Shown here: one piece after another, positions 1 to 32,000 of the stretch | Layout of the letters: the number at the start of each line of letters is the position of its first letter | How positions within the stretch are numbered: position 1 is the first letter of the stretch | Origin: Aeropyrum pernix K1 | GTDB lineage: Archaea; Thermoproteota; Thermoprotei_A; Sulfolobales; Acidilobaceae | Length of the DNA stretch: 32,000 nucleotides | Reading direction: 5' to 3' | Assembly: GCF_000011125.1 (NCBI RefSeq) | Contig: NC_000854.2 | Location: 150,001-182,000 of the forward strand | Notes under the pieces: model-generated | Databases searched by the model: none | What the model was told of the DNA's origin: nothing | What the model saw: the letters and a program-made list of their open reading frames with translations, nothing else | Made by a program: the position numbers and the translations under genes

Positions 1-238
1 TATTTAACAACGTTAAAATCAATAACCAATCTATAGAAGTTATTCGGGATAGAACGGCATTCAAACAGACCCAGACGAGTTAAGTCTCAATAACCATGGC
101 GAGACACTGTTATAGCCTGTTCTCCCACTTCTTATCCCATAGTTTTACAAGTCTAACGCTTTTCATGAGAGCACAAGCCGCTTCAAAGCCCCAAACCTCC
201 GCTGCAGGAAACAGTTCGTTCTAATAGGCTTGGGATGG

Positions 239-360
239 TGGTGGGCCCGCGGGGATTTGAACCCCGGACCACGGGGTCCCGAGTCGGGCGGAGCCTCCCG
301 CCCTCCAGCGGGACCTTCTGCTCCGTACCCCGCATCCTAGCCAGGCTAGACGACGGGCCC
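239..360 (-). tRNA. tRNA-Pro (anticodon CGG) with a ~44-nt intron; 3' CCA is genome-encoded
   Basis: The reverse complement reads GGGCCCG-UC-GUCU-AGCCUGGCUA-GGAU-G-CGGGG-[44 nt]-CUCGGGA-CCCCG-UGGUC-CGGGG-UUCAAAU-CCCCG-CGGGCCC-A-CCA. This gives a 7-bp acceptor stem, a D arm with GG, a canonical T arm and a 5-bp anticodon stem. The loop CUCGGGA (or UUCGGGA) gives anticodon CGG with G37. A TATA-like TTTAT (386..390, minus sense) lies about 28 nt upstream of the 5' end. Confidence 0.85.
284..327 (-). other. tRNA intron at or next to the 5' edge of the anticodon loop (non-canonical position); the junction is ambiguous by 1 nt
   Basis: 51 nt lie between the two anticodon-stem strands (328..332 and 272..276), and 7 of them are needed for the loop. 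Splicing at the canonical 37/38 site would give loop UACGGAA with A33. Splicing at 31/32 or 32/33 restores U33 and G37. The intron contains a GGGCGG/CCGCCC hairpin. Confidence 0.55.
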
Positions 361-412
361 CCGCTTGCTAGTATCCGGTCCGGCCATAAAGATGGTTAGA
401 GCGGCTAGAGGC

Positions 413-973
413 TTAAAGGCTTCTCCCCAAACTTTCCCTACGAACCTCTGCTATACACTCTGGGGGTACCCAGTCAACAGTGTAGACTGTCTTCGACATC
501 CTCTCGACCTTGAGCCCCCTCCTTCTTAGACACTCAACATCTACCAGGAGAACAGCGACTAGATTGCCGTGCCTTCTGCCGGTTGATACAGCATCTTCAA
601 GAGAGCTTGTGAGGTGGACTTTTAGCCTCCTACCCCTCATTATACCCCTCTCCATAATCAACGGTAGCGCCTCCTCGGTTGTACCGTGATAGAGTATCGG
701 CGGAGGCTCGCCGGGGAGAGGCTCCACATTAACGGGTATCGAGTGCCCATAGCGCGCCCTAATCTCCCCATTCCTCAGCTCATACCTCCCCTTAGGGTCG
801 TGGAGGGCCACGCCCACTATGTGCCACTCTTCCACCCAGCTCCATCCAGCCTTTCTCAACCCCTCGACAACCTCGCTAACCCTGGCCCACCCTTCTCGAG
901 TTAACCTGACACCATACCTCCCAGGATGGTGCCGCAGTATGCCTGCCAGGGTCTTGCTTAGCCTTACGCGCAT
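413..973 (-). CDS. kptA: RNA 2'-phosphotransferase (Tpt1/KptA family), 187 aa
   Basis: The translation carries the family pattern: LSKTLAGILRHHPGRYGV, DPKGRYEL, IRARYGHS, ILYHGTTEEAL, KVHLTSS and VYTVDWVPPECI. I chose the ATG at 973 (MRVRLSK...). The upstream part of the 256-aa track ORF is Pro/Ser-rich and overlaps the divergent gene. Confidence 0.9.
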   Translation of the reverse strand: MRVRLSKTLAGILRHHPGRYGVRLTREGWARVSEVVEGLRKAGWSWVEEWHIVGVALHDPKGRYELRNGEIRARYGHSIPVNVEPLPGEPPPILYHGTTEEALPLIMERGIMRGRRLKVHLTSSLEDAVSTGRRHGNLVAVLLVDVECLRRRGLKVERMSKTVYTVDWVPPECIAEVRRESLGRSL

Positions 974-1134
974 ACCCCCAGGCAACACTGCTCTAGCCTT
1001 ACACCGGCAGTTGCTCCTACCCTCCACTACGGTGCCATCGCAACATAGAGCAAGCTCGGGGAGCTCCTCCGCCACTCCTCCCCCCAGTATTTCTAGGCTC
1101 GGCTGGGAGAATAGAGTTGTTGGGGTTGGAATGG

Positions 1135-1524
1135 ATGGGTGGTGAGGGTCCTGGTAGCGACGATATTGTGAAGAAGATGGCACAGCTTATGATGCAGGGG
1201 GCTGTAATGCTGGATAAGACGTGTCCTGCAGACGGTCTCCCCCTCTTCAAGCTCAAAACGGGGGATGTGGTCTGCCCTGTCCACGGGAAGGTTGTGATAG
1301 TGGCCAGTGACGAGGAGGCGAGAGACGTAGAGGTGGAGGAGATAATAAGGGAGGTTAGGTACAGGGCGGCCAGGAACGTTATGAAGGGTCTTGAGGAGGA
1401 CAATGTGGACACGGTCTCAAAATGGCTAGGTGTTTTGGAGACAGCCGAGAGAATTCTTGCTATAAGGCGAGGAAGCCGGCAGGGCCAGGGGAGCGTTAGA
1501 GGAGAGGGGAGAGAGTCGAAATAG
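1135..1524 (+). CDS. UPF0148 / Sjogren-scleroderma autoantigen-1-like small zinc-ribbon-type protein
   Basis: MAQLMMQGAVMLDKTCPADGLPLFKLKTGDVVCPVHG matches the family N-terminus (L..GA.ML...CP.CG.PLF....G...CP.CG), followed by an acidic/helical tail. The start is uncertain: TTG 1117, ATG 1135 or ATG 1177. Confidence 0.6.
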   Translation: MGGEGPGSDDIVKKMAQLMMQGAVMLDKTCPADGLPLFKLKTGDVVCPVHGKVVIVASDEEARDVEVEEIIREVRYRAARNVMKGLEEDNVDTVSKWLGVLETAERILAIRRGSRQGQGSVRGEGRESK

Positions 1525-1605
1525 GGTGAACCCCTGTTTTAACCCAGACGCGATAAAGTATATTCTCTAGGGCTGGGGAATTCTGCCTACAGCGCGGGTG
1601 TTTAT

Positions 1606-2493
1606 ATGCAGGGATTAACAGACTGCATAGACGCCTTGGACATAGCTAGGGCGGTGAGAGTAGAGGGAGTATCTGCTCGCTTAGCCGGTGAGGGGAGGGG
1701 AGAGGCTAGCGGGGAGAAAAGGCATAAGATAGAGGTTCTGGTGAAAGACCCCTCATCGCCGAGTATAGACGAGATGCCCCTACTTTCTGCCCTTAGGGTT
1801 GCTTTCGCCAAGTCGGGCCAGCTTCTGGTTCTTAGGCCTTACGAGAAAGAGGCGGCCCCGAGGGAGGACGTTTTGGCGGGGTTGCTGAGGAGTCTCGTCG
1901 AGGAGGGTAAGCCTTTCGTAGCTATAGTGCCTAGCCTACTAGCGGTGGGACTGGCCTCCCGCCTCCCGGCGAGAGTTATAGACGCACTGGAGAGTCTTAG
2001 CGTCGTTGTCGAGGCTAAGGTGGCTGTTAGAAACCTGGTTTACCTCCCTGTCCCTGAGGTTAACGACGTCATTGAGATAGTTGGGAAGAAGAATAGTGCC
2101 GCAAGCTACGAGAGGATCAGGAGGCTTGAAGAGGCTGCAGGCAGGTACGGTATAAAGGTTAGGGGCCACGTCCTCCTCAACAGCAACATGGAAATACTAG
2201 AGTACATTGTAAGCGGCGGTGTCGACGGCCTATCCATGAGAGTGCCCGTTACAAAACTCGCACTGTATATCCTAGCGATATCGCGGTGCCTCGACATCCC
2301 CATAACGCCAGTTACCCTGGAGGAAACCTCGCTACATACAATATACTTCCACGGACTAGGAAGCCGGGAGGCGGAAGCCTTTATCGAAGCACTGCGGAGC
2401 CCACTAACGAGGCCGAGTGAAGAAGAGGTGGCGAGGCTCGTGGAAAGGGGTGCGGCAAAGCTAGTCGAAATCCTTGCTAGGCCTAGGGTGTGA
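1606..2493 (+). CDS. hypothetical protein, 295 aa
   Basis: Long ATG-initiated ORF with normal-looking composition and AT-rich TATA-like sequence 40-55 nt upstream (about 1553..1565). I recognise no family motif. Confidence 0.55.
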   Translation: MQGLTDCIDALDIARAVRVEGVSARLAGEGRGEASGEKRHKIEVLVKDPSSPSIDEMPLLSALRVAFAKSGQLLVLRPYEKEAAPREDVLAGLLRSLVEEGKPFVAIVPSLLAVGLASRLPARVIDALESLSVVVEAKVAVRNLVYLPVPEVNDVIEIVGKKNSAASYERIRRLEEAAGRYGIKVRGHVLLNSNMEILEYIVSGGVDGLSMRVPVTKLALYILAISRCLDIPITPVTLEETSLHTIYFHGLGSREAEAFIEALRSPLTRPSEEEVARLVERGAAKLVEILARPRV

Positions 2494-3676
2494 GGTCTAT
2501 TGGCTCAATGGTTACCAGCCCTAGCACTAGTATGAGGGTTGCAACGCCCAGACCAGCTCCCAAGAGCCTGCCGCTCGGGCCCAACAACCTCTCCCCCACA
2601 TGAACGGCTACGTGCCCACCGTCACTCATTATGGCGGCGCCGGGAAGGGGTAGGAGGAGGGGTGCAGCGTTAACTAGGGCAACGCCTAGGTTGAGCAGGA
2701 ATAGGGCGTTCATGATAGTTGCCAATGGGGAGTCGTAGAACTCCGCAACTCTAACTCCAATTGTGCTCCTGCCAGCCTCCTTCACAACCTTTAGATCTAA
2801 AAGCTCTCCACCTTCTTTTTTGACCCTTACCGTAAACTCCACATTGCTTGCCGGGTCTGTCACCCCAATTTTCTCGAAGATCCTCCTAAGGTCCTCCAGA
2901 CTCTTGACGGGCTCGCCGTTTACCTCCACTATCACCATACCAGGTCCTAACCCCGCCGCGTCAGCCGGGCTTCCCTCCTCAACTCCAAGAATCTTTACTC
3001 CAGAAGGCTCTGCTACCGGTGCAGTCATAGCGATCAAGAGGGTCAGAAGGGCTATCAGGATGTTGGCAGTAACCCCTGCCGAGAAGACCTTGAGCCTCGA
3101 CACCAGCCTGGCCTTCATGAGCTGCTCCTCGTCAAGCTCGACGAATGCTGCCGGTATAAAGAGTAGGATGGCTATACCCGCGTTCTTGACTCTAATCCCC
3201 TCGGCGACGGCAACAACTGCATGACCGAGCTCGTGAGCCACGACACCAACTCCTAGTGCAACAGCGACGTAGACCAGGTCCTCCCAGGGGATTGTAACCC
3301 CTGGTATCAGTGGGATGAATCCTCCCGCAGCCTCGCCCCCCTCACCTGGAGGTACGAGAAACTTGGCCTTAGCAGCCTGTAAAGCGAGGTAGTAGAATAG
3401 GGCTAGGGCTGCCATCATCACAGCAATGGCCAGATAGCCGTAGAGCCTGAGCACGCCCCTTAGCCTGCCCTCCCCTAGGGGTTCCCCTGTGACACCTATC
3501 CTGACAATGATGCCGAAAGGGAGTATAGAAACCCTCCCCTCACGTCTGCCCCTACCATAGATTAGATACAGAGCTATCCATGCCAGCGCAATGCCCGCTG
3601 CAACTGCTATCTCGATACCAGCCAAGACTGGCACTCCTACTATCCTGAAACTGGGGCCCTCCAAGGCTATATCCAA
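2483..3676 (-). CDS. M50 (site-2 protease) family membrane metalloprotease with an internal PDZ domain
   Basis: HELGH zinc motif inside a hydrophobic helix and multiple TM segments. PDZ-like GVKILGVEEGSPADAAGLGPGMVIVEVNGEPV. C-terminal LNLGVALVNAAPLLLPLPGAAIMSDGGH fits the NxxPxxxxDG motif. Confidence 0.85.
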   Translation of the reverse strand: MDIALEGPSFRIVGVPVLAGIEIAVAAGIALAWIALYLIYGRGRREGRVSILPFGIIVRIGVTGEPLGEGRLRGVLRLYGYLAIAVMMAALALFYYLALQAAKAKFLVPPGEGGEAAGGFIPLIPGVTIPWEDLVYVAVALGVGVVAHELGHAVVAVAEGIRVKNAGIAILLFIPAAFVELDEEQLMKARLVSRLKVFSAGVTANILIALLTLLIAMTAPVAEPSGVKILGVEEGSPADAAGLGPGMVIVEVNGEPVKSLEDLRRIFEKIGVTDPASNVEFTVRVKKEGGELLDLKVVKEAGRSTIGVRVAEFYDSPLATIMNALFLLNLGVALVNAAPLLLPLPGAAIMSDGGHVAVHVGERLLGPSGRLLGAGLGVATLILVLGLVTIEPIDLTP

Positions 3677-4536
3677 AACGCCTCTGAAGGGCTATGTGGC
3701 ACAGAGTATTGGAAACCCTCATCGCCTCTTATGGACTCCAGTATCTCAGGCGTCTTAGCGGCGGCCTCCTCGGCCGCCGGCCCAGGAGGGGCCCCTCTAA
3801 ACAGCATGATAGCGAACACCATAGTAAATATGTCCCCAGCTCCTGTCGGGTCTTCGACGAGTTTAGGAGGAGGTGGTATTGTGAGGCTGCCAGAGGGGCT
3901 GAGGACCTCGCCTCCGGCCTCGCCCCGGGTGTAGACTATGATGTTTGCCATAGGCTCGCGAGGGGGGTCACTGGCATCATCGCTTGATATATGGGCGAGT
4001 GAGCCTATCCTAGCCGTGGGGGGAGTCCAGACGGATGCGTAGCCTCGGTAATAGCCCTGCAGGTCAACAGCTGTTATGGCGCTGAAGTTGTTATGTATAT
4101 AGGATGCGAGGCCTCCATCGTCCTCCCCATGGAGGGGTGAGATGAGAACTACGTTGTACGCCCCTGCGCTGAGTACTCTTAACACTCTCGCGGGGTCTAG
4201 AGGCTCCGGCCTCCCTATGAGCGTTGACACCCTCTGACCGCCAGCCTTATACTTATGCCTGTATACGTAGCCTTCGCCGACAACACGGTAGCCTAGACGC
4301 TCGACGCCCAGCCGTCTCTCGACAACGGCTGTATCGAGAGTGGTATAACCAACTGGGCCCACAGCATAGGCTCTGCAGCCTAGCTTCCCGGCTGCGTACC
4401 CGGCGTATAGCGCGGGCCCGCCGGGCCTCCTGACGATGCTACCTCCTATCTCTACAACGTCTACCGTGGGGGGCGATACTATTAGGACTCTGCATATCGC
4501 CAAAAGCCACCGCCAAAATAAATGTCCTACGATCAA
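3667..4536 (-). CDS. PfkB/ribokinase-family carbohydrate kinase
   Basis: N-terminal GGPALYAGYAAGKLG and C-terminal DPTGAGDIF (PfkB signature 2). The TTG start at 4536 is uncertain, and the conserved core begins near VDVVEIGGS. There is a 10-nt overlap with the downstream protease gene. Confidence 0.75.
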   Translation of the reverse strand: MIVGHLFWRWLLAICRVLIVSPPTVDVVEIGGSIVRRPGGPALYAGYAAGKLGCRAYAVGPVGYTTLDTAVVERRLGVERLGYRVVGEGYVYRHKYKAGGQRVSTLIGRPEPLDPARVLRVLSAGAYNVVLISPLHGEDDGGLASYIHNNFSAITAVDLQGYYRGYASVWTPPTARIGSLAHISSDDASDPPREPMANIIVYTRGEAGGEVLSPSGSLTIPPPPKLVEDPTGAGDIFTMVFAIMLFRGAPPGPAAEEAAAKTPEILESIRGDEGFQYSVPHSPSEAFWI

Positions 4537-4577
4537 GCCTTCTATAACGGCTTCCTGCCGCCGGGAAATGGTGGTTT

Positions 4578-5789
4578 GTGTTGGAGGACCTGGAGCATGG
4601 GGTTGCCTCTAACGGGCTCCGCTACGGCTTCTATAGGGTAGAGAGCGAGAGCGCCGCTATCTGTATAGCCGCTAGGGGTGGAAGCAGTTTCGAGCCGCCC
4701 GGGAAGTATGGTATAGCACATCTAACAGAGCATATGATTTTCAGGGGGAACGAGTACCTGCAGGACGGAGAGCTGGACAGGGCTGTGGAACTATCGGGTG
4801 GCGAGGCTAACGCGTACACCACCAGGGAGCTCATTCTACTCTGCGCCGAGTTTGTATCCGACAGCCTCGCCAGAGTGGCTGAAAAACTCTTCCTTGCGGT
4901 ATCCGCCAGGAGGCTTGTCGAGGGCGAGTTTGAGAGGGAGAGGGCTGTTGTTGAGGCTGAGGTGAAGGGTTTGATTAGCAGCCCGGAGAGCAGGATCTAT
5001 AGGCTAGCCCACGCGAGCGCCTGGGGGGACAGCCACCTCGGCAGGCCTATAGAGGGTTACCCTGAGACTGTGGCAAATATTAGTAAGGCGGATGTGGAGG
5101 AGTACAAGGCCAGTGTGTTCAGCCCGGAGAGGATGTCTCTGGCTATAGTGGGCAGGATCTCTAGGCTGGAGGCTCTCCGGGTCGTGAAGCTCTTCAGCCA
5201 GCTAGAGCCCGGTGGAAAGGTGCGGGAGCCAGAGACGCCGGAGCCTAGGACCACATTCCTGAGGGAGGAGAGGGGTATTGAGGCAGCCTATGCAGCCCTC
5301 ACCCTCCCCCTGCCTCCGCGGAGCGGGTTGGCTAACGTCCTGGCAAGGCTAAGGGGCGTCGTATTCAACCTTGAGGCGGGTGCCACCAGTATTCTCTTCA
5401 AAGAAGTCAGGGAGGAGAGGGGCCTGGCATATGGTTTTAATGTAGACGTCCACATTACAAGCTGGGGCTCCAGTATGTCTCTGATCGTGCTTGAAGGCAA
5501 TAGAGATAGAGTTGGGGAACTCTTTGACGCCATGACGCGTTCCCTCGAAAGGGCGCTTCGCGGCGGCTACCCCGAAAGCGAGTGGCGGGAAGGGAGGAGG
5601 AGGCTCTACAGGTTTTACACTAGGAGGGAGGCGATCTCTAACATGGAGAGGGCCGATGCCCTCTCAGCGGTCATACTCTTCCATGAAAAGCCGTTCACGC
5701 TGGAGGACCTCGTAAACCAAACCCTCAGTAGCGAGTGGAGTCTTGAGGAGTTCCTAAGGCTCCCCCGGGGCTTAGCCCTCATAGTCTAG
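4578..5789 (+). CDS. M16 (pitrilysin/insulinase) family zinc peptidase
   Basis: Inverted zinc motif HLTEH in GIAHLTEHMIFRG, plus the downstream Glu-rich region typical of M16. GTG start. Confidence 0.8.
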   Translation: MLEDLEHGVASNGLRYGFYRVESESAAICIAARGGSSFEPPGKYGIAHLTEHMIFRGNEYLQDGELDRAVELSGGEANAYTTRELILLCAEFVSDSLARVAEKLFLAVSARRLVEGEFERERAVVEAEVKGLISSPESRIYRLAHASAWGDSHLGRPIEGYPETVANISKADVEEYKASVFSPERMSLAIVGRISRLEALRVVKLFSQLEPGGKVREPETPEPRTTFLREERGIEAAYAALTLPLPPRSGLANVLARLRGVVFNLEAGATSILFKEVREERGLAYGFNVDVHITSWGSSMSLIVLEGNRDRVGELFDAMTRSLERALRGGYPESEWREGRRRLYRFYTRREAISNMERADALSAVILFHEKPFTLEDLVNQTLSSEWSLEEFLRLPRGLALIV

Positions 5790-6505
5790 CGGCTCCTGTC
5801 GGACATCATCCTCCTAAAGAACGGGTTTGACGCTGAGAGCCTCCTGACAGCTTCCTCGAACGGCTCTTCCGGCGGCAGCTCAACTTTAATGTAGACCCCT
5901 GTTCTACCTAGCTCTCGCCTTCTCGTCAATACCCTAACCCTCTCCCTGACCGTCTCCAGGCTTATGCCGAGGACCTCAGCCACCCTCCCCTCGTTACCCA
6001 ACACAGGCTCCTCAACATGTCCACGTGGGGTTGGAACTACAAGGATGAGCCTCTTAGTAACACCCGGAGATCTGACGCCTCTTTCAAGCCCAGCAGCATC
6101 AACCTCGCCGCCCCACATGTAGAACTCCCTCTCCCTAGGTTGAAGCCTTGCTAGGGGCAGGCTGACCACCCTCTCCTCTGGGGGGTCTAGGACCAGGTAT
6201 GCCTTGGGAGTGCTACGGGGCGTCGCCATGACTATTATCCTCTTGTAAACCGTGAATCCTGAGGCCTCGAGAGCCTCCTCCACAAGCCCGGGCGGGACAG
6301 GCTCCACTATAGCCACGTCAACATCGCTGCCAGGGTGGACATCCCCCCTGGCCACGCTGCCGTGGACAACCGCCAGACCGGGGTGGACTGTGCGGGAGAG
6401 AGCCCTAACAATCTCTAGCGCCTTCCTCCGTTTTTCCCTTAGGAGGAGCCAGTGCTCCGGGGAGTACTCCACCTCCACTTGAGTAAACACCCTCCGGCCG
6501 GCCAT
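5786..6505 (-). CDS. Pol-beta-superfamily nucleotidyltransferase domain protein with a C-terminal HTH-like segment
   Basis: HGSVARGDVHPGSDVDVAIV is the GS...D.D minimal nucleotidyltransferase motif. VAEVLGISLETVRERVRVL looks like a helix-turn-helix. Confidence 0.7.
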   Translation of the reverse strand: MAGRRVFTQVEVEYSPEHWLLLREKRRKALEIVRALSRTVHPGLAVVHGSVARGDVHPGSDVDVAIVEPVPPGLVEEALEASGFTVYKRIIVMATPRSTPKAYLVLDPPEERVVSLPLARLQPREREFYMWGGEVDAAGLERGVRSPGVTKRLILVVPTPRGHVEEPVLGNEGRVAEVLGISLETVRERVRVLTRRRELGRTGVYIKVELPPEEPFEEAVRRLSASNPFFRRMMSDRSR

Positions 6506-6510
6506 GGGGT

Positions 6511-7101
6511 TTAGAGTTTCCTCAGTAGATCCGCCTCCCTGTCAACCCTGTATATCGGGGGGAGGCCGCTGAGGGTCTCAGCGGAGTGGCTTATGACTAT
6601 TGCGTGCTCGTCGGGCAAGTAGCTCCATTCGAAGTCCAGCTGTCTCGACGGCCTCGGCGGCTCCTCATCCTCCTCAAGGTAGTAGTAGACCTCCATGTGG
6701 ACCCCCTTCGGGCTCCATGTAACTACAAGCCTGTCCGCCTTCAGGTCACTACCCTCAAGTGCTATCATCTCAACCTCAAGCAGCCCCTCGTCGGGGTCGA
6801 AGTCAATCCCTTCCAGCTCGAACCTGCCCTTCGCGTTGAGTCTCTCCAGGAGGGGTGCTACTATATCCCTCCAAAGCGATACTCCATAGTAATAGAGCTC
6901 CTCGAACACTGATACATGCTTATTATGGCGCCTAACCCTTAGATTCTCCGCCCACTCTGCTATCTCCCTCCAGTAGGTGGAGGTTACGTCTGCCAACGTC
7001 CCTAGGAGTCTAGCCGGCTCTACACCCAGCCTTTCCGCCAGCCTACTAATCTTCTCTGCAGCTTCCCCCTCGAGCTCGACCTTCAGCACCTGCTTTTTCA
7101 A
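6511..7101 (-). CDS. hypothetical protein, 196 aa
   Basis: ATG ORF that overlaps the upstream methyltransferase gene by 4 nt and ends 5 nt before the nucleotidyltransferase gene, an operon-like arrangement. No family motif recognised. Confidence 0.55.
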   Translation of the reverse strand: MKKQVLKVELEGEAAEKISRLAERLGVEPARLLGTLADVTSTYWREIAEWAENLRVRRHNKHVSVFEELYYYGVSLWRDIVAPLLERLNAKGRFELEGIDFDPDEGLLEVEMIALEGSDLKADRLVVTWSPKGVHMEVYYYLEEDEEPPRPSRQLDFEWSYLPDEHAIVISHSAETLSGLPPIYRVDREADLLRKL

Positions 7102-7667
7102 TCTACCCTACCCCTTAGAACGTCTATCCTCATGATAACATCCTTACTTGTTACACCTAAAATCTGGGCCCCTGCCGCGAGGAGCTCATCCTTATAGGGG
7201 AGCCTCTTTAGCATGCTCACCACCACAGGCCCCCTTGATACCCTTATGAGCTCCTTAACAGCTCTCCACAAATCGTCCACGAGGTCGAGGACTGTGAAGC
7301 TGTAGACGGTGTCAAACACTCCACTGCCGAAGGGGAGCTTCTCAACATTACCCTCCAAGGCTATGCAGCTCCCGTTGCCGCATAGAACCCCAATCCTAAA
7401 CCGGGCTATACTTAACATGCAAGGGCTGTAGTCGAGGCATGTAAACAAGTCTACAGCGTCTAGGGAGCCATAGGAGGCCATATACTCGAGGAGGAGTCCA
7501 GTCCCGCAGCCAGCATCCAACACCCTACCCTGGGGCCTAACCCTCTTTAGGGCAACGAAAAACTTCTCATACTGTTCAGCCCTATACAGCTCGTCATAAC
7601 CGCTGCATGTCGCCTCGTACTTCTCCCTGATTACAGCTCCCTTACCCTCCAGGCTTCTATCGGACAA
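7098..7667 (-). CDS. class I SAM-dependent methyltransferase
   Basis: Motif I VLDAGCGTGLLLEY, the following acidic residue (CLDYS) and post-motif FDTVYSF, as in small UbiE/COQ5-like methyltransferases. Confidence 0.75.
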   Translation of the reverse strand: MSDRSLEGKGAVIREKYEATCSGYDELYRAEQYEKFFVALKRVRPQGRVLDAGCGTGLLLEYMASYGSLDAVDLFTCLDYSPCMLSIARFRIGVLCGNGSCIALEGNVEKLPFGSGVFDTVYSFTVLDLVDDLWRAVKELIRVSRGPVVVSMLKRLPYKDELLAAGAQILGVTSKDVIMRIDVLRGRVD

Positions 7668-7765
7668 AATGTCGGGCCCCCAAGTTCTGAGGGGGTGGCG
7701 GTTTTGGATTTCCCCCCGGCTGTGAGGAGGTGGGGCGTGGTTGTGTGGCCTCTGTTTAGTGGCCT

Positions 7766-8482
7766 CTACCTCTTCCTCCTCCCAGTCCTCCTGGCAGCTA
7801 TATGGCCCACCTTCCTTCCAGGCGGGGCCGTCCTGGCGACTGTGGAAGGCCTGCCCTTATGCTGGTGCCTCCCGCCTCCGAAGGGGTGGTCTACGGCGTT
7901 CATAGCCACACCCCTAACCCTAGGCCACTTCCTAGCCTTAACCTTCCACTTGTGGTATGCGAAGCCAGCCTTCATTATAGGCTTCTCTATCCTACCCGCA
8001 CCCGCTGGTATGCCGATGGTTGCCCTAGAGTCGTTGGGGACCTCTTTATCCTTCCCGCTGGGCAGCCGTAGAATGGTCTTGGCGCCAGCCCTACCCACCA
8101 CTAGGGCGTAGCTCCCGGCTTGTCTGGCCAGCTTGCCGCCGTCTCCAGGCCTGAGCTCGACGTTGAATACTTCCGTGCCCTCGGGTATTTTGCCTAGGGG
8201 GAGTATGTTGCCAGCCTCCGGCTTTGCAGCGGGCCCGATCTCTATAATCTGCCCGACGTACATTCCCTCAGCAGCTGGCATGAGAAACTCTACGCCATCC
8301 TCCCTCACAACCCTGGCAAGCGGCACATAGCGGCCGGGGTCGTGTATCAGCTCTACTACCTTTCCTCTTAAAGTGTCTCCTGAAAGTGGGGGGTATTTAG
8401 CCGGGCCCGGGTGTATATGGGCCCTGCTTCGATACGTCGGCGTTCCCCTGCCGGCCCTCTGCTGCCTCAGCCTCTTGCCCAT
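7766..8482 (-). CDS. rpl2: 50S ribosomal protein L2 (uL2)
   Basis: MGKRLRQQRAGRGTPTYRSRAH..., GDGGKLARQAGSYA, AMNAVDHPFGGGRHQHKGRPSTV and the basic C-terminus are diagnostic for archaeal uL2. A GGAGG lies just upstream of the ATG. Confidence 0.95.
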   Translation of the reverse strand: MGKRLRQQRAGRGTPTYRSRAHIHPGPAKYPPLSGDTLRGKVVELIHDPGRYVPLARVVREDGVEFLMPAAEGMYVGQIIEIGPAAKPEAGNILPLGKIPEGTEVFNVELRPGDGGKLARQAGSYALVVGRAGAKTILRLPSGKDKEVPNDSRATIGIPAGAGRIEKPIMKAGFAYHKWKVKARKWPRVRGVAMNAVDHPFGGGRHQHKGRPSTVARTAPPGRKVGHIAARRTGRRKR

Positions 8483-8494
8483 GCCTCCTACACC

Positions 8495-9880
8495 CTACCC
8501 TTCAACCCCATTGGTGCCCCGGGCCTTTTTAAGGTATTCATTGAACGGTGGTATCCTTACTGTTTGGAGCCTACCACCGGGCATCCTAACAACGGCCTCT
8601 CCGACGCCCAGCTCTACGAGCCCACCCCCGACGCCCAGCCGTGAAACTGACTCGACGTAGCCTCTGGCCTTCCCACCGAATGCTGCAACAACCCCTGCGT
8701 TAAACTCGATAGCCTCAGGCAGATCTCCTGGAGACTGTGTCGCGAAAACGCCGTATAGCCCCCGGCTCCTACCTTCCCTAGCTATACCCTCAAAGAACGA
8801 TGTCGAGCGGGAGAGCCTCCAGGCCTCGTCGACTATGAGCACAAGCCTACCCCTCCCCCCCGGCGATAAGGCGTACTCGACTAGAGAGGATGCTACCGCC
8901 TGCGCCGCAGCGTTCCTATCACTTCCCTCGAGCCGTCTTAGGCTGTAGACGGTGAGAGGGGATACAGGCGGTATGGTAGCCCCGGGGACGGGCAGCTGAC
9001 CGGTATCCCGCGGCTCTAGCAGGAAGGTTGTAAGAGGCTCAAGCAGCTCCGCCAAGTCGCCCTTAGGGTCTACGACGACAACCCCAAGAGGATCGCCTTC
9101 AACCTCTGACAGGAGCGCCAGCTGAACAGCCAGTCCGGCTAGGAGAACGGTTTTCCCCCTGCCAGTAGGGCCTACGACCAGCATGTGAGCCTCCAAATCG
9201 CGGGGCCAGCGTAAAGCGACGGGACCGCCCGTCTCAGCGGATACCCCCAGTAGGATCTCGCCTCCCCGGGGTATGCTCCCCTCAGGCCTGAACCGGGGGT
9301 TTAGGTGCCTTGCCCCCGCTTCCGCCAGGGACGCGGGAGACCAGTCGCCCGCTACAACATCGAACTTTACACCTACCTCTGCTTCGAGCATCGACTTGAA
9401 CTGTATGGCCTTACTATCGTCTGCGCCTTCCTCTATCCAGACGACTGCACCGAGCCTGCCTAGCCTGGGGGATCCCGTGGCAACGGCCTCCTTATAGAGG
9501 GACTCTAGTAGTGCAAGAGCAGACCTATACCTCCCTAGCCTTGTTGTCGAGTATTTGAATTCTACTCTCTTTATCTCCTCCTCGAGAGTCTCCACGAGCC
9601 TGGACTTCTCCACAGGTATGTAGCTGTAGAATATGGAGACTGGAGCAGGAGTCCGCATAGCAAGGGAGTATAGCCTATCTCCCAATCCCTCAACGTTCTC
9701 CGGATTATCTCTAGCTAGAAGGACAACGGGCCTCCTCGAGCCTTCCTCACCCTCAACCCTGAGGAGCTTACCAGCCCTCCGTGACAGTATTGCAGCCCTG
9801 TTCGACAAGGTTTTCCTATATAGCAAGCCGGCCGCCGCTGACATTATTATGATTGTTACTATATCTATTGCGCCAGGCAC
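8495..9880 (-). CDS. cedB: membrane-anchored FtsK/HerA/VirB4-type P-loop ATPase (CedB-like)
   Basis: N-terminal hydrophobic helix IDIVTIIIMSAAAGLLY. Walker A GPTGRGKT (9149..9172), VVVDPKGD, Walker B LVLIVDEAW (about 8825..8850) and FATQSPGDL. The GTG start lies 20 nt after the stop of the upstream membrane gene. Confidence 0.8.
   Translation of the reverse strand: MPGAIDIVTIIIMSAAAGLLYRKTLSNRAAILSRRAGKLLRVEGEEGSRRPVVLLARDNPENVEGLGDRLYSLAMRTPAPVSIFYSYIPVEKSRLVETLEEEIKRVEFKYSTTRLGRYRSALALLESLYKEAVATGSPRLGRLGAVVWIEEGADDSKAIQFKSMLEAEVGVKFDVVAGDWSPASLAEAGARHLNPRFRPEGSIPRGGEILLGVSAETGGPVALRWPRDLEAHMLVVGPTGRGKTVLLAGLAVQLALLSEVEGDPLGVVVVDPKGDLAELLEPLTTFLLEPRDTGQLPVPGATIPPVSPLTVYSLRRLEGSDRNAAAQAVASSLVEYALSPGGRGRLVLIVDEAWRLSRSTSFFEGIAREGRSRGLYGVFATQSPGDLPEAIEFNAGVVAAFGGKARGYVESVSRLGVGGGLVELGVGEAVVRMPGGRLQTVRIPPFNEYLKKARGTNGVEG
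8526..8532 (-). promoter_or_regulatory. candidate TATA element for rpl2, embedded in the last codons of the upstream ATPase gene
   Basis: The minus strand reads ATACCTTAAAAAGGCC (codons YLKKA of the ATPase). TTAAAAA is centred about 47 nt upstream of the rpl2 ATG, which would leave a ~20-nt leader containing GGAGG. Confidence 0.3.
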
Positions 9881-9900
9881 GCCAAACCCCCCAGCTATCC

Positions 9901-11259
9901 CTACATAATCTTGAGTCTCAGCCTGGCGCCTCCGCCCAGCAGTCTAGCCAAGCCTGTAGTCGCCACTAGGAGGATTGACAGGTACATGCCCGGGAGGGTT
10001 ATGTAATAGACTATTATCATCTTTAAAACGTCGAGCGTTATATAGTCTAGGAGGCTAACTAGCGTCTCGGAATAATCCTTTGCAATCCTCTCTAAACCGG
10101 CGTCAGCGTCACAGTCCCCCCACTTCTCCACCCAAACTACTATCCTTCCCTCCCCACTGGGCTCTACATAGACATACTCTCCCTTCAGCCCCTCCCATGT
10201 CCAGCTGCCCTCGCCCCTCACATCACCCTCTCTGACACTATATTGGGGTTTACAGCCCTCTAGCCAAGCTATCTCAACGTAGTCTCCATCCTTCAGCCCC
10301 TCCCAGCTGGCGACAACTCCCTCCTCTCCCTCGGTAACTCTGGCTGGCTGTTTGCTTCCATACACCATAACACTCTCTCCCCCCATGAAGGCTATGTGGG
10401 GAACGTGCAGTTCGATGCTTGTTCCAGCGGTCGACGTGTCTAGGGCTGGCGGGTCAGGCTTGAAAGTGACTCCCATATACTCGAGTGTGAACGAGACCAG
10501 GCCGAGGGGTGCCTGCACCCTGGGGATCTTGACGAGTGAACTGTAGGCTACTCCGCCTTTAACTACGTAGCTCGCCACCTCCTCACCCCCGCTGTGGATT
10601 CTTAATAGACCTGCCTCTACTACCCCGCTGCTGCTTGTAACGGTAATCCTACCAACCCATACGCCCTCAGCTCCAGCCACAGCCGGAGGGTCTCCTATGG
10701 ATTCGACGAAAAGGGGGAGAGCGGGTAGGGCTGCGTTAAACACTATGACAAAGGCTATAAGCCAGGCCCCCGCTGGCTTGGCCACCCTGAAGGGTACTGC
10801 ATAGAGGAGGACGCCCAGGCTGAGAAGGATCTGACTATATCCGAGTAGATACTTAAGCCCCAGGACTGTGGCCGCTAGGAGAGTGACGGCCCAGGAGAGC
10901 TCGTCCATAACCGACGCTGCGGCAGAAGCAAGAGGCTTGAGAGCCTCGAGAGGGTCGGGGAGGCTAGTTACTAAGCTGGAAAGCGCCTTCAGGGAAGCGG
11001 CAAAAACGACTGCGTCAAAGAGCCAGGCGTCCAGCTGGGGCCAAGAACCGCCTATAAGGAGCTGGAGGTAGCCAGCTACTGCGATTAGCGCCGCAGCCGT
11101 AAGTGCTAGGAGAGCCGCTATTAGAGAGTCCTCGACCAGCGTTGACGCCCACCTCTTTATAGAAGAAGCGGGGATGGGTGCAGCGTAGATAAGTACTCCA
11201 AGGTAGAATCCAAGCATAGCAAGCTTGAACGCCAGTAGTTGGAGGTCACCACCCTCCAC
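9901..11259 (-). CDS. cedA: polytopic membrane protein (6 N-terminal TM helices, ~210-aa soluble beta-rich insert, 1 C-terminal TM); VirB6-like/CedA-like
   Basis: By eye, hydrophobic stretches lie at aa 8-27, 44-68, 78-98, 121-140, 142-157, 164-184 and 412-435. Residues ~190-400 are hydrophilic and rich in V/G/E/S/T. The GTG start is 5 nt after the stop of the small pilin-like gene. Confidence 0.7.
   Translation of the reverse strand: MEGGDLQLLAFKLAMLGFYLGVLIYAAPIPASSIKRWASTLVEDSLIAALLALTAAALIAVAGYLQLLIGGSWPQLDAWLFDAVVFAASLKALSSLVTSLPDPLEALKPLASAAASVMDELSWAVTLLAATVLGLKYLLGYSQILLSLGVLLYAVPFRVAKPAGAWLIAFVIVFNAALPALPLFVESIGDPPAVAGAEGVWVGRITVTSSSGVVEAGLLRIHSGGEEVASYVVKGGVAYSSLVKIPRVQAPLGLVSFTLEYMGVTFKPDPPALDTSTAGTSIELHVPHIAFMGGESVMVYGSKQPARVTEGEEGVVASWEGLKDGDYVEIAWLEGCKPQYSVREGDVRGEGSWTWEGLKGEYVYVEPSGEGRIVVWVEKWGDCDADAGLERIAKDYSETLVSLLDYITLDVLKMIIVYYITLPGMYLSILLVATTGLARLLGGGARLRLKIM
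10182..10305 (-). repeat. exact 16-nt direct repeat ccttcagcccctccca (10182..10197 and 10290..10305), 108 nt apart, inside the cedA-like gene
   Basis: Read directly from the sequence. The copies encode the duplicated peptide W(E)GLK(D)G..Y: SWEGLKDGDYVEI at aa 318-330 and TWEGLKGEYVYVE at aa 354-366, exactly 36 codons apart. Confidence 0.9.
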
Positions 11260-11264
11260 GGCAG

Positions 11265-11528
11265 CTAACCTCCGCCGAGGAGGACCTCGTTCACAATGCC
11301 CGCCAGCCTAACTATCACGGCGAACACGGTAGTCCCTAGAGCCAGCCAGAGAGCCGCCCACATCGAGTCCTCAATAAGGCTGTTGCCGACCCGCTTAATC
11401 CTAGACGAGGGGATCGGGCTCCCCCTAAGCGTCCACCCTATACTCCAGGAGAGGAGGAAGAGGGCCCATGCCAACGCCGTAAGCTTCCCCGTCAGGTCCT
11501 CAACCATCTGCACTATGTCTGCAGCCAT
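11265..11528 (-). CDS. cedA1: 87-aa two-helix membrane protein, VirB2/TraA-pilin-like (CedA1-like)
   Basis: Two hydrophobic helices (LTALAWALFLLSWSIGWTL and MWAALWLALGTTVFAVIVRLAGIV) are joined by a basic loop (RGSPIPSSRIKRVGN). It is the first gene of a tightly spaced three-gene array and has an ATG start. Confidence 0.65.
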   Translation of the reverse strand: MAADIVQMVEDLTGKLTALAWALFLLSWSIGWTLRGSPIPSSRIKRVGNSLIEDSMWAALWLALGTTVFAVIVRLAGIVNEVLLGGG

Positions 11529-11596
11529 ACGCCCCCCCAGTAGAGTGGAGTTAGTGAGGTCCTGTGGGTGGGGGGTGTCGGACGTGTGTGCGGGTC

Positions 11597-11621
11597 GAGT
11601 AAAAGTTTGGCTTGAGTAAAA
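11597..11621 (-). promoter_or_regulatory. two copies of TTTTACTC (minus sense) 17 nt apart, in the spacer upstream of the pilin-like gene
   Basis: gagtaaaa occurs at 11597..11604 and 11614..11621 on the + strand. These are the only AT-rich elements in the 103-nt spacer between the prpB-like stop (11632) and the cedA1-like ATG (11528). They could be TATA/BRE elements, an operator, or a T-tract terminator for the upstream gene. Confidence 0.3.
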
Positions 11622-11631
11622 CGTGGGGGGC

Positions 11632-12588
11632 TTAACCAGTCCGGGAGTTATTGTGTCTAGCCAGAAGCTCCTCTGCCTTCCTGCTCACCTCAGCATCCCT
11701 CTTCTCGTAGTCATGGTAACCTATGAGGTCGTAGAACTCGGTTCTAGTGTATAGCTTATCGAGTATGTCTTTCTGTGTGCCCTTCTCCATTATCTCCCTG
11801 AGAACGGTTTCGGAAGCCTTTAGTGACGCCCTGAACGTTGTAACAGGGAATATGACAATCTTGTAACCCGCCTCTCTGAACTGGTCTACAGTAATATACG
11901 GTGTCTTACCGAACTCCGTCATGTTAGCGAGCAGAGGAGCTTTAACCCTCCTGGCGAACTCCCTAAACTCTTCAAGACTGGTAAGCGCCTCTGGGAATAT
12001 AATGTCTGCTCCAGCCTCGACGTATAGCTGTGCCCTCTCAACCGCCTTCTCGAACCCCTCAACACCCCTCGCATCCGTTCTAGCCACTATCAAGGCATCC
12101 CTCCTGGCCCCTACTGCTGCAATAATTTTCTTCACCATGTCCTCAGGACTGATAAGCGCCTTCCCCTGCAGGTGGCCGCATTTCTTCGGCATAACCTGGT
12201 CCTCTATCTGTATGGCCGCTGCCCCCGCCCTCTCGAGCTCCCTCACAGTCCTCTCAACGTTGATAGCCTCCCCAAATCCCGTGTCGGCATCAACGATGAC
12301 AGGAACCCTGACAACGCGAGTTATATAACTTGTGAACATGGCCAGTTCGCTCAGAGTTATGAGTCCGAGATCGGGCATGGCCAAACTCCCTGTTATCGCC
12401 GCTCCCGAGAGGTAAAGGGCCTCAAACCCCATCCTCTCAGCGAGCAGGGCCACCGCGGGGTTGTAGACCCCCGGCGCCACCACAATATCGCGTTTCTCGA
12501 TAAGCTCCCTCAACACTAACCCTGGCCTCTCCAAAGGCTCCCTATAGAGAAACGCCATGTTTAGACACCCCAAGTATGGTGTGGCCAC
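11632..12588 (-). CDS. prpB: isocitrate lyase/PEP mutase superfamily enzyme, most like 2-methylisocitrate lyase
   Basis: Diagnostic KKCGHLQGK, DADTGFG and EDQV motifs, and a ~300-aa length. The start is ambiguous: GTG at 12588 or ATG at 12558 (MAFLYREPL...). Confidence 0.75.
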   Translation of the reverse strand: MATPYLGCLNMAFLYREPLERPGLVLRELIEKRDIVVAPGVYNPAVALLAERMGFEALYLSGAAITGSLAMPDLGLITLSELAMFTSYITRVVRVPVIVDADTGFGEAINVERTVRELERAGAAAIQIEDQVMPKKCGHLQGKALISPEDMVKKIIAAVGARRDALIVARTDARGVEGFEKAVERAQLYVEAGADIIFPEALTSLEEFREFARRVKAPLLANMTEFGKTPYITVDQFREAGYKIVIFPVTTFRASLKASETVLREIMEKGTQKDILDKLYTRTEFYDLIGYHDYEKRDAEVSRKAEELLARHNNSRTG

Positions 12589-12872
12589 CCGGAGGTTTAA
12601 AGCAAGCGACAGCTCCAGCTGTTATTAGGCTGCAGCAACATTTGGAAGTGTGGGTGGATTGATATGGGTGGTAGGCAGAAGACTACGCTATTCATGGACA
12701 CCTCCAAGCGGGGAGAAGAACAGAGAGAACAGCAGCAGAAGAAGGGGAAGAAGAGTAAGGGATAGCACAGCTGCGTCTGTAGGCTCTTGGAGCAACAGCG
12801 TTTTTTGCACCAGCCATCAGCCCCAAAATACCTCCTGGACACGACGAGTTGGGAGGGCGTGACGAGAGTCTA

Positions 12873-13766
12873 ATGCAGGGCTGGTGCAGCGTTATGGACA
12901 GCAGCTCCACTTGTTTCGAATGGCCGTCTAGGAGGAGGCATAACCCTCTTGCCGTGGCCCTCCCCTCCAGCATACTCAGGGTAGAGCCAACGCTGCTTCT
13001 AAAGACGCTCAAGGCAGGGCAGATAGGGAGAGTTGCGGCCATCTACCGGGTGGACGAAATAGCTGTTTTTGAGGACCCAGACTCCTCGCCACGCCTATCG
13101 AGGCTTCTCCAACTCCTCCTCAACTACCAGGCTACACCGCCCCATCTGAAGAAGAGGGTTTTCCCCTTAAGGAGAGAGCTCAAGTACGCCTCCCTGATGC
13201 CGCCGCTTAAGATACCGAGCCACACCGTGCCGGCGGAACCTAAGGTGGGCGCCATACTGGATGGGTATGTTGAATCTTGTAGCGGTAAATCGTGTAGGGT
13301 GTTCCTGGGAAGCATGGGCTATGGAGTTCTAAGGGGTAGGGCGAGGCCGGGAGATGTAGTTACCGTGAGAATAGGCGAGATAAGTGGCGGCAGAATCGTC
13401 CTTGAGAAGGCCTCCTGGGGCGAACTATACTACGGGTTCTCAGTCTCGCGGTTCAAACGTCTTGAGGAGGCGGTCACGAGTTTTAGGAGGCGGGGGTATA
13501 GAGTCGTAGCTACAGACAAAAATGGCCTATGCCCGCCCGAATCCTGGAAGATCCTCGCCGAGATTCCCTCCGCTAAAACTCTCGTCGTTTTCGGCGGGCC
13601 CTACAAGGGGGTTCTAGAGTATACTAACCCGTATCTGTATGACGGCGTTGTCAACGTGATACCCCGTCAGGGAACAGAGACGGTGAGGACAGAGGAAGCA
13701 CTGTTAGCCACACTAGAGGCTATAAGCGTCCTCGAATCTCTCCGACAGTCCTCCGGACAGGAGTGA
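12873..13766 (+). CDS. DUF171/COG2106-type putative SPOUT RNA methyltransferase
   Basis: LAVALPSSILRVEPTLLLKTLKAGQIGRVAAIYRVDEIAVFED and the C-terminal NVIPRQGTETVRTEEALLATL match the family pattern as I remember it. The start is uncertain: TTG 12849, ATG 12873 or ATG 12894. Confidence 0.65.
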   Translation: MQGWCSVMDSSSTCFEWPSRRRHNPLAVALPSSILRVEPTLLLKTLKAGQIGRVAAIYRVDEIAVFEDPDSSPRLSRLLQLLLNYQATPPHLKKRVFPLRRELKYASLMPPLKIPSHTVPAEPKVGAILDGYVESCSGKSCRVFLGSMGYGVLRGRARPGDVVTVRIGEISGGRIVLEKASWGELYYGFSVSRFKRLEEAVTSFRRRGYRVVATDKNGLCPPESWKILAEIPSAKTLVVFGGPYKGVLEYTNPYLYDGVVNVIPRQGTETVRTEEALLATLEAISVLESLRQSSGQE

Positions 13767-14006
13767 TTCGGAGGCCTCACCGGCTCACACGCTCCAACAG
13801 CCTTAGACTAGACGCCAGCATAACGGCCGCGCCACCCCCCGTCTATCTTAGGCTGGTGAGGAAGCTTTCTGTATAAAAACGTGGGCCCGAGATACTGGCG
13901 GCCCCGGTCGTTTTGGAAGCGATCATAGTGAGGCGCTCGCGTGGGTGGGGTTGTGATGGGTGTGCCCTGGAGGTAACACTATGTCACTATAATAGGCTTG
14001 AACGCG

Positions 14007-14030
14007 AGACTCCCTTTCTAGCGGGAGTCT
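14007..14030 (+). promoter_or_regulatory. perfect 8-bp inverted repeat (AGACTCCC-N8-GGGAGTCT) 17 nt upstream of the rpl3 start codon
   Basis: Read directly. TATA-like CTATAATAGG lies at 13987..13996 and TATAAAAA at 13872..13879, so the palindrome is either at the transcription start or inside a 5' leader. Confidence 0.35.
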
Positions 14031-14047
14031 AGCCAGGGTGCTCTACA

Positions 14048-15082
14048 GTGGGAGCTAGGAAGAAGAGAGCGCCAAGGAGAGGTAGCCTGGGCTTCTCGCC
14101 CAGGAAGAGGGCGTCGAGGCTTGTGCCCAGGGTTAAGAGATGGCCTGAAGTCGATATTGGCAAGCCTGTACCCCTCGCATTCCTCGGGTACAGGGCTGGC
14201 ATGACCCACGTGTTCATGGTTGACGACAGGCCTGGGAGGCCGACAAGCGGGAAGGAGATATTCGTGCCAGTAACTATTGTGGAGACCCCGCCCATGTTTG
14301 TGGCTGCAGTGAGACTCTACGGTTACGACCCCAACAGGGGCCGCTACAGTCTGGGGGAGGCGTGGGCTCAGCCTCCTCCAGAACTAGAACTCCAGAGGAG
14401 GATCTCCACCCTAGGCTCCTTCGACACTGATAAGATGCTGAAGAGTCTGGAGGAGAGGCTTGACAAGGCCGAGGACGTCAGGCTGATAGCAGCCAGCCAG
14501 CCAAAGCTTGCTGGCGGTTTGAGCAAGAAGAAGCCCGACCTTCTGGAGATAAAAGTAGGCGGTGTGAGCGACGTTACCAAGCTCTTCGACTATGCAAAGG
14601 ATGTCCTAGGCAACCTAATAGCAGTTAACGACGTTTTCGAGGAAGGCCAGCTCGTCGACGTCATCGCCGTGACGAAGGGGAAAGGGTTCCAAGGCGTAAT
14701 CAAGAGGTGGGGCGTCAAGGAGCTTCCAAGGTGGCACAAGCATAGGAAGGGTAGCAGAAGGATAGGGGCGAGGAGCCACGGTAGGAGCACATTCTGGGAA
14801 ACCCCCCAGGCAGGCCAGACCGGATTCCACAGGAGGACGGAGTATAACAAGAGGATATTGATGATAGACGACGACGGCTACAAGGTGACCCCTGCAGGCG
14901 GGTTCCTTAGGTACGGTGTTGTTAGGAGTACATTTGTAATGCTGTCGGGCAGCATACCCGGAACGCCTAAGAGGCCCATTGTGATGAGGTGGGCTATAAG
15001 ACCTCCGGAGTGGTACCTGAAGCTCGGCGTTAGAAAGCCCGAGATAACCTATATAAGCCTTGCAAGCAAGCAGGGCGTCTAG
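14048..15082 (+). CDS. rpl3: 50S ribosomal protein L3 (uL3)
   Basis: MGARKKRAPRRGSLGFSPRKRA..., VTKGKGFQGVIKRWG and HRKGSRRIGARSHG are diagnostic. GTG start. Confidence 0.95.
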   Translation: MGARKKRAPRRGSLGFSPRKRASRLVPRVKRWPEVDIGKPVPLAFLGYRAGMTHVFMVDDRPGRPTSGKEIFVPVTIVETPPMFVAAVRLYGYDPNRGRYSLGEAWAQPPPELELQRRISTLGSFDTDKMLKSLEERLDKAEDVRLIAASQPKLAGGLSKKKPDLLEIKVGGVSDVTKLFDYAKDVLGNLIAVNDVFEEGQLVDVIAVTKGKGFQGVIKRWGVKELPRWHKHRKGSRRIGARSHGRSTFWETPQAGQTGFHRRTEYNKRILMIDDDGYKVTPAGGFLRYGVVRSTFVMLSGSIPGTPKRPIVMRWAIRPPEWYLKLGVRKPEITYISLASKQGV

Positions 15083-15109
15083 ACCTCGGCGGTACCGCGG
15101 AGGTGAAGT

Positions 15110-15931
15110 GTGATGGCTTACACATATATGACACTGTATATGGAGCAGGAGAAGATAGTTCCTGTCTACGACGAGAGGGGAGGAGAGAAGGACTCTGTAG
15201 TCCTCCCCCAGATCTTCCGCTTCCCCGTACGCAAGGACCTCATACGAAGGGCCTTCCTAAGCGAGTTCACAGCCAGGCTACAGCCCAAGGGCAGAGATCC
15301 AATGGCAGGAAAGAGGACGAGCGCTGTAAGCCTGGGAGTCGGCCGGGGCGTCGCCCGTGTCCCAAGGATTAAGGGGAGTCTGAGGGCAGCCCTTGTCAAC
15401 ATGGCGCGCGGCGGCAGGGCTGCCCATCCGCCCCGTGTCGAGAAGGTCCTGAAGGAGTATATAAATAAGAAGGAGAAGAGGCTTGCAACTATAAGCGCTA
15501 TATCGGCTACCTCCAGGGAGGACCTGGTAAGGCAGCGCGGCCACAGGTTCAGCGCCGAGACTCTACCTATAGTCCTAGATTCCAGTGTGCTTGCCAAGAT
15601 CTCAACGGCGAGGGAAGCCAGATCCCTGCTAGAGTCCGTGGGAGTCTACGAAGACGTACTCCGCGCTAAAGAGGGGAAAAGGTATAACGCGGGTAAGGGT
15701 AAGATGAGGGGGAGAAGGTATAAGGTGCCGAAGAGTGTCCTCTTCGTGCTAGAAGACCCAAGATCGCCACTGGCACTTGCCGTAAAAGGCATGCCTGGAG
15801 TAGACGTAGTAACTCCCACGCTTCTAAGCGTCCTACACCTAGCCCCCGGGGGCCATCCCGGCAGGCTAACAATATACACTACAGAAGCGCTTAAGCTCTT
15901 AAGCAGGAGGTTCGAGGTGACTCTACCATGA
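15110..15931 (+). CDS. rpl4: 50S ribosomal protein L4 (uL4)
   Basis: [34 protein letters not shown] and [14 protein letters not shown] fit archaeal uL4. GGAGGTGA at 15099..15106 favours the ATG at 15113 over the GTG at 15110. Confidence 0.9.
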
Positions 15932-16188
15932 AGCCTGAGGAGGTAATAATTAGGGTATACGTAACGGAGAAGACCACTAGGATGCTCGAAGAGGAGAACA
16001 CCCTGACATTCATAGTAAGGAGGGAGGCCACGAAAAACGATGTGAAAAGGGCCGTGGAACAGCTCTTCGGGGTGAAGGTGGAGAAAGTTCGCACCCTCAT
16101 AACGCCGCGCGGATATAAGAAGGCTTACGTCAAGCTAGCGCCAGAGTATAAGGCCCTCGATGTGGCCACGAAGCTAGGAGCAGTATAG
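15928..16188 (+). CDS. rpl23: 50S ribosomal protein L23 (uL23)
   Basis: [59 protein letters not shown] is typical uL23. An ATGA overlap couples it to rpl4. Confidence 0.92.
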
Positions 16189-16215
16189 CTCATACCATCC
16201 CTAATCCTCTCTTCA

Positions 16216-16220
16216 TTTTT
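16216..16220 (+). terminator. T5 tract 28 nt after the rpl23 stop; candidate archaeal oligo-T terminator
   Basis: cttcatttttagc. No + strand gene follows, and the next gene is convergent. Confidence 0.3.
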
Positions 16221-16379
16221 AGCAGTGATTTGCGCATCAACTAGCCCTAGCGACACCCTGCCCCGGCCTCTTGGAAGTCTATCTCAACACAATTACCAGT
16301 GTCCCGAAGAACTGGGAATCAAGGACAATCGAGAGGGAAAGAATATTGCTGCTAGAGCAGGAGCATTGTCCGAGCGCCT

Positions 16380-17309
16380 CTACTCCATCTGGGGACCCCA
16401 CGCAGGAGGCTTTGGGCCTAGCTTCTCAACTATCTCTATTATCCTGCGGGCTATCTTAAGGAACTCTCTCGAAGCTTCGCTCTCTGGATTCTCTAGGAAG
16501 AATATTTTGCCTTTATCGTTCGACTCTCTTATCGCAGGGTCTATGGGTATTTTGCCGAGGAGTTCTATACCATACTGTGACGCGATCTCCTCAGCCGCGC
16601 CGCGGCCGAAGATATAGTGTATGGATCCGTCGCTACACCTAAAGTAGCTCATGTTCTCGACTATTCCTATCACAGGGGCTTCTATCCTCTTGGCAAAGCT
16701 GACAGCCTTCTTAACGACAGACTTAGCTATCTCGCTGGGTATCGTGACTACCAGGAAGCCCGTTATGTTGGGTATTATCTGGGTTATCGTGAGGACCTCA
16801 TCACCTGTTCCCGGAGGTAGGTCTATGAGGAGATAGTCGAGTTCTCCCCAGTCGACGTATGCAAGCAGCTCTCTGATGGCACTCGTCTTTATGGCCCCTC
16901 TCCAGATTAGGGGCACCTCATCCATGGGCAGCAACAGCCCTATGCTAGCTACTTTAATTCCCGGAGGAACTTCCACGGGCTTTACAGTGCCGTCGAGCTG
17001 CGAGGGCATACCCATGCCCGTCTGGAGGCCGAGCATTTTATGAACGCTAGGACCGCTTATATCTGCGTCAAAAACTCCAACCCTTCGCCCCTCCGCAGCG
17101 AGGGCTGCCGCGAGGCTAGCGGTAACAAAGCTTTTCCCCACACCTCCTTTCGTGCTTATAACAGCTATCTTGTACCTAATCCTCCTCATATTCCTAACTA
17201 TCTTCATCTGCTGCTCCTGAATTGTCTTCATCCGCTCCGCGATAGCCTTGTACTCACTCCTACTTACCCTGAATCCCTTAGAAGCTCTGCCACCCTCCTG
17301 AGTAGACAA
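16380..17309 (-). CDS. Mrp/NBP35/ApbC-family P-loop ATPase (Fe-S cluster carrier-like)
   Basis: Deviant Walker A ISTKGGVGKSF, DADISGPS, LLIDLPPGTGDE and IVENMSYF. The start could be one of the internal Met codons before aa 41. Confidence 0.85.
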   Translation of the reverse strand: MSTQEGGRASKGFRVSRSEYKAIAERMKTIQEQQMKIVRNMRRIRYKIAVISTKGGVGKSFVTASLAAALAAEGRRVGVFDADISGPSVHKMLGLQTGMGMPSQLDGTVKPVEVPPGIKVASIGLLLPMDEVPLIWRGAIKTSAIRELLAYVDWGELDYLLIDLPPGTGDEVLTITQIIPNITGFLVVTIPSEIAKSVVKKAVSFAKRIEAPVIGIVENMSYFRCSDGSIHYIFGRGAAEEIASQYGIELLGKIPIDPAIRESNDKGKIFFLENPESEASREFLKIARRIIEIVEKLGPKPPAWGPQME

Positions 17310-17423
17310 GAAATTACCCCTCCTACTATCTGAGTAAGCATTTGAAGCTATTTATCAAGGATATATGGATGGGAAGCCGGGATGGGACAGCCAATAGGGG
17401 GGTTGGCATAAAAGGGTGTTGCC

Positions 17424-18287
17424 CTAGAGCCTTCTACGCACTCTTCGCGAAGATACTATAGCCTGGAGGACCTCAACCTTGGTCACCACGCCTAATACAT
17501 TATCGCCGTCAACCACAGGCAGGATCCCTACTCCCTCCTTAACCATTATATCTGCTGCCTTCGCAAGGTCCTCCTCCGGCTCCACTGTAATGGGGTTTGG
17601 AGTCATAACGTCCTCTGCTAGGGGTACGAGGTATACCCTGGTCGAGCCTATTCTATCCTTGTAAACTAATGGCTTCTTTATCTTGACATATTTTGGAGCT
17701 CCATGAACAGATACTGGTGTTGCTAGGAAGGCTATATCCCTCTTGGTTATAACTCCGACTAGCTTGCCTCCGTCGAGGATTAAAACCTTCCCAGTGGCAT
17801 CTATCTCCATAAGCTTCAGAACATAGAATATACTGTGCTCCCTCCGCGCCTTGGCGTATATTTCACGCATAAACTCTTTTACTAGGTTTACGCCCTTCAT
17901 CTTCTCTGAGTAGTATCTCGTGAGGTCAGTCCTCGTTATAATGCCCTCCAGCGTGCCGTCTGGCGCCACTACGGGTACGCCACCTATGTTATGTTTCAGC
18001 ATTAGCGAGGCAGCAGTCTTAACGCTCTTAGTGCCCTCTATAGTCACGACATCTCTAGCCATAACCTCTCTCACGTATATCGAGTTAGCCGGCCTGCTAG
18101 GATATTTTCTAACCAGCGCATCGGCTATATCAGTTATCGTTATTATCCCCCTAAGCTTGGAACCCTCCACAACCGGTAGCCTGCTAATATCGTGTGTAAG
18201 CATTAACTTCCTAGCGTGGGCGAGCGTGTCGTCAGGGCTTACAGTATACACATCCCTCGTCATGTAGGATACTACTCGAGAGGCCAC
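17424..18287 (-). CDS. CBS-domain-only protein (four CBS motifs), 287 aa
   Basis: The unit (V)MTRDV.TV..D..L..A..LM..H.I..LPVV....L.GIIT..DI recurs four times. Confidence 0.8.
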   Translation of the reverse strand: MASRVVSYMTRDVYTVSPDDTLAHARKLMLTHDISRLPVVEGSKLRGIITITDIADALVRKYPSRPANSIYVREVMARDVVTIEGTKSVKTAASLMLKHNIGGVPVVAPDGTLEGIITRTDLTRYYSEKMKGVNLVKEFMREIYAKARREHSIFYVLKLMEIDATGKVLILDGGKLVGVITKRDIAFLATPVSVHGAPKYVKIKKPLVYKDRIGSTRVYLVPLAEDVMTPNPITVEPEEDLAKAADIMVKEGVGILPVVDGDNVLGVVTKVEVLQAIVSSRRVRRRL

Positions 18288-19309
18288 TATCTTTCACCCT
18301 CAACGACCGACGCGACTAGAACGTCCCTCTCCGTTATTATCCCCTTGGCCTCGCCGCCATCAACCACTATAAGGCTGTCTACGCCGAGTTCGACCATCCT
18401 CCTCGCAGCGTCAGCCACACTAGCCTTCTCATCTATGGTATACACCTCTGGCGACATCACCATGTAGACTGGGATTGATATAGCCTCGCTCACCTTACCG
18501 CTAGGGGCGTTTTTGAAAGCCTCGTGCTCGCCGAAGTAGGCTACAATGTCCTTGGCTGTTATAACACCCTTGATCTCGCCTGTCGATGATGAAATCACTA
18601 GAAGCCTCCTGAACCCATATGTGACCATAGACCTCATAGCCTCCTTAAGCGGTGCTTCAGGATCTACACCCACTATTGTTGCCGTCATGTAGTCGCCCAC
18701 TTTTTTGTCAAAGGGTATATCAGCTATCCTACCTAGTATGTTCCTCTCTGTTATGACCCCATGTAGGGTGCCATCGTCATAGAGTACAGGGAGGAAGCCA
18801 ATACCCTCCCCAACCATTATCCTAAGTATCGTGTCTAGATCGTCTGAAACACTCACCGCTATAGGGTGTCTGTTCATTATGGTTGCCACTACTTCCTTCC
18901 TCAGAGCGCTGTATATGCTGTCTCTATGCCGGTTCTCAACAATCTGGAAGTAATCGCCCCCGCCCAGGTAGTTGACTAAATCGGTGGCGAGGAGTATACC
19001 TTCTAGCACAGCGTCGCCGCTGCCCTTGATAACCACTAGGCCTCTAACTCTGTGAGAGGCTATCTTCTCGGCTGCTGAGAGTATGGGAGCGGATTTGTGT
19101 ACACTAACTGCTGGCCTTGAAGCCAGCTCTTTGGCATCTCCGGGCAGCCGTCTCACCCGCTGGCTCCAATTGGGAGTACCGTCAGCCCTTAGCCACCTAA
19201 CACCCTCTGGCCTAGACCTGGTCACAACGCGGCTGGGTTTCGGTGCTGTAGCTACATATCTTATAGGCGGTCTCGGGGGTCTACTTGGAGCTCCCCCCCT
19301 CCTGCTCAT
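18287..19309 (-). CDS. CBS-domain protein (four CBS motifs) with a ~70-aa Arg/Pro-rich N-terminal extension, 340 aa
   Basis: CBS repeats such as IMNRHPIAVSV...GFLPVLYDDGTLHGVITERNIL. The N-terminus is MSRRGGAPSRPPRPPIRYVATAPKPSRVVTRSRPEG. Its stop overlaps the downstream CBS gene start by 1 nt. Confidence 0.75.
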   Translation of the reverse strand: MSRRGGAPSRPPRPPIRYVATAPKPSRVVTRSRPEGVRWLRADGTPNWSQRVRRLPGDAKELASRPAVSVHKSAPILSAAEKIASHRVRGLVVIKGSGDAVLEGILLATDLVNYLGGGDYFQIVENRHRDSIYSALRKEVVATIMNRHPIAVSVSDDLDTILRIMVGEGIGFLPVLYDDGTLHGVITERNILGRIADIPFDKKVGDYMTATIVGVDPEAPLKEAMRSMVTYGFRRLLVISSSTGEIKGVITAKDIVAYFGEHEAFKNAPSGKVSEAISIPVYMVMSPEVYTIDEKASVADAARRMVELGVDSLIVVDGGEAKGIITERDVLVASVVEGER

Positions 19310-19345
19310 CCATCCATCACCTCCAACAAGGAAATGTGCCTCCCA

Positions 19346-20182
19346 TTATAAAGACGCCCTTCCTCGGCTCTTAAAGTAAAGCCTTACTAGATCCTCCCTA
19401 TCAATAATTCCTGTGAGAACCCTAGAGTCTCGAGACTTGACTACGGGAACCCTCCCGACCCCACGGTCTAACATGATCCTCGCAACATCCTCTAGATTAT
19501 CCGACTCAGCCACATAAATTACAGAGCGGGTCATTACGCTCTCCACCCTAACCCTGTGAGGCGGTGCCTCGCTCTCCAGACCCAGCCTTGTGTAACCCTT
19601 CCTTATCAAATCGTACTGTGTTACTATACCCCTCACAACCATCCTCTGGTCTACCACCGGAACTCCAGCGTACCTCCTCTCCACCATTATTTCCCACACA
19701 CGGGTAAGACTATCACCCTCCAGCACGTACTCCACATCCCTAGTCATAGCGTCGCTCGCCGTGTAGCCCCTGTAGAACCCTGCTTCCAGGAGTAGCCTAA
19801 TGGGAGTCTCGAGACCCAGGACGCCGACTAGCCTGTTGGCATCGTTCACAACGGGAGCATACCATTCGTCGAACTTTAACATTGAAAATACCGCCTCCTC
19901 CAGGCTGTAGCTGGGCTTCAGAACTACTGCTGGCTCCTCCATGATATCTAGAGCCTTAGCCTCACTCTTCCTACTGGTAACGAGGATCACCGACGACCTG
20001 TATATGACCCCCTCAAGCCTGCCCTCACCGTTAACCACGAGAACTATCCTCGAGCCCGTGTCCCTCAGAATCCTCCTTATCTCTCCTATAGGCGCCTCCT
20101 TCTCCACTGTAACGGGTTTTAACAGGTTAACCTCGAACAGCTTCCTCTGTAAAAATCTGGAAGGCTGCGCCAGCCTCTCCAC
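19346..20182 (-). CDS. CBS-domain-only protein (four CBS motifs), 278 aa
   Basis: CBS repeats such as VMTRSVIYVAESDNLEDVARIMLDRGVGRVPVV...LTGIIDREDL. GTG start. Confidence 0.8.
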   Translation of the reverse strand: MERLAQPSRFLQRKLFEVNLLKPVTVEKEAPIGEIRRILRDTGSRIVLVVNGEGRLEGVIYRSSVILVTSRKSEAKALDIMEEPAVVLKPSYSLEEAVFSMLKFDEWYAPVVNDANRLVGVLGLETPIRLLLEAGFYRGYTASDAMTRDVEYVLEGDSLTRVWEIMVERRYAGVPVVDQRMVVRGIVTQYDLIRKGYTRLGLESEAPPHRVRVESVMTRSVIYVAESDNLEDVARIMLDRGVGRVPVVKSRDSRVLTGIIDREDLVRLYFKSRGRASL

Positions 20183-20245
20183 CCTATTCTAATATTGAGA
20201 ATATTGTCTCGATTATTAGCTTGGCTAATCTAAGCTGTATTGATG

Positions 20246-21181
20246 CTAAAGCCAGGTCCACCCTGAAACTCTAAACTCCCTCCTACCACCCTCTATGAGA
20301 ACCCTGCCAGCACCATCGCTGGAGGTGTAACCTACTGTTGCACACTCTATATTAAGTCTCCTGCACCAGCGCAGTATACAATCTATCGAGCCATCACCCC
20401 CTACAGCTACTATGTTATAGTCCTCCCAGCTCTGGAGAACAGCCCACTTCTCTAAACCCAGCTCATCCAACACCTTCTCCACATGCCTGTCAACGAGAAT
20501 ATCATCGATCACAACTGATACTCCACTCTCAACTCCTAGAAGGTGGAGGGAAGCCCCCAGCCCATCACTGTTATCTATAGATGCGGCGGCCTCGCATGAC
20601 GATAGCTCAGGCCCTATCCTTAGAGGGGGTTTAGGCCTCCTTGTATACTCGACTACAGGACCTGGAAGATCATCCCTAGACAACCGCCCCTGTAGAGTTA
20701 AGTGGGAGAGGAGTCCGTATCCCGACGCCCCAACCTGCACTAGAGTCATGCCTGGTTTTGCACCGAATCTCCCCAGAGGCTTCTCGGCCTTCCCTAGCAC
20801 AGCCACGTCTATCCACGGGCTCTTCGAAGTGTTGAAGTCAGACTTACCAACCGTAGCCCCCATCCAAACGGCAGCCTCGCCCACGCCCCTGGCAACATCT
20901 ACAGCCCGCTCAACACTATCCAGACCCAAGCTGTACATAACGTGAAAGGGAGCCCCCCCGGATGCAGCGACGTCTGAAGCGGCTGCAACAACCGACTTCC
21001 AACCCCAGTCTCCAAGGCTCATCCAGGGGAGCCTGCTAGAATCCATCGAGTACCCGTCGATAGAGGCTATGATGCCATCCCCTGCAGGGCAAGCATCGTA
21101 CCCCCAGCAGGCCTTGGAACCCGCCTCGCTGGAAAGCACCTTAAGCTTGTCCATCCACCTGGCAAAACCATTCATCCACAC
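20246..21181 (-). CDS. thiL: PurM/AIR-synthase-like superfamily protein, most like thiamine-monophosphate kinase
   Basis: GDGIIASIDGYSMDS...LGDWGWKSVVAAASDVAASGGAP follows the ThiL pattern (GDD.A...D......DIG.KA...N.SD.AAMGA.P). The ~310-aa length fits. Confidence 0.6.
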   Translation of the reverse strand: MWMNGFARWMDKLKVLSSEAGSKACWGYDACPAGDGIIASIDGYSMDSSRLPWMSLGDWGWKSVVAAASDVAASGGAPFHVMYSLGLDSVERAVDVARGVGEAAVWMGATVGKSDFNTSKSPWIDVAVLGKAEKPLGRFGAKPGMTLVQVGASGYGLLSHLTLQGRLSRDDLPGPVVEYTRRPKPPLRIGPELSSCEAAASIDNSDGLGASLHLLGVESGVSVVIDDILVDRHVEKVLDELGLEKWAVLQSWEDYNIVAVGGDGSIDCILRWCRRLNIECATVGYTSSDGAGRVLIEGGRREFRVSGWTWL

Positions 21182-21335
21182 ACACCCAAGCCCCTATACA
21201 CATAGGAGGATTAGAGGCGGCGATCCGATAATTATCGAGTACAGAGGGTCAGACGCTGTTATAATCCTTCTTCACCGCCCCTGGGGCTCTGCGCTCGCAC
21301 CCCTCACCATCCCCTCTCCTATATGTCGAGTATCT

Positions 21336-22094
21336 TCACGCCTCCTTGTATAACCTGTCCCTCAGCTTTACTACCTCACCCACTATTATAACTGCTGGGC
21401 TTTTCACCCTGCCCTGCCTACCGAGCTCCCTCAACCCTCTAAGATCGGTCACCAGAGTTTCCGCTTCCGGCGTTGACACGCTCGAGGCTATAGCTACCGG
21501 CGTCTCAGGCGGTAGCACTTTAATTAGGCGTTCCGCTAATTCAGCCGACGTTGAGGCGCCCATAAGTATTACCAGGGTGTCTACGGAGCGCGCTATATCC
21601 TCCAGCTTTACCCTCTTACCAGCCGGCTTCCCGGGGGCTTCCTTGCCTGTTATTACGGCGAACGAGGAGGAGATGCCCCTGCTGGTTAGCGGTATCCCGT
21701 GGAGGGCTGAAGCAGCTATATAGCTTGGCACGCCGGGTATAACAATGCATTCTACCCCCTTCTCCATAAGGTACATGCACTCCTCCTCTCCCCTGCCGTA
21801 TGTATAGGGGTCGCCGCCCTTCAGCCTCGCTACAGTCATGCCCCTGCATGCAAGGATCTCCATAAGCCTGTTTATCTCCTCCTGCGACATACCCTCTCCA
21901 GGCTTCTTACCCACATATATCTTTAGTGCTGGTGTCTGCAGCTTCTCCACAAGACCCTTAGGAGCCAGTCTATCGTAGAGTATGGCGTCGGCCTCCTCTA
22001 GAGCCTTCATCCCCTTGACGGTTATCAAGCCCGGGTCTCCGGGTCCACCCCCCACTATAACGACCTTCCCTCGGCATCTCGCCAAGACTGCCAC
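21336..22094 (-). CDS. cobA: uroporphyrinogen-III C-methyltransferase (SUMT; CobA/CysG C-domain type)
   Basis: VVIVGGGPGDPGLITVKGMKALEEADAILYDRL, SQEEINRLM, RLKGGDPYTYGRGEEE and VIPGVPS are tetrapyrrole methylase/SUMT signatures. Confidence 0.85.
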   Translation of the reverse strand: MAVLARCRGKVVIVGGGPGDPGLITVKGMKALEEADAILYDRLAPKGLVEKLQTPALKIYVGKKPGEGMSQEEINRLMEILACRGMTVARLKGGDPYTYGRGEEECMYLMEKGVECIVIPGVPSYIAASALHGIPLTSRGISSSFAVITGKEAPGKPAGKRVKLEDIARSVDTLVILMGASTSAELAERLIKVLPPETPVAIASSVSTPEAETLVTDLRGLRELGRQGRVKSPAVIIVGEVVKLRDRLYKEA

Positions 22095-22119
22095 CCGCCG
22101 AGACCCTGAGCTTCGCAGT

Positions 22120-22755
22120 CTATAGCCTGAGCCCGAGTAACACCGGCTCCTCCCTAATAATCCACTTCCTCGCCTCCGCTGCCCTCAAAGCCTCGACAGT
22201 CTCTATCCACGCGGGGATACTATCAACCTCGTATAGAACCAGGAACTCGTAGTCAGCGATGCCGAAAGCATATGTAGTCACCGAGAGGACCGGGTTCTCC
22301 CTCGTCCTCTCCATAGCTATTCTAATGTGCTCTCCCATGGCTCTTCTCCTAACCTCCTCGGGCTCCAGGTACCATGTGGGGCTCTTCTTCATAGGATATG
22401 CAACTAGAAACCGGAACTTGCTGTTCTTAAGGGCCTCAACTACCTCTTCCGCCGTCTTGCTCCTAGCGTAGGGCGACTCCTTATAGTAGGCTGGCCACCA
22501 TACAGCCTCCTCCACACACCCCCACCTAGACAGCTCAAGCCTCAAACGGCCTAACCCACCAGCTTCTGTAAATGCTGCTACCAGGGATAGATGGCCCGGG
22601 CCAGAGATGTTTAGATATGCTCTTGAAACCGTCGCGTCCGAACTCTCTGCAGCCTCCGAGACAACGCTCCTCCAGGCTTCAGCTGCTCTCACACCTCTTG
22701 GACACGATCCCCCACGCCTTACACTATAGCCAGCCACAACGATATATAGCTCCAA
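22120..22755 (-). CDS. chlorite dismutase (Cld/HemQ/ChdC) family protein, 211 aa
   Basis: FLVAYPMKKSPTWYLEPEEVRRRAMGEHIRIAMER...TTYAFGIADYEFLVLYEVDS...ETVEALRAAEARKW matches the C-terminal ferredoxin-like domain of the family, including the proximal-His region. TTG start. Confidence 0.7.
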   Translation of the reverse strand: MELYIVVAGYSVRRGGSCPRGVRAAEAWRSVVSEAAESSDATVSRAYLNISGPGHLSLVAAFTEAGGLGRLRLELSRWGCVEEAVWWPAYYKESPYARSKTAEEVVEALKNSKFRFLVAYPMKKSPTWYLEPEEVRRRAMGEHIRIAMERTRENPVLSVTTYAFGIADYEFLVLYEVDSIPAWIETVEALRAAEARKWIIREEPVLLGLRL

Positions 22756-23021
22756 AGAGCCTCACCTCAAGCCTAGAGGTACATAAGGCCCCGGGGAGGG
22801 CTTAACTTAGTCTACTAACCAGTATGCTCCCGTATTTACAGCCTGGCTTATCTTCGCAGGCGGCGGCTCGGTTGGTCCGTGAAAATGTCATAGCCCCCTG
22901 GGCAGGATTAGGGCTCTTTCTACCCAGCGGATCTCATCGCCGCCAATATAAGTAGATAGGGGAATAGGGGAGAGAAAAGAAGGTTTGCTTATTGAGGGAG
23001 GAGGATTATTAGAGTGAGGGG

Positions 23022-23447
23022 TTACTGCACCTCCTCGTAGCTCTGCAGCCTCTTACCGTGTATCCTCTCGATCACAGGGATTATACCTGGGTTCTTGATC
23101 TTTGGTATCTCCTCGACGGGCACGTACTGGGGCAGGGAATATCTCGTATGCGTTAGCTCTGCAATAATATTCCTGGCCTTAAGGCTGCTAAGTATCTTCC
23201 TAAGCCTGTCCTCTCCGACTATGCCGGAGAATATCTTCTTAAGGTCACGCCAGGAGAGAGGCTGCTTTGCCTCGTCGAGTGCTATGAGGACTAGTCTCAC
23301 TACGTCATCGTCAACAAGGGCAGTATAGACGCTAATCTCTGCATCCTCGATAACAACTTTCATTTTCTCGAACTCCTCTAAAATTTTCCTCCTAACCCTC
23401 TGAATTACCTCCTCTTCCGCCTCGTACTTCTTCACTAGCTGGCTCAT
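23022..23447 (-). CDS. hypothetical protein, possible winged-helix DNA binder, 141 aa
   Basis: ATG ORF preceded by AT-rich TATA-like sequence (23461..23491). The central PLSWRDLKKIFSGIVGEDRLRKILSSLKARNIIAEL looks like a wHTH. The N-terminus is a charged coiled-coil-like helix. Confidence 0.5.
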   Translation of the reverse strand: MSQLVKKYEAEEEVIQRVRRKILEEFEKMKVVIEDAEISVYTALVDDDVVRLVLIALDEAKQPLSWRDLKKIFSGIVGEDRLRKILSSLKARNIIAELTHTRYSLPQYVPVEEIPKIKNPGIIPVIERIHGKRLQSYEEVQ

Positions 23448-23559
23448 ATCCAGCCACCGAATAATATATAGGGTGCAACCTCTATATTAACTTAAAATTA
23501 ATAAGCCTTGTGGGACAACGGTGTATCAAGCGCTGTCAAATCAAGTTTATAAAAGGGTT

Positions 23560-23886
23560 TTAGGCTATGCTGGCGGTCTCGCGGGTAGTGGTAGCGTCAG
23601 CTCTTATCTCGTCTTCTTCACCAACACCGGATAGGTACTCGAGGATCTCGGCCAAATCGCTTGCTACGATTCTTCTAGCCGCTGTGAGCACGATGTAGTC
23701 TATCACATCCTCCTCTTCACTGCCGAGCAGGGCTATCTCGCTGTCAATCTCTAACGCTTTCCGGGACAACGTCACTAGCTCCCTGTATAGGACAGGGCTG
23801 GCAATCCTCCTGGAGACACCGCTCTCCACGGGGACTCCACCAACGGTGATGTTTAGCTTAGAAATGCTCGTAGGGAAGACAGGCAC
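23560..23886 (-). CDS. hypothetical protein, 108 aa
   Basis: ATG ORF in the same orientation as its neighbours, with an acidic helical C-half. No motif recognised. Confidence 0.4.
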   Translation of the reverse strand: MPVFPTSISKLNITVGGVPVESGVSRRIASPVLYRELVTLSRKALEIDSEIALLGSEEEDVIDYIVLTAARRIVASDLAEILEYLSGVGEEDEIRADATTTRETASIA

Positions 23887-24024
23887 GTATTTACCCCGTA
23901 ATCCGTATGTGCAAGAGGAGATAATGCTTAGACAAGCAGGTGGTCCAAACGGTTGTCAAATATAGAGGCTAGAAGCCCGGGGTATAGTCCCGAGGACACC
24001 CGGGGCCTGAAGGCCTCCGGAGGA

Positions 24025-24555
24025 TCATTTTTGCTTCAGGGGCTCTACCACGAGCTCTATAACATCGCCCTTCACTGTTACAGTAGCCTTGCTCTTCCTC
24101 GCGGTTAAGATTCCCATGGTGAACGGAAATGTTATAACATTGAGGCTAACATCCCCCTCAGCCCTCACCTTCAGCTTCGCTGACTTTAGCCTCCCTCCTT
24201 TAGGTAGCTTCAGCGTCACTATCTCGGAATCCACTTCAAACTTGATAGATATTATGTCTCCCTGCAGCTCTACCCTGTTGCTGCCGCTCTCCACCTTAGC
24301 GACCTTCTCACCCAGAGTGTCGACCTCGTACCTGGAGCCCGCGCTATATACTTTCACCAGGTCCTCGTTTACATACTCTACCTCAGGATGCTGGGAGAAG
24401 TAAGCGCTGACCCTCACGCTTCCAGGCTCGATTTCAGCGCTGAGACCGCTCGTACCTACTAGAAGTGTGTGGCTAGCCTCGTACCTCCTCCCTGACACGA
24501 GGACCTTCGAGTTGTCCACGTCCACCTTAACCCTCTGCTCGTTCTTAAGCAGCAT
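24025..24555 (-). CDS. hypothetical beta-rich protein, 176 aa
   Basis: ATG ORF with an alternating V/K/E/S pattern suggesting an all-beta fold. No signal peptide or TM segment seen. Confidence 0.5.
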   Translation of the reverse strand: MLLKNEQRVKVDVDNSKVLVSGRRYEASHTLLVGTSGLSAEIEPGSVRVSAYFSQHPEVEYVNEDLVKVYSAGSRYEVDTLGEKVAKVESGSNRVELQGDIISIKFEVDSEIVTLKLPKGGRLKSAKLKVRAEGDVSLNVITFPFTMGILTARKSKATVTVKGDVIELVVEPLKQK

Positions 24556-24774
24556 ACCCCATTCGCCTCTCTATCCCCAATATACCCTTAATCCTACCAG
24601 ATTGATAACTATTTCTACGGTACACCCGGATCTCGCAGATCCCTTTTGGATTCAAAGGTATCTGCCGGTGTTACCCTGTTCTCGAGAGACCTCGCGGAAT
24701 CGTTTCATAGTTAATACCCGAGGCTTACATATAGTTCTTTTATCGAAGCTGTACATACGAGGTAGAAGCTTACT

Positions 24775-25065
24775 ATGGCTGGTGAGGAGATACCGGAGGA
24801 CGTGTTTGAAGATCTTGAGCTGGCAAAGAGTGAGGTGGAGAAGGAGCTGGAGAGGGCTAGGGGGAAGAGGAAGAGGAGGTACCCCAGTAACAGCGACATT
24901 GCGGAAGCCATAAAAGAGCTGGCGGGATATGCGAGGGTTGACCCCCAAAGCTTCCCTGAGAGGGTTAGAGAGAAGCTTGAGGAGCAAGGCTTCTACACAG
25001 GCCTCGTCACAGACGAGAGAATCTGGAGAGTCTACGAAACATTACTCAGAAAAGGGGAGATATAG
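24775..25065 (+). CDS. hypothetical charged helical protein, 96 aa
   Basis: ATG ORF with TATA-like catatag/cttttatc 25-50 nt upstream. A second gene follows after 40 nt. Confidence 0.45.
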   Translation: MAGEEIPEDVFEDLELAKSEVEKELERARGKRKRRYPSNSDIAEAIKELAGYARVDPQSFPERVREKLEEQGFYTGLVTDERIWRVYETLLRKGEI

Positions 25066-25105
25066 AAGGCAATAACAGGGCTAAAGCCGTTGAAGAACTC
25101 CCAGG

Positions 25106-25429
25106 GTGTTATGGGTCTTGGGAGAATGCTACTTCTGCCTCTCCAAGGCGTCCCACAGTTGCCGCTTGTGCGGTAGGCCTGTGTGTGACACCCACGGTGG
25201 TGGAGGTGTTTGTGTGGCGTGTAGGGAGGCTATCTGCGCCGTATGCGGGAGGGAGCTTGCGGTCTCTTACTGCTCCGGCTGCGGCAGGCTTGGATGTGTC
25301 GACTGCCTAGTGCAGTACGATCCTGTGAGGCGTTTCTGCCGGGACTGCTTAGCCCGAGGAGCTTCCGAGTTCAAGCCGGAGGCCCTGGAGCCTCTTAAGA
25401 AGGTTGTTAGAAGAGTGTTTGGGTCGTGA
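25106..25429 (+). CDS. cysteine-rich multi-zinc-ribbon protein, 107 aa
   Basis: 15 Cys in the first 81 residues. They form seven CxxC pairs (C8/11, 19/22, 36/39, 44/47, 56/59, 64/67, 78/81) plus CxxH (C27/H30). GTG start. Confidence 0.55.
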   Translation: MLWVLGECYFCLSKASHSCRLCGRPVCDTHGGGGVCVACREAICAVCGRELAVSYCSGCGRLGCVDCLVQYDPVRRFCRDCLARGASEFKPEALEPLKKVVRRVFGS

Positions 25430-25436
25430 ACGGGTC

Positions 25437-25883
25437 TTAGCTTGTGTATGCCTTGAGGGCCCTGTCTATGTAGAGCTGTATTATGTTTGATGGCCTAACC
25501 CCTTCCAGATACTCCTTGTACACCACCTCACCATTCTTAACTGCGAACACGGCGATAGTTGGGCTAGCCCCTATCCTATAGTGATTGAAGCTCTCTGCAG
25601 CCGCTTTAGAGCTGCAATTCTGTGAGAACCAGTCGCAAAGGACGACTACGAACTTCACCCTGCTATCGCCAGAATACTTGCTTACAACCTCGAGCCAGTA
25701 GCGGTCCTGCAGCCTACACGCAGGGCAAAGAGCGTTGTCAAAATAAACAACAACAACGCCGTCACCCAGCTCCTTAGGATCGAGAGCGCCCCCATCAACC
25801 CTATGCAGCCTCCAGCCCCCGTCCTCCGGATTATAGACATATATGCCGTGCTGAGAGCCCGGGCCGGGAACCTTAGTCTCCAT
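25437..25883 (-). CDS. thioredoxin-fold protein with a CPAC active-site motif, 148 aa
   Basis: VVVYFDNALCPACRLQDRYWLEVVSKY... and SPTIAVF (cis-Pro region) fit a thioredoxin-like fold. TTTATA (25902..25910, minus sense) lies ~23 nt upstream of the ATG, suggesting a leaderless transcript. Confidence 0.65.
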   Translation of the reverse strand: METKVPGPGSQHGIYVYNPEDGGWRLHRVDGGALDPKELGDGVVVVYFDNALCPACRLQDRYWLEVVSKYSGDSRVKFVVVLCDWFSQNCSSKAAAESFNHYRIGASPTIAVFAVKNGEVVYKEYLEGVRPSNIIQLYIDRALKAYTS

Positions 25884-26030
25884 CTACAACCACCCACACG
25901 GTATAAAGCCTCCTCCAAGCCTAATAGGGAGTATCTGCATAACGGCCAAGAGATCCTTCGTGCAGGAGCGGACAGCATACAGGGAGGCTTGAAATAAGGG
26001 TTTCAGGCTATATCATGCTATTAACATGGT

Positions 26031-26119
26031 GGGCCCCCGGGTGAGGCTGTTCGGCGCTGCCGAGCCCGCTCCCGGATCGGACGGCTATGATGACCACCGG
26101 GTTAGATAGACGGGGGCCC
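26031..26119. ncRNA. candidate structured RNA: 89-nt element closed by a perfect 9-bp G/C stem
   Basis: GGGCCCCCG (26031..26039) pairs with CGGGGGCCC (26111..26119). Internal helices are GGUG/CACC and UCGGC-GCU-GCCGA, and there is an AUGAUGA box at 26087..26093. It is the only GC-rich block in a 473-nt ORF-free spacer. TATA-like ctatat at 26008..26013 sits ~25 nt upstream on the + strand. Read on the - strand, it ends in ACCA. Confidence 0.3.
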
Positions 26120-26356
26120 TAGCACGCGTGGAGACCGCTCAGAATTAACTGGTTTAATGTTAGTTAGAACTACTTCGTTCCCCCATGGACTCTCCTGCTA
26201 TTAGCGTTAGGCGCTATCGCCATAGTGTAATTCTCAGATCCCCAACGATCGATGCACTCTGTTAGAAGCCACCGAAGGGGCTCGAACTCGGCGTGAAATA
26301 ATGGATCACAGGTGGTTGTAGGGGTGAAGTAATGGTGAGGCGAGCTGGCACATAAC

Positions 26357-26968
26357 CTATCTTTTCACAAGCCTTAGCCAGAGTTCGTGAAGCCTTGTGT
26401 CCCCAGTGAGCTCTGGGTGGAAGCTAGTTGCGAGTAGGGGGCCCTGAACTGCCGCGACCCCAACCCTCTGACCGTTGTAGTCGAGCCAGCTTATGATCCT
26501 AGCTGGACTCTCCGCTGCCGTTATCGCAGGGCTCCTTATGAACACGCCGCGGAACCTCCCGTCGAGACCCTCTATCTCCAGGTCGGCTTCGAAGCTCTCC
26601 CTCTGCCTGCCGAAGAAGTTTCTCACAACTTCAACCCTCATAACCCCCAGTAGTGGCTGGCTCTTCTCCCCTACGACCTTGTCCCTAACCTTCCCAGCCA
26701 GTATTATAGCCCCTGCGCACGTCCCCATGGCTGGGAGGCCGTTGAGGACCTGCTCCCTCAGAGGCTCTAGGACGCCCAGCCTCTTCGCCAGTATCCCGAT
26801 GGTCGTGCTTTCACCGCCCGGTATAATTACGCCGTCCAGCCCCTTGAGGTCCTCCGGCTTTTTGACGACTACCGCCTCGCCATGCACGCCCAGGCGGTCG
26901 AAGGTCCTCCTAAGCATGTAAACGTGCTCGTAAACGCCCCCCTGATAGCCTAATACGCCTATCCTCAA
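26357..26968 (-). CDS. pdxT: pyridoxal 5'-phosphate synthase glutaminase subunit
   Basis: [30 protein letters not shown] (catalytic Cys) and SFHPELT. A 4-nt overlap joins it to pdxS. Confidence 0.92.
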
Positions 26969-28026
26969 GCCTCAGCACCCCTGACCTGAAGCAGCTCCTC
27001 AGGGCTCAGCTTACGTATGTCTATACCCATCATACTCTTGGCCTCGCTCACCATCCTCTGGGCCTCGGCCACAGCCTCGGGGTCGTCCCACATGCTTGTG
27101 GCCAACACTATGGCAGCCGCCCTCTCACTCGGGTCGGAACTCTTGAAAATCCCGCTGCCCACGAAAACGCCGTCAGCTCCTAGCCACATCATTAGAGCGG
27201 CGTCTGCGGGTGTGGCTATGCCTCCAGCAGCAAAGTTAACGACGGGAAGTCTTCCCAACCGTGCCGTGAGGTCTACAAGCTGGTGGGGGACGCCGTACTC
27301 CCTAGCCACCCTAAGCCTTTCCTCTGCTGAGAGGCCACGGAGCCTCCATATGTCGCCCATGATAAGCTTCATGTGCCTCACGGCCTCGGCTACGTTGCCG
27401 GTCCCAGCCTCACCCTTAGTCCTTATCATTGAGGCACCCTCGGCTATCCTCCTAAGAGCCTCAGCAAGGCTCCTAGCGCCATTTACGAAGGGTACTTTGA
27501 AGAGCCACTTGTTTATGTGGTGCTTCTCGTCCACCGGGGTGAGGACCTCGCTCTCGTCTATCATGTCAACGCCTATAGACTCTAGTATCATAGCCTCGTA
27601 GTAGTGGCCTATCCTGACTTTTGCCATGACCGGTATAGTTATGCTGGACATGACCTGCTCTATCACCTTAACGTCAGCCATTCTAGCAACGCCGCCGGCC
27701 TTCCTGACGTCGTACGGTAGCTTGTCGAGAACCATTACAGCGACGGCGCCAGCGTCCTCAGCTATACCGGCCTGCTCGACGTTCGTTACGTCCATAACAA
27801 CGCCGCCCTTCTGGTAAATGGGGAACCCGAGCTTCACGGCAACAGTACCGTTCACAGGCTTCTCGAGAGCCTCAGGGAGCTTCTCTGGCCCGTAAGCCAG
27901 CCATACTCCCTCCTCCCTGAGCTTATCCCCCGCTTCCGCGAGCCGGTAGAAGAAGTCGACTATCTCGTTAAACCCCACCTCATAAAGCCTTACAGAGTCG
28001 CTAAAGGGACTATACTTTGGAATCAA
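26965..28026 (-). CDS. pdxS: pyridoxal 5'-phosphate synthase lyase subunit, with a crenarchaeal-type N-terminal extension
   Basis: [66 protein letters not shown] and [31 protein letters not shown]. The TTG start at 28026 has no in-frame ATG before the core. Confidence 0.92.
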
Positions 28027-28124
28027 GCCTCTACACCGCCCCCCGCTATAGCCTCCGTCTATTATAATATTGTCGGTATTGTGGGTTTATAGCTAAAGCC
28101 TGTGTGACCCTGGCTGCAAGCCCG

Positions 28125-28988
28125 CTAAACTATGTCATCCCTCCTAAGCTCCACCGCCTTCTTCAACACGCCAGACTCTCGGGCCAGCCTGTATAAGGTG
28201 CGGTGGGCCTCTACTCCATCATCACCCATATCCATAGTCCTCTCGTTCACGTACATCTTTATAAAACGGGCCACAAGTTCCCTATCCTTAACCCTGCTAT
28301 ATCGCATGGCATAATCGAGAGCCTCGTCGAAGTGCTGATAAGCGTATTCGATGCTCAACCTAAGCGCGTCTCTAAACGCCTCTGCGGCGCCACGGCCCAG
28401 CCTCCTGCTGAAAACGTCTACACCGAGAGGCATGGGCAGGCCTCCTGTAACCCGGGCCCACCAGTCCCAAAGGTCGAGAACTACAGTTAAGCCCCTCCTC
28501 GAGTATGCAATCTGCTCCTCGTGTATGAGAAGACCGGCGTCCACTCTCCCATCCTCCACCATGGCTGGTATCTCATCGAACCTAGCGTAGACAGGAGTAA
28601 ACCTGCCTCGGAGCGCTATAGTCAGTATTAGACCTGCGGTAGTGTATCTGCCGGGGACCGCTATCCGCGAGCCCTCGAGCCTGACACTCTCACTCTTGGA
28701 AACCACGACGGGGCCGTAGCCCTCCCCCATGCTAGCCCCGGTTCTGAGGAGGAAGTACCTATCCACTATGTAGGCGTAGGCATGGGCGCTGACCGCGCTG
28801 GCGTCTACATCCCTCCCCTCTTCCACAAGCCATCTGTTAAGAGTCTCTATATCCTCTATCACATGCCTGACCCCCCGGAACCCCCTAATCTCTACAGCAC
28901 CCGCCACAATACCGTAGAACATGAAAGCGTCGTCGGCGTCGGGAGTATGAGCTATAGTCAGAATTCCACCCTCACCCAACCACTGCAC
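28125..28988 (-). CDS. mqnD: MqnA/MqnD-family (VitK2 biosynthesis) protein, most like 1,4-dihydroxy-6-naphthoate synthase
   Basis: ILTIAHTPDADDAFMFYGIVAG...EDIETLNRWL...DASAVSAHAYA...LLRTGASMGEGYGPVVV follows the MqnD pattern (SPCPND.F.FY....G......EDVETLN). GTG start. Confidence 0.65.
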   Translation of the reverse strand: MQWLGEGGILTIAHTPDADDAFMFYGIVAGAVEIRGFRGVRHVIEDIETLNRWLVEEGRDVDASAVSAHAYAYIVDRYFLLRTGASMGEGYGPVVVSKSESVRLEGSRIAVPGRYTTAGLILTIALRGRFTPVYARFDEIPAMVEDGRVDAGLLIHEEQIAYSRRGLTVVLDLWDWWARVTGGLPMPLGVDVFSRRLGRGAAEAFRDALRLSIEYAYQHFDEALDYAMRYSRVKDRELVARFIKMYVNERTMDMGDDGVEAHRTLYRLARESGVLKKAVELRRDDIV

Positions 28989-29130
28989 CCACGACTAACA
29001 GGATGAAGTGTAGGGTGTATAACCGCTGGTTCCCCCCCAGCCCACGCTGACCCCGCAGGCGGGCCAGAGTTTAATTTTAAGCTAATATCCCCCTGAGCCA
29101 TACAGCTTTACGAGCGGGTGTGTATCATAG

Positions 29131-30279
29131 TTGTCAAAACTCGCTGGCATAGCTGAAGATAGTGTTTTGGAGAGGATTCTGGATAGCGCTGACGAGCTCG
29201 GCTTAGGTGATACCCTGCACAGAGCCCTCGAGGGGAGGGCTTCAGCTCGCGACATTGTGGAGCTATACAGCGCCCCAGCTCCCCTCTTAGGCGCTGTAGC
29301 CCGGAGGGTAACCGATCTCCTAACTGGCAGGAGGGTTGGCTACATAGTTAACATGATTATGAACTATACTAACATATGCGTGGTAGGCTGCACTTTCTGC
29401 AGCTTCTACAGGAAGCCTAAGCATCCCGAGGCCTACAAGCTGGAGGCTAGGGAGGCGGCAGCCCAGGTAGTCGAGGCGTGGAGGAAATACAGGATAAGGC
29501 AGGTCCTCTTCCAGGGCGGCGTCGACCCAGCAATACCAATAGAGTATTATGAAGAGGCTTTCAGGGCGATCAAATCAGAGACGGGAGGGGAGGTGGCGAT
29601 ACACGGCCTCAGCGTTGTTGAGATAGAGTGGCTCTCGAAGGTCAGCAGGATGAGTGTAGGAGAGGTTGTTGAGAGGCTGAGGGATGCTGGTATGGACAGC
29701 GTGCCTGGTGCTGGGGCCGAGATACTGAGCGACAGGGTCAGGAGGATTATAAGCCCGCTTAAAAGCAGCGCGGACACGTGGATCAGGACGATGGAGACTA
29801 TTATGGAGAAGGGGCTGCCTATAAGCGCTACAATGGTCTACGGCCACGTGGAAACCCTGGAAGAGAGGGCGGAGCACCTGCTGAAGCTCCTAGAGTTGCA
29901 GAGGAGGAAGGGGAGGATAATGGCTTTCATAGCATGGAACTTCGAGCCCGAGAACAACGAGCTCGGAAGGAAGATCCCGTATCCAGCAGGTGGCACGGAG
30001 CTCCTGAAAACCGTCGCTATAGCGAGGATAGTCTTCAGAGGCGAGATACGGTGGATCCAAGCGGGGTGGCTGACGGCGGGTGTTAAGCTTGGCCAGGCTA
30101 CGCTCGAGTACGGGGCGAACGACTGGGGCGGCACCCTTTATGGCGAGAAGGTCCTCCCAGAGGCGGGGGTGCCGTTGCCAAAGCTCGTCAGGAGGAGTAT
30201 TGAGAGGCTGATATGGGAGGCCGGTTACGAGCCCGTGGAGAGGGACAACTGGTACAGGCCCGTTTCGCCATCGGGCTGA
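29131..30279 (+). CDS. radical SAM enzyme of the MqnC/MqnE (CofH-like) family
   Basis: NYTNICVVGCTFCSFY (CxxxCxxC cluster motif), GGVDP and a ~380-aa length. It lies in a futalosine-pathway gene context. I cannot tell MqnC from MqnE by eye. Confidence 0.75.
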   Translation: MSKLAGIAEDSVLERILDSADELGLGDTLHRALEGRASARDIVELYSAPAPLLGAVARRVTDLLTGRRVGYIVNMIMNYTNICVVGCTFCSFYRKPKHPEAYKLEAREAAAQVVEAWRKYRIRQVLFQGGVDPAIPIEYYEEAFRAIKSETGGEVAIHGLSVVEIEWLSKVSRMSVGEVVERLRDAGMDSVPGAGAEILSDRVRRIISPLKSSADTWIRTMETIMEKGLPISATMVYGHVETLEERAEHLLKLLELQRRKGRIMAFIAWNFEPENNELGRKIPYPAGGTELLKTVAIARIVFRGEIRWIQAGWLTAGVKLGQATLEYGANDWGGTLYGEKVLPEAGVPLPKLVRRSIERLIWEAGYEPVERDNWYRPVSPSG

Positions 30280-30302
30280 ACTGAGGCGGGGGGTGTGTTA
30301 CA

Positions 30303-31481
30303 GTGGGTTTGATCCCTCCCAAGTGGCTCGAGAGGATGGTTGAGGCCTATAGAGACCCTAGCCTAGAGAGGGCGGTATACGGAGAGGTCCTCACCAGGAG
30401 CGATATTGAGAGGCTGCTCTCCGAGACGCCGCTCCATCCCATGGCCGCCGCTGCAGATTACTATGCCAGGGTCATCAAGAAAGGTGTTGGCAGTTACATA
30501 GTTAACATCTACCTAGCCTACACTAACGTGTGCGTAACTAGATGCACCTTCTGCGATTTCTACGTCCCCCCAGAGAGGAGGAGCAGTGGCTACACGCACC
30601 CTCCTGAGCACCTAGGCCGTGTCGCCGGGCTGGCCCGGAAGAGGCTAGGGGTTAGGGAGGTTCATATGGTGGGAGGTAATGATCCGGAGCTACCCCTAGA
30701 GTATTATGAGGAGGCTATTAGAGAGATAAAGAGGGTGGCGCCGGGCGTCGTTTTAAAGGCTTTTACAGCAGAGGAGATAGGGTTCATAGCGAAGGCTACC
30801 GGAAACACGCCTAAAGAGGTCCTCGCAAGGTTCAGAGAGGCGGGCCTAGACGCTCTCCCCGGAGGAGGAGCCGAGGTTCTGAGCGAGGAGGTGAGGAAGA
30901 GGATAGCGCCTCTAAAGATATCCAGCGATGAGTACCTAGAGATACATAGGCTGGCGCACAGTATGGGTATAAGGAGCAATATAACTCTACTCTACGCTCA
31001 TATAGAGGAGCCTAGACATGTGGCCGAACACCTATACAGGATCAGGAGGCTTCAGGAGGAGACTGGCGGGTTCATAAGCTTCATACCGATCAGGTTCAAC
31101 CCGGGCAAGACGCCCCTATCGAGGCACCCGGAGTATGTTAAGAAGGGTGACAGAGGGGGCCTCTACGATCTGAGGATAGTAGCTGCGAGCAGGCTCGCCC
31201 TCCTTGGCGCCATAGACAATATAATGGCGTACTGGGTTAGCATGGGCGAGAAGCTCGCCCAGGCAGCCCTCTCCCACGGTGCTAACGACATTGGAGGAAC
31301 CTTCTATAACGAGAGCGTCATAAGCGCGGCCAGCAGCCTTAGGAAGAGGAAAGGCATGAGCCCCGCGAGACTCGTGTTTAACATAGCAACAGCCGGGTGG
31401 ACGCCTATGGAGAGGGACACTTTCTACAACTACTACCCTCCAAGAGCCGAGCCTCCCCGGCTCCCCTGGATGCAGGGCTAG
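30303..31481 (+). CDS. second radical SAM enzyme of the MqnC/MqnE (CofH-like) family
   Basis: AYTNVCVTRCTFCDFY, MVGGNDPELPLEYYEE, and a paralogous layout to the preceding gene (GGAEVLSEEVRKRIAPLK versus GAGAEILSDRVRRIISPLK). Confidence 0.75.
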   Translation: MGLIPPKWLERMVEAYRDPSLERAVYGEVLTRSDIERLLSETPLHPMAAAADYYARVIKKGVGSYIVNIYLAYTNVCVTRCTFCDFYVPPERRSSGYTHPPEHLGRVAGLARKRLGVREVHMVGGNDPELPLEYYEEAIREIKRVAPGVVLKAFTAEEIGFIAKATGNTPKEVLARFREAGLDALPGGGAEVLSEEVRKRIAPLKISSDEYLEIHRLAHSMGIRSNITLLYAHIEEPRHVAEHLYRIRRLQEETGGFISFIPIRFNPGKTPLSRHPEYVKKGDRGGLYDLRIVAASRLALLGAIDNIMAYWVSMGEKLAQAALSHGANDIGGTFYNESVISAASSLRKRKGMSPARLVFNIATAGWTPMERDTFYNYYPPRAEPPRLPWMQG

Positions 31482-31535
31482 AGCTGCCGGGACACCTAGC
31501 CAAGACATTATCTAGGTCTAGGCAGGCTGGTTTGG

Positions 31536-32000
31536 ATGGTCTACGACCTAGCGCTGCCCAGACACTCATACGCCCTACCCCTCATAGATGAGGCCCTCTC
31601 CAGAGGCCTCACTGTAGTGGAGCTACAGCCGCCCGAAGCCTACGATGCCCTAGTCGAGGGCAGGGTTAGAGCGGCCCTCATCCCCCTGGCACTAGCCAGA
31701 GGAGCCAAGATCTGCCCTGGACCGATGGTGTGGAGCCTCTCTGCCACAATGAGCGTCGCAATCTACTCGTTCTCCGTTAGAAGGCTGGATGACTGCGCAG
31801 CCGTGGCTGTTTCAGGCGAGTCGAGGACCTCGCTAGTATACCTCCGTGAAGTTAGGGAGAAGCTGCAAGCCCCTTGGAGTATAGTTCAGGCCGAGAGGGG
31901 TTGTGTCACACTGGAGTGCCTCTTATCCCGTGCAGACTGCGCCCTTCTCCTCGGCGACGAAGCTCTCAGGGCGAGGACAAGGCTTCCTCCTATAGAGGAC
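31536..32000 (+). CDS. mqnA: MqnA/MqnD-family protein, most like chorismate dehydratase; 5' part only, runs off the window
   Basis: This ORF is not in the supplied track because it has no stop in the window. My translation is MVYDLALPRHSYALPLIDEALSRGLTVVELQPPEAYDALVEGRVRAALIPLALA...CALLLGDEALRARTRLPPIED: 155 codons, no stops, with an in-frame TAG at 31497 upstream. The P.E....L..G..D.ALIP and LLIGDEAL patterns fit MqnA. Confidence 0.6.
   Translation, partial: MVYDLALPRHSYALPLIDEALSRGLTVVELQPPEAYDALVEGRVRAALIPLALARGAKICPGPMVWSLSATMSVAIYSFSVRRLDDCAAVAVSGESRTSLVYLREVREKLQAPWSIVQAERGCVTLECLLSRADCALLLGDEALRARTRLPPIED

Follow-up and report, generated by a model that had tools for sequence, protein, structure and literature searches.

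Three co-oriented genes on the minus strand of the Aeropyrum pernix K1 chromosome encode proteins of 87, 452, and 461 aa (positions 8495-11528 of the 32,000-nt stretch analyzed here, hereafter the window) and raise the question of whether they form a machine that moves DNA between cells and, if so, of which kind. They make up the Ced (crenarchaeal exchange of DNA) locus that has already been published for A. pernix K1, a known system. A preliminary description had proposed a chromosomal, conjugation-derived DNA-transfer module of the Aeropyrum Ced type rather than a plasmid system, and this core inference held, since the locus is the source of the solved pilus.

The published Ced locus and its surroundings

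ORF coordinates and a reading of the sequence recovered the layout given at the outset, three co-oriented genes with spacers of 5 nt (CTGCC, cedA1 to cedA) and 20 nt (cedA to cedB). The features of the locus, from low to high coordinate, are as follows.

7766..8482, minus strand: rpl2 (ribosomal protein L2; Pfam Ribosomal_L2_C, E 5.9e-45), directly downstream of cedB
8495..9880, minus strand: cedB (APE_0219), membrane-anchored ATPase of the FtsK-HerA superfamily, assigned by sequence as a short CedB orthologue, 461 aa, GTG start
8729-8743, minus strand: CedB ATQSP motif (translation)
8819..8845, minus strand: CedB Walker B, LVLIVDEAW (translation)
9056-9070, minus strand: CedB DPKGD motif (translation)
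9149..9172, minus strand: CedB Walker A, GPTGRGKT (translation)
9818..9874, minus strand: CedB N-terminal TM anchor, residues 3-21 (hydropathy peak 1.91)
9901..11259, minus strand: cedA (APE_0220), polytopic membrane protein, presumed VirB6-like channel or platform, 452 aa, GTG start
10066..10701, minus strand: CedA insert, residues 187-398, between TM6 and TM7; all-beta, acidic, probably extracellular
11056..11250, minus strand: CedA N-terminal two-helix hairpin, residues 4-68, paralogue of the CedA1 pilin
11265..11528, minus strand: cedA1 (APE_0220a), VirB2-like pilin, 87 aa, ATG start (PDB 8DFU identity, NCBIfam)
11529..11631, minus strand: intergenic region of 103 nt upstream of cedA1, presumed promoter (sequence reading)

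The genes are real: all three products have deposited A. pernix K1 counterparts with 100% identity (APE_0219, APE_0220, and the PDB 8DFU chain), and conserved orthologues of each gene recur in seven other genomes with the order unchanged. In CedA1, a basic loop, RGSPIPSSRIKR, joins two hydrophobic helices, and hydropathy and translation agree with the pilin-like architecture first described for this protein. Over residues 2-85, the protein and PDB 8DFU chain B are 100% identical (E 1.4e-49), and CedA1 passes the curated NCBIfam model Ced_CedA1 (NF041797; 119.3 bits versus a cutoff of 100, E 5.4e-35). APE_0220a is named as the pilin of the pilus that Beltran et al. 2023 solved by cryo-EM, which is 8DFU (PMC9905601). 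Membership of CedA1 in the lipid-containing pilus comes from sequence identity to the 8DFU chain, the structure experiment itself being that of PMC9905601. The A. pernix pilus is extracellular, helical, lipid-containing, and hollow, with a continuous lumen that admits ssDNA and not dsDNA (PMC9905601). This structure is the only experimental result for the A. pernix Ced system; the organism is not genetically tractable, and DNA transfer has never been shown there (PMC9905601). The pili came from cultured cells, and the accessible text of the published account mentions neither UV treatment nor induction (PMC9905601).

Downstream, a 12-nt spacer, GGTGTAGGAGGC, separates the cedB stop codon from rpl2, with which cedB is possibly co-transcribed. 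The cedB-rpl2 adjacency recurs in A. camini, Pyrolobus, L084, L085, and L086. The order cedA1-cedA-cedB is kept in A. camini, Acidilobaceae, Pyrolobus, and four other MAG or metagenome contigs, with housekeeping genes as the annotatable flanks, and the module adjoins ribosomal-protein genes in all genomes examined (8/8). In K1, the flanks are rpl2, a PEP-mutase-family gene, an RNA methyltransferase, L3, and L4. Upstream of cedA1, two direct copies of TTTTACTC lie at 11614-11621 and 11597-11604; no conservation of this repeat was seen in A. camini. Pfam scans of 30 of the larger ORFs of the window indicated that its other genes are housekeeping genes, and only one classical Walker-A ORF of at least 90 aa was found in the window. 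Both observations are consistent with the earlier statement that the window contains no relaxase, VirD4-type protein, VirB8-11 component, or prepilin peptidase.

CedA and CedB as divergent family members

CedA consists of six N-terminal helices, a nonmembrane insert (approximately residues 187-398), and a single C-terminal TM helix, for a total of seven TM helices. Hydropathy and the AlphaFold2 model (mean pLDDT 72; 57-82 in the TM part) thus reproduce the topology originally read from the sequence, namely, six TM helices, an insert of ~210 aa, and a terminal TM helix. The NCBIfam model Ced_CedA (NF041796) matches CedA at E 2.4e-31 and 109 bits, under its 330-bit equivalog cutoff, and aligns residues 6-189 with model positions 7-192, i.e., the first six TM helices. 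The newer Pfam family PF27251 ("CedA1") matches CedA and its orthologues. The N-terminal hairpin matches the 8DFU chain by phmmer (E 2.2e-5) and by family profile (2.9e-7), and Foldseek aligns it with the 8DFU pilin at a probability of 0.99, with 39% identity over 72 columns; this paralogy was reported before in PMC9905601. With six to seven TM helices, a CedA1-like hairpin, and a gene directly downstream of cedA1, the protein is, by sequence comparison, a homologous yet divergent member of the CedA family.

Of the earlier designation of this protein as VirB6/CedA-like, the CedA part stands (NCBIfam, PF27251), whereas direct likeness to VirB6 was not recovered by profile or Foldseek and derives from the literature, where it was obtained by HHpred (via TedA) and AlphaFold superposition (PMC9905601, PMC11868833). 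TrwI was absent from the top 50 Foldseek PDB matches, and the CedA profile matched 8DFU alone among PDB sequences, with no VirB6. The hhalign probability against R388 TrwI was 0.4% in a comparison of a shallow CedA alignment (Neff 2.5) with a single TrwI sequence. The insert is confidently modeled (pLDDT mostly 86-91 in the block of residues ~201-380, β-strands throughout) and carries a charge of +17/-32; by the positive-inside rule, it probably lies outside the cell. It contains the sole cysteines of CedA, Cys336 and Cys383, both of which are conserved. The insert is homologous between Aeropyrum and Acidilobaceae-type CedAs but has no such homology with the CedAs of Pyrolobus or L087. No confident structural match was found for it; a faint likeness to phage tail-fiber and spike proteins was observed.

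CedB begins with a hydrophobic helix that is present in 58 of the 61 members of the APE_0219 clade, and its motifs occupy invariant or nearly invariant columns among 51 homologues. In Walker A, six of eight columns (G237, P238, T239, G240, G242, and K243) are invariant and T244 is nearly so, while D351, E352, A353, and W354 of Walker B are invariant. Hydropathy, translation, and alignment therefore bear out the N-terminal membrane helix and every motif quoted in the preliminary description (Walker A, DPKGD, Walker B, and ATQSP). The AlphaFold2 model of CedB (pLDDT 84) matches HerA, TrwK, and FtsK in Foldseek at 1e-10 to 1e-8; because HerA, VirB4, and FtsK score about equally (TrwK at 1e-10, no better than HerA), the fold cannot separate VirB4 from HerA/FtsK. 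The VirB4 model TIGR00929 matches weakly (E 0.001, 17 bits), and the hhalign match to TrwK (E 2.5e-4) spans the Walker B core only. Placement of the ATPase in the CedB branch of the FtsK-HerA superfamily was upheld; the VirB4 likeness also claimed for it was not reproduced by profile or Foldseek and derives from the literature, which argues for such a likeness in the N-terminal domain. CedB belongs to the HerA clade of this superfamily (PMC11868833), and the fold that it shares with HerA is common to the two at the superfamily level only. Asking whether the ATPase clusters with HerA rather than with VirB4/CedB, as proposed at the start, is thus an ill-posed test, both because CedB itself lies within the HerA clade and because the Foldseek scores are about equal.

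CedB scores 45.9 bits against the NCBIfam model NF041017 and does not reach its cutoff of 700, but this model is a narrow equivalog, against which full-length CedB-like proteins of other Desulfurococcales reach just 220-260 bits. Scores far under the equivalog cutoffs (109 versus 330 bits for CedA and 46 versus 700 bits for CedB) mark both proteins as divergent. The database entries for APE_0219 and APE_0220 still read "hypothetical protein," and the NCBI CedA and CedB models miss both. The present analysis supports annotating APE_0219 as CedB and APE_0220 as CedA.

Alternative readings and the proposed mechanism

The 461-aa ATPase could instead be a VirD4-like CedD or a HerA/FtsK-type motor for repair or segregation whose position beside cedA is incidental. 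Its best PDB sequence match is TrwB/VirD4 (E 2e-4), hhalign scores R388 TrwB (3.5e-7) better than TrwK/VirB4 (2.5e-4), the Pfam matches (FtsK, DUF87, and HerA_C) are weak, and the NCBIfam CedB model gives just 46 bits. However, the TrwB, TrwK, and Pfam matches are confined to the Walker A or Walker B core. When the APE_0219 clade was aligned by hhalign with the CedB-like cluster, the match had a probability of 100 and an E value of 1.5e-60 over 429 columns (residues 42-446, N-terminal domain included), compared with 3e-33 over 354 columns, and a weak N-terminal domain, for the CedD-like cluster. In an exhaustive HMM search, CedB-like proteins scored 83-182 bits, versus 82-98 bits for CedD-like proteins. 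APE_0219 has no match to the CedD model NF053655 at E<=1, and true CedD-type genes lie elsewhere in two Aeropyrum sp. MAGs. As for a HerA-NurA helicase, the sole HerA-named NCBIfam match was to an anti-phage HerA model (E 0.033), and the NurA, Mre11, and Rad50 families were not found among the window ORFs scanned with Pfam; the near-universal N-terminal helix of the clade likewise speaks against these assignments. In Pyrolobus, the slot between cedA and rpl2 is filled by a cluster-0 CedB-like gene, as is the same position in L086 and L087. Taken together, profile comparison and conserved gene order show APE_0219, as judged from sequence, to be a short CedB orthologue and not CedD, HerA-NurA, or FtsK, and we regard the other assignments as very improbable.

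Two other readings concern the module as a whole. One is that an integrated conjugative plasmid or ICE uses it as its transfer apparatus and would thereby export its own DNA, in the manner of bacterial conjugation. Its parts do resemble VirB2, VirB6, and VirB4, and Sulfolobales do have conjugative plasmids (PMC9905601). Nevertheless, no integrase, relaxase, replication gene, or tRNA attachment site was found in the window, the GC content is even across the ced locus, and the flanks are the genes named above, from rpl2 to L4. Moreover, the same neighborhood occurs in Aeropyrum, Acidilobaceae, Pyrodictiaceae-type, and other lineages, which is not expected of a mobile element, and this origin appears extremely improbable. 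The other reading accepts the conjugation ancestry but assigns the present organelle in A. pernix to attachment (adhesion, biofilm formation, or cell contact), without DNA movement. A DNA-transfer assay is nonexistent for A. pernix (PMC9905601), the Ups aggregation pili are missing (PMC9905601), and the pili came from cultured cells with UV treatment unmentioned in the accessible text (PMC9905601), unlike the UV-induced ced genes of Sulfolobales. The probably extracellular, lineage-variable β-domain of CedA, with its faint resemblance to tail-fiber and spike proteins, would also suit attachment. Yet the pilus retains a continuous, ssDNA-wide lumen (PMC9905601), a translocase-type membrane-anchored ATPase has been kept in tight linkage, and homologues are needed for DNA import in two Sulfolobales species (PMC11868833, PMC11823120). 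An attachment organelle is therefore unlikely, and the two roles, adhesion and DNA transfer, could coexist.

Our main reading, with a probability of roughly 0.85, is that the locus is a chromosomal Ced system, a domesticated T4SS/conjugation derivative in which a CedA1 pilus, a CedA platform, and a CedB motor would import ssDNA, with CedD probably encoded elsewhere. Published cryo-EM has shown the step in which CedA1 and membrane lipids polymerize to give a hollow pilus of the VirB2-like kind. On the grounds of homology, topology, and Sulfolobales genetics, CedA would be the membrane platform or channel, with seven TM helices in an N-out/C-in orientation and the ~210-aa β-domain projecting outside the cell at the pilus base. 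CedB would be a HerA/VirB4-like hexameric ATPase that a single N-terminal helix tethers to the membrane, and it may power pilus assembly and/or draw DNA inward. By analogy with Sulfolobales, the machine would import chromosomal ssDNA of a neighboring cell for recombinational repair and would probably also need the second ATPase, CedD, from elsewhere in the genome. For A. pernix, the substrate is extrapolated from the same analogy, as is the direction in which it would move (import, export, or both). Sulfolobales cannot import DNA without CedD, a membrane ATPase likened to VirD4 (PMC11823120, PMC11868833), and two Aeropyrum sp. MAGs encode CedD-type proteins (213 bits) at loci without other ced genes; on both counts, the notion of a minimal module "with all parts contiguous" is out of date.

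It is conceivable, but doubtful, that the Aeropyrum/Acidilobaceae-type Ced is a distinct variant, whose CedA gained a lineage-variable, disulfide-bonded extracellular β-domain and whose ced genes became embedded in a ribosomal-protein cluster directly upstream of rpl2. The β-domain might then be an S-layer-spanning pilus base, or a partner-cell recognizer replacing the missing Ups pili, and could serve a function comparable to that of the VirB5 adhesin or of the VirB6 periplasmic loop. Embedding in the ribosomal cluster would, on this variant, make the DNA-uptake pilus constitutive and in step with growth, not present only after DNA damage.

Comparison with known systems

Publications of 2016, 2023, and 2025 described the Ced system, in which archaea have domesticated conjugation machinery so as to take up chromosomal DNA for repair. 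The present locus supplied the pilus structure, and our analysis adds no new system: nothing differs from the Ced of A. pernix K1 (8DFU, PMC9905601), which is the same locus with identical pilin, APE_0219, and APE_0220. In its accessible text, PMC9905601 treats the pilin in detail and A. pernix CedA just as a seven-TM protein. The CedA β-domain, the shortened CedB, and the ribosomal-gene neighborhood are not discussed in the accessible text of the published accounts, PMC9905601 among them, and offer leads to how Ced works without Ups pili and how it is regulated.

The Sulfolobales Ced (Saci_0569 CedA1, Saci_0568 CedA, Saci_0567 CedA2, Saci_0748 CedB, and Saci_0667 CedD) has homologous CedA1, CedA, and CedB and shares with K1 its chromosomal location, membrane-anchored ATPase, and cedA1-cedA order. 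Deletion of cedA, cedA1, cedB, or cedD abolishes DNA import in Sulfolobales (PMC11868833, PMC11823120), the one group in which cedB is known to be required for it, and in S. islandicus CedA1 and CedE contribute to export too (PMC11868833). In contrast to S. acidocaldarius, where the cedB locus tag is distant, K1 cedB is part of the cluster, 20 nt past cedA, and CedA2 is missing, given this 20-nt spacer (PMC11868833). K1 CedA, with its ~210-aa insert, has 452 aa versus the 259 positions of the CedA model, while K1 CedB has 461 aa versus 590 model positions and lacks ~100 residues found between Walker A and Walker B in other CedB-like proteins. Because A. pernix has no Ups pili, which bring Sulfolobales cells together (PMC9905601), the cell-contact step must differ. 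The ced genes are UV induced in Sulfolobales, whereas the accessible account of the A. pernix pilus makes no mention of UV induction (PMC9905601).

The Ted system of Thermoproteales (TedC pilin 8DFT, TedA, TedB, and TedD) shares the logic of a chromosomally encoded pilin, polytopic protein, and VirB4-like ATPase (PMC9905601). Sequence similarity between Ced and Ted components is not recognizable, however, and the TedC signal peptide is cleaved (PMC9905601). Ted loci also carry ParA/VirC1-like, Rad50, and HerA genes (PMC9905601), which were not found beside K1 ced.

With bacterial T4SS (R388 TrwL/VirB2, TrwI/VirB6, TrwK/VirB4, and TrwB/VirD4), Ced shares a homologous pilus architecture with stoichiometric lipid (PMC9905601), and the K1 ATPase and TrwK have a common FtsK-HerA fold (Foldseek E 1e-10). 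Similarity of K1 CedA to TrwI was not detectable by Foldseek or hhalign, and the matches of the ATPase to TrwK and TrwB extend no further than the Walker B core. Unlike bacterial T4SS, the window contains, among the ORFs scanned, no homologues of VirB3, VirB5, or VirB7-11 and no relaxase. Finally, Ced imports DNA, according to Sulfolobales genetics, whereas bacterial conjugation exports it.

Gene layout and identity of the ced module

The ced module lies on the minus strand at 8495 to 11528 and consists of three genes:

cedA1 (APE_0220a), 11265-11528, minus strand, 87-aa protein
cedA (APE_0220), 9901-11259, minus strand, 452-aa protein
cedB (APE_0219), 8495-9880, minus strand, 461-aa ATPase

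These ORFs and their spacers (5 nt between cedA1 and cedA, 20 nt between cedA and cedB) match exactly, in coordinates and strand, those of the preliminary description, a sequence-only reading that had proposed a Ced-type module of VirB2-, VirB6-, and VirB4/HerA-like genes. Its protein architectures also agree with hydropathy and AlphaFold2 predictions: CedA1 has two hydrophobic helices connected by the basic loop RGSPIPSSRIKR; CedA has six transmembrane (TM) helices, an ∼212-aa nonmembrane insert (residues 187 to 398), and a last TM helix; and CedB has a P-loop ATPase preceded by a single N-terminal TM helix. Translation places all four ATPase motifs quoted there at the expected coordinates, in alignment columns with complete or near-complete conservation among 51 homologues.

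Residues 2 to 85 of CedA1 are 100% identical to the sole chain ("Pilin protein") of PDB entry 8DFU, the cryo-EM structure of the A. pernix CedA1 pilus. The 452- and 461-aa proteins are 100% identical to A. pernix K1 APE_0220 and APE_0219, respectively, both deposited as "hypothetical protein." Beltran et al. (2023; PMC9905601) described APE_0220a, under the name CedA1, as the building block of a pilus that contains lipid and is a homologue of bacterial conjugative pili, and they read Ced as a domesticated type IV secretion system (T4SS); the A. pernix ced loci are drawn in Figure 1a of PMC11823120. Given these identities and the published APE_0220a pilin, the locus is a rediscovery, and the ced locus of A. 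pernix is already known from publications; the genus proposed in the preliminary description was also correct. The Ced-type interpretation is supported, with two corrections: the module is incomplete, and the criterion setting VirB4 against HerA was ill-posed.

Family models agree to different degrees. CedA1 scores above the NCBIfam curated cutoff (119 versus 100 bits). CedA matches the NCBIfam CedA model with an E value of 2.4e-31 across its first six TM helices; the score of 109 bits falls short of the equivalog cutoff of 330 bits. Pilin and CedA orthologues alike are annotated with a newer Pfam family, PF27251 ("CedA1"). The pilin and the N-terminal hairpin of CedA are paralogous, as retrieved by phmmer against the 8DFU chain (E value, 2.2e-5), by the family profile against PDB sequences (E value, 2.9e-7), and by Foldseek (probability, 0.99; 39% identity). 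This relationship was reported previously (PMC9905601).

Assignment of the ATPase

Two ATPases are used by Ced: CedB, described as VirB4-like, and CedD, described as VirD4-like or of the HerA clade. According to two papers from 2025, each is essential for DNA import, and Sulfolobales, Acidilobales, and most Desulfurococcales have both (PMC11868833, PMC11823120). Because APE_0219 scores just 46 bits on the NCBIfam CedB model and finds TrwB (VirD4 of plasmid R388) as its top match among PDB sequences, the choice between CedB and CedD was tested explicitly. An exhaustive HMM search with a profile of 51 sequences from the APE_0219 clade supplied the hits; 184 homologues were clustered by BLAST and labeled by NCBIfam anchors. 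The APE_0219 clade (cluster 1) comprises 61 sequences, 58 of which have an N-terminal TM helix. The CedB-like cluster (cluster 0) holds 70 sequences, with ∼600-aa members aligning with the CedB model along its entire length at 220 to 260 bits, and the CedD-like cluster (cluster 3) holds nine sequences scoring 209 to 227 bits on the CedD model.

By hhalign, the APE_0219 clade aligned with the CedB-like cluster over 429 columns (probability, 100; E value, 1.5e-60), covering residues 42 to 446 and thus the entire N-terminal domain. Alignment with the CedD-like cluster spanned 354 columns (probability, 99.9; E value, 3e-33; residues 92 to 447), and the N-terminal domain aligned weakly. In Pyrolobus fumarii, the cluster 0 gene Pyrfu_1647 fills the slot between cedA and rpl2; APE_0219 occupies the same slot and is therefore its positional orthologue. 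Clustering, NCBIfam anchors, profile-profile comparison, and synteny together reject the CedD assignment that the TrwB match had prompted. Between Walker A and Walker B, the longer CedB-like proteins have ∼100 residues with no counterpart in APE_0219 and its clade; in the hhalign alignment, the gap falls around APE_0219 residues 299 to 312. The missing insertion accounts for a length of 461 aa against the 590 positions of the CedB model, and it probably also explains why the NCBI CedB model misses APE_0219.

Structure comparison was less discriminating. A Foldseek search with the AlphaFold2 model of APE_0219 (pLDDT, 84) retrieved HerA, TrwK/VirB4, and FtsK with similar E values (1e-10 to 1e-8), and Foldseek was consequently rejected as a means of telling these three apart. 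The check proposed in the preliminary description thus places the ATPase in the FtsK-HerA superfamily and does not choose a clade within it. Assignment to HerA rather than to VirB4/CedB had been put forward there as a refutation; since CedB itself is classed within the HerA clade (PMC11868833), this opposition does not hold.

CedA and the relationship to bacterial T4SSs

A fold or profile link between CedA and VirB6, as expected from the preliminary description, was not recovered: TrwI, the VirB6 of R388, was not among the top 50 matches of the Foldseek PDB search; the CedA profile retrieved nothing past 8DFU from PDB sequences; and hhalign against TrwI, with a shallow CedA alignment, gave a probability of 0.4%. 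Because of that shallow alignment and a TM model of moderate confidence, we regard these negatives as detection failure rather than counterevidence. The published CedA-VirB6 link was obtained by HHpred via TedA and by AlphaFold superposition (PMC9905601, PMC11868833). The CedB ATPase matches R388 TrwK and TrwB across the Walker B core only. Ced is tied to conjugation most strongly by the pilus structure.

The CedA insert (10066 to 10701; residues 187 to 398) is modeled by AlphaFold2 as an all-beta domain with block pLDDT values mostly of 86 to 91. It is acidic (+17/-32) and carries both cysteines of the whole protein, each of which is conserved. Across the CedA family, the basic segments are loops 1 and 5 and the C-terminal tail, consistent with the positive-inside rule; this charge pattern suggests an N-out/C-in topology in which the insert is probably extracellular. 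By hmmsearch, the insert is homologous between Aeropyrum and Acidilobaceae-type CedAs (E values of about 1e-30 to 1e-78), and homology is undetectable in the equally long CedAs of Pyrolobus and of a metagenomic locus (L087), which have a different, unrelated domain of similar size at this position. Foldseek gave no PDB match below an E value of 0.01, only weak Ig-like folds. Matches in a viral structure library were likewise not confident: the likeness to phage tail fibers and HHIV-2 VP17 (TM-scores around 0.15) is a hint only.

Within the insert-coding region, an exact 16-nt direct repeat occurs at 10182 to 10197 and 10290 to 10305, 108 nt apart. It encodes a doubled WEGLK-G-(D/E)Y strand motif (residues ∼321 to 329 and ∼357 to 364); a regulatory role was rejected in favor of this coding duplication, which suggests that part of the predicted beta-domain was duplicated internally. 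Separately, in an A. camini assembly with a 95,999-bp contig, cedA is split into two ORFs (P0071 and P0065), one of 197 aa with the TM part and one of 252 aa with the insert and TM7. The complete A. camini genome (AP012489) has a single 451-aa gene (L081, 3622 to 4977), and the split likely stems from a sequencing error or frameshift in one of the assemblies or from differences between strains.

Chromosomal setting and completeness of the module

In 8/8 genomes examined, the ced module adjoins the L3-L4-L23-L2-S19 ribosomal cluster. In six of the eight (K1 included), it lies directly upstream of rpl2 in the same orientation, with rpl2 next after cedB: the window (7766 to 8533), A. camini (L081, 6392 to 6405), Pyrolobus (L083, 6593 to 6617), and the metagenomic loci L084 (5392 to 5407), L085, and L086. 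The K1 gap is 12 nt, and the spacer GGTGTAGGAGGC includes GGTG and GGAGG, which resemble Shine-Dalgarno sequences. Both Aeropyrum species have a TATA-like CTTAAAAAGG in the 3' end of cedB (8524 to 8533 in K1, 50 nt upstream of rpl2), and rpl2 may therefore be driven by its own promoter embedded in cedB. Neither this linkage nor the CedA insert is discussed in the Ced papers cited here (PMC9905601, PMC11823120, PMC11868833). Residual novelty is limited to these two features, the putative extracellular domain of CedA and the linkage to ribosomal-protein genes; both are leads rather than findings.

Upstream of cedA1, TTTTACTC occurs as two direct copies (11597 to 11604 and 11614 to 11621; 17 nt start to start), 76 and 93 nt from the start codon, which could be promoter or operator elements. 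TTTTACTC is not conserved in A. camini, which has ACTTTC twice there; the upstream motif is thus not shared by the two species. The UV-response A(N)TTTC motif is absent from Sulfolobus ced loci, and its assignment to the ced promoter was rejected given this absence and the differing Aeropyrum elements.

A mobile-element origin was rejected on the gene content of the window and the conserved neighborhood. When the 30 other window ORFs were scanned against Pfam, all gave housekeeping families or no family match, and 0/30 matched a mobile-element (e.g., integrase) or DNA-transfer family. The families found were ribosomal proteins L2, L3, and L4, methyltransferases, a PEP-mutase-family enzyme, M16 and M50 peptidases, PdxS and PdxT, menaquinone-synthesis genes, CBS-domain proteins, and an Mrp/NUBPL-type ATPase. 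The window contains no tRNA gene or Rfam match, GC content is even along the ced locus, and the cedA1-cedA-cedB order and neighborhood are kept in 7/7 other genomes examined.

Other features of the window were recorded:

16380-17309, minus strand, Mrp/NUBPL-type P-loop ATPase (Pfam PF10609 "ParA," 295 bits), just past the L3-L4 genes
17424-20182, minus strand, three consecutive genes whose products are built of multiple CBS domains
16000-19000 and 23000-25900, lower GC content (0.49 to 0.52 versus 0.55 to 0.58 elsewhere in the window)

The Mrp/NUBPL-type gene comes after L23 in an Acidilobaceae locus (L082). A ParA/VirC1-like gene is present in Ted loci (PMC9905601); the product here looks like an Fe-S carrier type, not a VirC1/ParA partner of a transfer system. 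Four short ORFs (23022 to 23447, 23560 to 23886, 24025 to 24555, and 25437 to 25883) in the 23000 to 25900 stretch had no Pfam match, and this stretch may be a poorly characterized region or a small variable one.

The preliminary description considered the module minimal, with all parts contiguous. This view is contradicted by the presence of only one classical Walker A ORF (of at least 90 aa) in the whole window and by CedD at separate loci. Scanning the genome collection with the CedD-like alignment gave 263 loci; the best 80 of the 263 were inspected and include two "Aeropyrum sp." MAGs whose CedD-type proteins (524 and 532 aa) reach 213 bits with the CedD model but only 31 to 42 bits with the CedB model. 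Genes for cedA1, cedA, or an APE_0219-type protein were found at 0/80 of these best loci, which argues that CedD is encoded apart from the module. K1 is absent from the best 80 of 263, and we infer that it would carry CedD.

With 20 nt between cedA and cedB, K1 leaves no room for CedA2, in agreement with the literature (PMC11868833). A hydrophobic ORF of 49 to 55 aa lies between cedA and cedB in Pyrolobus (L083, 4837 to 5004) and in the metagenomic loci L086 (361 to 510) and L087 (3844 to 4011). This ORF sits at the position of Sulfolobales cedA2, and those loci have the longer cluster 0 CedB-like ATPase, whereas in Aeropyrum and Acidilobaceae-type loci a short spacer is all that lies where Sulfolobales have cedA2.

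What the first reader, a model, noticed from the sequence alone, without database searches (positions are those of the whole stretch)
11077..11420. The N-terminus of the polytopic membrane protein is a paralog of the small pilin-like protein
Small protein aa 37-71 is SPIPSSRIKRVGNSLIEDSMWAALWLALGTTVFAV (11316..11420). Large protein aa 27-61 is APIPASSIKRWASTLVEDSLIAALLALTAAALIAV (11077..11181). An ungapped alignment gives 16/35 identities by my hand count, and 14 of the first 24. In both proteins a hydrophobic helix precedes the segment and a GG-containing turn follows it. So the channel-like protein begins with a complete pilin-like hairpin fused to the rest of the membrane domain. This could serve as a built-in pilus base or nucleation subunit, or as a docking site that mimics the pilin. 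I am not aware of this fusion being discussed.
Basis: seen in the sequence. Interest (0 to 1): 0.65.

Follow-up and report, generated by a model that had tools for sequence, protein, structure and literature searches.

The report
CedA starts with a CedA1 pilin copy
The similarity is real: the membrane protein CedA of the Aeropyrum pernix DNA-import (Ced) machine begins with an ancient copy of its neighbour, the CedA1 pilin, but this was already published in 2023, so it confirms known biology.

Summary
Observation confirmed. Both segments lie on the minus strand at the stated coordinates, with 16/35 and 14/24 identities. The match extends over about 70 residues (small protein aa 14-83, large protein aa 4-73). 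It is significant: BLASTP E=2e-8, Smith-Waterman 110 against 37±6 for TM-segment-preserving shuffles, and hhalign 95.7%, E=9e-9.

The small protein is 100% identical to PDB 8DFU, the cryo-EM-solved A. pernix CedA1 conjugative-type pilin. The large protein is CedA, which the literature describes as VirB6-like. The next gene is the VirB4/HerA-like ATPase CedB.

The pilin-like N-terminus is present in all 78 cedA genes found next to cedA1 across Desulfurococcales and Sulfolobaceae and in 96% of 143 CedA representatives. Control regions of the same proteins scored at most 7.6 bits. An AlphaFold model of CedA superposes on the solved pilin at 1.2 Å over 67 aligned positions.

The novelty claim fails. 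Beltran et al. 2023 (PMC9905601, Discussion and Suppl. Fig. [quoted passage not shown] The proposed roles (pilus base, nucleation or docking) are plausible but untested. Verdict: already known, low interest.

The parts
11265..11528 (-). cedA1: 87-aa two-helix conjugative-type (VirB2-like) pilin of the Ced DNA-import system
   Evidence: 84/84 residues identical to PDB 8DFU, the A. pernix conjugation pilus. NCBIfam Ced_CedA1 119.3 bits against a cutoff of 100. 54 homologues found.
11280..11489 (-). Part of CedA1 (aa 14-83: helix 1, PIP..K..ED loop, helix 2) that is homologous to the CedA N-terminus
   Evidence: BLASTP, hhalign, joint alignment.
9901..11259 (-). cedA: 452-aa polytopic membrane protein (described as VirB6-like in the literature), starting 5 nt downstream of cedA1
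   Evidence: NCBIfam Ced_CedA E=2.4e-31 (109 bits, below the equivalog cutoff of 330) and CedE E=2e-19. 191 homologues in the representative search. Lies immediately downstream of cedA1 in 78/80 loci. AlphaFold2 model has mean pLDDT 92.
11041..11250 (-). CedA aa 4-73: N-terminal pilin-like helical hairpin, paralogous to CedA1.
   Evidence: Model helices H3-26 and H32-69, with a break in helix 2 at residue 54. Foldseek against 8DFU: RMSD 1.2 Å over 67 aligned positions, target TM-score 0.74, 36% identity. G21, P28, P30 and K35 are invariant and D44 is 96% conserved; these match CedA1 G31, P38, P40, K45 and D54.
10693..11040 (-). CedA aa 74-189: remaining helices of the N-terminal transmembrane bundle, with no similarity to CedA1
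   Evidence: AlphaFold2 helices 73-98, 102-139, 142-154 and 161-189. The CedA1 HMM scores at most 7.6 bits on residues 101-200 of 143 CedA homologues.
10126..10662 (-). CedA aa 200-378: all-beta insertion domain, probably extracellular; absent from Sulfolobaceae CedA
   Evidence: AlphaFold2 strands 200-378 with pLDDT mostly above 90. Only weak beta-sandwich, S-layer or Ig-like matches. The short forms skip profile positions of roughly 200-404.
9940..10074 (-). CedA aa 396-440: C-terminal helices (the last TM helix), followed by a basic tail
   Evidence: AlphaFold2 helices 396-404 and 409-440. Hydropathy. Conserved in both short and long forms.
8495..9880 (-). cedB: 461-aa membrane-anchored VirB4/HerA/FtsK-type P-loop ATPase, 20 nt downstream of cedA
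   Evidence: Pfam FtsK_SpoIIIE, DUF87 (HerA central) and HerA_C each just above their gathering cutoffs. NCBIfam DNA_import_CedB is the best hit (E=3e-12, far below the equivalog cutoff).
11529..11631 (-). 103-nt intergenic region upstream of cedA1, with two TTTTACTC copies (11621-11614 and 11604-11597); probable promoter region of the cedA1-cedA-cedB operon
   Evidence: Sequence read; ORF layout. The promoter function is inferred, not tested.

Best explanation
The locus is the cedA1-cedA-cedB operon of the Aeropyrum pernix Ced (Crenarchaeal exchange of DNA) system, a chromosomally encoded relative of type IV secretion/conjugation machinery.

Shown here:
- The small protein is the CedA1 pilin, whose pilus structure is solved.
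- The first ~70 residues of CedA are an ancient paralog of nearly the whole pilin: helix 1, a Pro-x-Pro..Lys..Asp loop, and helix 2.
- The duplication predates the split of Desulfurococcales and Sulfolobaceae, and both copies are under strong purifying selection.

Inferred (my probability about 0.4): CedA oligomerises like bacterial VirB6, which is a pentamer. Its pilin-like hairpins would sit in the membrane as a ring of pseudo-pilin subunits. Free CedA1 would pack against them using the same helix-helix and lipid contacts it uses in the pilus. The ring would therefore act as recruitment site and template ('layer zero') for the five-start CedA1 pilus. The conserved basic/acidic loop would line the cytoplasmic mouth of the conduit and continue into the pilus lumen. 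The ATPase CedB would then lever pilins out of the membrane onto this base.
For: Identity of the genes: 8DFU match 84/84; NCBIfam CedA1, CedA and CedB assignments; HerA/FtsK ATPase domains; identification as APE_0220a in the paper.

Homology: BLASTP E=2e-8; shuffle P about 1e-7; hhalign 95.7%, E=8.9e-9 over 67 columns; cross-hits of each protein to the other's NCBIfam model at E=6e-7 and 7.6e-6; CedA profile against the PDB hits only the pilin, E=8.8e-10.

Conservation: the CedA1 HMM scores a median of 25.8 bits on the N-terminal 100 aa of 143 CedA representatives, and 96% reach 12 bits or more. Residues 101-200 of the same proteins, shuffled N-termini and reversed N-termini all score at most 7.6 bits. 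All 78 cedA genes adjacent to cedA1 in 80 genomes carry the hairpin. The same residues are invariant or nearly so in both families, in register: A, L, G, P-x-P, K, L, D.

Structure: the template-free AlphaFold2 model (pLDDT 92) of the CedA N-terminus superposes on the experimental pilin at 1.2 Å over 67 aligned positions.

Age of the duplication: same-genome CedA1/CedA-N pairs are 34.3% identical and cross-genome pairs 33.3%.

Mechanism (literature only):
- All conjugative pili, including that of A. pernix, have five-start protofilaments (PMC9905601).
- VirB6 is a pentamer proposed as the pilus base. All 50 top co-evolving VirB2-VirB6 residue pairs fall in VirB6 TM helix alpha1, and mutations there reduce conjugation (PMC9259494).
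- AlphaFold3 builds pili on VirB6-like pentamers (bioRxiv 10.64898/2025.12.18.695078).
- Five of the eight invariant columns in the 53-sequence CedA alignment lie in the hairpin, so it is the most constrained part of CedA.
Against: No result here shows CedA oligomerisation, CedA-CedA1 contact, or the position of the hairpin within an assembled complex. Multimer modelling was not available.

The authors who first reported the homology favoured a different reading: a common membrane-export pathway and shared ancestry.

The tiny excess of same-genome over cross-genome identity (1 percentage point, z=3) gives no support for tight co-adaptation of the two hairpins.

The link between CedA and VirB6 was not recovered by my profile-to-sequence search or by Foldseek. 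It rests on published HHpred and structure superpositions.

Ced pili have never been seen in Sulfolobales (PMC11823120), yet their CedA keeps the hairpin, so a role independent of long pili is possible.
Confidence: 0.9

Rival explanations
1. Shared membrane-targeting and insertion module. The hairpin is conserved in both proteins because both use the same signal-peptide-independent insertion route with N-terminus outside and loop inside. The PxP..K..D loop would be the topogenic or insertase-recognition element. The CedA copy would have no structural role in the pilus.
For: This is the reading offered by Beltran et al. [quoted passage not shown] CedA1 is not processed and has no signal peptide. 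The hairpin is at the extreme N-terminus in every CedA. The conserved residues cluster in the basic loop, which by the positive-inside rule faces the cytoplasm.
Against: Ordinary polytopic archaeal membrane proteins need no specific conserved sequence motif to insert. The degree of invariance (G, PxP, K, D identical in two families that are only about 33% identical overall) is more typical of a specific protein-protein or protein-lipid interface. TedC of the related Ted system uses a cleavable Sec signal instead.
Confidence: 0.3
2. Common handle for the ATPase. The conserved cytoplasmic loop of both proteins is the binding site for the VirB4-like ATPase CedB. CedB would anchor on CedA through it and use the same recognition to extract (dislocate) CedA1 from the membrane.
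For: VirB4 is reported to dislocate VirB2 from the membrane, as cited in PMC9259494. [quoted passage not shown] The shared invariant residues lie in or next to the loop. cedB is co-operonic here.
Against: There is no direct evidence. In the assembled pilus the same loop faces the lumen, so its conservation in CedA1 already has another explanation. This rival is compatible with the template model rather than exclusive of it.
Confidence: 0.2
3. Chance resemblance of two hydrophobic TM hairpins (compositional artefact).
For: Both segments are Ala/Leu-rich TM helices, which inflate naive identity counts.
Against: Composition-adjusted BLASTP E=2e-8. None of 2000 segment-preserving shuffles come near the observed score. 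The other TM helices of the same proteins, and shuffled or reversed N-termini, score at most 7.6 bits against a median of 25.8. The strongest identities are in the polar loop, not the TM helices.
Confidence: 0.01
4. Recent lineage-specific duplication or gene conversion between adjacent genes in Aeropyrum.
For: The two genes are adjacent and on the same strand, 5 nt apart.
Against: The hairpin is present in all 78 cedA genes across Desulfurococcales and Sulfolobaceae. Same-genome pairs are no more alike than cross-genome pairs (34.3% against 33.3%). Protein identity is only about 33-43%.
Confidence: 0.01

Closest known systems
CedA / CedA1 homology reported by Beltran et al. 2023 (Nat Commun 14:666, PMC9905601; Discussion and Suppl. 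Fig. 2c)
   Same: It is the same observation on the same organism's proteins. [quoted passage not shown]
   Different: Nothing essential differs.
VirB2 pilin / VirB6 of bacterial type IV secretion systems (A. tumefaciens, R388)
   Same: A two-helix lipid-binding pilin and a polytopic inner-membrane protein. The same paper reports weak N-terminal similarity between them (HHsearch 66.6% probability, E=0.001). The VirB6 pentamer is the proposed pilus base, with its TM helix alpha1 as the VirB2 recruitment site (PMC9259494).
   Different: My tools detected no sequence similarity between the Ced proteins and VirB2 or VirB6. Bacterial VirB2 is processed and the system exports DNA, whereas Ced imports DNA and CedA1 is unprocessed. 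The paralogy is far clearer in Ced (E about 1e-8) than in VirB.
TedC / TedA of the Thermoproteales Ted system
   Same: A pilin gene directly upstream of a seven-TM VirB6/CedA-like gene, with a VirB4-like ATPase nearby.
   Different: TedC has a cleavable Sec signal peptide and no recognisable sequence similarity to CedA1. Whether TedA starts with a TedC-like hairpin was not tested here.
CedE (CedA paralog of Saccharolobus; PMC11868833)
   Same: The N-terminus of the NCBIfam CedE model (positions 9-69) is also hit by the A. pernix pilin (E=5e-7). The pilin-like hairpin is therefore retained in this CedA paralog too.
   Different: CedE is restricted to Saccharolobus and is involved in both import and export. 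A. pernix has a single long-form CedA with a beta-domain insertion.

Membership tests
CedA1 pilin (NCBIfam NF041797 Ced_CedA1) - small protein | Scores above the curated equivalog cutoff of the family model | tested here: met
   119.3 bits against a cutoff of 100; residues 5-78 cover model positions 1-74 of 75.
CedA1 pilin - small protein | Forms the lipid-bound conjugative-type pilus (experimentally solved subunit) | tested here: met
   84/84 identity to PDB 8DFU, 'Cryo-EM structure of conjugation pili from Aeropyrum pernix'. The paper identifies the subunit as APE_0220a.
CedA1 pilin - small protein | Encoded directly upstream of cedA | tested here: met
   5-nt gap in the window. 78 of 80 related loci show the same arrangement; the other two contigs end too soon to tell.
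CedA (NCBIfam NF041796 Ced_CedA) - large protein | Scores above the curated equivalog cutoff | tested here: not met
   109.3 bits against a cutoff of 330. The match covers model positions 7-192 of 259 plus a second stretch. The 259-position model has the length of the Sulfolobaceae short form (~259 aa), and the A. pernix protein carries a roughly 200-aa insertion. The protein is therefore homologous but not an NCBI 'equivalog'. The literature nevertheless calls it CedA.
CedA - large protein | Polytopic (6-7 TM) membrane protein co-encoded with CedA1 and a VirB4/HerA-like ATPase | tested here: met
   AlphaFold2 helices and hydropathy; operon layout; synteny.
CedA - large protein | N-terminal region homologous to CedA1 (feature described by Beltran et al.) | tested here: met
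VirB6 / TrbL family - large protein | Detectable sequence or structural similarity to solved VirB6 (for example R388 TrwI) | tested here: not met
   No VirB6 chain appears among the PDB hits of the 53-sequence CedA profile at E up to 10, nor among the 50 matches listed by Foldseek for the full-length model. There is no Pfam hit. The published link comes from HHpred (TedA-CedA 98.6%; TedA-VirB6) and from superposition of AlphaFold models.
VirB6 / TrbL family - large protein | Pentameric assembly forming the pilus base | not testable with these tools
   Only single-chain prediction was available.
VirB2 / TraA conjugative pilins - small protein | Two-helix hairpin that polymerises with stoichiometric lipid into a five-start tube with the loop facing the lumen | not tested
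   Taken from the cryo-EM paper. There is no sequence similarity to bacterial pilins in the PDB.
CedB (NCBIfam NF041017) / VirB4-HerA-FtsK ATPases - downstream protein | Family model cutoff; P-loop ATPase of the HerA/FtsK clade | tested here: inconclusive
   The CedB model is the best NCBIfam hit, but at 45.9 bits against a cutoff of 700. Pfam FtsK_SpoIIIE (25.6 vs 24), DUF87 (25.9 vs 23.2) and HerA_C (22.7 vs 22) are just above their cutoffs.

The most novel reading that the evidence does not exclude
The pilin-like hairpins of a CedA (and by extension VirB6) pentamer could literally be the first, permanently anchored layer of the conjugative pilus, a covalently tethered 'layer zero'. This layer would set the five-start geometry and lipid stoichiometry. 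The pilin would then have arisen by release of this module from the channel protein. A corollary: the VirB2-VirB6 alpha1 co-evolution signal used to define the pilin 'recruitment site' in R388 could partly reflect this paralogy. None of the papers I read states this explicitly, and my data do not exclude it.
Probability: 0.3. Interest if true: 0.5.

Novelty: already known. Interest (0 to 1): 0.15.

Why it matters
The paralogy links the pilus subunit and the membrane platform of conjugation-type machines. It bears on how type IV secretion pili are nucleated and on whether the pilin evolved from the channel protein. Because it is already in the literature, its value here is as confirmation with additional numbers. 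It shows that the relationship is ancient and universal in the Ced family, and that it is concentrated in a G/PxP/K/D loop signature that could guide mutagenesis.

Tried and rejected
- The local Pfam scan of CedA1 and CedA gave no family. The protein database nevertheless attaches a precomputed PF27251.1 to both. That model is not in the local copy, so its name is unknown to me.
- The search for related loci with the 53-sequence CedA alignment failed because no stretch was conserved enough. I used the CedA1 alignment instead.
- Foldseek with the full-length CedA model did not recover VirB6 and gave only weak beta-sandwich hits for the insertion. The pilin hit had a poor E-value (0.34) because it is short, but probability 1.00, target TM-score 0.74 and RMSD 1.2 Å.
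- The HMM-to-sequence PDB search also did not find VirB6 or VirB2.
- I tested for concerted evolution or gene conversion between the adjacent genes and rejected it: same-genome pairs 34.3% identical, cross-genome pairs 33.3%.
- The 'GG turn' as a shared feature is rejected as a homologous character. It is out of register and not conserved in CedA1.
- The sigma-70 promoter and terminator scan is uninformative for an archaeon.
Model coordinates were not exposed, so I could not check whether the hairpin lies on the periphery of the TM bundle.
Full report
**1. What is at the coordinates**

Three co-directional minus-strand ORFs form a tight cluster:
- an 87-aa ORF (11265..11528);
- 5 nt downstream, a 452-aa ORF (9901..11259);
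- 20 nt further downstream, a 461-aa ORF (8495..9880).

The ungapped counts are 16/35 identities and 14 of the first 24.

**2. Is it more than chance?**

Yes.
- BLASTP with compositional matrix adjustment aligns small aa 14-55 with large aa 4-45: 18/42 identical, 67% positives, E=2e-8. The preceding hydrophobic helix is therefore part of the homologous region.
- The Smith-Waterman score is 110. Whole-sequence shuffles of the small protein give 36±6. Shuffles that preserve the composition of each TM helix and loop give 37±6 (maximum 69). None of 2000 reach the observed score, and Gumbel P is about 1e-7. The rest of the large protein's TM region scores at most 34.
- Against all 177,635 distinct PDB sequences, the large protein's only significant hit is the small protein's own solved structure (E=2.2e-5). 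A profile of 53 CedA homologues raises this to E=8.8e-10.
- Profile-profile comparison of 22 small-protein orthologues with 3 large-protein orthologues gives 95.7% probability and E=8.9e-9 over 67 columns, aligning small 17-83 with large 7-73.

One detail does not hold as a homologous feature. The 'GG turn' is the C-terminus of the small protein but an inter-helix turn in the large one. It is three positions out of register, and it is not conserved in small-protein orthologues.

**3. What the genes are**

The small protein is identical (84/84) to PDB 8DFU, the cryo-EM structure of the Aeropyrum pernix conjugation-type pilus. It also passes the NCBIfam CedA1 equivalog cutoff, 119.3 bits against 100. 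Beltran et al. 2023 identify this pilin as APE_0220a.

The large protein's best NCBIfam hits are CedA (E=2.4e-31) and its paralog CedE. Both are below the equivalog cutoffs. The 259-position CedA model has the length of the Sulfolobaceae short form (~259 aa), whereas this protein carries an insertion.

The third protein is a membrane-anchored HerA/FtsK/VirB4-type P-loop ATPase, and its best NCBIfam hit is CedB.

The window therefore holds the cedA1-cedA-cedB operon of the Ced DNA-import system of A. pernix. The 100%-identical protein clusters sit on a contig of 1,669,696 bp.

**4. Conservation in orthologues**

An exhaustive profile search found 191 CedA homologues. Almost all matches start within about ten residues of the protein's N-terminus.

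A CedA1 HMM scores a median of 25.8 bits on the first 100 residues of 143 CedA representatives; 96% reach 12 bits or more and 75% reach 20 bits or more. Residues 101-200 of the same proteins, shuffled N-termini and reversed N-termini never exceed 7.6 bits.

A scan of one genome per GTDB species with the CedA1 alignment returned 80 loci. They come from Aeropyrum, Acidilobaceae, Pyrodictiaceae, Thermodiscus, Hyperthermus, Thermogladius, Ignisphaera, Caldisphaera, Saccharolobus, Acidianus and Metallosphaera.
- In 78 of the 80 loci, cedA follows cedA1 on the same strand. The other two contigs end too early to tell.
- All 78 CedA ORFs carry the CedA1-like N-terminus, 64 of them at i-E below 1e-3.

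A joint alignment shows that the positions conserved in at least 70% of both families carry the same residue in eight of ten cases, in register. The pairs (CedA1/CedA) are A20/A10, L23/L13, G31/G21, P38/P28, P40/P30, K45/K35, L51/L41 and D54/D44. These lie at the end of helix 1, in the inter-helix loop and at the start of helix 2. Five of the eight invariant columns of the 53-sequence CedA alignment lie in this hairpin.

Same-genome CedA1/CedA-N pairs are 34.3% identical and cross-genome pairs 33.3% (z=3, a one-point difference). The duplication is therefore ancient, and gene conversion is not maintaining the similarity.

**5. Structure**

A template-free AlphaFold2 model of CedA has mean pLDDT 92.1 and pTM 0.73. 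Its elements are:
- helices 3-26 and 32-69, with a break in helix 2 at residue 54;
- four more helices up to residue 189;
- an all-beta domain (strands 200-378);
- C-terminal helices 396-440.

Foldseek against the PDB superposes the N-terminal hairpin on the experimental pilin 8DFU at RMSD 1.2 Å over 67 aligned positions, with target TM-score 0.74, 36% identity and probability 1.00. 'A complete pilin-like hairpin' is a fair description. Only the first ~13 residues of the pilin have no counterpart in CedA.

**6. Comparison with what is known**

The finding is published. Beltran et al. [quoted passage not shown] They add that A. tumefaciens VirB2 and VirB6 give the same result at lower significance: 66.6% probability, E=0.001. 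They also speculate that the pilin is the later derivative.

The protein database attaches the same precomputed Pfam accession (PF27251.1) to both CedA1 and CedA homologues. The statement 'I am not aware of this fusion being discussed' is therefore not correct.

**7. How it most likely works**

Shown: the paralogy, its age, its universality in the family, and its concentration in the loop signature.

Inferred from literature:
- Conjugative pili, including that of A. pernix, are built of five-start protofilaments.
- Bacterial VirB6 is a pentamer proposed as the pilus base.
- All 50 top VirB2-VirB6 co-evolving pairs map to VirB6 TM helix alpha1, where mutations lower conjugation (Macé et al. 2022).
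- AlphaFold3 builds pili on VirB6-like pentamers.

The explanation I favour (about 0.4) is that a ring of CedA hairpins acts as tethered pseudo-pilins that recruit and template CedA1. Two rivals overlap with it:
- a shared insertion or export module, which is Beltran et al.'s suggestion (about 0.3);
- a shared handle for the CedB ATPase (about 0.2).

Chance similarity and recent duplication are excluded. None of the functional models could be tested, because only single-chain prediction was available.

**8. Verdict**

Novelty is 'already known' and interest is low.

Noticed in passing
window 10126..10662 (-), CedA aa ~200-378: A. pernix CedA carries a confidently predicted all-beta domain of about 180-200 aa, inserted between the N-terminal TM bundle and the last TM helix. 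From the distribution of basic residues it is probably extracellular. It is present in 73 of 78 cedA loci (446-618 aa ORFs). It is missing from the five Sulfolobaceae loci (about 255-260 aa; L054, L058, L071, L075, L078). There are only weak, non-significant similarities to S-layer, thread or Ig-like beta-sandwich domains. Its role is unknown; it could be a stalk, span the S-layer, or act as an adhesin.
   Followed up: partly
window 11597..11621 (-), upstream of cedA1: Two copies of TTTTACTC, 17 nt apart start to start (11621-11614 and 11604-11597), lie in the 103-nt intergenic region, about 70-90 nt upstream of the cedA1 ATG. They could be TATA-like or regulator sites of the ced operon.
   Followed up: no
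window 8495..9880 (-), cedB: The ATPase is short (461 aa, against the 590-position NCBIfam CedB model). It matches that model only around the Walker A region (45.9 bits against a cutoff of 700) and has an N-terminal hydrophobic anchor. No CedD- or CedA2-like gene was seen among the ORFs of at least 70 aa listed for 4000..9600 or those of at least 40 aa listed for 9500..14500.
   Followed up: partly
CedA1 and CedA homologues (P0001-P0058): The precomputed Pfam accession PF27251.1 is attached to both the pilin and the CedA proteins. The local Pfam-A copy gives no hit for either, so a newer curated family apparently spans both.
   Followed up: no
window 11632..12588 (-): The gene upstream of the ced operon encodes a 318-aa protein that, by eye, looks like a PEP-mutase/isocitrate-lyase-type enzyme. 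Ribosomal protein genes flank the region: an L2-like ORF at 7766..8482 and an L3-like ORF at 14048..15082. The ced operon therefore sits among housekeeping genes, consistent with a 'domesticated' chromosomal system. These assignments were made by eye and not tested.
   Followed up: no
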